From an uncultured Pelagibacteraceae bacterium (GTDB taxonomy: Bacteria; Pseudomonadota; Alphaproteobacteria; Pelagibacterales; Pelagibacteraceae): a stretch of DNA of 64,000 nucleotides. A program made the position numbers and the translations under genes. Where the stretch lies: NCBI GenBank assembly GCA_902591415.1, contig CACJAU010000003.1, positions 11,537 to 75,536 of the forward strand. The letters run 5' to 3'. The notes under the pieces are model-generated. The model did no database searches and was not told the origin of the DNA. It saw nothing but the letters and a program-made list of their open reading frames with translations. Positions 1 through 64,000 of the stretch are shown one piece after another; position 1 is the stretch's first letter, and each line of letters starts with the position of its first letter.

Positions 1-1114
1 GTCGTTCACATAATTGATTTATTTTAACTTTTTTACCTTTTTTTGCAGAACTATGTATTGCATCAATTATATTCAACACATGTAAAGATAAATTTCCGTT
101 ACATTTATGTAATTTTTTCTTTTGAATTGAACTTATCATTTCAGACAAACCCACGCCTCTATAATTTGCATTAGTAGGTGACTCGTTGGCTCTAGAACTT
201 TGTGAACGAATATTGATTTTTCCAAGAGTCATTTTATTTGTCTTAAAATTTTTCCAAGAACTTCCCAATTTTTGACTAATTAAGACTGATCCACCAAACA
301 TATTCGGATCAGGGACAATCATTGATCCCTCATTACCATATAATTCAATATGATTTCTTAAATGTGAAATTACATCAAAAGAGAGTGTCAGTCTGATTAT
401 AGTTCCATTTAAAAATTTAATTGTTGAAAAATAAGTTGTTGGACATTCTACTTTAAATTTTTTACCTTTCTTAGGGCCAATCCCAATAACTCTCTTTGAT
501 TTACCTTTTTCAGATTGACTAAAAACTTCTTTTGCAGGGCCCAATAAATTTACTAAAGCAGTTAAATAATACGGCCCCATATCTATTACAGGACCACCAC
601 CTTTTTTTGCAAACCATGGTTCTGGATTTGGATGATAAGATTGGACACCTGGATATGCGAAGATAGCATTCCCAAATTTAACCTTACCAATAATTTTTTT
701 ATCTAAAAGTTCTCTTGATTTTTGAATACCACCTCCCAAAAATGTATCTGGTGCATTTCCAACATACAATTTCTTTTTTCTTGCTAATTTAATTAATTTT
801 ATTCCGTCAGATAGATTTATAGCTAGAGGTTTTTCCGAGTAAACATGTTTACCATGTGTAAGAGCAAGTTTTGCGACAGAGTAATGAGCTGCTGGAATTG
901 TTAAATTTAAAATTACTTTTATATTTTTATCATTTAATAATTCTTTGATTGAAACAGCTTTTATCTTATTGGCTTTAGCACATTTAATTGCAGCTTTGTT
1001 GTTGATATCAGCACATTTTGTTATTTTAAAATTATTAAAATACTTATGAGCTCTAAAGTATGTCTCGGCTATATGACCACAGCCTATCAGGCCTACATTA
1101 AAAATTTTCTTCAT
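1..1114 (-). CDS. Gfo/Idh/MocA family NAD(P)-dependent oxidoreductase (3'-partial, runs off the window)
   Basis: Not in ORF track. Hand translation from ATG at 1114: MKKIFNVGLIGCGHIAETY... with HVYSEKPLA, GNAPDTFLGGG and GGGPVIDMGPYYL motifs; immediately downstream of iolD. Confidence 0.9.
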   Translation of the reverse strand, partial: MKKIFNVGLIGCGHIAETYFRAHKYFNNFKITKCADINNKAAIKCAKANKIKAVSIKELLNDKNIKVILNLTIPAAHYSVAKLALTHGKHVYSEKPLAINLSDGIKLIKLARKKKLYVGNAPDTFLGGGIQKSRELLDKKIIGKVKFGNAIFAYPGVQSYHPNPEPWFAKKGGGPVIDMGPYYLTALVNLLGPAKEVFSQSEKGKSKRVIGIGPKKGKKFKVECPTTYFSTIKFLNGTIIRLTLSFDVISHLRNHIELYGNEGSMIVPDPNMFGGSVLISQKLGSSWKNFKTNKMTLGKINIRSQSSRANESPTNANYRGVGLSEMISSIQKKKLHKCNGNLSLHVLNIIDAIHSSAKKGKKVKINQLCER

Positions 1115-1119
1115 TAATT

Positions 1120-2964
1120 TTAAACACCTTTTCTTTGTTTTTTCTTACCTTCGAGATGTTCTTTAAGAGATTTTTTATTTTCTTCTGTTGTAGGAATACC
1201 AAGAGTAGGGCTTTCCCAGTAAGCTGACCCTTCTAACCATTGATAACCATCTGTATGAATTGAAATTACGTATGTTTTTTTTGATTTTTTTGCTCTTTTA
1301 AATGCCGCTTCTAATTCCGCAATTGAATTTACATGTTCACCGTCTGCTCCCATACTCTTAGCATGGCCTGCGAAATCTACAGGTATCAAATTAGGAGCGT
1401 TTGAACTCTTAAGTAAACAATTAAATTCTTTACCACCTTTATATAATTGTAATCTATTAATTACAGCGTGACCTCCATTATCACAAACTATAAGTATTAA
1501 CTTATTATTTGTTATTACAGAACTATATATGTCAGAATTATAAAGAAGATACGACCCATCTCCCACAAATGATACTACTTCTTTCTCTGGATTTGCCATC
1601 TTAATACCAAGTGCCCCGGAAATTTCATAACTCATACAACTAAAACCCCATTCTGACTCATGAGTATTAAGTTCTCTAGGTTTCCAGACTTGTATAACTT
1701 CACCCACTAATCCTCCAGCTGCAGTAACTGCAATATCAGAGGGATCCGAATTTCTATAGCATGCTCCAATAACTTGAGCGTAACTAGGAAGTTTTTGATT
1801 AGTCGGTCCACTTTCTTTTTCAACATAAGCTTCCCAATTTTTAAGTTCTATTCTTGATTTCTTATACCAGCTATCATCTGCTTTCCAATTTCCTAATACT
1901 TGTGATAGTTCAATCAACGATACTTTAGCATCTCCAACTACAGCTTGCCCCATGTGTTTATTTGCATCGAATCGCGCGGCATTTATAGAAACTAATTTAA
2001 AATTAGGATTTTCAAAATTAGCCCAGGATCCAGTTGTAAAATCTGCAAGTTTAGTTCCAATAGCAATCGCAGTATCAGTTTCTTTACTTAAGTTGTTTGC
2101 AGCTCGTCCACCTAAACCACCAATAGTTCCTAAATAATGAGTATGATCTTTTTTTATAGATGAATAACCCATTACGGTTTGCGTTACAGGAATATTATGT
2201 TTTTTTGCAAAATCACTTAATTCATCTGTTGCATCTGAGTAAAAAACTCCACCCCCAGCAATAATAATTGGTTTTTTAGATTTTTTAATAAGTTCAGCTG
2301 CCTCTTTGATTTGAAAATCGTCTGGTCTAGGTCTTCGTATCGTATGAACTCTTTCTTTAAAGAATTCTTCTGGATAATCATAAACTTCACCTTGGACATC
2401 TTGACTTAAAGAAATACATGCTGGACCACAATCTGCTGGATCTAACATAATTTGAATTGCTTGTTGTAAACTTGAAATAATTTGTTCAGGTCTAGTAATT
2501 CTATCAAAATATCTCACAACAGGTTTAAACCCATCATTCTGAGTTATTCCTGGGTTATTAAAGTGTTCGACTTGTTGCAATACTGGATCTGGCATTCTAT
2601 TTGCAAATGTATCTCCAGGCAAAAAAAGTATTGGAAGTCTGTTACTCATTGCTACAGCAGCTGCTGTAATCATATTTGTTGATCCTGGTCCGACTGAAGA
2701 AGTTGCAACAAAAATTTGTTTTCGTCTTTTAGCTCTTGAGTAAGCAATTCCTGTTAGAGCCATATTCTGCTCGTGATGTCCTCGCCAAGTAGGGAGCTCT
2801 TTTTGGTTTTCCTGCAGTGCCTGACCTAAACAAGCAACATTACCATGACCGAAAATTCCAAACACACCTGGAAATAAAGGTGTTTTTTTTCCGTCTATAA
2901 GAGTTTTTTGAGCTATAAGGAATTTAACTAAAGCGTGAGCACAAGTAAGTTGAATGTTTTTCAT
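1120..2964 (-). CDS. iolD: 3D-(3,5/4)-trihydroxycyclohexane-1,2-dione acylhydrolase (ThDP-dependent)
   Basis: GIFGHGNV, SSVGPGSTN, LPGDTFA, PDPVLQQ, FSCMSYE and GDGSY...N ThDP motif typical of IolD. Confidence 0.9.
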   Translation of the reverse strand: MKNIQLTCAHALVKFLIAQKTLIDGKKTPLFPGVFGIFGHGNVACLGQALQENQKELPTWRGHHEQNMALTGIAYSRAKRRKQIFVATSSVGPGSTNMITAAAVAMSNRLPILFLPGDTFANRMPDPVLQQVEHFNNPGITQNDGFKPVVRYFDRITRPEQIISSLQQAIQIMLDPADCGPACISLSQDVQGEVYDYPEEFFKERVHTIRRPRPDDFQIKEAAELIKKSKKPIIIAGGGVFYSDATDELSDFAKKHNIPVTQTVMGYSSIKKDHTHYLGTIGGLGGRAANNLSKETDTAIAIGTKLADFTTGSWANFENPNFKLVSINAARFDANKHMGQAVVGDAKVSLIELSQVLGNWKADDSWYKKSRIELKNWEAYVEKESGPTNQKLPSYAQVIGACYRNSDPSDIAVTAAGGLVGEVIQVWKPRELNTHESEWGFSCMSYEISGALGIKMANPEKEVVSFVGDGSYLLYNSDIYSSVITNNKLILIVCDNGGHAVINRLQLYKGGKEFNCLLKSSNAPNLIPVDFAGHAKSMGADGEHVNSIAELEAAFKRAKKSKKTYVISIHTDGYQWLEGSAYWESPTLGIPTTEENKKSLKEHLEGKKKQRKGV

Positions 2965-3013
2965 AAATTCAATATAAACTATTTAATTAATATTCTTTAT
3001 TCAACAATAATTT

Positions 3014-4459
3014 ATGTACGATAAATACGGACAGTTCATTGATGGTAAGTGGCAAAAATCTGCCAGCGGTGATACTTACGAAGTCATTAATCCCGCTACT
3101 GAAGAAGTAATAGGAAAGGCCTCAAAAGCAAATAGTTCAGACGTGCAAAAAGCTCTTAAATCAGCTGAAAAAGGATTACAAATTTGGAAAAATACTTCCC
3201 CTTGGGAGAGATCTAAAATTATAAGAAAGATATCAGATTTAATAAGAAAAAGAGTTGATATTCTATCAAAATGGTTAACGCTTGAGGTAGGAAAACCAAT
3301 AACGGAAGGGCCTGGAGAGATTGGTGGTGCAGCCGATATCTTTGAATGGAATTCTGAGGAAACTAAAAGAATTTTTGGAGAAATTAATCAAAGTCGATTT
3401 CCAAATACAAAAATTCACGTTATGTATCAACCAGTTGGAGTTGTGGCTGCGTTAGTCCCATGGAATTTTCCAGTTATTCTTGCTTCAAGAAAAATTTCAA
3501 CTGCTTTAGCAGCTGGTTGTTCAGTTATTGTTAAACCAGATGTGATAACGCCAGGAAGTGTTATGGAAATCGTTGATATTTGTAGAGAGGCAGGTGTGCC
3601 TCCAGGAGTCGTGAATTTATTATCTGGAGATCCAGCTGGAATTTCCGAAGAATTAATTAAGTCAGATATAGTAAAAAAAATTTCTATAACAGGATCAACA
3701 AGAGTTGGTAAATTGATTCTTAAGCAAGCTGCAGATAAAGTTCAAAGAGTAACAATGGAGCTAAGTGGTCACTCACCATTTATAGTTTTTGATGACGTTG
3801 ATTTAAATAAAGTTACTGATATGGCAATAACTTCAAAATTTAGAAATAATGGTCAGGTATGCATTTCACCAAATAGATTCTATATACACGAAAAGAAAAA
3901 AGAAGAATTTGCAAATTTAATGGTCGAAAAAACAAAAAAACTAAAAATTGGGAACGGTATGGATAAAGATACATTACTTGGTCCTTTATGTACAAAACAA
4001 CGATTAGAAGGTGTTGAAAAATTAGTAGAAACTACAAAAAAAGAAGGAGGCAAAGTTTTACTAGGAGGAAAAAGAGCTGCAAATTTTAATAAAGGTTATT
4101 TTTATGAACCAACAATATTTGATGATATCAAGGACAATTTTACAGTTATGAAAGAGGAACCATTTGGTCCAATTGTTCCTATTTTAACTTTTAAAGATTT
4201 TGATGAAGTAATGGACAGAGCAAATAATAATGATCTGGGGTTATGCAGTTATGTTTACACAACAGATTTAAAAAAAGCTAATAAAGCATCTGAGATACTA
4301 GAGTCTGGTTGCGTGGCAGTAAATACTCCTGTTGTTGCGGTAGCAGAAGCACCATTTGGTGGCATTAAACAAACAGGTTACGGCAGAGAGGGAGGTTCAA
4401 TGGCAATTAAAGATTATTTGAATATAAAATACACTCATTTCGGAATCTCGTATGAATGA
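3014..4459 (+). CDS. NAD-dependent aldehyde dehydrogenase, SSADH/GabD-like family
   Basis: PWNFP, ITGST, MELSGHSP, catalytic Cys in NNGQVCIS, EEPFGP, PFGGIKQTGYGREG. Confidence 0.9.
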   Translation: MYDKYGQFIDGKWQKSASGDTYEVINPATEEVIGKASKANSSDVQKALKSAEKGLQIWKNTSPWERSKIIRKISDLIRKRVDILSKWLTLEVGKPITEGPGEIGGAADIFEWNSEETKRIFGEINQSRFPNTKIHVMYQPVGVVAALVPWNFPVILASRKISTALAAGCSVIVKPDVITPGSVMEIVDICREAGVPPGVVNLLSGDPAGISEELIKSDIVKKISITGSTRVGKLILKQAADKVQRVTMELSGHSPFIVFDDVDLNKVTDMAITSKFRNNGQVCISPNRFYIHEKKKEEFANLMVEKTKKLKIGNGMDKDTLLGPLCTKQRLEGVEKLVETTKKEGGKVLLGGKRAANFNKGYFYEPTIFDDIKDNFTVMKEEPFGPIVPILTFKDFDEVMDRANNNDLGLCSYVYTTDLKKANKASEILESGCVAVNTPVVAVAEAPFGGIKQTGYGREGGSMAIKDYLNIKYTHFGISYE

Positions 4460-5247
4460 AAAAAAATAAACTTAAAGAACTTTTTAAAGCTGGCAAACCA
4501 ATTATTAATAGCTGGTTAGCAGTTCCAAGCTCATTTTCGGCTGAGGTAATGGCTAATCAAGGATGGGATTCTTTAACAATTGATATGCAACATGGTCTCA
4601 TTGATTACCCTAATGCAGCAGGTATGCTTCAAGCTATTTCAACTACAGACACGGTGCCAATGGCTCGAGTTAACTGGAATGAGCCAGGGCAAATAATGAA
4701 AATTTTAGATGCAGGATGTTATGGAATAATTTGTCCAATGGTAAGCAACAGAGCAGAAGCAGAAAAGTTTATTCAAGCATGCCAATATCCTCCTAATGGT
4801 TATAGAAGTTTTGGTCCGATTAGAGCTTCAATTTATGGTGGTAGTGATTATTGGAAACACGCTGACACAGAGATACTAAAATTGGCAATGATAGAAACAA
4901 AAGAGGCTTTAGAAAAATTAGAGGAAATCATAGATACTCCAAATTTAGATGGTGTTTATATAGGCCCGGCTGATTTAAGTTTAGCAGTAGGGGAAGAACC
5001 AGGTTTTGATAAACCCGATAACACCAAAGCTTACAATGAAATCTTAAGAATACTTGAAGCAGCCAAAAAAAGAAATTTACTAGCTGGACTTCATAATGGA
5101 ACAGCTGAGTATGCGCAAAAAATGATAGAGAAAGGCTTCAATTTAGTTACAGTTGGCTCTGATAGCAGATATATAGCATCAGGTTCAAAAAAAGATTTAG
5201 AAAAATTAAAGAAAATAAAGAAAGAAAATATTTCTAAAAGTTATTAA
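4456..5247 (+). CDS. HpcH/HpaI class II pyruvate aldolase family protein
   Basis: IDMQHG, ARV, LDAG...ICPMV, YPPNGYRS, AMIET, YIGPADLS motifs. Confidence 0.9.
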   Translation: MKKNKLKELFKAGKPIINSWLAVPSSFSAEVMANQGWDSLTIDMQHGLIDYPNAAGMLQAISTTDTVPMARVNWNEPGQIMKILDAGCYGIICPMVSNRAEAEKFIQACQYPPNGYRSFGPIRASIYGGSDYWKHADTEILKLAMIETKEALEKLEEIIDTPNLDGVYIGPADLSLAVGEEPGFDKPDNTKAYNEILRILEAAKKRNLLAGLHNGTAEYAQKMIEKGFNLVTVGSDSRYIASGSKKDLEKLKKIKKENISKSY

Positions 5248-5248
5248 A

Positions 5249-5512
5249 ATGTTTTTTTATGTTTATATGCTCAAATCCAAGGGCATAAAACCAGTTACTT
5301 ACGTAGGTTACACAAATAATCTAAAAAAAAGAATCAATCTTCATAATTCCGGCAAAGGTGCTAAATTTACTAGAGGTAGAAAATGGAAGCTTATATACAA
5401 AGAGAAATATAAATCAAAAAAAGAGGCAATTTCTAGAGAATATTATATAAAGAACAATAGACATTTAAGAAATAAAATCAAAAATGAAAATTTCAATATT
5501 GCTTCCATATAA
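5249..5512 (+). CDS. GIY-YIG nuclease family protein (YhbQ/UPF0213-like)
   Basis: YVYML...YVGYTNNL..R...HN.GKGAKFT, A..RE..IK. Confidence 0.85.
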   Translation: MFFYVYMLKSKGIKPVTYVGYTNNLKKRINLHNSGKGAKFTRGRKWKLIYKEKYKSKKEAISREYYIKNNRHLRNKIKNENFNIASI

Positions 5513-7619
5513 AGAAAATTTTTCACCTGATTACCCTGGTGCAGTGTCCTTGTTTGTTTATGAAACATCAAAAATAAGTAAATATAAAAAATCTATAACA
5601 GTTTTTGGAAATACAAATTATAAAAAAAAATTTAAATTAAATTATGTAAATATTTATTTAAGTAAAAATTTATTCACTAGTCAAACAAGAAACTATGTAA
5701 ATAAATTCATCGATTTAGAAAAAAAAGTTAATTCAACGATAGTAGAAGTACATAATAGACCTAGTTATATTCATATACTAAACTCAAAGGTTAAAAATAA
5801 AATCTTTACTCTTTATTTTCATAATGATCCACTATCTATGGATGGATCAAAAACAATTGAACAAAGAAAAAAATTACTCAAGACTTGTTATAAAATTATT
5901 TTTAATAGTTCGTGGTCAAAAAAAAGATTTTTAGATGGTTTAGAAAATAAATTTGTAAATAGTAATAAACTTTTAATTTTTTACCAGTCAGCAAATAAAG
6001 GAAATATTAATTTAATAAATCAAAAAAAAAAATGGATTACCTTTGTTGGAAAATTAAATAAAGCAAAAGGTTACGATATATTTGCTAAATCAATCATCAA
6101 AGTTTTAGACAAAAATTCAGATTGGAAAGCAATTGTTATAGGTGATGAAAAAAGAGAAAAAATTAATTTAGTACATAAAAGAGCCTCAATACTTGGATTT
6201 AAAAAACACCCCGAAGTCATAAATATTTTTAAAAAAACAAGTATTACTGTAGCATGTTCTCGTTGGGAAGAACCATTTGGACGAACGAGTTTAGAGGCAT
6301 CTGCTAATGGTTGCGCTGTTATAATAACTAATAAAGGCGGTTTACCTGAAACAGTAACTGATGCAAAAATTATATCTAATTTAAACGTAAAAAATTTAAC
6401 TAAATGTTTAAATAAATTAATTAAAGATAAAAATTTAAGAAAAAAATTACAAACTTTATCAATAAAAAACTTTTATCTCACACATAAATTTGTATCTCAA
6501 AATATAGATTCTTATAGAACAGAAAAATTTTATTATAAGAAAAAAATATTTTTAAAGGCAAAAAATAAAAGCTTAAGAATTTTGCATGTAACAAATTTTA
6601 ATGAAAGACTAGATGGTAGACTTTTTTTTAATACTGGAAGAAGACTAAATAACGGATTTATTAGATTAGGTCATAGTGTTTTAGGATTTAGTGATAGAGA
6701 CATTCAAAAATATTACAAATCTTTCAAAGATATAAAAGGTTCAAATACTCTTAACGAAAAGTTACGAAAAACTTGCTATAATTATAAACCTGATTTGATT
6801 GTTACAGGACATGCTGATCTAATTTCAAAAGAACAAATTGATGAATTAAAAGATGATAATCCTAATACAAAATTTGCTCAGTGGTTTTTAGATCCTCTAA
6901 ATAAAAAAGGACCTGATTACGAGAGGAATAAATCTAGAATTCTTGATAAGATAGATTCTATGGATGGAACATTTGTTACAACCTGTCCCTCAGCACTAAA
7001 TTTTTTGCCAAAAAATAATAAGAATTTTTATATTCCTAATCCATCAGATGAATCTTTTGAAACTCTTAATAATTTTATGAAACCTTGTAACGTTGATGTT
7101 TTTTTTGCATTAAGTCATGGAGTACATCGTGGAAAACTTAAAATGGGTAAAACAGACGATAGAGTAAATTTTTTAAACAATCTTCAAAGAATTACGCCTG
7201 ATATAAAGTTTGATATTTATGGAACAAATAAGGTTCAACCGATTTGGGCAGATCATTACTTTAAAACTATATCTAATGCAAAAATGGGGCTTAACTTAAG
7301 CCGAGGAGAAACAATAAAATATTATAGCAGTGATCGTATAACTCAAATCGTAGGTAATGGTTTGGTGTGTTTAATAGACGAAAAAACAAAATATACAGAT
7401 TTTTTTGAAAAAAATGAGATGGTCTTTTACAAAAATGAAAAGGACTTATCTGAGAAAATTCTCAAAATTGCTAGAGATGAAAAACTTAGAAGAATGATTG
7501 GAAAAAAAGGTAAAATAAAATATATGAAATATTTTAATTCAAATTTAGTTGCCAGATTTATAATTAATAAGACATTAGACTTGCCTGATAAAAACAAATA
7601 TTTATGGTCAAAAGATTAA
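5484..7619 (+). CDS. Two-domain glycosyltransferase (GT4-like N-terminal half fused to a second GT-B/CgeB-like half)
   Basis: FVGKL..AKG and WEEPFGRTSLEA in the N-half; KMGLNLSR..YSSDRI..G in the C-half; 711 aa. Confidence 0.8.
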   Translation: MKISILLPYKENFSPDYPGAVSLFVYETSKISKYKKSITVFGNTNYKKKFKLNYVNIYLSKNLFTSQTRNYVNKFIDLEKKVNSTIVEVHNRPSYIHILNSKVKNKIFTLYFHNDPLSMDGSKTIEQRKKLLKTCYKIIFNSSWSKKRFLDGLENKFVNSNKLLIFYQSANKGNINLINQKKKWITFVGKLNKAKGYDIFAKSIIKVLDKNSDWKAIVIGDEKREKINLVHKRASILGFKKHPEVINIFKKTSITVACSRWEEPFGRTSLEASANGCAVIITNKGGLPETVTDAKIISNLNVKNLTKCLNKLIKDKNLRKKLQTLSIKNFYLTHKFVSQNIDSYRTEKFYYKKKIFLKAKNKSLRILHVTNFNERLDGRLFFNTGRRLNNGFIRLGHSVLGFSDRDIQKYYKSFKDIKGSNTLNEKLRKTCYNYKPDLIVTGHADLISKEQIDELKDDNPNTKFAQWFLDPLNKKGPDYERNKSRILDKIDSMDGTFVTTCPSALNFLPKNNKNFYIPNPSDESFETLNNFMKPCNVDVFFALSHGVHRGKLKMGKTDDRVNFLNNLQRITPDIKFDIYGTNKVQPIWADHYFKTISNAKMGLNLSRGETIKYYSSDRITQIVGNGLVCLIDEKTKYTDFFEKNEMVFYKNEKDLSEKILKIARDEKLRRMIGKKGKIKYMKYFNSNLVARFIINKTLDLPDKNKYLWSKD

Positions 7620-7655
7620 CATTAATAAACTTTAAACTATTATATTTAATATTTA

Positions 7656-8531
7656 GTGAACAATTATTTAATATTTCGAACCGATAGAATAGGGGACTTT
7701 TTAGTTTCTGCAATTCTTATAAAATCTATTAAAATAAATGATCCGCTGTCCCGTATTACTTTGATAGCCTCTAACAAAAACTTTTCTTACATTAAAAAAT
7801 TCCAATCTGTAGATGAAGTAATAAAGCTAGATAACAATTTTTTAAGTAAAGTCAAACTTATTTTAAAATTGAGAAAAGGATATTTTAAAAATGTAATAAT
7901 TCACGATGATAAAAAAAGATCTAAATTTATTTCTCAATTTTTAAAATACAAGACAAAAATAATTATAGAAAATCAAAATAAGTTTTCACATATAGAGGTT
8001 ATTAAAAATATTCTCAAAAGAATTAATTTTACTTTTCATAATGACTCATTAAATATCTTAAAAGACAAGATTACATCAAATCCAAATCAGATTATTCAAA
8101 TTCATTTTGATGAAAAGTGGATTTACAAAGATTATATAAAAAGTTTTATTAATATTGAACCAACTAGTGATAAACTTATTAAATTCTTGTTAGACCTACA
8201 AAATAAAACAAAAAAAAAATTGATAGTTACTTCAGGCCATAAAATTCCTGATATACTAAGAAAAATTAGTTCACAAATTAACAAAGCAAATATAAAGATT
8301 TATGACAACTTAGATTTTTCAGAATTAGAGGGTATTACATCAAAGTCTGAAATTTTGATTTCTTGTCATGGTGCAATATCGCATGTAGCTGCAGCCTTCA
8401 ATATTAAGCAGATAGATATAATAGATAAATCATATAATTACAATCGATGGACAGAACATTTCAGAAATTACAATTATCTTTACAGGGAAAAATTCGATAT
8501 TTTAGCAAATAAGATATTAGAAAAATTATGA
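7656..8531 (+). CDS. GT9 (LPS heptosyltransferase-like) glycosyltransferase
   Basis: N-terminal RTDRIGD; C-terminal ISCHGAISHVAAA resembling the GT9 DSG..H.AAA motif; GTG start. Confidence 0.75.
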   Translation: MNNYLIFRTDRIGDFLVSAILIKSIKINDPLSRITLIASNKNFSYIKKFQSVDEVIKLDNNFLSKVKLILKLRKGYFKNVIIHDDKKRSKFISQFLKYKTKIIIENQNKFSHIEVIKNILKRINFTFHNDSLNILKDKITSNPNQIIQIHFDEKWIYKDYIKSFINIEPTSDKLIKFLLDLQNKTKKKLIVTSGHKIPDILRKISSQINKANIKIYDNLDFSELEGITSKSEILISCHGAISHVAAAFNIKQIDIIDKSYNYNRWTEHFRNYNYLYREKFDILANKILEKL

Positions 8532-9091
8532 AATTTTTAAATAAGTTTAAAAATAGCAAAAATATACGTTTCGATTCTTTTGAAGAAACTTTCAAATATT
8601 GCCTTAAAAGGAATCTTAAAACTATTGTAGAGACAGGCACAGCCAGAGGTAAAACAAAATTTTTTTTCATTAAAAGGTTTAATTGGAAAGATGGTATGAG
8701 TACACCTATGTTTGCTGAATACGCCTCTTCATACGGTGGTATCCTGCATACTTGCGATATTTCTGCGAAAAACATAGCAAATGCTAGAAAATTTACAAAA
8801 AAACTATCTAAGTTTATTAAATTTTACATTCAAGACAGTTTAATTTTTTTAGAACAATTTAAAGAACCAATAGACCTTCTTTATTTAGACTCCTTAGATG
8901 GACATAATCCTATAGAGGCATCAAATCATCAATTAAAAGAAGCCAAAATTGCAATTAAAAAATTACATAATAAGTCTTTGATTTTATTAGACGATAAAGG
9001 GTCTAAGACAAACTTATCTTTAAGTTTTTTTTTAGATAATAATTTTAAAATTATTTACGAAACAAACTATCAAGTACTTTTATCAAAATAA
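8528..9091 (+). CDS. Class I SAM-dependent methyltransferase
   Basis: IVETGT, CDIS, QDS, DLLYLDS, ILLDD motifs. Confidence 0.7.
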   Translation: MKFLNKFKNSKNIRFDSFEETFKYCLKRNLKTIVETGTARGKTKFFFIKRFNWKDGMSTPMFAEYASSYGGILHTCDISAKNIANARKFTKKLSKFIKFYIQDSLIFLEQFKEPIDLLYLDSLDGHNPIEASNHQLKEAKIAIKKLHNKSLILLDDKGSKTNLSLSFFLDNNFKIIYETNYQVLLSK

Positions 9092-9092
9092 T

Positions 9093-9794
9093 TTAAAAAA
9101 AAGCACCTTTTTTAGCAAAAACCAAATCCGCATTTACCCAATTTATTAATTTATAATTATTTTTAATTAATAATTTATATAAATTTGTTTCTATCACTTT
9201 TTCCAATGATAAATTGTAAGTTTCTAAATTTTTAATTTTTGTATCGGTAATTTCTGTTACTACAAGGTCAATATCATACTTGTTAAAATTAAAATTACTT
9301 AAAGCATCAAACTCATAATTTTCTATATCTATTGATAATAAATCAATTTTCGAATTTTTATATTTTGAGTTATTAATTATAGTGTTTAATGATTTTCCTT
9401 TTATCTTAATTATTTCTTTATATTTATTTTTTCTACTTTCAGCTAAATCTTTGCTTAAGGTATTAATATTTGATCTATCATGATAAAAATAAAGATCTTT
9501 TTCTTCATTATCATGTGAAGTTATTAAAGAATGAATATTAGTATCTCTTTTTCTTAACTTATTAAATTGCATGATTGACTTTTTATCCAAATCAATATTT
9601 ATTCCACTCCAACCTTTTTTATATAAAAGGTAAGTATTATTATATTTAATAGGATGATTGCACCCTGCATCAATATAAACGCCCACTTTTTTTTTTGAAA
9701 AGATTCTTTCTATAATCAAATCTACATTGCTAATTGAATAAGACTTTTTTGTATATTTTTCGTAATACAGCTTTTTAAAAAAATTGAAAACCAT
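9093..9794 (-). CDS. FkbM family methyltransferase
   Basis: YIDAGCNHP...NNT, GWSGINID, IDLLSIDIE..E. Confidence 0.85.
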   Translation of the reverse strand: MVFNFFKKLYYEKYTKKSYSISNVDLIIERIFSKKKVGVYIDAGCNHPIKYNNTYLLYKKGWSGINIDLDKKSIMQFNKLRKRDTNIHSLITSHDNEEKDLYFYHDRSNINTLSKDLAESRKNKYKEIIKIKGKSLNTIINNSKYKNSKIDLLSIDIENYEFDALSNFNFNKYDIDLVVTEITDTKIKNLETYNLSLEKVIETNLYKLLIKNNYKLINWVNADLVFAKKGAFF

Positions 9795-10747
9795 TATATC
9801 TTAATCTTATTAAGTGCATTATTGTTAAAAAGATTTGCTTCTCGTATATAACGTCTTACCATTTGTGTTGTTTTATGACCAGTCATTGCCATAATACTTC
9901 TTTCATCTGCGCCGAACTCTGCCGCTACTGTGGCAAAACCTGATCTTAAACTATGACCTGAAAAATTTTGATTTTCTATTCCTGCTAATTTTAGATAATC
10001 TTTGATTATTAAAACTACTGATTGATCAGTTAACCTGTGGCCAGTTAATATTGAGCCTTTGGCAAATCTTCTAAAAATTGGGCCAGTTTTTATTTTAGAT
10101 ATATTTATCCAATTCTTTAAACTTGTAACTGGACAAAATTTTTCATTTGTGAAATAGGGTAGTCCTTTTACCAAACCCTCTCCAAATTGATCTGTTTTGG
10201 ACCTTCTTAGAGTTATTTTTACACCTTCTTCAACAAAATCTAGATCTTCATAATCAATAGAAATTAATTCTGTTCGTCTAAATCCACCACCAAAACCAAT
10301 AAGTATTAAGGTTCTATTCCTCAATTTTTTAATTTTTTCTATTTTTTGTTCGTCTATTACGTTAATTATTTGTTTTAAGTGATTGATTAATATTGGTTTT
10401 TTACCTGTTTGAATACTTCCTTTTTTTCTTTTTATACCCATTAAGTTTTCGATAATAACCGGATGTTTTGTATCTAAGTAATGACCTTTTAACTTATGGA
10501 CCACTCCAATAGATACTAATCTTCGTCTTAAAGTGCTTATTTTTGAGCTTGCAGAAAGGTGAGTCATATACAAAGATACAACCTTTGGTTCTGTGGGCAT
10601 TGATTTAAATCCATGTTTTGCACAAAATATTGCAAAATCTTTAAAATCAGATTTATAAGCTCTAAGCGTATTACTAGCTTTAGATAACTTGAGGTTGTTT
10701 AATGTATCCTCATGAAGCTTTTTTAGGTCTGTAACCAATTCATTCAT
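9794..10747 (-). CDS. Cre-like tyrosine site-specific recombinase
   Basis: N-terminal SAM-like core-binding domain (NTLRAYKSDF); catalytic R (GFRRTEL), K (SKTDQ), H-x-x-R (SGHSLRSG), H (TGHK), Y (VRRYIR). Confidence 0.93.
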   Translation of the reverse strand: MNELVTDLKKLHEDTLNNLKLSKASNTLRAYKSDFKDFAIFCAKHGFKSMPTEPKVVSLYMTHLSASSKISTLRRRLVSIGVVHKLKGHYLDTKHPVIIENLMGIKRKKGSIQTGKKPILINHLKQIINVIDEQKIEKIKKLRNRTLILIGFGGGFRRTELISIDYEDLDFVEEGVKITLRRSKTDQFGEGLVKGLPYFTNEKFCPVTSLKNWINISKIKTGPIFRRFAKGSILTGHRLTDQSVVLIIKDYLKLAGIENQNFSGHSLRSGFATVAAEFGADERSIMAMTGHKTTQMVRRYIREANLFNNNALNKIKI

Positions 10748-10784
10748 ATTACTATCGATAACAATTAATTATCATTAGTAATAT
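10746..10784. other. Putative recombinase binding/crossover site (lox/dif-like): ATATTACTATCGATAA-caattaa-TTATCATTAGTAATAT
   Basis: 16-bp inverted arms matching at 14/16 positions around an asymmetric 7-bp spacer; overlaps the recombinase start codon. Confidence 0.7.
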
Positions 10785-10826
10785 ATTAAGTGATTTTAGA
10801 TGTCAATACGTATAATTTTAAAACTG

Positions 10827-10991
10827 ATGATTAAATTTATTCTTCCTATAGTAGTATTTATAGCTGCAGTATATGGAATTTCATACTTCTGGACTAACTC
10901 AAGCTCAAAAGGCAAAAAAATGATAGCTTTAGGCTTAATAATAGCCCTTATAATAGGCATATCTCTAACAATTTACCTAATTTTTGACTAA
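10827..10991 (+). CDS. Small two-TM hypothetical membrane protein
   Basis: Two hydrophobic stretches; stop overlaps the next ATG (TAATG); upstream in-frame ATG at 10800 also possible. Confidence 0.65.
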   Translation: MIKFILPIVVFIAAVYGISYFWTNSSSKGKKMIALGLIIALIIGISLTIYLIFD

Positions 10992-11266
10992 TGAAGCTAG
11001 CTGGTACTAAATTTCAGCTGAAAGTATGGGCTTATTTGAGGAAAATACCTCGTGGAAGCGTTAAAACCTACTCTCAGGTAGCAAAAGCCATTGGAAAACC
11101 GCTTGCTGTGCGTGCTGTGGCCAATGCTATAGGAAAAAACCCTTATGCGCCCAAAATTCCTTGCCATAGAGTTATAAGATCTGATGGATCACTCGGAGGC
11201 TATTCAGGCAAAGGAGGCGTAAAAACAAAGAGATTTTTACTAAAAAAAGAGGGTATAAGGCTCTAG
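10991..11266 (+). CDS. ogt: Minimal methylated-DNA--protein-cysteine methyltransferase (MGMT/Ogt C-terminal domain)
   Basis: FQLKVW, IPRG.V.TY, RAVANA, active-site IPCHRV, LGGYSG. Confidence 0.85.
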   Translation: MKLAGTKFQLKVWAYLRKIPRGSVKTYSQVAKAIGKPLAVRAVANAIGKNPYAPKIPCHRVIRSDGSLGGYSGKGGVKTKRFLLKKEGIRL

Positions 11267-11677
11267 AATTGTTATTTGACGGGCGATCGGGTCTATTAGC
11301 CCCTATTTCATTGTATTTTTTACCCACACACCAGTCAGTTGTACTCTAAAATCAATGATTGCAAAAAAAACACCCTCTACGGCCGTTTAAACGCTATATT
11401 CAGTACACGCAAAGCTTGTAGAATTATTGATTATTAGTCCTTTTAGATCAGTCTAAAACACCCTATTTTGCTAGATTTTAGCATTTCAATCTTTAATTTT
11501 TAAGTGTTTATCTTGTAAAACCTTAATTTTTAGCACCTTTTTCAATTTATTTATTGTTTTTTAAGCTCAAATAAGCTTTATTTTTCAATGCTTATTTACT
11601 TTTTTTATTATATATATAAATGATACTTACCTATTACTTAATTTATTACTTTAATTATGTTACTTAAGTCACTGTAT

Positions 11678-12577
11678 TTATTGAAAATATTTAAGACTAA
11701 AATAAACTACAATTGGGATAGTGATAAATGACATAACAGTAGATGTAACTATAACACTTGCTACGCTATCTACCACCTTTCTGTCTGAATACATTGAACC
11801 TACTAAATAAGTTAAAACCGCACTTGGCATACATGACTGAATTAAAAGAACACCAGCAGCAAAACCATTTAAATTGAGAAATTTAATTAATCCAAATCCA
11901 ATTAAAGGTCCAATAATAACTCTTACCGCTCCTAGAATTGATGCATGTGTCCAAGACACAACTTTTAATCTTGATAAAGCAATACCTAAAGACATTAAAA
12001 CTAAAAATATAGTAGCGTATGTAAGCAAAAATGTAGTGTTTTCTAAATATCCAGGAACATCCCATTCAAAATATAAAAATATGACTGAAACAATTATTCC
12101 GTAAATTGGCATATTCTTAATCAATATTTCAAATGAAAAGCTTTTTTTGGCCAACAAAACTCCAAGTGTAAAATGAAGAAGAATAATTACTGATGCAATA
12201 GCAGATGCAACCCCTAGCCCGGCTGTACCATAAGCAAATAAACAAATAGGAATACCCATATTTCCAGTGTTGGGTAAAATTAATGGCGGCAATTCACTAA
12301 TAAAATCTTTTTTAAGTAATAAAAGAAATATAATACCTACAATTGAAAAACCTCCAATTATAATAAGTGCATAAATAAAATATTCAGTAAAAACACTTAA
12401 GGTTACTCCAGTTGTTGTTATCGTATAAAAAATCATTGCAGGTGTACCGACGTTACCGGCAAATGTAGTTATAAAATCTGTGCTAATTTCTGGATTTTTT
12501 CTTCCAAGATAATAACCTACCCCAATAACAAAAAAAACAGGGACAATAACATCAATAAGTTTTAGGTAGAGCTCCAT
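11678..12577 (-). CDS. AEC (auxin efflux carrier) family transporter
   Basis: Multi-TM protein; PNTGNMGIP and MPSAV motifs. Confidence 0.85.
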   Translation of the reverse strand: MELYLKLIDVIVPVFFVIGVGYYLGRKNPEISTDFITTFAGNVGTPAMIFYTITTTGVTLSVFTEYFIYALIIIGGFSIVGIIFLLLLKKDFISELPPLILPNTGNMGIPICLFAYGTAGLGVASAIASVIILLHFTLGVLLAKKSFSFEILIKNMPIYGIIVSVIFLYFEWDVPGYLENTTFLLTYATIFLVLMSLGIALSRLKVVSWTHASILGAVRVIIGPLIGFGLIKFLNLNGFAAGVLLIQSCMPSAVLTYLVGSMYSDRKVVDSVASVIVTSTVMSFITIPIVVYFSLKYFQ

Positions 12578-13584
12578 TAAGCTCTTACATCAGATTTACT
12601 AGGTTTTCTCAACTTATTTTTAAAGTTAATTGCTATTTCAAATTCACTTAAACGTTTATGAATAGATCTTAATTTATTAATTTGCACCCAATTATAAAGA
12701 AAAACATTAAATGCATCCTTAATTTCACCAAAAGCGTTAACAGCTCTCATCATAATTCCTAAAGTGTATGCTCCAGTAAATAAACCCGGTCCCATAATTA
12801 CAAAAGGAACAATAACAAATATTTGTCTATATAAAATTGACCATAAATCAAAATATCCATAATGCAAAAAAAGCCTGTGATAATTGAATTTTATACCTGT
12901 AAAAAGTTGGAGTATTGATGGAGCTTGAGCATAATTTTTTCTATCATCCTCACCATAAACAAGTTCTTTTCTAAATGCCGCCTCTGCTTTTTGATTATTA
13001 TATTCTAATCCAGGTAATTTTATACCAACAAACCAGCTTATTGTAAGTCCGCCAATACTAACTAATAAAGCCACCCATACCAAAGAACCAGAAATATTTT
13101 CTAGATATGGTGCTACAACATTTTCTGAAAGAGACCATAATATTGGTAAAAAAGCTATTAATGTCATAACGGCTCTTACAATATCTAATCCTATATTTTC
13201 AACTATATTAGCAAAATCTCTACAGTCTTCTTGAATTCTTTGTGATGCTCCTTCAACTTTTGCATCTACAGCCCTCCAATAAGGCATATAAGAAAAGGTA
13301 ATAGCTTCCCGCCATCTAAAAGTCCACATTCTCGTAAACCAATTTGTAAATGAAATAGTTGTTACATATGGGATTGCTAAATAAAGAAAGAAAGTTAACC
13401 TTTCGTAAAATTTTTCTAGTCCTCCAGTTTCAGGTGGTTTTTGTAATAAGTCATAAAAAGATCCATACCAATTATTAAATTGTACAGATAACCAGGTTTG
13501 AAAAACAATTAAAACTAAAATGAGAGATCCACCGCCATAGCACCAAAGAGACCATTTTTTATCTGTAAAAAAACTACGCCACAT
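12577..13584 (-). CDS. SbmA/BacA-like peptide transporter
   Basis: N.WYG.FYDL, FRWR, EGASQRIQED, LPGLEYNNQKAEAAFRKELVYGEDD, NYHRLF.HY.YF. Confidence 0.85.
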   Translation of the reverse strand: MWRSFFTDKKWSLWCYGGGSLILVLIVFQTWLSVQFNNWYGSFYDLLQKPPETGGLEKFYERLTFFLYLAIPYVTTISFTNWFTRMWTFRWREAITFSYMPYWRAVDAKVEGASQRIQEDCRDFANIVENIGLDIVRAVMTLIAFLPILWSLSENVVAPYLENISGSLVWVALLVSIGGLTISWFVGIKLPGLEYNNQKAEAAFRKELVYGEDDRKNYAQAPSILQLFTGIKFNYHRLFLHYGYFDLWSILYRQIFVIVPFVIMGPGLFTGAYTLGIMMRAVNAFGEIKDAFNVFLYNWVQINKLRSIHKRLSEFEIAINFKNKLRKPSKSDVRA

Positions 13585-13586
13585 AA

Positions 13587-13871
13587 TTAGTTTTTAAGAA
13601 AATTGTCAGCATAGGATTTTATTACAAATTCTTTTTTCTTGGGTTTAATAATTTTATATGAAATATTGTTCCTTTTTGCATATTCTATTGCTTGCTCTTT
13701 TGAAGAAAACTTAAGGACTACTTCCTCTAAAGTGTCAGTTGAAGTTTCCCAACCCATTAATGGATTTATGGAAGGGTCTTTGGTTTCAAATTCTAAAACC
13801 CATTTCTTTGTCTTCCCCCTGCCCGATTGCATTGCAGTTTTGGAAGGTATGTAAATCTTAGCTTTTTTCAT
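13587..13871 (-). CDS. ETC complex I accessory subunit (NDUFS4-like)
   Basis: IYIPSKTAMQSG, NPLMGW, KSYADNF. Confidence 0.9.
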   Translation of the reverse strand: MKKAKIYIPSKTAMQSGRGKTKKWVLEFETKDPSINPLMGWETSTDTLEEVVLKFSSKEQAIEYAKRNNISYKIIKPKKKEFVIKSYADNFLKN

Positions 13872-13880
13872 GTTTTTTAA

Positions 13881-13957
<77 letters not shown>

Positions 13958-14030
13958 ATCGTCTGTTTTATAGGTTAATTATGCCTTTTTGGCAATTGAA
14001 AGATAACCGCTATGCAAGTAAATAGTACCT

Positions 14031-15203
14031 ATGATCCAACATATAACTAAACCATTTAGAGAGTTTTTTAAATTAGAAGCATCCTCCGGAATTATGCTTC
14101 TCATAGCGGCTATACTAGCATTAGTAATAAGCAATGGTTCTTATAGCGATCAATATTTTTCAATTTTACAAAAATACGTAACACTCGGAACAGAAAGTTT
14201 TGGACTTAAATTAAGCGTTTTACATTGGATTAATGATGTCTTAATGGCAATTTTCTTTTTTTTCGTCTCACTAGAAATAAAAAGAGAATTTTTACAGGGT
14301 GAATTATCAAATCCAAAACAGGCTTTATTACCTATAATAGGAGCTATAGGAGGTATGGTCGTGCCTGCTCTATTTTATATATTTGTTAATTACTCTGATA
14401 GCACTACATTAAATGGATGGGCTATTCCATCAGCAACTGATATTGCTTTCTCTTTAGGTGTATTATCATTATTGGGAAAAAGAGTTCCTATATCTTTAAA
14501 AGTTTTTTTAACAGCTTTAGCAATTATAGATGATTTAGGTGCAATTGTGATCATAGCTTTCTTTTATTCTGGAAATATTCAATCTATTTACTTAGTTTTA
14601 ATGTTATTAGCTGTAATAGTTTTAATTGGATTAAATAAATTTAAAGTAAATATCTTTTTACCATATTTAATAGTTGGAATTTTTTTATGGGACTTTACTC
14701 ATCAATCTGGTATTCATGCTACAATAGCAGGTGTTCTTTTAGCTTTAACAATTCCCCATAATTCTAAAGTTAACAAAAATTCATTATTATTAAAATTAGA
14801 ACATAGTCTATCACCTTATGTTGCTTTTGGAATAATGCCATTATTTGCATTTGCAAATGCAGGAGTATCTTTAGAGGGTTTAACTTTTGCAACTCTTTTA
14901 AATCCAGTACCACTGGGTATTGTATTAGGCTTATTTTTTGGAAAACAAATTGGAGTTTTTGTTTTATCTTACTTGTCAGTAAAACTTAAAATTGCAGACA
15001 AACCAAATAATTCAACTTGGCCAGCATTTTATGCGGTTTCCATTTTAACCGGAATAGGTTTTACAATGAGTTTATTTGTTGGAAATTTGGCTTTTGCTAA
15101 TGACATGCAATATATTGACGGAGTAAAAATTGGTGTACTTGCAGGTTCATTACTTTCGACTGTTTTTGGATACGTGTTATTATTACTATTCGCTAAAAAA
15201 TGA
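14031..15203 (+). CDS. nhaA: Na+/H+ antiporter NhaA
   Basis: HWINDVLM, LEIKRE, GWAIPSATDIAF, LAIIDDLGA, GIGFTMSLF. Confidence 0.95.
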   Translation: MIQHITKPFREFFKLEASSGIMLLIAAILALVISNGSYSDQYFSILQKYVTLGTESFGLKLSVLHWINDVLMAIFFFFVSLEIKREFLQGELSNPKQALLPIIGAIGGMVVPALFYIFVNYSDSTTLNGWAIPSATDIAFSLGVLSLLGKRVPISLKVFLTALAIIDDLGAIVIIAFFYSGNIQSIYLVLMLLAVIVLIGLNKFKVNIFLPYLIVGIFLWDFTHQSGIHATIAGVLLALTIPHNSKVNKNSLLLKLEHSLSPYVAFGIMPLFAFANAGVSLEGLTFATLLNPVPLGIVLGLFFGKQIGVFVLSYLSVKLKIADKPNNSTWPAFYAVSILTGIGFTMSLFVGNLAFANDMQYIDGVKIGVLAGSLLSTVFGYVLLLLFAKK

Positions 15204-15601
15204 TTACTGACGAAATAATTAAATTTGCTTCAAATACCTCTAACGTAGGACTAACGAATAAATATACTTTTAAATCAATAAAAAAAAATTCAATGTGTGG
15301 AGATTTAATCAAAATTGAATTAATTTTAAAAAATTCTAAAATTAATTCTATGAAGTATGAAACGGAATCATGTATATTATGTGAAGCATCTGCTAGTCTA
15401 TTATCAAAAAGAATAAAAAATCTTCCAATAAAGATTTTAAAAGAAGAATTAAAACAACTTAAAAATACCCCCGTAAATGACTTGAACTTTATATTTCCAA
15501 AAAAATTTAAAGAATTTAAGTTTTTAATAAATAAAAATAACTCAAGTAGGTTAAATTGTATTTTTTTGCCTATTGATGCAGTGTTAAAAGCTTTAAAATG
15601 A
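15200..15601 (+). CDS. IscU/NifU-N (SufU-like) Fe-S scaffold family protein
   Basis: N.MCGD, SCILCEASAS, RLNC..LP spacing of scaffold cysteines. Confidence 0.75.
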   Translation: MITDEIIKFASNTSNVGLTNKYTFKSIKKNSMCGDLIKIELILKNSKINSMKYETESCILCEASASLLSKRIKNLPIKILKEELKQLKNTPVNDLNFIFPKKFKEFKFLINKNNSSRLNCIFLPIDAVLKALK

Positions 15602-16146
15602 TGAAAAAAATATTTATTATATTATTCGTAATGTTTAGTTTTTTTAACAAAGTAAATTCAGCTTATGATAAATTGGCTTATGAATTTGATTTTAAGAGTA
15701 TTGAAGGAGAATTAATCAGTCTTAAAGATTATAAAGATAAAGTCATTGTTGTGGTAAATGTTGCTTCGAGGTGTGGTTTTACTAATCAATATGAAGATTT
15801 GCAATCTCTATGGTCTAATTACAAAGATAAAAATCTTGTAGTAATTGGCGTACCTACTAATAATTTCAAACAAGAACCCGGATCAAATAAAGAAATTAAA
15901 GACTTTTGTGAGGCTAATTTTAATATAAATTTTCCGATGACAGAAAAAATTGACGTAATTGGCAATAATGCTCATCCTTTTTTTAAATGGGCAAAGAACA
16001 ACCATGGCAAGAATGCAATACCTAAATGGAATTTCCATAAAATAATCATTGGTAAAAATGGTAAAGTTGTAGATACTTTTTCATCAATTACTAGACCTTC
16101 CTCAACAAGATTTATTAATTTAATTGAAAAAGAAATTAAAAATTAA
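15598..16146 (+). CDS. Glutathione peroxidase family protein (Cys type, with signal peptide)
   Basis: VNVASRCGFT, PTNNF.QEPG, PKWNFHK. Confidence 0.92.
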   Translation: MMKKIFIILFVMFSFFNKVNSAYDKLAYEFDFKSIEGELISLKDYKDKVIVVVNVASRCGFTNQYEDLQSLWSNYKDKNLVVIGVPTNNFKQEPGSNKEIKDFCEANFNINFPMTEKIDVIGNNAHPFFKWAKNNHGKNAIPKWNFHKIIIGKNGKVVDTFSSITRPSSTRFINLIEKEIKN

Positions 16147-16903
16147 AACTTAAACCATCAAAGGCTGGAATGATGTTTTTTGGTAATTTTTTTTTAAGGA
16201 CAAAATAATCTAAATCTACATGTAAATTAGTTAATATTGTTTTTTTGGGATTTGCAAATTTTACAAAATCAATAGCGTCATCATAATTAAAATGAGAAGG
16301 ATGCTTATTAATTCTTAAACAATCAATAATTAAAAAATCTAAATTCATTAATTTTTTCGTTACCTTTTTACTAATTTCGTTACAATCGCTTATATAAGCT
16401 ATTTTATCAAATAAATAACCATTAGCTTTAATAAGTCCATGATTTACCTCAAATGGATCTATAATTATACGTGAATTGTTTTTTTTAATTTCAAATTTTT
16501 TTTTTATAATATTAGCTTTCATAATTGGTTTGTATCCATGTCTTTGTTTAAAACAATAACTAAAGGTTTTTTTTAATTCTTTTATTGTTTTAATATTTCC
16601 ATAAATTGGAATTTTTTTTTTATTTTTCCAAAAAAAAGGTCGCATTTCAAAAATACCAGTAGTTTGATCTGCATGTTCATGTGTATAAATAATAGCATCT
16701 AGAGTTTTAATCTTATTTTTTAAAAACTGGTTTTTAATATCAGGAGATGTGTCTATCAAAATAGATAAATCACCTTTTTGAATATGTGCGCAACATCTTG
16801 TACGTATGTTTTTTTTATCTTTTTTAAGTTTAGCAGAGTAATTGGTTATCCAAGGTGCGCCTAGAGAGCTTCCACATCCCAATATTGTAAATTTTTTTTT
16901 CAA
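16136..16903 (-). CDS. MBL-fold metallo-hydrolase (PhnP-like)
   Basis: ILGCGSS.G.P, IDTSPD, THEHADQ, AYISD. Confidence 0.88.
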   Translation of the reverse strand: MKKKFTILGCGSSLGAPWITNYSAKLKKDKKNIRTRCCAHIQKGDLSILIDTSPDIKNQFLKNKIKTLDAIIYTHEHADQTTGIFEMRPFFWKNKKKIPIYGNIKTIKELKKTFSYCFKQRHGYKPIMKANIIKKKFEIKKNNSRIIIDPFEVNHGLIKANGYLFDKIAYISDCNEISKKVTKKLMNLDFLIIDCLRINKHPSHFNYDDAIDFVKFANPKKTILTNLHVDLDYFVLKKKLPKNIIPAFDGLSFNF

Positions 16904-17676
16904 TTTAATTTTCCAAATAATTTAAAGAAATTAGAAGTTGTAATTTTAGAAAATGTTTCAAATGTGGTATTTTTTAAATTAGATAAAAATTTAACTGTAT
17001 GTATAATATAACTTGGTTCATTAGATTTTCCTCTTAATGGAACTGGGGCTAAATAAGGTGAGTCAGTTTCTACTAAAATTTTTTCATTAGGTATATCTTT
17101 AAAAGTTTTTGCTAAATCAATAGATTTTTTAAAAGTAACAACTCCACTTGCTGATATATATGCACCTAAATCTAACAACTTAAAAGCAAAATCTCTTGTA
17201 CCTGTAAAACAATGTATTAAAATTTTAAAATCCTTTTCAGCTTTTTTTTTTCTAAGAATTTCTAAAGTTTCGTTCTCAGCATTCCTAGTATGAACAATTA
17301 AAGGTTTCTTTGTAATTTGAGCAGCGGTAATGTGCTCTTCAAAACATTTCATTTGATCATTTTTTTCTGAATGATTATAATAAAAATCTAAACCGGTTTC
17401 ACCGATACCAATGATTTTCTGACTCAAATTAATTTTGTTAATTATAGTTTCGGAATTAATTGATGTATGATTTTTTGCCTCATGAGGATGAATTCCATAT
17501 GTGCCATAAACACAATTAAAATCAGAAATTATTTTAAGAATTTTATCAAAAGTTTTATCCTCTGTGGAAATTGTTAATAAATATTTCACCCCATCATTAT
17601 TAGCTCTAGTTATAGTATCTTTAAGTGATAAAGACATTGGTTCGTAATTTAGGTGACAGTGTGAATCAATTATCAT
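16900..17676 (-). CDS. tatD: TatD family DNase
   Basis: DSHCHL, GIHPH, IGETGLD, HCF, ETDSPYL; ATG at 17676 preferred over TTG at 17682. Confidence 0.93.
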   Translation of the reverse strand: MIIDSHCHLNYEPMSLSLKDTITRANNDGVKYLLTISTEDKTFDKILKIISDFNCVYGTYGIHPHEAKNHTSINSETIINKINLSQKIIGIGETGLDFYYNHSEKNDQMKCFEEHITAAQITKKPLIVHTRNAENETLEILRKKKAEKDFKILIHCFTGTRDFAFKLLDLGAYISASGVVTFKKSIDLAKTFKDIPNEKILVETDSPYLAPVPLRGKSNEPSYIIHTVKFLSNLKNTTFETFSKITTSNFFKLFGKLN

Positions 17677-19207
17677 CTTCAATTTTGTTAAATAATATTT
17701 CTAAATTATTCAATTCCTTATCATGATTTAAAATATTTAAATCTTTAATATTTTCAATATTTAAGTCTTTTATTGGAATATTCATAGATTTTAATACTTT
17801 ATTAGTTGCATCAGGTATTATTGGATTTAGTAAAATGCTTATATTTTTAATTTGATGTGAAACTGTGAACAAAATTGCATTCATTCGATTTAAGTTACCT
17901 TTTTTTTCTTTCCATGGTTCTGAGTCGTTAAAATATTTATTAGCATCAAACGAAAAACCAACTACAGTTTTAATGTATTCATTTAAATTTTGATTATTCA
18001 TTAAATTTATTAAATGTGGTAATTTTTTTAATAAATTATCTAAAAATTTTTTATCAGTCACATTTAAATTTGTGCTAGCTGGTATTTTATTACCACAATT
18101 TTTTTTTATAAAAGAGAATACTCTCTGGCATAAATTTCCGTAATTATTGGCTAAATCATTATTTATACAATTTTTTAAATTTTCCATAGATATTGATCCA
18201 TCATTACCAAGAGATACTTCTTTCACTAAATAGTATCTAAGTTGGTCAATTCCGTATTTATCTATAATTTCAATTGGATCCAGAATATTTCCAAGCGATT
18301 TTGACATTTTTTTTTCATCTGACAAAATCCAACCATGACCAAAAACTCTTTTTGGCAAAGGTAACTTTGCTGCGAGTAAAAAAGCAGGCCAGAAAACAGC
18401 ATGAAATCTTAAAATATCTTTACCTATTATATGAATGTCTGCTGGCCAAAAACTTTTATATTTTTTGTCGTTCACATCAGGAAAATTTAATGCACTTATA
18501 TAATTAGTAAGTGCATCTAACCACACATATATAATATGTTTATTATTTTTTGGCACTGGTATTCCCCAAGTAAATGATGTTCTGCTTACTGATAAGTCTT
18601 TTAATCCTTTTTCAACAAATTTTATAACCTCATTTCTTCTAGAAGGTGGTAAAATAAAATTCTCATTGTCATTATAAAATTTTAATAATTTTTTTCCCCA
18701 TGAAGATAATTTGAAAAAATAAGACTCCTCTTCTACCCATTCAACGCTTGAACCAGATAGTTTTGAAATTTTTTTTCCATTTATTTCTTCTACTTCATCT
18801 TCATCATAAAATGCTTCGTCTGAAACAGAATACCAACCACTATATTTATCAAGATATATATCTTTAGATTCTACAAGTCTGTTCCATATTTCTTTTACTG
18901 ATTTGTAATGTCTTTCTTCAGTTGTTCGAATGAAATCATCGTTAGTTAAATTAAGTTTTTTGTTTAGTGATCTAAATGTTTCTGATATTTCATCACAAAA
19001 AATTTTCGGATCTTTATTGTTCTTTTTTGCTTCTTTTTGAATTTTTTGACCATGTTCATCAGTTCCTGTTAAAAATAAAACTTGATATTTTTCAAGTCTT
19101 TTAAATCGTGCAAAGATATCTGCAACAATACTTGAATAGGCATGTCCCATATGAGGTTTTCCTGATGGATAATATATTGGAGTTGTAATATAAAAATTTT
19201 TATTCAT
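17666..19207 (-). CDS. metG: Methionine--tRNA ligase
   Basis: HMGH, GTDEHG, YVWLDAL, GKDILRFH, KMSKS. Confidence 0.97.
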   Translation of the reverse strand: MNKNFYITTPIYYPSGKPHMGHAYSSIVADIFARFKRLEKYQVLFLTGTDEHGQKIQKEAKKNNKDPKIFCDEISETFRSLNKKLNLTNDDFIRTTEERHYKSVKEIWNRLVESKDIYLDKYSGWYSVSDEAFYDEDEVEEINGKKISKLSGSSVEWVEEESYFFKLSSWGKKLLKFYNDNENFILPPSRRNEVIKFVEKGLKDLSVSRTSFTWGIPVPKNNKHIIYVWLDALTNYISALNFPDVNDKKYKSFWPADIHIIGKDILRFHAVFWPAFLLAAKLPLPKRVFGHGWILSDEKKMSKSLGNILDPIEIIDKYGIDQLRYYLVKEVSLGNDGSISMENLKNCINNDLANNYGNLCQRVFSFIKKNCGNKIPASTNLNVTDKKFLDNLLKKLPHLINLMNNQNLNEYIKTVVGFSFDANKYFNDSEPWKEKKGNLNRMNAILFTVSHQIKNISILLNPIIPDATNKVLKSMNIPIKDLNIENIKDLNILNHDKELNNLEILFNKIEDDN

Positions 19208-20135
19208 ATTTAAGTTTATCGTTTATTGCATTAATAAGAGAATTTTGATTTGTATTATACAATAAAAAACTATTAAGGTTATCGAAAATAAAGTTTCTTA
19301 AATCATAAATCTTATCATTTTTAAAATTTTTTTTTAACTTTAAATAATTAATATAATAATCTGTTATAAAAAAAGCAAAATTAATAAATAAAATATTTTT
19401 TTCTTTTTTGTATAATTTCAAAATAAAAGAAAAATTATGTACAAAATCTTTTTCAAGATCTATATTATGTTCAAGGCAGAAATAATTAAACTTAATAAAA
19501 TTCCCGGGAGATAATTTTGATTCAACCGGACTTAATCTTAATTCAAGATTTAAATTGGTAATCAAGCTGTCGATTATTTTACATCTTTGTTCTTCATTTA
19601 GATTAACTTTTATTTCTAAAGTTCTTGATTTTATTGTCTCTAATATAGGTTTTGAATTGTTATTTATAAGAATAAAATAATTTTTTTCACTTGGCTCCTC
19701 AATAATTTTAAGTAAAGCATTAAGACTATTAATATTTAAAAGTTCAATATCGTCAAAGATTATAAATCTATCTTTATCTAATAACGATGATTTTAAAATT
19801 TTTTTTTTTAAATTTCTAATATCTTCAATTTTAATTGAAATTAAATCTAATCCATTTACATAAATAATATTCGAAAAAACATTATCTCGAAATTGCTTTA
19901 AAAAAAAAGAATCTTCTTTTAAAATACACTTATTAATATCGTAATTTTTTTTATCAAAAATAGAAAAGAGAAAATGATTTACCAGTGTTGATTTTCCTAT
20001 ACCTTTATTACTTGAAAGCATTAATACTTTAGGTAATTTTTTTTTATTATAAAGTGAAGATATAAAATTAAATTCTTCTTTCAGACCAAATAAACGTAAG
20101 GAATTTTTTGGATTAAAGAATGGTGGTATCATCAT
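19200..20135 (-). CDS. holB: DNA polymerase III subunit delta'
   Basis: KGIGKST, NALLKIIEEP, TIKSR; between tmk and metG. Confidence 0.85.
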   Translation of the reverse strand: MMIPPFFNPKNSLRLFGLKEEFNFISSLYNKKKLPKVLMLSSNKGIGKSTLVNHFLFSIFDKKNYDINKCILKEDSFFLKQFRDNVFSNIIYVNGLDLISIKIEDIRNLKKKILKSSLLDKDRFIIFDDIELLNINSLNALLKIIEEPSEKNYFILINNNSKPILETIKSRTLEIKVNLNEEQRCKIIDSLITNLNLELRLSPVESKLSPGNFIKFNYFCLEHNIDLEKDFVHNFSFILKLYKKEKNILFINFAFFITDYYINYLKLKKNFKNDKIYDLRNFIFDNLNSFLLYNTNQNSLINAINDKLKYE

Positions 20136-20779
20136 TTAATTTGTAAATATTTTTTAACAATATTGAAAATTTTAATTTCTAGTGAATTATCGTTCAATGA
20201 GGAATTAAGAATAAAATAATTTTTCTTTTTATTTGCTATTTTAATAAAAGATCTTTGTGCTCTTGTATAAAAAGATTGAGCAAAATTATCATACCGGTTT
20301 TTAGTTTTACGTTTTTTTAATCTTTTTTTTGAAGAATTTTTTGAAACTTTTAATATGAAGACAATATTTGGCTTAATTCCTCTTAATATCTTTTTATGAA
20401 TGTTATTAATAAATTTAATATCTACATTTTTACCATCAACTTGATATGCAATTGTTGAGTCTATAAATCTATCACAAATAACAACTTTTTTTTTTAATAA
20501 TGCTGGTTTAATTTTATTCTTTATGTGTTCATTTCTGGCAGCTAAATAAAGAAGTGTATCGGTATATTTATCAAATTTTTCTTTACTATTTTTGGAAAAA
20601 TAATCTTTAAGGATAAGATTTCTTATAAGTTCTGAGCTTTTTGTTCCGCCTGGTTCTCTTGTTAAAATAGTTTCTATTTTATTTTTTTTTAACTTATTGA
20701 AAAGTTTTTTACTTTGAAAAGATTTTCCGCAACCCTCAACACCTTCAAATACAATGAAAAATGGTTTTTTTTTATACAT
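20132..20779 (-). CDS. tmk: Thymidylate kinase
   Basis: FEGVEGCGKS, TREPGGT, CDRFIDSTIAYQ. Confidence 0.96.
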   Translation of the reverse strand: MYKKKPFFIVFEGVEGCGKSFQSKKLFNKLKKNKIETILTREPGGTKSSELIRNLILKDYFSKNSKEKFDKYTDTLLYLAARNEHIKNKIKPALLKKKVVICDRFIDSTIAYQVDGKNVDIKFINNIHKKILRGIKPNIVFILKVSKNSSKKRLKKRKTKNRYDNFAQSFYTRAQRSFIKIANKKKNYFILNSSLNDNSLEIKIFNIVKKYLQIK

Positions 20780-21932
20780 CTCCCCAAATCAAATAATTTA
20801 GAGATGTTAGTAAACTTTTGAAAATATTAACTTTTTTTAAGTCCTCTGATGCGTATAGTGGCAACGTTTTAATTATTTCATCTTTTTTTGATACAACTAT
20901 GCTTGCTATTTGAGCACCTTTTTGTACTGGTGCTGGAATAGGACCTAAGTATTCTAAAGATATTTTTAAATGTCCAATATCTTTTTTATTTATTGTCACA
21001 TAATAATCTTCTTTTGTTGTAGCTTTAATTTTATTTTTTGTTCCGAGCCAAGTATCTAATTCAAAAAAAGTTTCGTCTTTTTTAGATATTTCAAAAGTAT
21101 TTGTATTTCTAAAACCCCAGTTTAAAAGTTTTAAAGACTCTGAACTTCTTAATTTTTTCGTAGTAAAACCAGATGCTACAGCTATGATTCTTCTATCATT
21201 TTTTAACATAGAGCTAGCTAGCGAGTATTTTTCAACAGCTAAATAACCAGTTTTAACTCCATCCACACCAACATTTTTGTACAGTAGTGGATTACGGTTA
21301 CCTTGTTTAATTGGTTCTCCGCCTGTTCTATCCCATGTAAAAGTTTTTTCAGCAAACAACTCATAATAAATTGGATAGTTTTTTATTAAATATTTCGACA
21401 TTAAAGCAATATCTCTTACTGTTGAAATATTATCCGGATCATTTATCCCCGAAGAATTTGTGAAGTTTGTTGAGGTCATTCCAATTTCTCCAGCTTTTTC
21501 ATTCATCATATCTGAAAAATTAGACTCTGATCCTGCAATACCTTCTGCTAAAGCTACACATGCATCATTTCCTGAAGCGATGATAATACCCTTAAGGAGA
21601 TCTTCTACTGTGACTTGATCATTTATCATTATAAACATTGATGAATAACCTGCTTGAGATAATCTCCAAGCATTTTCAGAAATGGTAAATTTATCATCTA
21701 AAGATAGCTTATTATTTTTTATTAAATCAAAAGCTACAATTGAAGTCATTATTTTTGTCATTGACGCAGGATAAATCTGAGAGTCGGGATCAAGTTCAAA
21801 TAAAATTTCATCGGAATGATAATCAATAAGTATTGCTGTCCTTGCTTGAATATTTGGACTCGCAAAAACACTTAAACTTGAAATAAGTAAAAAAATTATC
21901 AAAAAAATTATTTTATTAATTAATAAATACAT
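20772..21932 (-). CDS. dacA: D-alanyl-D-alanine carboxypeptidase (PBP5/6)
   Basis: PASMTK (SxxK), SGN (SxN), KTG; C-terminal PBP5 domain. Confidence 0.92.
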   Translation of the reverse strand: MYLLINKIIFLIIFLLISSLSVFASPNIQARTAILIDYHSDEILFELDPDSQIYPASMTKIMTSIVAFDLIKNNKLSLDDKFTISENAWRLSQAGYSSMFIMINDQVTVEDLLKGIIIASGNDACVALAEGIAGSESNFSDMMNEKAGEIGMTSTNFTNSSGINDPDNISTVRDIALMSKYLIKNYPIYYELFAEKTFTWDRTGGEPIKQGNRNPLLYKNVGVDGVKTGYLAVEKYSLASSMLKNDRRIIAVASGFTTKKLRSSESLKLLNWGFRNTNTFEISKKDETFFELDTWLGTKNKIKATTKEDYYVTINKKDIGHLKISLEYLGPIPAPVQKGAQIASIVVSKKDEIIKTLPLYASEDLKKVNIFKSLLTSLNYLIWGDV

Positions 21933-22647
21933 CTAGCTCCTCGAATCCAAAATTTTTAAGTTTAATGTAATCATTTTTCAGTAAATTAACAGCTGTATAT
22001 GGACCTAAAATAACTTGTGTTTTCTTATTATTAATCTTCCTTATTTTTAATCTTTTATCCAATTCTGGAATTTCTTTAATGATTCTTTCTTTCAAAAATT
22101 TAGCTGTTTTAATTGAATAAAAAGTACCAATATCAATATAAACCTTATCTGGTTTATTTGTCTTTTTAGCAACTTTAGTTTTTGAAATATTTGAAATTTG
22201 AACAGATGCTATTGGAGCACTTGAAGGTATTTTTTTTTCTTCATTGTAAATTTTAGCCTTTTTAGCAACAAAAGATTTATTCTTTTTAATTTCTATAATT
22301 TCTAAAATTGGCAAATCAGCATCTAAATCAAGCGTTTCTGCAACAGATTTTGTTATCAAAATTTTATAAAAATCTGGATATTTTATCCTTTTAATATTTT
22401 TAAGAACAATATTTTCTTTATTTTTAGGATTAATAATTTTTATCATCGTGCCAGTTTTTAAGTTTTGATGTGAAATTTGCATTATTTCATTATTCATTTT
22501 TCCTTTAATAATCTTATTATTAAAATCAATGTCATTATAGATATATGCAAAGCCTTTTGAAGTATACGGTATTTTTTGATTTATGGTTGTCAGATTGGAA
22601 GTGCAAGATACTAAAAGAAATAAAAATAATAAAAAATTAAATTTCAT
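21916..22647 (-). CDS. RlpA-like lipoprotein (degenerate DPBB domain + SPOR-like C-terminus)
   Basis: Lipobox LVSC; syntenic rlpA position between mltB and dac; C-terminal YIDIGTFYS...VILGPY resembles SPOR. Confidence 0.7.
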   Translation of the reverse strand: MKFNFLLFLFLLVSCTSNLTTINQKIPYTSKGFAYIYNDIDFNNKIIKGKMNNEIMQISHQNLKTGTMIKIINPKNKENIVLKNIKRIKYPDFYKILITKSVAETLDLDADLPILEIIEIKKNKSFVAKKAKIYNEEKKIPSSAPIASVQISNISKTKVAKKTNKPDKVYIDIGTFYSIKTAKFLKERIIKEIPELDKRLKIRKINNKKTQVILGPYTAVNLLKNDYIKLKNFGFEELDVFIN

Positions 22648-23647
22648 TCTCAAAACTTTCTTTTAATGTGCACACAGCTAAAGCAAATCTCAAAGATCTA
22701 TTCCAATTTAATATTTTCTCGTAGTTTTCAAATACAATATAAGCTGGAGATAAGGTATCAGCACCTGGTATGATATCCTTATCAGGTATTATTATAGCTG
22801 CTTTATAATTATTTTTAATATCTAAATCTTCAGAGTTCTTAATATATTTTTTCAAGAAGTTAATTTGTTTTTTATTTTTTATATTTCTAGCAGAAGAATT
22901 TAAATATTTTTTAGGAACATCATTTTTTAGTTCTATCTTAAAAAAACATGGATGATTTTTTTTCCAGCCTATAGTTTTTAAATAGTTAGCTGCCGACGCA
23001 AAGGAGTCTTCTATATTTTTTAACTCAATGGTTTGATTTTTGTTATAATCAATTGCATAATTTTTTATAGTCCTTGGCATAAATTGAAAATTTCCAAAAG
23101 CACCAGCCCAGGATCCATATAAAATATCCTTATCAATAATATTTTTATCAACCAGTCTCAATAATATTAATAATTCTTCTGTAAAAAATTCACTTCTTCG
23201 TTTGTCATAACTTAGTGTAGCAAGCGAAGATATGATGTCCATTTTTCCTAAGTATTTTCCAAAATTAGTTTCAATACCCATTAGAGCCAATAATAACTCT
23301 TTTTCTACTTGAAATTCTTTTTCAATGGCTTCTATAACAGTTTTTTCTTTTTTAAATAGTTTTAGACCCTCTTTAATTTTACGATTTGATGTTCTCTTTT
23401 TGATATAAGTAAAGGTATCTTCATAAAATTCAGGCTGGTAACGATCATATTCAATAACTTTTGGTAAAAATTTTGCCTCTGACATAACTTCATTAACTAC
23501 TTGTTCTGATATTCCACTTTTGATTGCCTTTACTTGAAATTTTTTTAGCCAATCGTCGAATTTTTCACTGCATGATGCGTAAGCAAAGACTCCGAAATAT
23601 AATATTAATAAGTTAAATATAAATTTGATCATTTTATTAACTATCAT
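22637..23647 (-). CDS. mltB: Lytic murein transglycosylase (MltB family)
   Basis: DRYQPEF, GIETNFG, GSWAGAFGNFQFMP, SAANYL..GW. Confidence 0.9.
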   Translation of the reverse strand: MIVNKMIKFIFNLLILYFGVFAYASCSEKFDDWLKKFQVKAIKSGISEQVVNEVMSEAKFLPKVIEYDRYQPEFYEDTFTYIKKRTSNRKIKEGLKLFKKEKTVIEAIEKEFQVEKELLLALMGIETNFGKYLGKMDIISSLATLSYDKRRSEFFTEELLILLRLVDKNIIDKDILYGSWAGAFGNFQFMPRTIKNYAIDYNKNQTIELKNIEDSFASAANYLKTIGWKKNHPCFFKIELKNDVPKKYLNSSARNIKNKKQINFLKKYIKNSEDLDIKNNYKAAIIIPDKDIIPGADTLSPAYIVFENYEKILNWNRSLRFALAVCTLKESFENEI

Positions 23648-23738
23648 AATTAGTAAGCATTAACTAGTTCTACAAACTCTACTTATATATTGTTATTTAA
23701 CCTCTTTGATAGTATTAAAGAACCTTGATTTATTTCAA

Positions 23739-23828
23739 GGAGAGGTGGCTGAGCGGTTGAAAGCACTGGTCTTGAAAACCAGCAACGGGGCAACTCGTTC
23801 GTGGGTTCGAATCCCACCCTCTCCGCCA
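23739..23828 (+). tRNA. tRNA-Ser(TGA)
   Basis: GGAGAGGTGGCTGAGCGG...CTGGT CT TGA AA ACCAG, long variable arm, GGTTCGAATCC...GCCA. Confidence 0.97.
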
Positions 23829-24086
23829 TTAAATTTTAAATCTTTTAAATATTTTAGAAATACTGTTTTTATCAATTTGTTGTTCAATAATATTGTGATG
23901 ATAAAAATTTAGGATTATTTCATCCTCAAAATTTAAAAATTTGTCTAGTTCTAAAAGTTGATTTTCATCTAGGGTATTTATATATTTATTAACAAAGGAA
24001 CTTAATAGGATGTCCATTTCTTTTGTGCCTCTGTATCCTGCCCTATAAATTAATCTTTTTTTAAATATTTCTAATTTATTGTTCAT
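23829..24086 (-). CDS. sdhE: Succinate dehydrogenase flavin assembly factor SdhE/SDHAF2
   Basis: KRLIYRA.YRGTKEMD motif; divergent from recG as in Alphaproteobacteria. Confidence 0.88.
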   Translation of the reverse strand: MNNKLEIFKKRLIYRAGYRGTKEMDILLSSFVNKYINTLDENQLLELDKFLNFEDEIILNFYHHNIIEQQIDKNSISKIFKRFKI

Positions 24087-24118
24087 AAAATTATATTATA
24101 CATGATTCAGTAAATTTC

Positions 24119-26167
24119 ATGAAAAAAGATTTTATATTTAGAGAAATAAATAGTTTAAAGGGAGTTGGTTCACAGCTATCTAAATATTTAAAAAAAAGAA
24201 AGATTGAGAAAATTAAAGACGTAATTCTAAATTTACCATATTCTGAAACAGACAGATCAATAATCTCAAAGATTAATGATTTAGAAATTGGAAAAATTCA
24301 TTCAATAAAAGTTCAAGTAAAAAAATTAAATTTTCCTAGAATAAGAAATTTACCAAACAAAATTATTTGTGAGGATGATACAGGTAAAATTGATATTGTA
24401 TATTTTAATAGTAGAGAGGGATATCTTAGAAAATTATTTCCCTTAGATGAATGGCTCATTATCAGTGGAAAGGTAAATTTTTTTAACAATAGATATCAAA
24501 TAACTAACCCAGACTACGTAACAACATTAGAGAATAAAGACTATGTGGTAAAAAATATTCCAAAATATAATTTAACTAAGGGAATTAATGAGAAAAAATA
24601 TAGATCAATAAGTGATCAAGTAATTAACAATCTACCAAAGATTGATGACTGGTTAGACTCTTATTTTATAAAAAAAAATAATTTAGTTACGTGGAATGAT
24701 GGAATTACAAATCTTCATACAACCAACGATGCTAAAAATAATAAATCGAAAAGTTATAGACGATTAGTTTTTGATGAGCTTTGTGCAAATTTTTTAGCTT
24801 TATCAGTGAATAGAAAAAGAATTAAAATAAAAAAATCACCAAAAAAATTTAATTCTAATTATTCAAATTTTATTATAAAACACTTGCCTTTTAAATTAAC
24901 TAATAGTCAGAAAAAAGTCTTTAGTGAAATTAATTCTGATTTACAAAGTAATAGTAGAATGTTTAGAATAATACAAGGTGACGTTGGTTCTGGAAAAACA
25001 ATAGTTTCACTTTTATCAGTGCTTAATGTAATAAAAAGTGGGTATCAATGTGCTTTAATGTCTCCAACAGAGATACTCTCTAAGCAACATTATGAATTAT
25101 CTAAAAAAATATTTGGTAAAGATAAGATAAAAATAGATTTTTTAACTGGAAAAACAGAACATAATAAGAAAAAAATAATTTTAGAACGTCTGAAAGATGG
25201 GAGAATAGATTTATTAATAGGCACTCATGCATTATTTCAAAAAAAAATTAATTTTAAAAAACTTGGTTTAGTTGTAATTGATGAACAGCACAAATTTGGT
25301 GTCAAACAAAGAAGTGACTTGGCCAAAAAAGGTGGTGATGAATGTGATGTGCTTTTAATGTCTGCTACTCCTATTCCAAGAACTATGATGTTGTCACTTT
25401 ATGGGGATATGGATATTTCAAAAATTACTGAGAAACCTGCTAAAAGGAAAAAAATAATTACTCTTAGTAAACCTGAAAAGAAAATTGACGAACTATGGCC
25501 TTATATTAAAAAACAAATAGAAACAGAAAATCAAGTTTTTTGGGTGTGTCCACTAATTGAAGAATCCCCTTTCCTAGAATACTCATCTGCAAAAAAAAAA
25601 TATGAGTTAATAAATAAAAAATTTCCAGATAAAGTTGGTCTTATACATGGAGCCTTGGAAAAAAAAGATAAAGAAATAATTTTAAAAAAATTTTTAAATA
25701 AAGATTTATCTATTTTGGTTTCAACAACTGTAATTGAAGTAGGGATAGATTTTCCAAATGCGAATTTAATAATTATTGAAAATGCTAATAAGTTTGGTTT
25801 AGCACAATTACATCAGTTAAGAGGTAGAGTCGGAAGAGGCAATATTCAAGGTACTTGCATATTATTGTTTAAAGAAGGTCTTAGCAAAACTGCAATCAAA
25901 AGGATCAAAATTCTTAAAAATACTAATGACGGTTTCTTTATTGCCGATGAAGATCTTAAAATGAGGGGATTTGGAGATTTAATAGGTTATCAACAAAGTG
26001 GAATAAAAAATTTTAGATTTGCAGATCCAATTATACATGAAGATTTGTTCAAATTAGCAGAAAACTATGTTTTGAATATAAGAGAGGATATTAACGAAAA
26101 AAAATATTTATTTTTACTAAAACTTTTCGATAAAGCGGAAATAATAAATATAAAAACGTTTAATTAA
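24119..26167 (+). CDS. recG: ATP-dependent DNA helicase RecG
   Basis: QGDVGSGKT, DEQHKFG, SATPIPRT, LHQLRGRVGRG, DLKMRG. Confidence 0.96.
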   Translation: MKKDFIFREINSLKGVGSQLSKYLKKRKIEKIKDVILNLPYSETDRSIISKINDLEIGKIHSIKVQVKKLNFPRIRNLPNKIICEDDTGKIDIVYFNSREGYLRKLFPLDEWLIISGKVNFFNNRYQITNPDYVTTLENKDYVVKNIPKYNLTKGINEKKYRSISDQVINNLPKIDDWLDSYFIKKNNLVTWNDGITNLHTTNDAKNNKSKSYRRLVFDELCANFLALSVNRKRIKIKKSPKKFNSNYSNFIIKHLPFKLTNSQKKVFSEINSDLQSNSRMFRIIQGDVGSGKTIVSLLSVLNVIKSGYQCALMSPTEILSKQHYELSKKIFGKDKIKIDFLTGKTEHNKKKIILERLKDGRIDLLIGTHALFQKKINFKKLGLVVIDEQHKFGVKQRSDLAKKGGDECDVLLMSATPIPRTMMLSLYGDMDISKITEKPAKRKKIITLSKPEKKIDELWPYIKKQIETENQVFWVCPLIEESPFLEYSSAKKKYELINKKFPDKVGLIHGALEKKDKEIILKKFLNKDLSILVSTTVIEVGIDFPNANLIIIENANKFGLAQLHQLRGRVGRGNIQGTCILLFKEGLSKTAIKRIKILKNTNDGFFIADEDLKMRGFGDLIGYQQSGIKNFRFADPIIHEDLFKLAENYVLNIREDINEKKYLFLLKLFDKAEIINIKTFN

Positions 26168-26774
26168 TATTTGTTGTCCCCGCTGAAACAATGAATTTCG
26201 AAGCTTGTTCAAAAGAAACTTCAAGATAGATTAAATCTTTTTTTGGTACCATTAATAAAAAACCACTAGTAGGATTTGGAGTAGTAGGAACAAAAACATT
26301 TATTATGTCTTCGTTAATTTTATCTTTAATCAAACCTTCATTTTCTTTAGTGGCAAAGCCAACAGCCCAAACGCCTTTTCTAGGATATTCTAATAGGACT
26401 ACACTTTTTTCCTTATCACCAGTTTTTGTGAAACTTTCCGTCATTTGTCCAATTGCTGAATAAATTGTTCTTAGTATTGGTATTTTTTTTAAAATATTAT
26501 TAAATAGTTCAAAAAACTTCTTTCCTAAGAAAGAAAGTGATAACCAACCAATAAAAGTGATAATTAATAATGCTATTAATATTTCAACCCCGGGGATGTT
26601 GAATGGTAAATAATTATTTGGATTTATTTCTTTGGGTATGACCTTTCCAGAAAATCTTATCAAAAAAAGAGTAAGGTATAAAGTTATACCAATAGGTATT
26701 AAAACAACTATTCCTGCTATAAAGTTATTTCTGAGTTTGGAAAATAAGGATTTTTTTATATTTAAATTAGACAT
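26160..26774 (-). CDS. DUF502 family membrane protein
   Basis: IPILRTIY, EYPRKG, FVPTTPNPTSGFL. Confidence 0.9.
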   Translation of the reverse strand: MSNLNIKKSLFSKLRNNFIAGIVVLIPIGITLYLTLFLIRFSGKVIPKEINPNNYLPFNIPGVEILIALLIITFIGWLSLSFLGKKFFELFNNILKKIPILRTIYSAIGQMTESFTKTGDKEKSVVLLEYPRKGVWAVGFATKENEGLIKDKINEDIINVFVPTTPNPTSGFLLMVPKKDLIYLEVSFEQASKFIVSAGTTNIN

Positions 26775-26853
26775 TATTTAAGAATAGCTTGAATATATAA
26801 TAAAAATTATAATTAATATAAAAATTGCAATTAGTAATTTATTATTTAAAATC

Positions 26854-27699
26854 ATGAATCTAAAAATGTATAACATAAATAGAAGAAAATTTCTTGGCTA
26901 TTTTGGTTGTAGTTGCTGCGCTTTATTATTGCCATCATGTTCAACCGTTCCTATCACAGAAAGAAAGCAACTGAGTATTATCCCTGAGTCAAGAATTAAT
27001 AAACAAGCTGCTGCTGCATATGAGAATTTTAGGAGCAAAACAAAATTAATAACAACTGGCCGACAATTGAAACAAATAAGAGAAATTGGAAAAAAAATGG
27101 AAAACGCTGTTAGTGCTTTTTTTGAAAATGAACGAAAAGAAGATCCAACAAAAAATTTTGGTTGGGATTATATTTTGGTGGATAATGATAAAATAGTAAA
27201 CGCTTGGTGTATGCCTGGTGGTAAAATTGCAGTTTATACTGGATTACTAAAAATAACTAAAAATATTGATGCACTTTCAATTGTAATGGGTCATGAAATA
27301 GCTCACGCAGTTGCTAGACACTCTGTTGAAAGAATGAGTCATGCTATGACTATCAACTTAGGAACAACAGTTGCCGATATATTTTTAGGTGGAGCAATAA
27401 ATAGGACTAGAAACACTGTTGGACAAAATACTGGTTTAGATATTTTCCAATTGGGAATTATGAACCCTTTTGGTAGAAAACAAGAAACAGAAGCAGATTA
27501 TTTAGGTTTAATTTTTTCATCATTATCTGGATATGACATTAGAGAATCCGTCAAATTATGGCAAAGAATGGCTGAAAAAAATAAAGGTAAAGAGCCACCA
27601 GTTTTTTTAAGTACACATCCAAGTAGCAAAAAACGAATTGAAAATTTAAACAACTGGATTAATGAAGTTATTTTACAATATCCACCAATAAAAATTTAA
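26854..27699 (+). CDS. M48 family Zn-metallopeptidase (Oma1/YfgC-like lipoprotein, possible Tat signal)
   Basis: NRRKFL then LLPSC; NAWCMPGG, HEIAH, ETEAD, STHPS. Confidence 0.9.
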   Translation: MNLKMYNINRRKFLGYFGCSCCALLLPSCSTVPITERKQLSIIPESRINKQAAAAYENFRSKTKLITTGRQLKQIREIGKKMENAVSAFFENERKEDPTKNFGWDYILVDNDKIVNAWCMPGGKIAVYTGLLKITKNIDALSIVMGHEIAHAVARHSVERMSHAMTINLGTTVADIFLGGAINRTRNTVGQNTGLDIFQLGIMNPFGRKQETEADYLGLIFSSLSGYDIRESVKLWQRMAEKNKGKEPPVFLSTHPSSKKRIENLNNWINEVILQYPPIKI

Positions 27700-27703
27700 T
27701 TAT

Positions 27704-27779
27704 TGGTGAGCCCTGATGGACTCGAACCATCGACACCCTCCTTAAAAGGGAGGTGCTCTACCAACTGAGCTAAGGGCCC
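27704..27779 (-). tRNA. tRNA-Lys(TTT)
   Basis: GGGCCCTTAGCTCAGTTGGTAGAGC-CCTCC CT TTT AA GGAGG-GGTTCGAGTCC...CCA. Confidence 0.97.
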
Positions 27780-27824
27780 TTAAAGAATGTTCTTTTATAT
27801 ACTTATTAAATAAATTTCAAATAT

Positions 27825-28940
27825 TTAATCAAACATATTTATGTATTTTTTAAAGAATGATTTAAATGTGTTATTTTGTATATTTCGTCGAATTTCTAGC
27901 ATAAATTGTTGATAAAAATAAATATTGTGCAAAGAAATCAACATTGATGCCATCATTTCATTAGATTTAATCAAGTGATTTAAATAACTTTTTGAATATT
28001 TGTTTAACTCACCTAATTCACATGTTTCGTCCAGAGGAGATTTATCGCTTTGAAATTTAGAATTTTTTAAATTCAATTTACCTTTCCAAGTAAAAGCTAG
28101 TCCAGTTCTACCTGATCTAGTTGGCATAACACAATCAAACATATCAATTCCTTCTTTGACAGCGCCTAGAATATCTGAAGGCGTTCCAACACCCATTAAA
28201 TATCTAGGTTTTTCCTTAGGAAGATAATTAACTGTTTCATTTAAAATTTTAAACATTTCAACTTGTGTTTCTCCGACTGCTAAACCACCCATTGCATATC
28301 CATCAAAATTAATCTCAATTAATTTTTCTAAACTTTCAATTCTTAAATCCTTATATAATCCGCCCTGCACAATTCCAAATAATGCTTTAGTTTTATCATT
28401 TCCGAATTCAATTTTACTTCGTTTGGCCCAATGAGTTGAAGTATTGATTGCTCCTAAGAGAGTTTTTTTGTCACTTGTAAGTTTTGGACACTCATCTAAC
28501 ACCATAATAATATCTGAGTTTATAGCTTTTTGAACTTGAATGCTTTTTTCAGGGCTGAGTATTATCTTCTTTCCATCTAAATGAGATTTAAAAATTGCAC
28601 CTACTTTATAATCAATTTTATTAAATTTTGATAAAGACATTATTTGATAACCACCTGAGTCAGTTAAAATAGGTTTTCTCCAATTCATAAAATCATGTAG
28701 ACCACCAAATTTTTTTAATATTTTTATTCCTGGTCTTAATAATAAATGATAGGTATTACCTAAAATTATTTGCGAATTTGTTTGAAGAAGATTATTTGCA
28801 AAAATTCCTTTAACCGTGCCTTGAGTTCCAACAGGCATAAATGTTGGAGTATCAATTGTTCCTCTTGAAGTATGTATTTTTCCGAGTCTAGCCTTATCAT
28901 CTTGAGTAATTAACTCAAAAGAAAATTCTTTATGTAACAT
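27825..28940 (-). CDS. tgt: tRNA-guanine transglycosylase
   Basis: FMPVGT, NTYHL, TDSGGYQ, GIVQGG, GGLAVGE, YLMGVG, DMFDCVMPTR. Confidence 0.96.
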   Translation of the reverse strand: MLHKEFSFELITQDDKARLGKIHTSRGTIDTPTFMPVGTQGTVKGIFANNLLQTNSQIILGNTYHLLLRPGIKILKKFGGLHDFMNWRKPILTDSGGYQIMSLSKFNKIDYKVGAIFKSHLDGKKIILSPEKSIQVQKAINSDIIMVLDECPKLTSDKKTLLGAINTSTHWAKRSKIEFGNDKTKALFGIVQGGLYKDLRIESLEKLIEINFDGYAMGGLAVGETQVEMFKILNETVNYLPKEKPRYLMGVGTPSDILGAVKEGIDMFDCVMPTRSGRTGLAFTWKGKLNLKNSKFQSDKSPLDETCELGELNKYSKSYLNHLIKSNEMMASMLISLHNIYFYQQFMLEIRRNIQNNTFKSFFKKYINMFD

Positions 28941-28946
28941 TAATTA

Positions 28947-29507
28947 TTATTTAGATCTAAGTGAAATAATCTTATCAGGATTAGAAACTGCGCCACTATT
29001 GGGATCACCTTTTTTAATCATATCAACAAATTCCATTCCCTTAACTACTTTACCGAAAGCTGAATACTGTCTATCAAGATGAGGAGCAGAGTCAAAACAA
29101 ATAAAGAATTGACTATTCGCACTATCTGGATTTGCAGATCTAGCGGCTGATATCACTCCTCTTGTATGTGGAATATCAGTAAACTCAGCTTTTAGATTTG
29201 GTAGATCTGAACCACCTGTGCCAGCTAAAGACAAGTTAAAATCAGAATTGTTAGAATTGCCAAATTTTACATCTCCGGTCTGAGCCATGAAACCTTCTAT
29301 GACTCTATGAAAAACTACTCCATCATATTTTCCACTATTTGCAAGCTCTTTGAATCTTTTAACATGATTGGGTGCTTTTTCTGGATAAAGCTCTATCTCA
29401 ACATCACCGTAAGTAAGTTTTAAAATCATAAAATTATTTTGAGCAAATATGTTTGTATTTACTAAACTAAATAAAACTATAAATAAATAGGAAATTTTTT
29501 TTATCAC
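28947..29507 (-). CDS. Cyclophilin-type peptidyl-prolyl isomerase (periplasmic)
   Basis: FHRVIEGFMAQTGD, SANSQFFI, LD.QY.AFGKV; signal peptide. Confidence 0.93.
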   Translation of the reverse strand: MIKKISYLFIVLFSLVNTNIFAQNNFMILKLTYGDVEIELYPEKAPNHVKRFKELANSGKYDGVVFHRVIEGFMAQTGDVKFGNSNNSDFNLSLAGTGGSDLPNLKAEFTDIPHTRGVISAARSANPDSANSQFFICFDSAPHLDRQYSAFGKVVKGMEFVDMIKKGDPNSGAVSNPDKIISLRSK

Positions 29508-29992
29508 AACTTGCCTTTAAGAACCTTTACAGTCGATTTAGTAACAAATCTATCTATATTGCCACCTAAACTGGCTATTTCTTTCACAAATTTTGACGAA
29601 ATTATCTGATTTTCAATATCTGACATTAAAAACATTGTCTCAATTTTAGTATTTAATTTTTTATTCATTCCTGCTAGTTGAAATTCGTATTCAAAATCTG
29701 AAACCGCTCTCAATCCTCTTATAATTGTATTAGCTTTATACTTTTTACATAAGTCAATTGTAAGATTAGAAAAAGCTACAATTTTAATTTTTCTTCTATC
29801 AAGTTTAAGATCTTTGAATAAAGAATTGTTTATAATTTCTAATCTATCTTCTTTAGAAAAATGATAATTTTTATTATAATTATCAGTGGTTGCTACAACA
29901 ATTTTATCGAAAATATTTAAAGATTTTTTTATCACATCTATATGCCCAAAAGTTATAGGGTCAAATGTGCCTGGATAAATAGCTACTTTCAT
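29504..29992 (-). CDS. coaD: Phosphopantetheine adenylyltransferase
   Basis: YPGTFDPIT.GH, RGLRAVSDFEYE, ISS..VKE. Confidence 0.97.
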   Translation of the reverse strand: MKVAIYPGTFDPITFGHIDVIKKSLNIFDKIVVATTDNYNKNYHFSKEDRLEIINNSLFKDLKLDRRKIKIVAFSNLTIDLCKKYKANTIIRGLRAVSDFEYEFQLAGMNKKLNTKIETMFLMSDIENQIISSKFVKEIASLGGNIDRFVTKSTVKVLKGKL

Positions 29993-32563
29993 TTATTGAA
30001 TATTGTCCTCAATTTTTATTACAGACACAACTTTTTCACTGCCTGATAATTTTTTAATTCTCACACCTTGAGTGTTTCTACCAGCTACTCTAATTTCTTT
30101 AACAGCACATCGCATGATACTTCCCTTATCAGTAGATAAAATAATTTCATCTGTCTCACTTACTACTAAAGATGAGGAAATATTTCCATTTCTGGGTGAA
30201 TTTATTATCCCAATAATTCCTTTACCGCCTCTGTTAGTAACCCTGTAGTCTAAATAAGAGGATCTTTTTCCAAACCCGTTTTCAGAAACTGAAAGAATGA
30301 ATTTATTTACCCCATTCTTAATTTTTTTATCTTTATTAATAGTTTTTGTGTCTATGTTCGAATTATCAATAATTGATAAAGATATTACTTTATCTTTTTC
30401 ACTTAATTTTATTCCCTTAATCCCTTTTGATGATCTGCCTTTAAATAATCTTAATTTTTTGGATTTAAATCTTATACATTTTCCAAATTGAGTACTTAAT
30501 AAAATATCTTGATCATCTCTGCATATTTTAACTCCGATTATTCTATCATCTTGATCTAATTTCATTGCAATTTTGCCACTATTATTAATATTTGCAAAAT
30601 CTTCTAATGTATTTTTTCTAACGTTGCCTTTTGCTGTTGCAAAAATTACCATTAAATTTTTCCATTCTGACTCATCTTCTGGTAAGGGCATAATGGAACT
30701 AATTGAATGATGGCTTTTTAAGGGAAGAATATTAAATATTGACTTGCCTTTAGATGCAGCGGTACCCTCCGGTATTTTGTGAGCTTTTATCTTATATACT
30801 AAACCTTGCGTAGAAAAAAATAGAACTGGTGTATGAGTATTAGCTGTAAATATTTGAACAACAAAATCCTCTTCACGAGTTGAAATACCTGTTTTCCCCT
30901 TGCCGCCTCTTTTTTGAGGTTTTAATGAATTTAAAGGACTTCGTTTTATATATCCTTGATTTGTTATGCTTATTACAACAGACTCTTTTTGAATAGTTTC
31001 CTCTATGTTATAATTTAATACAGCATCAATAATTTTAGTTTTTCTTGGTGAGGAGAATTTATCTTTAATAACTTCTAATTCTCTTATAATTAACTTATAA
31101 AGTTCCTTTTTTGAATTTATAATTTTATTGTACTCAATTATTAATTGTGCAAGTTTATTTATTTCACTCTCAATTTCATTAATTCCGAATGCAGTTAATT
31201 TTTGTAATCTTAATTCTAAAATCGAATTTACTTGCTCATTTGTAAGAGAATAACTCGTTATATTTTTCTTTTTTTCAATTAAGGATATTAATTTAATACT
31301 TTTTTTAATTTTCCATTTTTTCGCTAATAAATTTTTTTTAGCAATCTCAGTATCTTTTGAATTTTTTATTATCTTTATTACTTCGTCTATATTTTCAACC
31401 GCTGAAGCTATACCAATTAAGATGTGCGCCTTTTCCTCTGCTTTTTTTAAATCAAACTTTACCCTTTTGATAACAGTATCTTCTCTAAATTTTATAAATT
31501 CAGAAATAAATTCCTTTAAATTTAAAATTTTTGGCTTATTGTTTACTATAGCCAATGTATTAAAGCCAAAAGAACTTTCAATATTTGTTAATTTGTACAA
31601 TTGCCTTCTTATTGTTTCTGGTTCAATTGATTTCCTAAGTTCGATAACAACTCTTATACCTTCTCTATTTGACTCATCTCTTATATCTCTTATTCCCTCT
31701 ATTTTTTTATCTCTAACTAATTGAGCAATTTTTTCAATAAGAATTGATTTGTTTACCTGATATGGAATAGATTTTATAATTAACGTTTCCCTACCACTTT
31801 TTTTTTCTTCTAAATCAATTTCTCCTCTTATTTTGAATGAACCTCTTCCTTTATTATATCCTTGCTTGATAATATCTTTACCAATAATTATACCTCCAGT
31901 TGGAAAGTCTGGTCCTGGAACATGTTTCATTAATTGACCAATTGTAATGTCTTTATTATTTATGTATGCAATAGTTCCATCAATAATTTCACCTAAATTA
32001 TGAGGTGGTATACTTGTTGCCATTCCAACTGCTATTCCGCCAGCGCCATTAACTAGAATATTAGGATATTGAGAAGGGAGAACTTCTGGTTCTTTTTCAG
32101 TTTCATCATAATTGCTTCGATATAAAACAGTATTTTTTTCTAAATCTTCAGTTAAAAATTGTGCAATTTTACCTAACTTGGTTTCAGTATATCTCATTGC
32201 AGCTGGAGGGTCTCCATCAATAGATCCGAAATTTCCTTGACCTGAAATTAATGGTACACTCATAGAAAAATCTTGGACAAGTCTGACCAAAGCATCATAA
32301 ACCGATTGATCTCCATGAGGATGATATTTACCAATGACATCTCCCACTATACGTGCAGATTTTCTAAAAGGTTTAGACCAATCATATCCTCCTTTATACA
32401 TTGCATATATAATTCTTCTGTGCACTGGTTTTAATCCGTCTCTTACGTCAGGTAGAGCTCTACTCACAATTACGCTCATAGCGTAAGACAAATAAGATGA
32501 ACTCATCTCATCTTGTACAAATATAGGTTTAAATTTATTATTCTCTACAGTATTTTTTTCCAT
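29993..32563 (-). CDS. gyrA: DNA gyrase subunit A
   Basis: RALPDVRDGLKP, HPHGD, AAMRYTE, GyrA-box QKRGGKG. Confidence 0.97.
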   Translation of the reverse strand: MEKNTVENNKFKPIFVQDEMSSSYLSYAMSVIVSRALPDVRDGLKPVHRRIIYAMYKGGYDWSKPFRKSARIVGDVIGKYHPHGDQSVYDALVRLVQDFSMSVPLISGQGNFGSIDGDPPAAMRYTETKLGKIAQFLTEDLEKNTVLYRSNYDETEKEPEVLPSQYPNILVNGAGGIAVGMATSIPPHNLGEIIDGTIAYINNKDITIGQLMKHVPGPDFPTGGIIIGKDIIKQGYNKGRGSFKIRGEIDLEEKKSGRETLIIKSIPYQVNKSILIEKIAQLVRDKKIEGIRDIRDESNREGIRVVIELRKSIEPETIRRQLYKLTNIESSFGFNTLAIVNNKPKILNLKEFISEFIKFREDTVIKRVKFDLKKAEEKAHILIGIASAVENIDEVIKIIKNSKDTEIAKKNLLAKKWKIKKSIKLISLIEKKKNITSYSLTNEQVNSILELRLQKLTAFGINEIESEINKLAQLIIEYNKIINSKKELYKLIIRELEVIKDKFSSPRKTKIIDAVLNYNIEETIQKESVVISITNQGYIKRSPLNSLKPQKRGGKGKTGISTREEDFVVQIFTANTHTPVLFFSTQGLVYKIKAHKIPEGTAASKGKSIFNILPLKSHHSISSIMPLPEDESEWKNLMVIFATAKGNVRKNTLEDFANINNSGKIAMKLDQDDRIIGVKICRDDQDILLSTQFGKCIRFKSKKLRLFKGRSSKGIKGIKLSEKDKVISLSIIDNSNIDTKTINKDKKIKNGVNKFILSVSENGFGKRSSYLDYRVTNRGGKGIIGIINSPRNGNISSSLVVSETDEIILSTDKGSIMRCAVKEIRVAGRNTQGVRIKKLSGSEKVVSVIKIEDNIQ

Positions 32564-32569
32564 GAAATT

Positions 32570-33028
32570 TTAGAAGGGAATTTCATCATCTAAATCAGAG
32601 CTATCTTGATTCAGATTATCATTAGGTAGCGAGCTTTTATTTTCAGTGACTAAATTTGAATTACCATTATTACTTCTACTATCCAACATGGTTAAGCTAG
32701 AGTTATATCCTTGAAGAACTATTTCTGTAGAATATTTATCTTGACCAGTAGCCTCGTCTTTCCATTTTCTTGTGCTTAATTGGCCTTCTACATAAACATT
32801 TGCTCCTTTTTTTACGTATTGTTGCACTACATTGACTAATCCCTCATTAAAAATAACAACCCTGTGCCACTCAGTTTTTTCTTTTCTCTCTCCACTAGAT
32901 TTATCTTTCCAGCTTTGACTAGTGGCTATACTAAGTCTAGCAACACTTTTTCCATTTACCATTTGCTTAATTTCAGGGTCTGCGCCTAAACGACCTATTA
33001 ATTGTACTTTATTTAAACTTCCAGCCAT
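32570..33028 (-). CDS. ssb: Single-stranded DNA-binding protein
   Basis: LNKVQLIGRLG.DPE, TEWHRV, C-terminal DDEIPF. Confidence 0.98.
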   Translation of the reverse strand: MAGSLNKVQLIGRLGADPEIKQMVNGKSVARLSIATSQSWKDKSSGERKEKTEWHRVVIFNEGLVNVVQQYVKKGANVYVEGQLSTRKWKDEATGQDKYSTEIVLQGYNSSLTMLDSRSNNGNSNLVTENKSSLPNDNLNQDSSDLDDEIPF

Positions 33029-33128
33029 AATAATTTTGAATAAATTAAGATTATTTATTTATAAAAGTAATTATTTATATCATAATTAACTAATAATTAT
33101 AAGGTGTATGTTATTTTAAGGAAAAAAT

Positions 33129-36008
33129 ATGTTGAAAAAAATCGTTGTAAAAGGCGCTAAAGAACACAACCTGAAAAATGTTTCTCTCGAAATCCCAAAA
33201 GAGAAATTAGTAGTCATAACAGGTCTTTCTGGGTCAGGAAAATCGTCTTTAGCATTTGACACAATATATGCTGAGGGTCAAAGAAGATATGTAGAAAGTC
33301 TTTCCTCTTATGCTAGACAATTTTTAGATAAAATGAAAAAACCAAAAGTAGATTTAATAGAGGGCTTAAGTCCAGCTATATCTATAGAACAGAAAAATAC
33401 ATCAAAGAATCCAAGATCTACCGTTGCAACAGTAACTGAGATCTATGATTATATGAGAGTCTTATTTGCTAGAGTCGGAATTCCCTATTCTCCTTTTACA
33501 GGAAAGCCAATAGTCTCACAGCCAATTAGTGAAATGGTTGATAAAATTAAAAAATTACCAAAAGATAGCACGATATATCTTCTTGCGCCTATAGTAAGAG
33601 GAAGAAAAGGAGAATATAAAAAGGAAATTTTAAACTATAAAAAGAGAGGTTTTACAAAAATCAAAGTAGACGGAAAATATCTTAATATAGAAGAGTTTCC
33701 AAATTTAAATAAAAAATTAAAACATGAAATATCTATAATTGTAGACAGAGTAATTCTTAATTCAAATCTTGGAAACAGGTTAGCAGATAGTGTAGAAACT
33801 GCTGTAAATCTCTCTAATGGATTGCTCGTAGTAGAATATGAGAATGAAACGTTACCAAAAAAGTTTAGAAAACTTGAAACTATAACTTTTTCTTCAAAAT
33901 TTTCTTGTCCAGAAAGCGGCTTTACTATTGAAGAAATTGAACCAAGGCTTTTTTCTTTTAACTCTCCTTATGGTGCATGCGAAGAATGTGAGGGAATAGG
34001 ACATAACCTTAATGTTGACCCAAACCTGGTTGTTTCGGATCCAAAAAAAAGTCTTCAAGATGGAGTGATTGAACCTTGGGCTAAATCTACCTCCCTTTAC
34101 TATGCACAAACTTTAGCATCAATTGCTAAACATTATAAAATATCAATGACAGATACATGGAGAAAAATTCCAAAAAAAATTCAAGATGTAATTTTATACG
34201 GTTCAGATGAAGAAGAAATTAAATTTTCATATGATGATGGATACGAGGCTTATACAACTAAAAAAACATTTGAAGGTGTAGTTAACAACCTTGAAAGACG
34301 ATATTTAGAAACTGACAGTGAATGGAAACGAGAAGAAATATCTCAGTATCAAAGTGAGACAGCATGTGAAAAATGCAAAGGGATGAGACTGAAAGATGAG
34401 GCTCTTTGTGTAAAAATTAATTCATTAAATATTAGTGAGGTTACAGAAAAATCAATTGATGAGGCTCAAAAATGGTTTGAAAATTTACAAAATGTTTTAA
34501 CGGAACGTGAAAACAAAATAGCTCAGCATATTTTAAAAGAAATTAACGAAAGACTTAACTTTCTTTTAAATGTTGGTTTAAATTATTTAACCTTATCAAG
34601 AGAGTCAGGTACATTGTCTGGAGGGGAAGCGCAAAGAATAAGACTGGCTTCTCAAATTGGTTCAGGACTAACAGGTGTTTTATATGTGTTAGATGAACCT
34701 TCAATAGGTTTACATCAAAGAGATAATAAAAAATTAATCAAAGCACTTAAAAAATTAAGAGATTTAGGAAATACTGTGATTGTGGTTGAACATGATATTG
34801 AAACTATGGAAAATTCAGACCATATTATTGATATAGGACCTGAAGCTGGATTGAATGGAGGCCAAATAGTAGCTAATGGAACAGTCAAAGAAATTATTTC
34901 TAATGAAAAAAGTATAACTGGTGACTATTTGTCTGGAAAGAAATTTATAGCTATTCCAAAAAAAAGAAGATCTGCAAAAAACGGAAGATTTATTGAAATT
35001 AGCGGTGCGAGTGGAAATAATTTAAAAAAGGTAAATTTAAAAATTCCTGTTGGTACATTTACATGCGTAACAGGTGTATCTGGTAGCGGTAAGTCAACTT
35101 TAATTTTACATACTCTATATAATGCATTTAATTTAATGTTAAATAAAAATAAAAGTCGCAAAGTTCCAAAAGCTTTCACTGGTTTTAAAGGAACTGAATT
35201 GATAGACAAAATAATAGACATTGATCAATCCCCTATTGGAAGAACGCCTAGATCTAACCCTGCTACTTACACAGGCGCCTTTGGACCTATAAGGGAATGG
35301 TTTGCAGGATTACCCGAGTCTAAAGCAAGAGGATACAAAGTTGGAAGGTATTCTTTTAATGTAAAAGGTGGGAGATGTGAAACATGTGAAGGTGATGGAG
35401 TTATAACCTATGAAATGCATTTTTTACCTGATGTATTTATTCCTTGTGATACATGTAAAGGTGCAAGATATAATAGGGAAACATTAGAAATTAGGTTCAA
35501 AAATAAGAATATTGCAGACGTTCTAGATATGACTGTTGAAGAGGGATGCGAATTTTTTGAGAACATACAATCAATAAGATCAAAATTAATAACACTAAAA
35601 CATGTCGGTCTTGGTTATATGAAAATAGGTCAACAAGCTACAACGTTATCCGGCGGTGAAGCTCAAAGAATTAAATTAGCAAAAGAACTATCAAAAAGAC
35701 CAACTGGAAGGACTTTATATATACTAGATGAACCCACAACTGGATTGCATTCGCACGATATAAAAAAATTATTAGAAATTCTCCAAGCATTCGCAAATAC
35801 TGGAAATACAGTAGTTGTAATAGAGCATAATTTAGATGTTATCAAAACAGCCGACCATATAATTGATATGGGTCCTGAGGGCGGTGTAAATGGTGGAAAA
35901 ATCATTGCTGAGGGTACTCCTGAAAAAGTTTCTACAGTAAAAGAGAGTTATACAGGCAAATTTATTAAAGAAATTATGGTTGAAAATCCTATGAAAAAAA
36001 CTGCTTAA
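33129..36008 (+). CDS. uvrA: Excinuclease ABC subunit A
   Basis: Two ABC domains ([24 protein letters not shown] x2) and Zn fingers. Confidence 0.98.
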
Positions 36009-36034
36009 AATTTAAAAATATGTTAAAATAGACT

Positions 36035-36640
36035 ATGATCAAGATTCTACAATCCCTATCAAAAACAGTACATCTTTCATTAGCTTTGACTATTATTCTA
36101 TTTTTAGGATTTCATTTTGGAGCAAGTGATTTTGCTTTTGACAGAGGTTTTTACAGTTGGTTATTCAGATATTTACATGTTTTGACTGGGATAATGTGGA
36201 TAGGGTTGCTTTGGTATTTTAACTTTGTTCAGATTCCGTCAATGCCAAACATACCAGATGAACATAAACCAGCTGTTAGCAAAGTGATTGCACCAAAAGC
36301 TTTATTTTGGTTTAGATGGGCCGCATTAGGAACAATAATAACTGGTTTGATTGTAGCTTACTTGCAAGGATACGTTCATCAAGCTATGATACTAGGTATT
36401 GGAAGCGAAGATCCTAAGAATACAGCTATCGGTATTGGAATGTGGCTAGGAATAATTATGGCTTACAACGTTTGGTTCGTTATTTGGCCAAATCAAAAAA
36501 AAGCTTTAGGCATAGTTGAAGCTTCACCAGAAGATAAGGCTAGTTCTGCAAAAACTGCGATGATCTTTTCCAGAATAAATACTCTTTTATCTATTCCAAT
36601 GCTACTAACAATGGTGGCAGCACAAAACCTTCCTTGGTAA
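36035..36640 (+). CDS. Urate-oxidase-N/PuuD-like (COG3748) membrane protein lacking a cytochrome c domain
   Basis: RYLHV..GIMWIG..WYFN, FWFRWAA, M.YNVWFVIWPNQ, SRINT. Confidence 0.7.
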   Translation: MIKILQSLSKTVHLSLALTIILFLGFHFGASDFAFDRGFYSWLFRYLHVLTGIMWIGLLWYFNFVQIPSMPNIPDEHKPAVSKVIAPKALFWFRWAALGTIITGLIVAYLQGYVHQAMILGIGSEDPKNTAIGIGMWLGIIMAYNVWFVIWPNQKKALGIVEASPEDKASSAKTAMIFSRINTLLSIPMLLTMVAAQNLPW

Positions 36641-36644
36641 ATAT

Positions 36645-37538
36645 TTAAGGAACTATTTTTTCTTCTTCTTTTTCTATAGTTTTATAACTTACTTTGAAAT
36701 ATTTTAGAATTGGAGAAGCAACAAATATAGATGAGTACGTTCCTATTAAAACACCTAAAATCATAGCAAAAGAAAATCCTCTTAAAATTTCACCACCTAA
36801 AATAAATATTGAAAACAATGCAAGCAAAGTTGTAATAGATGTTATTATAGTACGAGCAAGAGTTTCATTAATTGATAAATTTGCAATATCGTTAATATTT
36901 AATCTATGAAACTTTCCTAGATTTTCTCTAATTCTATCGTATATTACTACTGTATCATTCATTGAATATCCAACAATAGTAAGCACTGCTGCAATTATAG
37001 AAAGGTTTATTTCTAGAGATAACAATGAAAAAATTCCTAACGTTATTATTACATCATGAAATAATGCAATGATCGACCCAATACTAAATTGCCATTCAAA
37101 CCTGACCCAAATATAAAAAAGCATAGCAGCTAATGATAAAGAAATAGCGATTATTCCTGATTGTAATAACTCTGAACTTACCTTTGGTCCAACATTTTCC
37201 ACTCTTCTAAAATTCACCTCAGAATTTAAATTATCAGATAAGTTTTTTTTAATTTCTGGAATTATTTTATTACCACCTTTTTGTTCAACTTTGATTAAAT
37301 AATCACCTTCTTTTCCAAATTTTTTTACATTTACATCTCCTAAATCCATATTTTTAAGAATATCTCTAATTGAAGAGGCTTCCGTGTTTATTGATCTTAG
37401 TTCAATAAGAGTTCCTCCTTTAAAATCAATTCCATAATTTAACCCTTTAAATGTAATTAAAATTATACTAATGAAAAATAAAATTATTGATAAAATATTG
37501 GCGTGTTTAAACTTTGAAGAAAAATTATAATTTGTCAT
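36645..37538 (-). CDS. secF: Protein translocase subunit SecF
   Basis: GIDFKGG, VGPKVS.EL, HD, GYSMNDTVVIYDRIRE. Confidence 0.96.
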   Translation of the reverse strand: MTNYNFSSKFKHANILSIILFFISIILITFKGLNYGIDFKGGTLIELRSINTEASSIRDILKNMDLGDVNVKKFGKEGDYLIKVEQKGGNKIIPEIKKNLSDNLNSEVNFRRVENVGPKVSSELLQSGIIAISLSLAAMLFYIWVRFEWQFSIGSIIALFHDVIITLGIFSLLSLEINLSIIAAVLTIVGYSMNDTVVIYDRIRENLGKFHRLNINDIANLSINETLARTIITSITTLLALFSIFILGGEILRGFSFAMILGVLIGTYSSIFVASPILKYFKVSYKTIEKEEEKIVP

Positions 37539-39082
37539 TAAATTTTTATCTCTTTATTCTTGTTGTTTAAAACAACTAATGAAGTTAAATGTCTTGCCAA
37601 AAAGTATGCTGTAAAAAGTGTGGTAATAATTCCAATACCTAAAGTAATAGCAAATCCTTTAACTGGACCTGATCCAAAAGCAAATAAAATAACTGCAGCA
37701 ATTAAAGTAGTAATATTTGCATCTAAAACTGTTATTTTGGCCCTTGTATAACCTGAGTCAAATGCATGAATAATTGATTTTTCTGTTTTTAACTCTTCTC
37801 TAATTCTTTCAAAAATTAGAACGTTTGCATCTACAGCCATACCAACAGTTAAAATTATACCTGCAATTCCTGGTAAGGTAAGTGTGGCTTCTAAAATAGT
37901 TAATATGCCAATTAACATTAATAAATTTGCTATTAGAGCTGTGTTTGCAATTAATCCAAAGATTCTATATTTGTAAAGCATAAACAAAATTACTAAAATA
38001 AAACCTACTATTAATGATGTTACTCCAGATTTTATGGAGTCTTCACCTAAATCTGGTCCAACTGTTCTTTCTTCCACAACAATTAATGGTGTAGGTAAAG
38101 CTCCAGAACGAAGAAGTAGTGCTAAATCTGTTGCCTCTTGAAAACTAAAATTTCCAGAGATCATTCCATTACCGGAAGTAATAGGTTCATTTATATTTGG
38201 AGCACTTATGATTTCTCCATCTAAAACTATAGCCAATCTTTTTCCAACATTATCAGTAGTAGCTCTACCAAATTTTTGAGCACCTAATCTATCTAAAGTA
38301 AAAGATACTGTTGGTGAATTACTCTGGTTTTGAATACTTGGTTGAGCATCTATTAAGTTTTCCCCACTCATTATTATTCTCTTACTAATATTTAATTTTT
38401 CACCATTATCTGAAATTAGTTCCTCAGTACCAAATTCTTTATTATCCGTAACAAGTCTAAAATTTAACTGTGCTGTTTTTCCTAATAAAGATTTTATTCT
38501 TTCGGGATCTTTAAGGCCGGGAAGCTCTACTAGTATTCTCTTTTCTCCTCTCTGAAGAATTGTGGGTTCTTTCGTACCTACATCATCAATTCTTCTTCGA
38601 ACAATTTCAATAGATTGTTTTAGAGCAGAATTATTAATTGTGAGCATTCCAAATTTTGAAAAAGATATTTCAACTTTTGAATTATTTAATTTTTTAAAAT
38701 CTAATTCAAATGATCTATATTTTTCAATATAAGGATTAACAATATTATCCTTTTTTGAATTAAAAATCAGTTCAAACTTGTCTATATCATCTAAATTAAA
38801 TGATAAACTTTTTTCAGTTATTATAAAATTATTAAATTTTATACCATTATCTTTTAAAAGTTTTTTTATAGGTATAACTTTAGATTGAATTTTTTCTTCT
38901 ATTAAACTTTTAGAATTAATTTCTAATAATAAATATGATCCTCCTTGAAGATCTAAACCTAAATTAATTTTTTTTTTTAAAAATTTATTATCTTGATCTT
39001 GAAAATTAAGAAGTGAAAAAATACCTATTGTAAAAAATAGAAGATAAATTATAAAAATATTTATTTTAGAAAAATTTAACAC
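37538..39082 (-). CDS. secD: Protein translocase subunit SecD
   Basis: LGLDLQGG, LRSGALP, GMAVDANVLIFERIRE. Confidence 0.96.
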   Translation of the reverse strand: MLNFSKINIFIIYLLFFTIGIFSLLNFQDQDNKFLKKKINLGLDLQGGSYLLLEINSKSLIEEKIQSKVIPIKKLLKDNGIKFNNFIITEKSLSFNLDDIDKFELIFNSKKDNIVNPYIEKYRSFELDFKKLNNSKVEISFSKFGMLTINNSALKQSIEIVRRRIDDVGTKEPTILQRGEKRILVELPGLKDPERIKSLLGKTAQLNFRLVTDNKEFGTEELISDNGEKLNISKRIIMSGENLIDAQPSIQNQSNSPTVSFTLDRLGAQKFGRATTDNVGKRLAIVLDGEIISAPNINEPITSGNGMISGNFSFQEATDLALLLRSGALPTPLIVVEERTVGPDLGEDSIKSGVTSLIVGFILVILFMLYKYRIFGLIANTALIANLLMLIGILTILEATLTLPGIAGIILTVGMAVDANVLIFERIREELKTEKSIIHAFDSGYTRAKITVLDANITTLIAAVILFAFGSGPVKGFAITLGIGIITTLFTAYFLARHLTSLVVLNNKNKEIKI

Positions 39083-39091
39083 GAAAAAGAA

Positions 39092-39376
39092 TTATTTTTT
39101 AATTTCTTCTTTTTTAAGTAAACTTGTAATAGTAGATCTTATAATTTGGACTTTTGTATTTTCTCCAATAATGACCTCGATACGATCATCTTCCATTACT
39201 CTATCAACAATACCTATTATTCCACCAGAAGTAATCACTTCATCTCCTCTTTTTAATGACTCTACCATTGCTTTATGATCTTTCACTCTTTTCTGCTGGG
39301 GTCTAATTAAAAAGAAATAAAAAATTACAAAAATTAATATTAAAGGTATAAACTGTGCAATTCCTTGTCCGCTCAT
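39092..39376 (-). CDS. yajC: Preprotein translocase subunit YajC
   Basis: FYFFLIRPQQKR, GDEVITSGG; ATG at 39376. Confidence 0.95.
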   Translation of the reverse strand: MSGQGIAQFIPLILIFVIFYFFLIRPQQKRVKDHKAMVESLKRGDEVITSGGIIGIVDRVMEDDRIEVIIGENTKVQIIRSTITSLLKKEEIKK

Positions 39377-39422
39377 GAAAAACAATTATATGAAAAACTT
39401 TAGATTAACAAGCAAATTATAA

Positions 39423-40670
39423 TTAAATTTTTTCTAGATTATTCATGTATTTTTTTAATACATTTGGGATATTAATTGATCCATCTTCATTTTGATTGTT
39501 CTCTAAAAGAGCTATCATAAGTCTTCCTACCGCCAAACCTGAGCCATTTAAAGTTCCAACAAATTCGTTCCCGTTATCAGATTTATATTTAGCACCCATA
39601 CGCCTAGCTTGAAATGAGCCACAAGATGAACAACTGGATATTTCTCTAAATTTTCTTTCAGAAGGGATCCATGCTTCGATATCATAAGTTTTCTCAGCAC
39701 TAAAACCCATATCACCAGATGAAAGTAAAACAACTTGGTAAGGTATTTCTAATTTTTCTAATATTTTTTCAGCACAACTTAGCATTCGTTCTAATTCAAT
39801 AATACAATTAGTAGGTTCAACAATACTTACTAATTCAACTTTGTAAAATTGATGTTGTCTAATCATACCTTTTGTATCTTTTCCATAACTTCCAGCTTCT
39901 TTTCTAAAACATGGAGTTGAAGCAACAAATCTCATAGGTAATTGACTTTTATCAATTATCGACTTTCTAACTAAGTTAGTCAAAACTACCTCTGCAGTTG
40001 GAATTAAAAATTTTCTTTGATCTTGCTTATCAAATTTTATTTCAAACTGGTCTTCTTCAAATTTAGGTAATTGACCGGTTCCGAACATAACATCTTCATT
40101 TACAATAAGTGGAGGGGAAATCTCCATATACTTAAATTCATTGACATGAATATCTAACATAAAATTAATTAATGCTCGTTCCAATAAAGCATATTTATCT
40201 TTTAAAACTACAAATCTAGACCCGGATAATTTCGTCGAAATTTCAAAATCAATATTATTTTTTTTACCACCTAATTCAACGTGAGATTTTACTTTAAATG
40301 AAAAATTTCTAACATCTCCCACTTTCTTAATTAACTTATTAGATTTTTCATCTTTGCCTACCGGAACTTCATCAAGTGCTATGTTAGGTAAAGAAAAAAT
40401 TATTTTATTTAATTCATTTTGACTTATTGCTTGTTTTTTTTCTAAAACTGAAATTTCTTCAGAAATCTTTTTCGATTCTTTAAAATTAGCTTTATCTTTA
40501 GATTTTGAAATTTTTTTTTTTTCTTGTTCTAGTTTCTCTTTGTTATTAATTAATTCTCTATTTAATGTATCTTTTTTATTAAAATCATCAATATTAAAGT
40601 TGACATTTCGATCTTGAAATTTTTTTTTTAAAAAATCTAAATTTTTTCTTAAATCTTTTAAATTATGCAT
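39423..40670 (-). CDS. serS: Serine--tRNA ligase
   Basis: GTGQLPKF, LIPTAE, FRKEAG, RQHQF.KVE, EISSCS, LNGSGLAVGR. Confidence 0.97.
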   Translation of the reverse strand: MHNLKDLRKNLDFLKKKFQDRNVNFNIDDFNKKDTLNRELINNKEKLEQEKKKISKSKDKANFKESKKISEEISVLEKKQAISQNELNKIIFSLPNIALDEVPVGKDEKSNKLIKKVGDVRNFSFKVKSHVELGGKKNNIDFEISTKLSGSRFVVLKDKYALLERALINFMLDIHVNEFKYMEISPPLIVNEDVMFGTGQLPKFEEDQFEIKFDKQDQRKFLIPTAEVVLTNLVRKSIIDKSQLPMRFVASTPCFRKEAGSYGKDTKGMIRQHQFYKVELVSIVEPTNCIIELERMLSCAEKILEKLEIPYQVVLLSSGDMGFSAEKTYDIEAWIPSERKFREISSCSSCGSFQARRMGAKYKSDNGNEFVGTLNGSGLAVGRLMIALLENNQNEDGSINIPNVLKKYMNNLEKI

Positions 40671-41430
40671 CTTTTAAATTTTCTTTTTTATTTTTTTTTT
40701 CAGTGAATCGAACAGTTATTATAGATAACTCATAAAGCAATAAAAGAGGTATTGCCAGACCAACTTGTGTAATAGGATCAGGAGGAGTTAAAATTGCTGC
40801 TACTGTAAAGATAATTACAATTACATATCTCCTCGTTTTTTTTAGATATTTTGAGTTTACAACCCCAATACGTGCTAACAAATTTAGCAAAATTGGTAAT
40901 TGAAAACTAATTCCAAAAGCAAATATTAATCTCATTATTAATGACAAATATTCATTTACTTTTGCCTCAAGTTGAATTGGCAAACTTGTGCTAGATCCCA
41001 TAGTTTCAAATGATAAAAAAAACTTTATAGCTAGTGGCATTACTAGATAATATACAAGCATACCACCAAACAAAAAAAGTATAGGAGTGGAAATTAAATA
41101 AGGTAACAAAGCTTTTTTTTCATTATTGTATAAACCTGGGGCAATAAACTTATAAATTTGAATGAGTAAAACTGGACTTCCAAAAAAAATAGCAGCAAAA
41201 AATGCAACTTTTAAATACGTGATAAAAGTTTCATGTAAAGCTGTAAAAATTAAACGTCTTGAAGTAAGATCATCTTTTACAGCTTCTGCATAAGGATTTA
41301 CTAAAAAAGAATAAATATGCTCAGCAAACGTGTAAGCTACAATAAATATAATTAAAATAAAAATTATCGATTTAATTAATCTAGATCGTAGTTCAATAAA
41401 GTGACTTGTAAATGAATTTTTATCACTCAT
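40663..41430 (-). CDS. tatC: Twin-arginine translocase TatC
   Basis: H..ELRSRL, FIAPGLY..E, FQLP, AILTPPD. Confidence 0.96.
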   Translation of the reverse strand: MSDKNSFTSHFIELRSRLIKSIIFILIIFIVAYTFAEHIYSFLVNPYAEAVKDDLTSRRLIFTALHETFITYLKVAFFAAIFFGSPVLLIQIYKFIAPGLYNNEKKALLPYLISTPILFLFGGMLVYYLVMPLAIKFFLSFETMGSSTSLPIQLEAKVNEYLSLIMRLIFAFGISFQLPILLNLLARIGVVNSKYLKKTRRYVIVIIFTVAAILTPPDPITQVGLAIPLLLLYELSIITVRFTEKKNKKENLKDA

Positions 41431-41662
41431 TGTCTATTTTTTTATTTTCTATTTTTTTTTCTTTCGAAATATTATTATCTTCCTCAATATTAATATTTTC
41501 AGATACTGAATTTACCTCTCTTTGAAAATTGCTTAAAGTATTTTTTAATTTACCAAAATAAGACCCAATTTTTTTCAGTGCTATTGGAAATTCCTTTGGA
41601 CCTAAAACCAATATTGCAATAATTACTACTGCTAAAATCTCTAACCAACCAATTTGAGGCAT
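41423..41662 (-). CDS. tatB: Twin-arginine translocase TatB
   Basis: IGW.E..........GPKE.P; between tatA and tatC. Confidence 0.9.
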   Translation of the reverse strand: MPQIGWLEILAVVIIAILVLGPKEFPIALKKIGSYFGKLKNTLSNFQREVNSVSENINIEEDNNISKEKKIENKKIDNE

Positions 41663-41668
41663 ATTAGG

Positions 41669-41869
41669 TTATTTATTTTCAGAATTTGAGTTATCTGAAT
41701 TGTTATTGGAGGTATCTTTTTCTGAAGAGTTGTCATCTGACATCCCTTTTTTGAAGCTTTTTATTCCTTTCGCCAGGTCTCCCATTATACTAGAAATTTT
41801 ACCCTTGCCGAATAGTATCACAACCAAAATTGCGATTATAATTATTCCTGTCCATCCTATGTTTCCCAT
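41669..41869 (-). CDS. tatA: Twin-arginine translocase TatA
   Basis: TM helix + LFG.GK...[14 protein letters not shown]. Confidence 0.93.
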
Positions 41870-41909
41870 AATCGAATTATATACGATAATTTAGTTCAAA
41901 TAAACACGT

Positions 41910-42596
41910 TTATTTTTCTTCATCTGGTGCTTTTTTGATAGCCTCATCAATATCCTCATAAATGTTATTTTGTTTCTCATTCAATGATTGTTCCTTGAAA
42001 AATTTACCGGTTCCAAAAATTGATTTATCAATATTTGAAGTATCAATAAGACCGGCAGAACCTAATTCTTCAATGGTTGGTAAATCTGATAATTTCTGAA
42101 TATTAAAATGGTTTAAGAAATTTTCTGTTGTAGCGTACTGTATAGGTTTACCAGGTACATCTTTTCGTCCAGCTGGCCTTACCCAATTTAATTCTAAAAG
42201 AATTTCAAGAGTATTTGATGCAAAGGAGACACCTCGTATTTCCTCAATTTCAGATCTTGTTACTGGTTGATGGTAAACAATAATTGATAATGTTTCTATT
42301 GTAGCTTTAGATAATTTTTTTTGTGTTGATTTTTGCAGAGACATTAATTTTGATAGGTCGTCCGCAGTTCTAAAAGACCATTTATTTTTAATACAAACTA
42401 AATTAATCCCTCGGTTTTTATAAATTTCTTTAATATTTTCTAAAACTTTTTTAATATTAGTGCTTGTTTGAACTCTTTTTTCAATTGTCTCTATATCCAA
42501 AGGTTCTGAAGCTGCAAATAATATAGCTTCCACTTGTCTCTCTAATTTAGTTGGAGATGCAGGAAATTTGATAACATTTGTTTTTTTATTTGCCAT
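41910..42596 (-). CDS. scpB: SMC-Scp complex subunit ScpB
   Basis: EAILFAASEP, ETLSIIVY.QPVTR.EIEEIRGV, PG.P..Y.TT..FL. Confidence 0.95.
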   Translation of the reverse strand: MANKKTNVIKFPASPTKLERQVEAILFAASEPLDIETIEKRVQTSTNIKKVLENIKEIYKNRGINLVCIKNKWSFRTADDLSKLMSLQKSTQKKLSKATIETLSIIVYHQPVTRSEIEEIRGVSFASNTLEILLELNWVRPAGRKDVPGKPIQYATTENFLNHFNIQKLSDLPTIEELGSAGLIDTSNIDKSIFGTGKFFKEQSLNEKQNNIYEDIDEAIKKAPDEEK

Positions 42597-42597
42597 T

Positions 42598-43332
42598 TTA
42601 AGATTTCTTAATCATCAATTTATCAAAAATTTTATTTTGAGAAATTTTAACAATTCCCTCTTTTGTTAATTCTAAGCTTGCAGCAAAAATACCAGCTATA
42701 CCTGTTCTTTTCATTTTATTTTTAAGATAAAAATTAGGAATTAATTCTATGATGTTTTTCCAATCATGAATTTTGCCAAGATTATTCTTAATTTGTTTAA
42801 TACCTTCCTCGGTTGTATAAACCGGAAGTTTAGGAATCGTAATATTTTTAAAATTTTTTTGCATTTGAATTTCTGAATAAGATTTTAGTAATTCATATAA
42901 AGAAACGTCGTAAACAGGATTATTAATTGACCTTATTCCACCTTTCATACCCCGAGTAAAAATATGAACACCTAATCTTTTTTTTTGCAACATTTGATCA
43001 GATAAAATTCTTATTAACTCTAATTTTTTCAGTTGTAATTTTAATTTCTCTGCAACCTCTAAAGCTTGAAAATCATCCTCATTGTCTTCTGGGAGAAGTA
43101 ACTTTGATTTCAAATAAGCTAACCATGTAGCCATCAATAAATATTCTGAAGCTGTCTCTAAATTTAAATCTTTTTTTTTTTTTATAAATTCTAAAAATTG
43201 ATCAGCAAGTTTTGTTATAGAAATTTCAGCTAAATCTACTTTTTGAGATTTTGCCAGATCTAATAAAACTTCAAGTGGCCCGCTATAATTTGGTATATTT
43301 ATTGATATTTGATTAGTGTTATTTGATTCCAT
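42598..43332 (-). CDS. scpA: SMC-Scp complex subunit ScpA
   Basis: YSGPLEVLL.L, YLLMA.WLAYLKSKLLLP, FAASLEL. Confidence 0.93.
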   Translation of the reverse strand: MESNNTNQISINIPNYSGPLEVLLDLAKSQKVDLAEISITKLADQFLEFIKKKKDLNLETASEYLLMATWLAYLKSKLLLPEDNEDDFQALEVAEKLKLQLKKLELIRILSDQMLQKKRLGVHIFTRGMKGGIRSINNPVYDVSLYELLKSYSEIQMQKNFKNITIPKLPVYTTEEGIKQIKNNLGKIHDWKNIIELIPNFYLKNKMKRTGIAGIFAASLELTKEGIVKISQNKIFDKLMIKKS

Positions 43333-43340
43333 AGATAATT

Positions 43341-44285
43341 TTACCTTAAAATTTTAAAAATTTCTGATGTTTTTTTTGCAGTAAATTTATCAATGTATGG
43401 TGCAAATTTAATCAATTTAAAGTTGTCTTTAATATTTCCAGCACAGTATAAAACCAAATTACAACCTGCCTTTAACGAATATTTTGCATTTGTTTTTAAA
43501 TCGTATTTTAAGGCTTTCATGGAAATATCATCAGACATCAAAATACCTTTAAAGCCTATTTTTTTTCTAATAATTTTTTTAATGATAATTTTAGAAAAAG
43601 TTGCAACGTTTTTTGAGTCGATTTGCTTATACAATATATGGGCTGTCATTGCTAATTTGGCCGAGGTCGACTTAAATGGGTAAAAATCAATATTATTCAA
43701 TTTTTTCAAATTTAAATCCACTTTTGGTAATCTTAAATGACTATCTGTACTTGAACATCCATGACCCGGAATATGTTTTATTACAGATACAATTTTGTTT
43801 TTATGACACTCATTAATTGTAATATCACCTAATTTTTTAACAATATCTTTATTATTTGAAAAACTTCTTCTGCCTATAACTTTATTTGTATTTTTTCTTA
43901 ATATATCAAGAACTGGAATAGTATTAAAATTAATACCTATATTTTTTAATTGATTGCACAAATATTTTAAATAGTTTTTATACAAAGAGATAGATATTGA
44001 TTTGTCTATTTTATAAATATCTCCAAAAAAATTGGCATCAAAATTATGTGAAATAATTTTTTTAAGTCTTGAAACTGTGTGACCTTCTTCGTCAATTAAA
44101 ATAGGAAATTTATTGGTTTTAGCAAATTTTTTTATATTTTTAATCAATTTTTTAATTTGATTTAAAGATCTTATATTTCTTTGAAATAATATTATACCCC
44201 AAGGTTTTTCTTTAGATATAAGCAATTTTTCCTTACTGGTTAAGCTGTATCCTTTTATACTAATTATTATTGCTTTTCTTTTCAT
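43341..44285 (-). CDS. nagZ: Beta-N-acetylhexosaminidase (GH3)
   Basis: GIILFQRN, DEEG..V.R, KHIPGHG....DSH, MTAH, SDDISM. Confidence 0.92.
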   Translation of the reverse strand: MKRKAIIISIKGYSLTSKEKLLISKEKPWGIILFQRNIRSLNQIKKLIKNIKKFAKTNKFPILIDEEGHTVSRLKKIISHNFDANFFGDIYKIDKSISISLYKNYLKYLCNQLKNIGINFNTIPVLDILRKNTNKVIGRRSFSNNKDIVKKLGDITINECHKNKIVSVIKHIPGHGCSSTDSHLRLPKVDLNLKKLNNIDFYPFKSTSAKLAMTAHILYKQIDSKNVATFSKIIIKKIIRKKIGFKGILMSDDISMKALKYDLKTNAKYSLKAGCNLVLYCAGNIKDNFKLIKFAPYIDKFTAKKTSEIFKILR

Positions 44286-44545
44286 TTAGATTTTAATAAA
44301 TTCCAAAAGCTTCTTGGTTTATCATTTTTTATGTTATTAGAATAGCCATCGTTAAATTCAATCACATTATCAGTATCATTATTTAGAATTGGTAAATTTG
44401 TAATCTTTTTATCTATGATCTGATCAATATTACTTCGATTATATTCTTTTTCTATAATATTTTTATTCGACGAATAATATTTATAAGTACTTAAAAAAAA
44501 AATTATAATTAAAATAAAGAAAAATATATTTAATATTTTTTTCAT
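44282..44545 (-). CDS. Small bitopic hypothetical protein at the argS-nagZ position
   Basis: N-terminal TM segment; overlaps both neighbouring genes. Confidence 0.7.
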   Translation of the reverse strand: MKKILNIFFFILIIIFFLSTYKYYSSNKNIIEKEYNRSNIDQIIDKKITNLPILNNDTDNVIEFNDGYSNNIKNDKPRSFWNLLKSK

Positions 44546-46269
44546 TACATTTTTTCTGGAAGTGACACACCTAAAATATTCATCCCATTTTGTAGAACTA
44601 TAGCTACAAGATTAAAAATTACTAAAATTTCTTTTCTTTTGATTTTACTATTTTCTATAAATTTATAGTTTTTATCCTCGTTACCCTTACTCCAATAAGA
44701 GTGAAACAAAGTAGATAGCTCATACAAATAAAACGGAATTTTATGTATATCGAATTTTCTAGATGAAGACTCTATTATTTTGGGCCACTCAAAAACTTTT
44801 CTTACAATTTTCTTTTCTGATTTATTTAAATTAAAACTATTTTTTTCTAATTCTAGTTTCTGAAATAATTTTAAATTAAGTGATCTTAAAACTGAGTTAA
44901 TTCTTGCATATGCATATTGAACATAAAATACAGGATTGTCTTTTGACTTTTCTTTAACTTTATCAAAATCAAAATCTAATTCAACATCATTACTTCTATT
45001 AAGCATCATAAACCTAATTGAGTCTTTATCTACTTCCTTAAGTAGATCCTGAACTGAAATAAATTCCCCTGCTCTTTTTGACATTTTGTAGGGTTCTCCA
45101 CTTTTAAAAAGTTTTACTAATTGGCAAACTTTACAATTTAATTTTACTTTATCTTTTGATAAAGCTGATACAGCAGCAGTAATCCTTTTAATATAACCTG
45201 TATGATCTGCGCCTAATATATTAACTAAATTTGTATAATTTCTACTAACTTTGTTCATGTGATAAGCAACATCATTTGCAAAATAAGTCCAAGTTCCATC
45301 ATCTTTTTGGAGAGCCCTATCATTATCATCACCAAATAAAGTTGATTTGAAAATTAATCTTTTTGTTTTTTTCCAATTATCATCAGTCTCCCCTTTGGGA
45401 CGCTTTAAATAGCCTTCAATGACATAATTTTTATCTTTAAGGTCTTGAACTGCTTTATCGACTAAATCTTTTTCAACAATTTCAGTTTCAGAAAAAAAAT
45501 TATCATGTAAAATCCCTAATTGTTTTAAATCTTTTTTTATCAATTCCATAGAAGCTTCTAGTGATTTTTTTTTCAAAAACTGAAAATTTTTTTTTAAATC
45601 TTTAAAGATTATTGTCTTATTTTCTTCAATAATTTTTTTAGCAATATCCTTAATATAAAGACCCGGGTAAAGATTTTCTTTTTTTGGAAATGGTTTTTTT
45701 GAGTTAATTTCTTCAATTCTAAGATAAACTGATTCAACAAAATTATATATCTGATTTCCGTAATCATTAATGTAATATTCTTTTGTTACTTTATTTCCAT
45801 TGAACTTTAATAAATTAGATAAAACATCGCCATACACAGCTCCTCTACAATGACCTATGTGCATAGGCCCAGTTGGGTTTGCTGAAACAAATTCAATATT
45901 AAAATTTTCACTTGTTTTATTTGATCCATAAGTTTTATTATTTTTTAAAATAGAATTTATATTTTTTATTAAGGCTAGATTTGAGAGTTTTATATTTAAA
46001 AAGCCAGGACCGGCTATTTGTATTTCAGAAAAACTACTTATTTCGTTTAAAAAAATTTTCTTTATTTTTTCTGCTAAATCTTTTGGATTTAAACTATTTA
46101 ATTTTCCAAGCACCATTGCAACATTGCAAGATAAATCAAAATCAAATTTTTCAGGAGGAACTTCAAGATTAATTTTATTTAAATTGTCAATATTTTCTAA
46201 TTCTAAGGAATCTTTATTCTTTAAAATTAGACTCTGAATTTCTTGTAAATGGTATTCAAATATATTCAT
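44545..46269 (-). CDS. argS: Arginine--tRNA ligase
   Basis: EFVSANPTGPMHIGH, GADH.GY, KMSKRAG, YVQYAYARI. Confidence 0.97.
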   Translation of the reverse strand: MNIFEYHLQEIQSLILKNKDSLELENIDNLNKINLEVPPEKFDFDLSCNVAMVLGKLNSLNPKDLAEKIKKIFLNEISSFSEIQIAGPGFLNIKLSNLALIKNINSILKNNKTYGSNKTSENFNIEFVSANPTGPMHIGHCRGAVYGDVLSNLLKFNGNKVTKEYYINDYGNQIYNFVESVYLRIEEINSKKPFPKKENLYPGLYIKDIAKKIIEENKTIIFKDLKKNFQFLKKKSLEASMELIKKDLKQLGILHDNFFSETEIVEKDLVDKAVQDLKDKNYVIEGYLKRPKGETDDNWKKTKRLIFKSTLFGDDNDRALQKDDGTWTYFANDVAYHMNKVSRNYTNLVNILGADHTGYIKRITAAVSALSKDKVKLNCKVCQLVKLFKSGEPYKMSKRAGEFISVQDLLKEVDKDSIRFMMLNRSNDVELDFDFDKVKEKSKDNPVFYVQYAYARINSVLRSLNLKLFQKLELEKNSFNLNKSEKKIVRKVFEWPKIIESSSRKFDIHKIPFYLYELSTLFHSYWSKGNEDKNYKFIENSKIKRKEILVIFNLVAIVLQNGMNILGVSLPEKM

Positions 46270-47405
46270 TTTATACTGTTATACAGATTTATTGCATATC
46301 TATCAGTCATACCAGCTATAAAATCACAAATTATACGTTCTGTATTCAAGTTACTATATTTTTTTATGTTTATATATTGTTTTGGGTTTCTTTTTATTTT
46401 TGCAAACAATTGAGTAATAACTTTTCTACCATAATTAGTTTTTGAGTTGACTTTGCTATGAAAATACATTTTTTGTCTTAAAAATAATTTTATTTCTTTG
46501 TCAAATAATTGCATTTTATGAGAAAAAGATACTAATTGATTTTTATTTTTATAAATGTCACTTAGATATTTAATTTTATAAAAACTTATATTTTTTTTCG
46601 TTGTTTCAATTACATCTTTTACCATCACATTAATAATTTCTCTTATTATTTGTCGTATAACTAAATCGATAGAATAACTTTTTAATTTTTTTTTATGTTT
46701 AATTAAAATTTTATTAAGTATAGGTATATCTTTCAAATCGTCTAAATTAAACAAATTAGATTTTAAACCGTCTTCAAGATCGTGACTATTATATGCTATA
46801 TCATCAGAAATAGAGGCGATCTGGGCCTCTAAAGACGAGTTTAAAGAAAAATTAATTTTTTTTTTAAAAAAATTTTTACCTAAAATTTTATTTAATTTTG
46901 TTTTATCTTTAATAGGACCATTATGTTTTATTAAACCATCGAGTGTTTCAAAAGAGAGATTTAGTCCTCTAAAATTATAATACCTATTTTCTAAAATAGT
47001 TATAATTCGTAATGTTTGTATATTGTGATCAAATCCTCCGTAATTTTTCATACAATCATCAAGAGCTTCCTCCCCGGCGTGCCCAAATGGAGTATGGCCT
47101 AGGTCATGTGCTAAACTTAAAGTTTCAGACAAATCCTCATTTAAATTGAAATATTTGGAGAGCGTTCTAGCTATTTGAGACACTTCAAGAGAATGTGTAA
47201 TTCTTGTTCGGAAGTGATCACCAGATGTATTAACAAAAACTTGGGTCTTGTGCTTCAATCTTCTAAATGCAGTAGAATGTATAATTCTATCCCTATCTCG
47301 TTGAAAATCATTCCTTAAATCGTTTTTTTTTTCCTTATAAAATCTTCCTTTAGATACTAAGGGAACGGCTAAATCAGATATTTTTACAATTGATTTTTTT
47401 TGCAT
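46266..47405 (-). CDS. dgt: dGTP triphosphohydrolase (HD family)
   Basis: FQRDRDRIIHS.AFRRL..KTQVF, HDLGHTPFGH, DDIAY, DFIAGMTD. Confidence 0.93.
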   Translation of the reverse strand: MQKKSIVKISDLAVPLVSKGRFYKEKKNDLRNDFQRDRDRIIHSTAFRRLKHKTQVFVNTSGDHFRTRITHSLEVSQIARTLSKYFNLNEDLSETLSLAHDLGHTPFGHAGEEALDDCMKNYGGFDHNIQTLRIITILENRYYNFRGLNLSFETLDGLIKHNGPIKDKTKLNKILGKNFFKKKINFSLNSSLEAQIASISDDIAYNSHDLEDGLKSNLFNLDDLKDIPILNKILIKHKKKLKSYSIDLVIRQIIREIINVMVKDVIETTKKNISFYKIKYLSDIYKNKNQLVSFSHKMQLFDKEIKLFLRQKMYFHSKVNSKTNYGRKVITQLFAKIKRNPKQYINIKKYSNLNTERIICDFIAGMTDRYAINLYNSIK

Positions 47406-47442
47406 GCTTACTACATAGATTATATACTAGTATATATCGTTT

Positions 47443-47757
47443 ATGGAAAAGAAATTAAATTTCACTGATCAAGCCTTAAATCAAATAAATTTGATAACTA
47501 AAGGCAATGAAAAAAAATATTTTAGAATCACTGTTCAAGGCGGTGGATGCTCTGGTTTTAAATATAATTTTGGTTTTGACTCAAAATCTAATGGTGATGA
47601 TATAATATTTGGAAAAGTAATTATTGATAAATCCTCGCTTGATATAATTTCAGGCTCAGTGGTTGATTTTAAAAAAGAGATGATTGGAGAGTCGTTTGTG
47701 ATAGACAATCCTAAAGCCACTGCATCATGCGGTTGCGGTCTCTCTTTTTCTGTTTAA
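47443..47757 (+). CDS. erpA: A-type Fe-S carrier (ErpA/IscA, HesB family)
   Basis: GGGCSGFKY, NP.A.ASCGCG.SF. Confidence 0.9.
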   Translation: MEKKLNFTDQALNQINLITKGNEKKYFRITVQGGGCSGFKYNFGFDSKSNGDDIIFGKVIIDKSSLDIISGSVVDFKKEMIGESFVIDNPKATASCGCGLSFSV

Positions 47758-48533
47758 TGAAAATTATATCTTGGAACGTCAACTCCGTGAGGGCAAGATT
47801 AGAAAATATTAAAAATTATATTAAAGACTCTTCTCCTGATGTGCTCTTGTTGCAGGAAATTAAAACACAAAATGAAAATTTTCCCAATGATGAGTTTAAG
47901 AAATTAGGTTACATATCATATGTGTTTGGTCAAAAAAGCTACAATGGTGTTGCAATCATTTCTAAATGTGCGTTAAATAATATCAATAATAGTTTTATAA
48001 AAGATGATTTGAAACAATCACGAGTTATCACTGCAGAATTAAAATTGAAAACAAAAACGATAGAAATGATAAATATTTATGTTCCTAATGGAAATCCTGT
48101 AGATACTGAAAAATATGAATATAAGAAAGAATGGTTAAAAAGATTTATAAATAATATTAAAAAAAAAGTTCAGAAAAATTTAAATATTCTTATCGCTGGA
48201 GATTTTAATATTATACCTGAAGAAATTGATGTTCACGATTTCAAAAGATATGAAAATGATGCTTTAGGTAGATTGGAAATTAGAAAAAAATATAGAGAAC
48301 TTATTAATTTGGGTTTTAAAGATGTCTATCGTTTAAAAAATAAAGCAAAACAAGAGTATACTTTTTGGGACTATTTTGCTGGATCATGGCAGAAAAACTT
48401 TGGTATGAGAATAGACCATTTTTTACTTTCAAATAGTTTAATTGAAAATATAAAATCTATTAAAATAAATAAAAAACCAAGATCTAAAGAAAAACCTTCT
48501 GATCACACACCTATCGAACTGGAAATTATTTAA
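47757..48533 (+). CDS. xthA: Exodeoxyribonuclease III
   Basis: SWNVNS, LQEIK, YNGVA, YVPNG, GDFN, RIDH, SDH.P; ATG at 47757 overlaps erpA stop. Confidence 0.95.
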   Translation: MKIISWNVNSVRARLENIKNYIKDSSPDVLLLQEIKTQNENFPNDEFKKLGYISYVFGQKSYNGVAIISKCALNNINNSFIKDDLKQSRVITAELKLKTKTIEMINIYVPNGNPVDTEKYEYKKEWLKRFINNIKKKVQKNLNILIAGDFNIIPEEIDVHDFKRYENDALGRLEIRKKYRELINLGFKDVYRLKNKAKQEYTFWDYFAGSWQKNFGMRIDHFLLSNSLIENIKSIKINKKPRSKEKPSDHTPIELEII

Positions 48534-49728
48534 TTCTACCATATATATCTTGATATCTAACAATATCTGATTCTTTTAAAATCGTACCTAATTGAGCCTC
48601 AATGATCTTCACTGGTTTTGAATATGGATTTTCAATTCTGTGAATAGATTTTACAGGAATAAAAATAGTTTCATTGGGTTTCAAAATAAAATTTTTTTTA
48701 TTTAACGTAATTTTTGGAGTTCCTTGAGTTACAACCCAATGTTCAGAACGATGAAAATGTTTTTGAAGACTTAAAACTCCTTTAGGTTTTACATAAAGTT
48801 CCTTAATTAAAAAATTTTTACCATAATACAAGTTTGTATACCTGCCCCAAGGTCTGTAAAAAATGTTTTTCTTTTTTTGATATTCAGCCTTTAATTTACC
48901 ATAGACTTTACAAATTTCTTTCCAACTACCTAGATCAGACCAAGGTATATTTAAGTTTATAGAATTAATGTCTTTTGATTTTTCCAAAATTGCGTAATCA
49001 AAGGAAATTGTCTTGCATTTTAAAAAGTGATTTTTATTAAGATAGTAAATATTATTTTTAATTTTTGATTTATTTACAGAATTTAAGCAATGATTAAAGC
49101 TTACGTTTTGGTACTTTTTGAAATTATAAATTATTGATTTTTTTGTTAAAAAAAACATTCCTGAATTCCAATAAGCATTTTTTTTAATAATTTTTTTTGC
49201 CTTTTCTAAATTTGGTTTTTCAATAAATTTTATAACCTTGTATTTATTTTTCATTCGTTTTGATAAAAAATAACCAAATTCAGATGAAGGGTTGGAGGGT
49301 TTAATGCCAAATATAAAGATATTTTTATCCGTCAAGTATTTTTGATGTTGTTTAATAGATTTATTAAACAAGTTTGTTTTCTCAATTAAATGATCTGAAG
49401 TTAAAAAAATTAAGGGTTGGTTTTCAGGTATTTCTTTTATTAATACTGAACTAAGTATAGCAGGAGCGGTATTTCTTTTTGCTGGTTCAAGAATAATTTT
49501 ATATTTCTTAAAACCTTTTAATCTTAAATGTTTTTTAATTTCATTTATATATTTTTTATTGGTACTTATTATTGGATAATCAAATATCGAATTTTTTATC
49601 CTCTCTAAAGTTTTTCCAAATAACGTCCAATTTCCAAAATCGATAAACTGCTTTGGTTGATGATGTTTTTGATTAGACCAAAGTCTTGTACCAGAACCGC
49701 CACACAAAATTACCGGACGTATTTTCAT
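48526..49728 (-). CDS. manC: Mannose-1-phosphate guanylyltransferase / mannose-6-phosphate isomerase (shortened)
   Basis: ILCGGSGTRLW, PKQF, EP..RNTAPA, FIEKP, WNSG.F, WSDLGSW, RPWG, SLQKH.HRSEHW cupin. Confidence 0.88.
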   Translation of the reverse strand: MKIRPVILCGGSGTRLWSNQKHHQPKQFIDFGNWTLFGKTLERIKNSIFDYPIISTNKKYINEIKKHLRLKGFKKYKIILEPAKRNTAPAILSSVLIKEIPENQPLIFLTSDHLIEKTNLFNKSIKQHQKYLTDKNIFIFGIKPSNPSSEFGYFLSKRMKNKYKVIKFIEKPNLEKAKKIIKKNAYWNSGMFFLTKKSIIYNFKKYQNVSFNHCLNSVNKSKIKNNIYYLNKNHFLKCKTISFDYAILEKSKDINSINLNIPWSDLGSWKEICKVYGKLKAEYQKKKNIFYRPWGRYTNLYYGKNFLIKELYVKPKGVLSLQKHFHRSEHWVVTQGTPKITLNKKNFILKPNETIFIPVKSIHRIENPYSKPVKIIEAQLGTILKESDIVRYQDIYGRIK

Positions 49729-51446
49729 TAGATTTTTGAATATTCTTTAACTTCTTTTTTCTTACCTGGATGTGTTGGAGCACCAAGATAAGCAGGTCCT
49801 ACTGTTTGAGCATATTTCCAAATTGTTCCAGATCCAAAACTAGATTTTTTTTCTTTCCACTTTTTTCTTCTTGCTTTTAATTGTGCGCCAGTAAGCCTAA
49901 CATTAATTGATCCTTTTTTTGCGTCTATATCTATTACATCCCCATTTTTAAGAAGTGCAATTGGGCCACCCATTGCAGCTTCTGGACCAACGTGGCCAAC
50001 ACAGAAACCCCTAGTGGCTCCTGAAAACCTTCCATCAGTTATAAGTGCAACTTTTTCACCTTTGCCTTGTCCATAAATAGCTCCAGTTGTTGAAAGCATT
50101 TCTCTCATTCCTGGTCCGCCTTTTGGACCTTCGTATCTGATTATAATTACATCACCGTCCTTATATTTTTTTGTCTGTACTGCTTTCATGGCATCTTCTT
50201 CATTATCAAAACATCTAGCTTTACCTGTAAACTGTAATTTTTTTAGTCCTGCAATTTTTACGATTGCTCCGTCTGGAGCTAAATTACCTTTTAATCCAAC
50301 AACTCCTCCATCTGGAGAAAGTGGATTGTTATATTCTCTTAAAACTTTTTGATTAGTATTAAACTTAACGTTAGTTAAATTTTCTTCCATAGTTTTACCT
50401 GTAACTGTCATACACTCGCCATGAATATAACCTCCGTCAAATAAAGTTTTTAATAACATAGGAACACCGCCGGCTTCCCACATATCTTTTGCAACGTATT
50501 TTCCTCCAGGTTTTAAATCAGCTAGGTAAGGAGTTTTTTTAAATATTTTTGCAACGTCCATTAAATCAAATTTTACTCCTATCTCATTAGCTAGAGCAGG
50601 CAAATGAAGAGCAGCATTAGTGGAGCCTCCAGTTGCAGCCACAATTGTTGCAGCGTTTTCTAAAGATTTTTTAGTTACTATTTCTCTTGGTTTAATTTTT
50701 TTTTCTAATAAATTCATAACCGCTTGACCACTTTCATAAGCATATTTATCTCTTTCCTCATAAGGGGCTGGCGTTCCAGCTGAATAAGGTAAAGCCAACC
50801 CTATCGCTTCAGATACACAAGCCATTGTATTAGCTGTAAATTGACCTCCACAAGCTCCAGCACTTGGACATGCTACTAATTCTAATTCTCTTAATTCTTC
50901 AGAGGACATTTTGCCTGAGGAATGTTTGCCTACTGCTTCAAAAACATCTACAACAGTGACATCTTTTCCTCTAAATTTTCCTGGCAAGATTGATCCACCG
51001 TAAATAAACACACTAGGTACATTCAATCTTAACATAGACATCATCAAGCCTGGAAGAGATTTATCGCATCCAGCGATACCAACTAGTGCATCATAACAGT
51101 GTCCTCTCACTGTCAGTTCTGCTGAGTCAGCTATAACTTCTCTGGAAATTAACGAAGATTTCATTCCTTCATGGCCCATGGCAATACCATCTGTTACAGT
51201 TATTGTACAAAATTCTCTTGGTGTTCCACCAAATTCTTTTACTCCTTTTTTAACTGACTGTGCCTGTCGCATTAAAGCTGTATTGCAAGGTGCAGCTTCA
51301 TTCCAAGTGGATACTACTCCCACAAAAGGCTTTGCCACATCTTGTTCAGTTTCTCCCATTGCATAATAAAAAGATCTATGTGGAGCTCTATCTGGGCCTA
51401 AAGAAGTATGACGACTGGGTAGTTTTTTTTTATCAATTTTAGACAT
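49728..51446 (-). CDS. ilvD: Dihydroxy-acid dehydratase
   Basis: [43 protein letters not shown]. Confidence 0.95.
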
Positions 51447-54095
51447 TTAATTAATACTAGACACAATACTTCTTAATTTTCCATCTTCAATAGTTAATTC
51501 TTTAACTAAATTTTTATCATTTTGTACTATTTCTTTAGGTGCATTTGTCACATAAGCCTTATTTTTGAGCTTATTATTTAAATTAATTATTTGTTTATTA
51601 ATTGTCTCAATTTTTTGTAAAATTCTCTCTTTTTGAGATCCTAAATTTACATCCTCATTAAAATTTAATGAAAGTTTTTCCTTTAGAACCAAGATATCAA
51701 TTGAGTTTTTATCTCTTATTTTTTTTGTAAGTACATTATTTACTCTACCAACCTGTTTTATCAAATTTATATTTTTATTTACCAATTTCTTTAATTTCCC
51801 TGATTTATCATCAAAAAATATGTCACAATATAATTTTGGTGTAATTTTTAACTCTGCTTTAGTAGATCTAATGTTAGAAATTATTTCAATTAAATCATTT
51901 ATATTATTTTGATTTTTGCTAAATTTACTGATTACCTTTAAATCTGGCCAACTGGAACAGATTAAAAAATCATTAAAAATCTTTTTATAAGCATTTAAAG
52001 ACCACAAGTTCTCGGTGAAAAAAGGGATAAACGGATGAAGAATTCTAAGAATATTTGCCATCATAAATGATGAGAAGGCCTTAGCCTCTTTAATTTCAAT
52101 TTTATTTTTTGAATTAAAAATAGGTTTTAAGAACTCTAAATACCAATCGCAATAAGAATGCCAAACAAATTGATATGCATACTTAGCAGCCTCATCAAAC
52201 CTAAATATTTCAATATTTTTTGTTATTAAATTTTGTGTTTTTATAAATTCATTGTAAATCCAATGGTTAATTGGAAGTTTGATTAAGGTCAAATTTATCT
52301 TTTTATCTAATTTACAATCATTAAGTTTTAAAAAATTATTTGCACTCCAAATTTTTGTTATAAAGTTTCTATTACCAGTAACTCTATCTTTTGATAATTT
52401 TACATCTCGTCCCGGAGAGGCCATCGAAATTAAAGTAAACCTTAAACTATCTGCTCCATATTCACTTATTAAATCTAATGGATCAATCACATTACCTTTT
52501 GACTTTGACATTTTTTGCCCCTTTTCATCTCTTACTAAGGCATGAACATATACTTTATGAAAAGGTGTGTTTTTTCTGAAATAATTTCCCATCATCAACA
52601 TCCTTGCTACCCAAAAAAAAATTATATCAAAACCAGTAACAAGAACTGAAGTAGGATAAAATTTATTAAGTTCCTTAGTTTTTTTTGGCCATCCAAGAGT
52701 TGCGAAAGGCCATAAAGCTGAAGAAAACCAGGTATCTAAAACATCTGTTTCCTGTCTTAACTTAAATTCTTTATTTCCATTTTTTTTTTTTGATAGTTTT
52801 ATTGCATCTTTTTCATTTTCAGCTACAAAAATATTTCCTTTTTCATCATACCAAGCAGGTATTCTATGACCCCACCAAATCTGTCGAGATATACACCAAG
52901 GCTCAATTTCATTCATCCATTGAAAAAATGTTTTAGACCAGTTATTTGGAAAAAATGAAGTTTTACCCTCTTTAACTATCTTTATAGGTTTTTTTGATAA
53001 CTTTTTTGCATCTACGAACCATTGCTCTGTTAAAAGAGGCTCGATTATAGTGTTTGATCTATCTCCGTATGGAACCTTATTTTTAATATTTTCAATTTTT
53101 ACTAGGGAACCTATTTCCTTCAATTTTTTAATTAAAAGCTTTCTTGCTTCAAATCTATCTAAACCATGAAACTCTTTAACCCCATTTTTATTTATTTTTC
53201 CGTTTTTTTCAAAAATATTTATTATTTCTAATTTATTTCTCTTACCAACTTCGTAGTCATTAAAATCATGGGCTGGTGTAATTTTTACAGCCCCTGAACC
53301 TTGGTCTGGATCTGCATAATGATCAGAAATAATTTTTATAGTTCTGTTTACAATTGGAATAATAACGTTTTTTCCAATTAAATTAATATATCTTTTATCC
53401 TTTGGATTAACAGCTACCGCCGTATCTCCCATCATAGTTTCTGGCCTGGTAGTTGCGATTGTGATTTTTTGATCAGAGTTTTCGATTGAATAATCAATAT
53501 AGTATAATTGTGATTGAACATCTTTTTGAATAACTTCTAAGTCAGAAATAGCGGTTTGAAGTTTAGTATCCCAATTAATTAATTTTTTATCCTTGTAAAT
53601 TAACTTATTGTTATAAAGATCAACAAAAACTTTAATTACAGCTTTTGACAAATCTTTATCCATAGTGAACCTAGTTCTTGACCAATCGCAAGAACAGCCT
53701 AATTTCTTCAGTTGATCTAAAATAATTCCACCTGACTGTTCTTTCCATTTCCAAATTTTTTGAATAAATTTTTCTCTTCCTAAATCATTTTTTTTAATTC
53801 CTTCTTTTAAAAGATTATTTTCTACAACTGCTTGGGTTGCAATCCCGGCATGATCAGTTCCTGGCTGCCATAGTGTTTCAAAACCTTTCATCCGATTAAA
53901 TCTAACTAGAACATCTTGAAGACTATTGTTTAAAGCATGTCCCATATGCAGTCTTCCGGTTACATTAGGTGGAGGAATTACTATAGAAAATTTTTTATTT
54001 GATTTTCCTTTTTTTGGTTTGAATAAACCTTTTTTAATCCAAAAATCAGATATTTTTTTCTCTTCTTTAGTGTGATTGTATTTTTTAAATTCCAT
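51447..54095 (-). CDS. valS: Valine--tRNA ligase
   Basis: PPPNVTG.LHMGH, WCISRQ, DVLDTWFSS, KMSKS. Confidence 0.98.
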   Translation of the reverse strand: MEFKKYNHTKEEKKISDFWIKKGLFKPKKGKSNKKFSIVIPPPNVTGRLHMGHALNNSLQDVLVRFNRMKGFETLWQPGTDHAGIATQAVVENNLLKEGIKKNDLGREKFIQKIWKWKEQSGGIILDQLKKLGCSCDWSRTRFTMDKDLSKAVIKVFVDLYNNKLIYKDKKLINWDTKLQTAISDLEVIQKDVQSQLYYIDYSIENSDQKITIATTRPETMMGDTAVAVNPKDKRYINLIGKNVIIPIVNRTIKIISDHYADPDQGSGAVKITPAHDFNDYEVGKRNKLEIINIFEKNGKINKNGVKEFHGLDRFEARKLLIKKLKEIGSLVKIENIKNKVPYGDRSNTIIEPLLTEQWFVDAKKLSKKPIKIVKEGKTSFFPNNWSKTFFQWMNEIEPWCISRQIWWGHRIPAWYDEKGNIFVAENEKDAIKLSKKKNGNKEFKLRQETDVLDTWFSSALWPFATLGWPKKTKELNKFYPTSVLVTGFDIIFFWVARMLMMGNYFRKNTPFHKVYVHALVRDEKGQKMSKSKGNVIDPLDLISEYGADSLRFTLISMASPGRDVKLSKDRVTGNRNFITKIWSANNFLKLNDCKLDKKINLTLIKLPINHWIYNEFIKTQNLITKNIEIFRFDEAAKYAYQFVWHSYCDWYLEFLKPIFNSKNKIEIKEAKAFSSFMMANILRILHPFIPFFTENLWSLNAYKKIFNDFLICSSWPDLKVISKFSKNQNNINDLIEIISNIRSTKAELKITPKLYCDIFFDDKSGKLKKLVNKNINLIKQVGRVNNVLTKKIRDKNSIDILVLKEKLSLNFNEDVNLGSQKERILQKIETINKQIINLNNKLKNKAYVTNAPKEIVQNDKNLVKELTIEDGKLRSIVSSIN

Positions 54096-54129
54096 TTTTT
54101 TTTTGGTATGTAGAGGTATATATCAGATT

Positions 54130-55392
54130 TCAAGATCTATTAAGTTTAAAATCTAGATATAAGGCAGCAGTCCAAGAAAAATTTTTAGCGCCCATTCCTA
54201 AACCTGACTTACAACTATAATATTCACGAAATTTTTTTCTCTCGACTAAATTAATGGTCTTTTTTCTTATAATTTCTGCGAATTTTTTATCTTTATTTTT
54301 CAATCCTTGATAAATAATCCAATTGCAATTAACCCATACCGGTCCCCTCCAGTACCTCTTTTCTTCAAAAGATTTATGTTTAGAACTTATTGAAGGAAAA
54401 AAATATTTTTCGTTCTTATAATATTTTTTTAAATTTTTTATTAATCTTCTATTAATTAAATTATTATTTAAATCAGCAAAAAGCATAAAAAAATTAGTTA
54501 TTGATGGTATTTCTATTGAAGTATCATTTTTAAGATCTTTATTTTTAAATTTCATTTTTTTTGAATTAAATAATTTTACAAGTTTGCTTTCATTTAAAAG
54601 AATATATTTTTTTAATAAAGAGCTACTTTTACCTATAAATTTTAGTAAAAAATCTACATCTTTTAAAGCTTTTAAAAAAAGTGAATTAAATCCTACATCT
54701 ACAACATTAAATTTTGATTTGAAGTAAAGTTTTTTAGGATCATAATTCAATTCCCTTAAGTGATTTTTTATCGTGACATATCGGTCGTAATCTATTTTTA
54801 ATGGTCTTTGACTTTTTTTAACAATTTTATTATCCTTTCTTTTATAGCTAAGTTTAGAGTCTATTTTGATTTTGCTCATCGGTTTGTCCCATAAAGGAGA
54901 ATTGTCATATCCACTTTCCCATGGATGAAGTATAGAGATTAAACCAGTTCTTTTTGGATCTCTGTATCTAATAAACCATTCTAAATATTTTTTAATCTTT
55001 AATATTAATGTTTGATATTTTTTTATATCCTTTTTTGAAAATTTTTGTCTCTCAATAATTATCCTTAATATACTAGCTAATATTGGTGGTTGAGTAATTC
55101 CAGATGAGGAAATTTTTCTACCACAATTCCAAGCTTTATAGTTAGGAGTATAATTTAAATCTTTAATATGAAAAAGAATATGTGGAATCATTCCATCGTC
55201 CCATTGTCCAGAAATTAAAGTCTCAATTTCTTTAAAGGAGTAATCTAAATTGAAATTAGAATATCCTAACGCAATAAAAGCTGAGTCCCAATTCCACTGA
55301 GCTGGATAAAGTTTAGTATTAGTTGGTAAAGTATAATTTGATCTTCTATTATTAATTAGGGTTTTTTTTGCAAATTTAATTGTACTATTCAT
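54130..55392 (-). CDS. GH63/MGH1-like glycoside hydrolase (glucosylglycerate/mannosylglycerate hydrolase-like)
   Basis: YPAQWNWDSAF, GMIPHI.F, SGITQPP, HPWESGYDNSP.WD, YWRGPVW, F.EYY...G.G.G...FSWTAA. Confidence 0.85.
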   Translation of the reverse strand: MNSTIKFAKKTLINNRRSNYTLPTNTKLYPAQWNWDSAFIALGYSNFNLDYSFKEIETLISGQWDDGMIPHILFHIKDLNYTPNYKAWNCGRKISSSGITQPPILASILRIIIERQKFSKKDIKKYQTLILKIKKYLEWFIRYRDPKRTGLISILHPWESGYDNSPLWDKPMSKIKIDSKLSYKRKDNKIVKKSQRPLKIDYDRYVTIKNHLRELNYDPKKLYFKSKFNVVDVGFNSLFLKALKDVDFLLKFIGKSSSLLKKYILLNESKLVKLFNSKKMKFKNKDLKNDTSIEIPSITNFFMLFADLNNNLINRRLIKNLKKYYKNEKYFFPSISSKHKSFEEKRYWRGPVWVNCNWIIYQGLKNKDKKFAEIIRKKTINLVERKKFREYYSCKSGLGMGAKNFSWTAALYLDFKLNRS

Positions 55393-56585
55393 TATCCTTT
55401 TACACTTCCAGCTGTCAATCCGCTTACTAAATATTTTTCAAAATATATAAAGATTAAAAGTATTGGCAAAGTAACTACCACGGATCCGGCCATTAGATAT
55501 TGCCGTGGAGTTTCAGCATCGCCAGTTAAATGATTTATTGCTCTAGATAATGTGAATGTTTTGGGATTATCTAAAAACATTAGAGAAAACAAAAATTCAT
55601 TCCATGCTATCATGAATACATATAACGACACCGAAGCGATAGCAGGTAAACTGAGGGGAATTATTATTTTAATAATTATTCCAAACCAATTTTGTCCATC
55701 TATTAGTCCCGCCTCCTCTATTTCTTTAGGAATGCTTTTAAAATATCCCTGAAGCATATAGATGGCTACAGGTAAAGTGGTTGCTGTGTATACAATTAGT
55801 AAGCCTTCCACGGAATTTCTCAAACCTAGTTGACTAAAGACAGTGTATAAAGGAATTACTAAAACAATTGCTGGGAACATATAGATTATTAATATTGATG
55901 TTGAAAGAAAGGTTTTGCCAAAGAAATTTAATCTTGCAACTGCATAAGCTGCCGGGATAGCAAATAATAAAGTGATTAAAACAGTTCCAATTGATACATA
56001 TGAACTTGTAAGAATGTATCTGCCAAAATCATATGTTTTGAAAATGACAAAGTAGGATTTAAATATCTCAAAGATATTTTTTGAAAAATCAATACTTAAA
56101 TCAAGAGGGTTAATTAATAGAGCAGTTTGAGTTTTAAAGCTTGTCACAAACATTATGTAAAAAGGAAATAATATAACTAATGCGAAAAATATAATTGCAA
56201 ATAAAGATAAAAACTCGAATACTATTTTTTCTGATATAAAATCCTGATTTAAATATTTAAAATCATATTTTTTTAATTTATTTGTAAAAAATAAAATTAA
56301 TAAAAATATACCTACTGAAAACCATAAAGGAGAGCTCTCGTTTAAAAATGTATATAAAATTGTAAATGATAAAGACAATATTAAAATTTTTAAAATATGA
56401 TTAAACCTGTTTCCAATTAATATACAAATTACAGTTAATCCAAGTGATAATGATAGATTAAGATTAAAATTAAGATTTGTAAAACTTAAACCTTGCAAAG
56501 TTGCCAATATTTTCCATATACAAATAATTATTGTTAGAAAAATTGATGATGCAAATAACGTAATTGTTAAAGATTTAAATTTCAT
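55392..56585 (-). CDS. Carbohydrate ABC transporter permease (MalG-like) with N-terminal TM extension
   Basis: EAA motif EIEEAGLIDG; WNEF; GLTAGSVKG end. Confidence 0.9.
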   Translation of the reverse strand: MKFKSLTITLFASSIFLTIIICIWKILATLQGLSFTNLNFNLNLSLSLGLTVICILIGNRFNHILKILILSLSFTILYTFLNESSPLWFSVGIFLLILFFTNKLKKYDFKYLNQDFISEKIVFEFLSLFAIIFFALVILFPFYIMFVTSFKTQTALLINPLDLSIDFSKNIFEIFKSYFVIFKTYDFGRYILTSSYVSIGTVLITLLFAIPAAYAVARLNFFGKTFLSTSILIIYMFPAIVLVIPLYTVFSQLGLRNSVEGLLIVYTATTLPVAIYMLQGYFKSIPKEIEEAGLIDGQNWFGIIIKIIIPLSLPAIASVSLYVFMIAWNEFLFSLMFLDNPKTFTLSRAINHLTGDAETPRQYLMAGSVVVTLPILLIFIYFEKYLVSGLTAGSVKG

Positions 56586-57834
56586 TTGCCTTTTTCCCGA
56601 TTAATTTAAAATAAATAATCATAAAAGTTATTAATAATAATACAATTACTATTGAAACTGCTGAACCCATTCCAATATTTGATACTGCAAATCCTTGTTG
56701 ATATACACTTATAGGTAAAGTTAAAGTACCCGAAGCGCCACCAGTTAATAAAAATATATCTTCAAATTTATTAAAGTTCCAAATAAATCTAATCATGAAT
56801 AAAATTGATAAAATTGCTGTAATTTGCGGAAGAGTAATATAAAAAAATTTTCTAAATGGTCCAGCACCGTCTACATCGGCAGCCTCGTAAAGATCCCTGG
56901 GAATAGCTTGTAGTCTAGCCAATATAAATAAAAAAGCTAAAGGAAAATATCGCCAAATCTCAAAAAATATTACTGTGGTCAAAGCTAATCTAAGTTTCAA
57001 CTCAAATCCTAAAATATTAATTATTAAATACTTTTGTCCAAGTAAATTTATGGGTTTTTCGAGAACTCCATAATTCACAAGAAGGGAATTTATTGTACCG
57101 CTATTAGGATCTAATAGTAAAGTCCAGGTATAAGCCAAAGCAACAACAGGTCCTACATAAGGAAAAAGTAGTATACTTCTCATAAAAGTTCTTCCGTAAA
57201 ATTTTTGATTTACAAGTTGGGCAGCGAATATACCAAACAAAATAGCTCCAAGTGTTCCAAAAAAAGTAAAGTAAAAAGTCGTCATTAAAAGATCAAAAAA
57301 GTTGTTATTCATGAAAACATTTTTAAAATTTTTGAGGGTAAAATCTACAGTCAATAAGATGTTGTTAGATTTTCCATCCAATTCTGGTTTATTAGATTTG
57401 ACATTATTAATGTTAATAGAATTATTATTTACATCTTTTACAAAAATTTCAAAATTTTCACGATAACCTGCCTCCCAATTTCCAAAAAAACATTTAACTT
57501 TTTGTGACTTAAATTCACATCTTTTATCTAAATTAATTGGTTCAATATTTTTAGGTAATTTTTCTGAAAATCTAACTTCTCTAATATCTTGGATTAAAGA
57601 ACTATTTCTTAATTTATAGATAATTTGCAATTCTGAATTGCTATTTTGTAATTTTTTTACAATTTTTTTTGCCCTAGGCTCGGGAATTCTTATATCTTTT
57701 AGTCCAACTTCTTTGAAACTAATCCAGACATTTGCAAAAATTGGAAATAAAATAATTGCAAAAACTAGACATACAGCAGGTAAAAGAAGTGTATATGCCG
57801 TCCTTTTTTCTATTTTTGATAATGTCGTGCTCAT
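56575..57834 (-). CDS. Carbohydrate ABC transporter permease (MalF-like) with a periplasmic insertion
   Basis: EAA motif LYEAADVDGA; W.YFP..F; LTGG. Confidence 0.9.
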   Translation of the reverse strand: MSTTLSKIEKRTAYTLLLPAVCLVFAIILFPIFANVWISFKEVGLKDIRIPEPRAKKIVKKLQNSNSELQIIYKLRNSSLIQDIREVRFSEKLPKNIEPINLDKRCEFKSQKVKCFFGNWEAGYRENFEIFVKDVNNNSININNVKSNKPELDGKSNNILLTVDFTLKNFKNVFMNNNFFDLLMTTFYFTFFGTLGAILFGIFAAQLVNQKFYGRTFMRSILLFPYVGPVVALAYTWTLLLDPNSGTINSLLVNYGVLEKPINLLGQKYLIINILGFELKLRLALTTVIFFEIWRYFPLAFLFILARLQAIPRDLYEAADVDGAGPFRKFFYITLPQITAILSILFMIRFIWNFNKFEDIFLLTGGASGTLTLPISVYQQGFAVSNIGMGSAVSIVIVLLLITFMIIYFKLIGKKANEI

Positions 57835-57869
57835 TTAAAAGCGGATAATATCTTATTATCCGCTTTTAA
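57835..57869 (-). terminator. Perfect intercistronic hairpin (attenuating terminator or mRNA-stabilising stem-loop)
   Basis: TTAAAAGCGGATAATA-tct-TATTATCCGCTTTTAA, 16-bp perfect stem between the SBP stop and the permease ATG. Confidence 0.75.
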
Positions 57870-57881
57870 GAAATATATTTG

Positions 57882-59204
57882 CTAGAATTTTGCTAATTCA
57901 GCGTTAATTTTTTTAACTGCCTCATCAACAGATATTTGATCATCAATGTATTCTCTTGTAATTCTATTTAAGAATTGAGCATTGATAATTTTTGACGCTC
58001 TAGAAAGTTCGCCTTCTTTTACTCCCCATCTGTTTGCAGTATCTAATCCTGCCACAATGTTATTAATTACATCTGGTGAATAAAGTTCAGTTAGTGGTTT
58101 TTTTCTGTCCACACCAACTGGCAGCTTGCTCCAAGCTTTTGTGAATGCAGCTGCGTCTGAAGAATTTCCTCTTCTTACAGGAAATTTTCCTTCTGGCGCA
58201 ATTGCTAAAGTTTTTGTGTATCCTTCATCCATAGAATACTCAACAAACTTTTTTGCTTCATCTGTATCTGCGTCAGCAGTAATACCAAAATATCTTACAT
58301 CTGCCCAAGCAGCACCCTTCTTATTGTTAGGTCCACTAAAATTAGTTATGAAACCAGTTTTAGATGCAAGTTCAGGTGATGTTGGATCGCTATTTATTGT
58401 TGGAGGAGCTGAGTCTCTCAGTCCAGCTAATTCATCCATAATAAAAGGTGACCAAATTATCATTGGTGTTTTTCCTGCAAAATAAAGTTCTCTAGATTGT
58501 TTCCAAAATAATTCTCCTGGAGGGCTAGCTTTAGCTATTATTTTATAAAACTCTAAAGAGTTTTTAAGAGCTTTACCTTGTTTTTTTGTTCCACCTTTCT
58601 TAACAAAGTTAACTCCATTAGCAAGAAGAACATGCTCAAGAACTTGGCTCATAAAGTTTTCATCGGTTTTAGTTGCAGCAACAAATCCGAACATATCTTT
58701 ACTAGAAAGAGCTTTTACAGCCTTAGTTATATTTTCATAACTTGTTGGTGGTTCGAGACCTGCTTTTTCAAATAAGTCTTTTCTGTACACTACCATTTGA
58801 GTCCATCCATCTACTGGCACGGCAGCAATTTTTCCACCTTTTTTTGCCATGTTTAATGCTCCCGGTGCAAAAGTTTTTTTTCCTAAACTTTTAACAACAT
58901 CGTTATTTGCATTTACGTCAAGTATGCCTGCCTCAGCCCAAGGTAGAACATATTGAAGAGTATGGTAGATGACATCTGGCAAATTTCCAGCAGCAGCGGC
59001 TGCAGTAGCCCGTGACCCTAAATCTTTTTCCTCAACTGGGATAACTTCAACTTTAATACCAGTTTTGGATTCAAAGGATTTCGCCATTTCCATTTGTTTT
59101 TCCATTCTTGCTGGTTGAACTTCAGTAGTCCAAAAAGTAATGTCTGCAAAACTATTAGACGATAGTAAAGTTAAAGCAAAAATGAATGATATTACTTTTT
59201 TCAT
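57882..59204 (-). CDS. Carbohydrate ABC transporter substrate-binding protein (SBP_bac_1 type)
   Basis: Signal peptide; AAAGNLPDV, AVP, YRKDLF..AGL.PP motifs; upstream of two permeases. Confidence 0.9.
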   Translation of the reverse strand: MKKVISFIFALTLLSSNSFADITFWTTEVQPARMEKQMEMAKSFESKTGIKVEVIPVEEKDLGSRATAAAAAGNLPDVIYHTLQYVLPWAEAGILDVNANNDVVKSLGKKTFAPGALNMAKKGGKIAAVPVDGWTQMVVYRKDLFEKAGLEPPTSYENITKAVKALSSKDMFGFVAATKTDENFMSQVLEHVLLANGVNFVKKGGTKKQGKALKNSLEFYKIIAKASPPGELFWKQSRELYFAGKTPMIIWSPFIMDELAGLRDSAPPTINSDPTSPELASKTGFITNFSGPNNKKGAAWADVRYFGITADADTDEAKKFVEYSMDEGYTKTLAIAPEGKFPVRRGNSSDAAAFTKAWSKLPVGVDRKKPLTELYSPDVINNIVAGLDTANRWGVKEGELSRASKIINAQFLNRITREYIDDQISVDEAVKKINAELAKF

Positions 59205-59208
59205 TTTT

Positions 59209-59214
59209 CCTCCT
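59209..59214 (-). promoter_or_regulatory. Strong Shine-Dalgarno (AGGAGG) of the SBP gene
   Basis: cctcct on the + strand, 4 nt upstream of the ATG at 59204. Confidence 0.75.
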
Positions 59215-59324
59215 ATTAATTAAATAAATAATGTTTTAAGTTTAACAATAAGATAAGGAAATTTTATATGATTAAAATGCATACGAGGTTTGATAAAATC
59301 AAAAAAATTTCAAATTTTTGAATT

Positions 59325-60380
59325 ATGGCTTTTTTAAAATTTGAAGATATAGATAAATCTTTTGGTGAAAACAATGTAATTAGTAAATTTAACCTAGAGG
59401 TTGAAAAAGGAAAATTTATAGTATTGTTGGGTCCATCTGGTTGTGGAAAATCTACTCTACTAAGAATGATAGCTGGTTTGGAAAAAATTGATAACGGAAA
59501 AATACTTTTAGAAAATAATCTTTTAAACGATTTATTGCCTTCAAAAAGACAAATCGCAATGGTTTTCCAATCTTATGCTTTATATCCTCACATGAATGTT
59601 TATCAAAATATCTCTTTTGGTTTAAAATCTGAAAAAATTTCAAAAAATCAAATTAAAGAGAAAGTAATTGAAGCTGCAAAAATCTTAAAAATTGAAGAGT
59701 TTTTGGGTCGAAGACCAAAAGAACTATCAGGTGGACAAAGACAAAGAGTTGCTATTGGCAGGGCTATTACAAGAAAGCCTAAATTGTTTTTGTTTGATGA
59801 GCCACTTTCAAATCTTGATGCAGCCCTAAGATCAGAGATGAGAGTAGAAATTTCTAAATTACATAAAAAATTAAAAAGTAATATTGTTTATGTAACTCAT
59901 GACCAAATTGAAGCTATGACTTTAGCTGATAAAATTGTAATTATGAACAATGGAAAAATTGAACAGTATGGTAGTCCTGAAGATATCTACAATAATCCGA
60001 CAAATATTTTTGTAGCTGAATTTATAGGAAACCCTAAAATGAATATTTTAAAGATCAAAACTAATGATATTATAAATAAAAATACTTTTAAATTACTTGA
60101 TAAAGAAATTAAATTTGAAAACTTTAATTTTAACAAAGAGTTTTATATAGGTATAAGACCAGAGGATATCTCTTTAGAAAAAAATAGTGAAATAGCAATC
60201 GATATAAATGTTGATCTTATTGAAAATTTGGGCTCAGAAAAAATCATATACACTCATTTAAATGGTACAGAAATGAGAATAAAATCCAGCAAAAATATTA
60301 AAGATAAAAATATTACAATTTACTTACCAAAAAATAAGCTATATTTATTCGATAATAATAAAGATAGATTAAAAGCATGA
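59325..60380 (+). CDS. Carbohydrate ABC transporter ATP-binding protein (MalK/UgpC-like)
   Basis: GPSGCGKST, VFQSYALYPHM, LSGGQRQR, DEPLSNLD, YVTHDQ; C-terminal TOBE. Confidence 0.95.
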   Translation: MAFLKFEDIDKSFGENNVISKFNLEVEKGKFIVLLGPSGCGKSTLLRMIAGLEKIDNGKILLENNLLNDLLPSKRQIAMVFQSYALYPHMNVYQNISFGLKSEKISKNQIKEKVIEAAKILKIEEFLGRRPKELSGGQRQRVAIGRAITRKPKLFLFDEPLSNLDAALRSEMRVEISKLHKKLKSNIVYVTHDQIEAMTLADKIVIMNNGKIEQYGSPEDIYNNPTNIFVAEFIGNPKMNILKIKTNDIINKNTFKLLDKEIKFENFNFNKEFYIGIRPEDISLEKNSEIAIDINVDLIENLGSEKIIYTHLNGTEMRIKSSKNIKDKNITIYLPKNKLYLFDNNKDRLKA

Positions 60381-60408
60381 AACCCTTCATGATTTTATCT
60401 GTGAGAAC

Positions 60409-60482
60409 GGCCACGTGGCGGAATGGTTACGCAGAGGATTGCAAATCCTTTTATTCCAGTTCGATTCTGGACGTGGCCTCCA
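60409..60482 (+). tRNA. tRNA-Cys(GCA)
   Basis: GGCCACGTGGCGGAATGG...AGGA TT GCA AA TCCT...AGTTCGATTCT...GGCCTCCA. Confidence 0.96.
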
Positions 60483-60493
60483 ATAAAATCATA

Positions 60494-61120
60494 TTATTTA
60501 TACTGAACATTAGCTAAAAATTTTTCAAATTCATAAGTTGTAATAGTTACTTTTGTATTATCTGGAAATGCTACTCCATCTGGATTCTTGGCTTCTTTGC
60601 TCCAATCAATGGTTGAAACACTTACATAATCTCCAGACTCAAATTTAAAATAAGTATTAAAAGTTTTTGATTTGCCTGTTTTGTCATATGAATGATCGGC
60701 GTTAGATCTAATGACTTCCGTTTTATTGCCAAAGAATTTTAAAAGTTCTTGCTCAATTTCCTTTTTTTTAGATTTACAATAGTTAATATCTTCAGGGCAA
60801 AATATTCTTCCAGATAAAGCATATATTAAAAAATTTTTATCATTTGGTTTTATAGTAATACCTATATCATCATATGTATCTGAATTTATTCTTAGATCAT
60901 ACTCAGAACCGTTACCTGCTGTTATTGCAGCGTAAATATTATTCTTATAAAAAAAAGGGTAAGGCGTATTTAATTCTTTTTTAATTGACTCACTATCAAA
61001 ATATTCAAGTAAACTATCTTTTACGCTCATTCCACCAATTTGGAAATCTTTTATCTCATTCGAATAAATATTATTAATTATTAAAAAAAAAGAAAATAAA
61101 GTAGTAAAAAAAATTTTCAT
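60494..61120 (-). CDS. Secreted hypothetical protein (paralog of 61124-61696)
   Basis: Signal peptide, then IKDFQIGGMSVKDSLLEYF. Confidence 0.8.
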   Translation of the reverse strand: MKIFFTTLFSFFLIINNIYSNEIKDFQIGGMSVKDSLLEYFDSESIKKELNTPYPFFYKNNIYAAITAGNGSEYDLRINSDTYDDIGITIKPNDKNFLIYALSGRIFCPEDINYCKSKKKEIEQELLKFFGNKTEVIRSNADHSYDKTGKSKTFNTYFKFESGDYVSVSTIDWSKEAKNPDGVAFPDNTKVTITTYEFEKFLANVQYK

Positions 61121-61123
61121 AAT

Positions 61124-61696
61124 TTATTTGTAAGTTTCAATCAAGAAATTATTAAATTCATCCGTAATTATTGAAACTTTAAGATTGTCAGTAAAACCAG
61201 TTTCATCTGCCCAATTCATACATTCTACCATTACAAATCCGCTGCCATCTTTCATGTCAAATTGATGATGACTGCCAGACGATTTTCCAGTTTTATCTCC
61301 TGGATGAACGGTAATACCAAAATTATTATATAATGCGTTATCTTTAAAGATTATTTTTAATTCTCTCACAATTTGGTTTTCAGATTTATAGCAATCATTA
61401 AAATTCTTGTTATCGTATAAAATTTTTCCATTTATCGCTTTTATTATAAGTTTTTTGTCATTGGCTTCAAATTCAACTGATACACCCTCATAAGGGCCAT
61501 TATCAATTAACTTAGCAACTGAGGCGTATTTTTTATTTTTATACATAAACCTCTTACTCTTTAAATCATCTTCACTAAAAAAATCTAAAGCGCTATCCCC
61601 AATACTGATCCCAGCTATTTGAAAATCATTTATACTTTCTGCTTTTAAAGTTTCAAAATTAACAATTAGGATTATTATAAAAAAAAATTTTTTCAT
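61124..61696 (-). CDS. Secreted hypothetical protein (paralog of 60494-61120)
   Basis: Signal peptide, then INDFQIAGISIGDSALDFF. Confidence 0.8.
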   Translation of the reverse strand: MKKFFFIIILIVNFETLKAESINDFQIAGISIGDSALDFFSEDDLKSKRFMYKNKKYASVAKLIDNGPYEGVSVEFEANDKKLIIKAINGKILYDNKNFNDCYKSENQIVRELKIIFKDNALYNNFGITVHPGDKTGKSSGSHHQFDMKDGSGFVMVECMNWADETGFTDNLKVSIITDEFNNFLIETYK

Positions 61697-61718
61697 ATTT
61701 AATTAAATAAGATTTTAT

Positions 61719-62555
61719 TTAGTTATAAATTATAGCTGAAGATACTATTAAAGTTACCAAAAATAAAGATGCTAAGTAAGCATAAAGCACATCTGTATTT
61801 TGAATTCTAGCTTTATCAACCGACTCTGTAATTTTTTTTAGTTGCTCTCTCCTAAAATAATAAATTATTCCAATTATAAATATAATTGTTAACAAAGGAA
61901 AAATATCTGCAGCGCCATAGTAATTGTAAGCGCCATGATATATTATAGGCAGAGATAAAGATAAAATTAACATAATTCTTCTTTTAAATATGTTTCTCTC
62001 CTCAAAAAGATTTTGACTTAATAACCATCCCATCAAAACTCCAAATCCCATGTGCATTATTAGTGGATAATATCTAGTTTTAACCATTTCTAATGTCCAG
62101 GCCTCTTCAAAATTTGAGCTTGATAAGTAACCTACGTTTTCAATAGCTGCATAACCCAGACCAATAGCAGCACCGTAAACTATTGCGTCCATAGGTTCGT
62201 TTAAATCTGATAATCTTACGCAAAAAAATATTAACAATGCAAACTTAATTCCTTCCTCTAGAAATGCTGCTCTAAAGAACATTTGATATGCATGTTCAGC
62301 TAGAGGAGCTTGTCCTCCATCCTTCAGATCAAAATTTTTGTAAGCATCCATATCTAGTCCAAGAAGTGGTGCTATATGATCCTCTGCCAAAATGATAAAA
62401 AAATCTAAAGGTAAAATAATTGAAACACCTAACAAAAAAGATGCAAATAAAAATTTGCCAGGTTCAGTAAACCTATCTGATTTCCAAACCAAAAAGCCTA
62501 AAAATATTGGCGGAAGAATAGTTGTGAGATATAGAAATAAATGTGTTTGAAACAT
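61719..62555 (-). CDS. PrsW family intramembrane glutamic protease
   Basis: D....EP, EEGIK (EExxK), GYAAIEN (FxxxE-like), H...G, HGAYN (HxxxD/N). Confidence 0.85.
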   Translation of the reverse strand: MFQTHLFLYLTTILPPIFLGFLVWKSDRFTEPGKFLFASFLLGVSIILPLDFFIILAEDHIAPLLGLDMDAYKNFDLKDGGQAPLAEHAYQMFFRAAFLEEGIKFALLIFFCVRLSDLNEPMDAIVYGAAIGLGYAAIENVGYLSSSNFEEAWTLEMVKTRYYPLIMHMGFGVLMGWLLSQNLFEERNIFKRRIMLILSLSLPIIYHGAYNYYGAADIFPLLTIIFIIGIIYYFRREQLKKITESVDKARIQNTDVLYAYLASLFLVTLIVSSAIIYN

Positions 62556-63472
62556 TATTGAATATCCAATTGTTTTACAATCTCGTAATTCTCAACTCCA
62601 ATATATTTAAATAAATCCTCCCATAATTTTACAAGTGAACTAGATAGGCCATCTCTAGTTTCATAGTCGTGGTTTATATAAAGAATAGTTATTTTAAGGT
62701 TTTTTAGAGAATCTTTATTTGGTTTTCTATCATCAATATAATTCTTAATTTTTTTATTTTTAAGTAAACTGGCAAACGATTTACATTTATTTGGTTTAAT
62801 CAATTCTGAACTGGTTTTACAATGATTATAAAAGGAAAATCTTTTGGAATATTGCATTAAATCAGAAACAATAACCAATTCTCTTTGAGGATACTCGCTT
62901 GTAAAATCTACTTTAGACTCTCTTAAAACATGAAATAGATACTCAAATATTAAACTTTGCTTACCCTCAGGAGCGTTAGTAATCAAAAATTCATTTTTAA
63001 ATTTAATATTTAAGGCTTCCCATGCTGAAAAAATTTCTTTAATAAATTTATCTCCCTCACAACCGCTGTTAGTTTGCTCACCAACATATTGAGATTTATT
63101 TCCAGTTTTAAAACGACATTTAGAATAATCAATAGTTTGAGATTGAGGAGGGGTATCATCAATCTTCATATAGGAGATTTTAAAATATGGTGGAGTATTT
63201 TTAATTAATGTATCACCAAAAATTCTACCTTCAATCCAGTCAACTTGTGCTTGTTTTAAAGGAGAAGTAAAGTCCACTATAAAAAATTTATGCCCTAGTT
63301 TTGAGTTTAATGGACAAAATTGATTTTTACTTTTCGAATTTAATATAATTGGATTTTTATCATCTTTTAAACACTCTGGATATCCAACTGGAAATTTTTT
63401 AGCCAATAAATTACTTTGAAAGAAAGCAAGAATGAATAAGGATAATAAAGTTAATCGTAACCTAAATAACAT
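62555..63472 (-). CDS. Secreted VWA-like hypothetical protein
   Basis: Signal peptide; FFIVDFTSP (MIDAS-like strand) and LVIVSDLMQ; several Cys. Confidence 0.6.
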   Translation of the reverse strand: MLFRLRLTLLSLFILAFFQSNLLAKKFPVGYPECLKDDKNPIILNSKSKNQFCPLNSKLGHKFFIVDFTSPLKQAQVDWIEGRIFGDTLIKNTPPYFKISYMKIDDTPPQSQTIDYSKCRFKTGNKSQYVGEQTNSGCEGDKFIKEIFSAWEALNIKFKNEFLITNAPEGKQSLIFEYLFHVLRESKVDFTSEYPQRELVIVSDLMQYSKRFSFYNHCKTSSELIKPNKCKSFASLLKNKKIKNYIDDRKPNKDSLKNLKITILYINHDYETRDGLSSSLVKLWEDLFKYIGVENYEIVKQLDIQ

Positions 63473-64000
63473 ATTTTTCTCTCAAAGATTCAACATTTTT
63501 ATTTATTTCATCATTATATGAGTTAATTTTATTTATATATTCGTTTGATTCTGATTGTATTTTATTTTGATATACTTCTATTTTTTTTTCTATTTGATCT
63601 TTGTCTAAATAAAGTACTTCAAAATCTTTAAATACTATTTTTGGATTTGATTTTTCCTCAGATAAATCGTAACAACGAATTTTCATTTTACCTTTTTCGT
63701 CTTTCCAGTAATTAGGCTCTGAGTCAGTTCGATACATGCCATTAATAGCCCTATACTCTGATAAAGTATGATCTATTGCATCACTTAATTGACTAGCAAA
63801 TCTTCTATAACCCTGAAAAGTATTTTCCAAATAAGTAATATTTGGAACCCATTCTTTTCTAAGAGTATTTGAAATAATTGTATCTCTTTTTTCTCCAGTT
63901 TTTTTAATCTCGTTTTTAAAGATTGTAATTATCTCCGTGGCTAAATGTTCTCTAATTCTATTTATTTCTTTTTTATCTTCATTTCTTGCTTTCCCAACAT
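63462..64000 (-). CDS. Hypothetical helical protein, 5'-partial
   Basis: Hand translation shows the frame of ORF 63462-63830 is open to the window edge, so the listed TTG start is internal; contains YRAINGMYRTDSEPNYW. Confidence 0.75.
   Translation of the reverse strand, partial: VGKARNEDKKEINRIREHLATEIITIFKNEIKKTGEKRDTIISNTLRKEWVPNITYLENTFQGYRRFASQLSDAIDHTLSEYRAINGMYRTDSEPNYWKDEKGKMKIRCYDLSEEKSNPKIVFKDFEVLYLDKDQIEKKIEVYQNKIQSESNEYINKINSYNDEINKNVESLREKYVI

Follow-up and report, generated by a model that had tools for sequence, protein, structure and literature searches.

What does a tyrosine recombinase gene that carries its own inverted repeat at its start do in the chromosome of a streamlined marine bacterium? 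The question is raised by a stretch of 64,000 nucleotides from an uncultured Pelagibacteraceae bacterium (the whole stretch is called the window below). The original prediction, made from this DNA, was that the gene and the repeat are a domesticated one-gene, one-site replacement for XerCD/dif. The conservation of the site, its position at the terminus and searches of family genomes that found no XerC or XerD all support this proposal, and we put the probability at roughly 80% that gene and site together form a domesticated one-gene, one-site module for the resolution of chromosome dimers in Pelagibacteraceae, in place of XerCD/dif.

The recombinase reading frame is intact, and its 317-residue product matches the phage-integrase family of Pfam (PF00589) at 76 bits, against a cut-off of 27 (E 3e-21). 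The residues R157, K184, H265, R268, H291 and Y300 are unchanged in all 36 aligned orthologs. The protein is therefore a complete tyrosine recombinase with the motif R-K-HxxR-H-Y, as had been read from the DNA, and its catalytic R-K-H-R-H/W-Y set together with the phage-integrase domain places it in that family. A predicted model of the protein (pLDDT 85) has a Cre-like fold over both domains, with Cre as the best structural match (TM 0.77, Z 24) and lower scores for XerH (TM 0.57 to 0.60, Z 19.5) and XerD (Z 14.7). A family profile likewise puts Cre at the top (E 1.4e-13, positions 24–291), with the XerH profile (E 1.5e-8) below both Cre and XerD. By sequence the protein is not XerC, XerD, XerS or XerH: it scores 72 bits with the XerD model TIGR02225 (cut-off 329.6), 61.9 bits with the XerC model TIGR02224 (cut-off 335) and 37.8 bits with the XerS model (cut-off 267), where XerD of the sister family itself scores 314–325 bits, slightly below the TIGR02225 cut-off. 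The view that the enzyme is Cre-like rather than XerC/XerD-like is thus borne out by fold and profile, but it does not extend to sequence identity, by which the closest proteins are plasmid recombinases (up to 44% identity, with Xer proteins at ~25%) and a TnpS-like protein, not Cre. Cre-type recombinases are marked in PMC10250229 by a 13-8-13 site together with Trp at the position of Cre residue 315; here the protein has His291 instead, and the spacer measures 7 bp at each of the 73 loci. JGI labels the close homologs 'site-specific recombinase XerD' (the protein search there returned close homologs only).

Table 1. Positions of the recombinase gene, the predicted site and the surrounding features in the window.
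Feature	Position	Strand	Remark
Tyrosine recombinase gene, 317 aa, Cre-like fold; 'long' allele with RRFAKGS segment near residues 226–237	9794..10747	-	
Predicted recombination site, 16-7-16 here; conserved portion ~14-7-14 at 10748–10782	10746..10784	.	
Gene-proximal arm; overlaps the ATG here by its last two bases	10746..10761	.	
Asymmetric 7-bp spacer, TTAATTG on the gene strand	10762..10768	-	
Promoter-proximal arm; possible -10 hexamer TATTAC at 10783..10778, 17 bp from the -35	10769..10784	.	Inferred from sequence
TTGACA, likely -35 of the recombinase promoter	10801..10806	-	From sequence and TTGAC position in orthologs
Glycosyltransferase, context marker	5484..7619	+	Homolog 0.6–1.3 kb from dif-like site in three sister-family genomes
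tatD-metG, context marker	16900..19207	-	Other flank of dif-like site in sister family
Three KOPS-like octamers (1204, 3304, 4986), towards the site	1204..4993	+	
Next KOPS-like octamer, also towards the site	13816	-	
Two distant KOPS-like octamers, away from the site	59757, 63146		

The inverted repeat at the start of the gene is as originally described, with 16-bp arms complementary at 14 of 16 positions around an asymmetric 7-bp spacer (Table 1). A single repeat of such quality in an AT-rich genome is not above chance: the 908-kb assembly holds 54 scanning intervals of equal quality, many of them overlapping, and three Markov simulations gave 11–19. Because the repeat alone is not unusual, the case rests on comparison among genomes. 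The core GATAA-N7-TTATC lies upstream of the gene in all 73 orthologs whose 5′ end is intact (four XerC loci were excluded from this set, as were three that are truncated or broken), with its inner 5+5 bases invariant, and in 79 of 79 loci of a second, partly overlapping set, in which one further locus was too short; the repeat is therefore conserved upstream of orthologs, as the prediction required. The spacer reads TTAATGG in 45 of the 73 loci and TTAATTG in 22, is asymmetric, and is at least 97% conserved at five of its seven positions. With a matrix built from the ortholog sites, the window's own included, the window site scores 38.1 bits and the runner-up anywhere in the assembly 3.7 bits, and it is this difference, together with the invariant inner bases, that lifts the repeat above chance. 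The exact core occurs seven times in the 908 kb of host DNA; the site as a whole is single-copy in the assembly, the matrix scan giving no partner. As the outermost 1–2 bp of the arms and the overlap with the ATG vary among orthologs, the conserved element is about 14-7-14. The reported overlap of repeat and start codon holds in this genome but is not a conserved feature; in orthologs of the long allele the ATG usually lies 17–18 nt beyond the spacer. A TTGAC sequence is found 37–39 bases ahead of the spacer in all 73 loci, a spacing that would place the likely -10 within the outer arm and that fits the earlier suggestion of an autoregulatory operator. A sigma-70 consensus scan did not list the proposed recombinase promoter.

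The surroundings of the gene also agree with the first description. Transposase, phage and conjugation Pfam families were not found among the window proteins scanned (9, then 55), and the nearest tRNA, for Pro, is 3.1 kb away. The patchy occurrence, tRNA-linked att site and mobile cargo of a prophage or island integrase are not seen for this recombinase. The divergent ORF upstream is not constant across genomes and no neighbour gene is conserved, which is only suggestive of a recombinase that works without accessory proteins. The glycosyl- and methyltransferases immediately downstream (7656–9794) and the small ORFs upstream (10800–11266) vary between genomes and make up a small variable terminus region, and a conserved 91-aa ORF at 10991–11266, which has only the DNA-binding domain of an O6-methylguanine methyltransferase, precedes the module in most genomes. 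At 5249 a GIY-YIG gene has a counterpart at the matching place in the genome G081. The window's own assembly, which is 80% complete, contains one other tyrosine recombinase, a 416-aa phage integrase in prophage-like DNA (L002, G000:C15:6967-10572) with small phage-like ORFs nearby; this region is probably a prophage or island.

Orthologs of the gene are present in 213 of 230 Pelagibacteraceae genomes that are at least 85% complete, with no match in the other 17, all of them drafts; the 20 genomes examined from the sister family of the order have none. The gene is thus near-universal within Pelagibacteraceae but does not extend to the whole order Pelagibacterales. All 45 single-contig genomes of the family carry the gene, with an intact frame in 43 and a broken one in G107 and G113, and each of the 80 top-scoring matches in the genome collection bears the name Pelagibacteraceae, Pelagibacter or Pelagibacterales. 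Identity among the ortholog proteins ranges from 50 to 100%, with catalytic residues and site core invariant throughout.

Whether these genomes also encode XerC and XerD could be answered with the same models. In 146 family genomes the top score of the XerD model was 89.5 bits, and that match is the recombinase ortholog itself. The same search gives two matches in each of five sister-family genomes, at 314–325 and 244–254 bits; since it detects both enzymes there, it would have picked them up in Pelagibacteraceae as well. A search for XerC in four Pelagibacteraceae genomes agrees in finding none, and most family genomes hold a single PF00589 match (the PF00589, XerD and 230-genome tallies each include one entry from an unpublished genome, G084, on which none of the conclusions rests). 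A dif-consensus pattern gave control-level matches only in the window's own genome and in five complete family genomes. XerC and XerD are two paralogs unlinked to an 11-6-11 dif, whereas here the site adjoins the gene and has a 7-bp spacer. Pelagibacter ubique is among the species listed without dif/Xer by Carnoy and Roten (PMC2731167). In a 2026 preprint (10.64898/2026.10.07.757358), automatic annotation assigns XerC and XerD to 15 Pelagibacter Ia.1 genomes; as JGI also labels the recombinase XerD, we read the naming in this Arctic preprint as probable mislabelling. FtsK with its gamma domain is present, and FtsK-gamma was found in five of five genomes.

Cumulative GC-skew and gene-orientation maxima lie at most 3 kb from the site in all five stretches analysed (400 kb each from G195, G071 and G063, 240 kb from G081, and the window's own 92-kb contig, all chosen around the gene and from kindred genomes), and the skew switch to be located is therefore at the site. 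On the window's own contig the maxima fall at window positions 8700 and 9091. The gene also lies opposite parB: in the 38 of 45 single-contig genomes covered, the median distance between the two is 0.479 of the chromosome, and it is at least 0.45 in 36, the others being G063 (0.449) and G081 (0.10). We took parB as a second origin marker because the distance to dnaA, 0.40–0.49 in 37 of 38 genomes, never reaches 0.5. In G081:C1, a single contig, the gene is 0.10 from parB yet the local skew switch is at the site, possibly owing to misassembly or a large rearrangement.

The raw GC-skew signal is, however, largely gene-strand bias. Skew at four-fold sites is nearly equal in genes of either direction (-0.110 and -0.103), and orientation-corrected skew at four-fold sites has no switch at the recombinase site. 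Octamer polarity is a signal partly independent of this bias. The octamer GGGNAGGG points towards the site 18 times and away from it once, and RGNAGGGS 130 times and 22 times, and in several genomes the direction flips a few kb or less from the site; RGNAGGGS was picked after a k-mer scan, and these genomes are related to one another. Within genes directed away from the site, octamers of RGNAGGGS type still run 26 towards it and 6 away, compared with 7 and 4 for the reversed control. The skew and strand switch in five of five stretches, most of whose skew is gene-strand bias, the octamer polarity and the distance to parB together place the site at the replichore junction, and the family combines one recombinase, a unique palindrome linked to it and missing XerCD.

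The sister family provides the strongest comparative argument. In three of its five genomes (G037, G039 and G040) there is a dif-like sequence with a common TATATA centre, at most 1 kb from the local skew maximum and flanked by homologs of the window's glycosyltransferase and tatD-metG. A dif-like match of the shared form was not listed for the other two, and matches to the dif-like pattern alone are no commoner than those to its control. The window's recombinase and site occupy the interval that corresponds to this dif-like site, and it is this shared marker-gene interval that most strongly argues that the module does the job of dif. With a Cre-fold gene and a conserved site at the dif position of the sister family, and with no XerC or XerD found, the module likely separates fused sister chromosomes.

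The module occurs in two alleles. Proteins of the long allele have 317–318 residues and arms like ATTACTAAYGATAA, and those of the short allele, with ~304–310 residues, lack a stretch of ~12 residues and have arms TTCCGATAA. All 26 TCC-type sites are paired with proteins without the segment. At the other 47 sites the segment was recognized by pattern in 45; one of the remaining genes is frameshifted and the other, 317 aa by length, is taken as a pattern miss. Changes in the arms come in both arms at once, as in L014. In a profile alignment, the missing stretch lines up with 'rvrkngvaapsat' of Cre, where R243 and K244 touch the outer arm of loxP. Both alleles are found at the same locus inside the genera g1, g8 and g11, which, on a quick tree, suggests that the module moves between strains as a gene-plus-site cassette.

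In the mechanism that we propose, one recombinase monomer would bind each arm of the site. Once homologous recombination had produced a chromosome dimer, FtsK would move along the polar octamers and pair the sister sites at the septum, where a homotetramer would swap strands over the 7-bp spacer to give two monomer chromosomes. FtsK might activate catalysis or only align the sites. Bound recombinase would also cover the -10/start region and so repress its own gene. The module may derive from a multimer-resolution system of plasmid type.

This possible origin is pointed to by the nearest relatives. Plasmid 'site-specific integrases' (Alicyclobacillus pAACI01, Protochlamydia pPNK, Skermanella pTT6-3) are 37–44% identical to the recombinase. 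In this plasmid Cre/TnpS group, GATAA...TTATC repeats lie upstream in three of five plasmid loci, and the same site core is upstream of 7 of 11 homologs from other alphaproteobacterial genomes, where a class-wide sample matched 11 of 298 genomes outside Pelagibacteraceae. As plasmids and other alphaproteobacteria share enzyme and core, the enzyme-plus-site pair is a widespread module of plasmid type. In contrast to the SAR11 gene, the plasmid group is patchy and its spacers are varied (7 or 8 bp in plasmids), and XerC and XerD are also present in three of five tested genomes with plasmid-type alphaproteobacterial homologs. What appears to be new is the fixation of such a module at the terminus of XerCD-less chromosomes. 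TnpS of Tn4651, here the 323-aa integrase of pWW0 as assigned from gene arrangement, is nearer to the recombinase in sequence than Cre (one pairwise comparison gave E 5e-37, with 27% of 313 aligned residues identical), and TnpS/TnpT resolves fused replicons (PMC7157771). TnpS has a divergent helper gene, whereas none is conserved beside the SAR11 recombinase. The TnpS/TnpT arrangement, with the site between the two divergent genes in a Tn3-family transposon, is not seen in the window, which has no transposase family, and a search for GATAA-N6-8-TTATC between the two pWW0 genes found none.

A homolog of 352 aa with 34% identity (L611, G470:C3:165900-167000) belongs to the genus g181, which consists of small AT-rich alphaproteobacterial genomes, and is present in 24 of its 31 mostly incomplete genomes; XerD was not found in six of six genomes of this second lineage that were tested. 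Its site, TACGATAA-CTGTAA-TTATCGTA, has a 6-bp spacer, lies between TTGACT and ATG and is identical in 12 of 12 genomes. Octamer polarity flips at this site in G470, G612 and G613, and skew maxima fall 5–26 kb from it on short contigs. That another genus in which XerD was not found repeats the layout speaks for the dimer-resolution reading. A quick tree groups the two XerD-less lineages as sisters with support 89 on a long branch and was not relied on; the domestications in these lineages may be one or two. In G468 (2.0 Mb, 100% complete) the only XerD-model match is the homolog at G468:C1:283555-284712 (L614), with no clear site or skew switch.

Copies of the site resembling the host's are also found in viral contigs, in which the recombinase is beside the site in 0 of 93 loci and in none of the 41 longer ones. 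A terminase is encoded in 32 of these 41, with HTVC010P/HTVC106P-type pelagiphages as nearest named relatives. The scrambled-spacer control gave 55 matches against the 93 and partly overlaps the real pattern, so we set the raw viral count aside and relied instead on how the sites are linked to terL and on the bias in their spacers. When the spacer was left open, 17 of 120 viral matches began with TTAAT. Many viral contigs with TCCGATAA-N7-TTATCGG have other recurring spacers, TTAAACG in 9 and TTAAATG in 7 of the 120 (L354-L473). Among 11 named phages, the exact core occurs at most 1 kb upstream of terL in four, one-mismatch variants occur in four, and two have none. In phage Greip the core has a spacer of 6 bp, and one of its arms is the same as in the window; HTVC010P has only a one-mismatch variant with an 8-bp spacer near terL; the core was not found in HTVC028P (412 bp examined) or in the OM43 phage Venkman. 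Upstream of terL in HTVC024P (L486) and HTVC100P (L487) there are two adjacent site-like repeats, one like the short allele and one like the long. The spacers of most phage isolates differ from that of the host, which argues for a use of the site inside the phage genome, or for decoy binding, rather than for integration. Phages of HTVC010P type, which lack an integrase, are described as strictly lytic in PMC8477408. Among the metagenome contigs listed as aligning to the locus, no joint falls at the site, and the loose ends listed are host-like.

These copies bear on the possibility that the module is mainly for gene flow, with the site as a hotspot or attachment site for phages and islands and dimer resolution as a by-product. 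We consider this improbable. Flanking genes do differ among genomes on either side, and the association of host-like sites with HTVC010P/HTVC106P-type terminases (32 of 41) would fit, but the site is single-copy without a partner, the variable envelope genes here lie past the 3′ end of the recombinase, 1 kb from the site, the recombinase accompanies none of the 93 viral copies, and named pelagiphages mostly have different spacers. Insertion at the site would moreover separate the gene from its promoter, and the terminus position and the mutual exclusion with XerCD would be left unexplained. Quite improbable, too, is a palindrome that is only an autoregulatory operator, with the recombinase working elsewhere or as a DNA-binding protein. 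The invariance of the six catalytic residues speaks against it, as do the asymmetry of the spacer and the strong conservation of five of its seven positions (≥97%), which resemble a crossover region, the lack of a second site in the assembly and the flip of octamer polarity at the site; in its favour, TTGAC spacing is fixed in 73 of 73 loci, an arm overlaps the likely -10, and repressors of recombinase fold exist, with SroF, YopR and MrpR among the fold matches.

That the family has ordinary XerC and XerD after all, the gene being a divergent XerD on a divergent dif, is what the JGI label and the XerC and XerD named in the Arctic preprint would imply. This is very unlikely given 72 bits against 329.6 for XerD and 62 against 335 for XerC, the single PF00589 match in most genomes, Cre as the first match by fold and profile, and an identity of up to 44% to plasmid proteins against ~25% to Xer. 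We give hardly any weight to a functionless relic of an integrated plasmid or transposon: the nearest relatives are on plasmids and the frame is broken in two single-contig genomes, yet it is intact in 43 of 45, and catalytic residues and core stay invariant at 50–100% identity. A module for dimer resolution is thus the reading that we prefer. A wider scenario seems possible but doubtful to us, in which streamlined marine alphaproteobacteria swapped XerCD/dif for a plasmid-type module in two lineages, with exchangeable, enzyme-matched alleles, and integrase-less phages of HTVC010P/HTVC106P type exploit the host enzyme through copies of the site, either on their own multimers or for integration at the terminus where the spacer matches.

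Known systems offer several parallels to the proposed dimer-resolution module. XerS/difSL of streptococci and lactococci is likewise one module at the terminus, with one recombinase and its site directly upstream, and its authors raise the possibility that the site, lying between promoter and ORF, lets the gene regulate itself (PMC1914069 and PMC5357621). The XerS enzyme is unrelated, however, with 356 aa compared with 317 here, and the SAR11 site differs in its 7-bp spacer and GATAA/TTATC core; dependence on FtsK is demonstrated for XerS, while for the SAR11 module there is the presence of FtsK-gamma. XerH/difH of Campylobacter and Helicobacter also pairs a single recombinase with a palindrome, which lies between genes close to the peak of the skew and is in many cases linked to the recombinase gene (PMC2731167), but the centre of difH is 6 bp and XerH ranks below Cre as a match. 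Cre/loxP of P1, the best whole-length match by fold and profile, has symmetric arms and an asymmetric spacer near its gene, loxP sits opposite the P1 origin (PMC2680272 and bioRxiv 10.1101/2024.04.05.588136), and Cre-loxP is able to replace XerCD-dif in E. coli (PMC2680272). In contrast to Cre, the SAR11 enzyme, with ~19–20% identity, has His291 for Trp315, and a spacer of 7 rather than 8 bp, and its gene is part of the chromosomal core in a family of free-living bacteria. With XerCD/dif it shares the chromosomal interval, the presence of FtsK-gamma, the polarity of KOPS-like octamers and, most likely, the task, but differs in having one enzyme, a site-linked gene, symmetric arms and a 7-bp spacer. 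In its presumed working the module resembles XerS/difSL and the engineered loxP-at-dif, yet it belongs to neither family. In open-access literature on SAR11/Pelagibacter recombinases and dimer resolution we found no description of the module, and one supplementary file of PMC10250229 has no Pelagibacter entry.

If it works as proposed, the module would be a natural counterpart of the engineered replacement of dif by loxP and a further single-recombinase solution alongside XerS, XerH and XerA. The two alleles, each a naturally matched enzyme and site with a spacer of 7 bp, are candidate tools beyond the 8-bp searches of PMC10250229, and its site copies raise the question of why 'strictly lytic' phages carry the core. 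The site would provide a precise terminus marker for SAR11 genomes, in which the labels 'XerC' and 'XerD' are suggested to be wrong. Carnoy and Roten (PMC2731167) ask what bacteria without dif/Xer use instead, and for a very abundant marine lineage the module may be a specific, testable answer.
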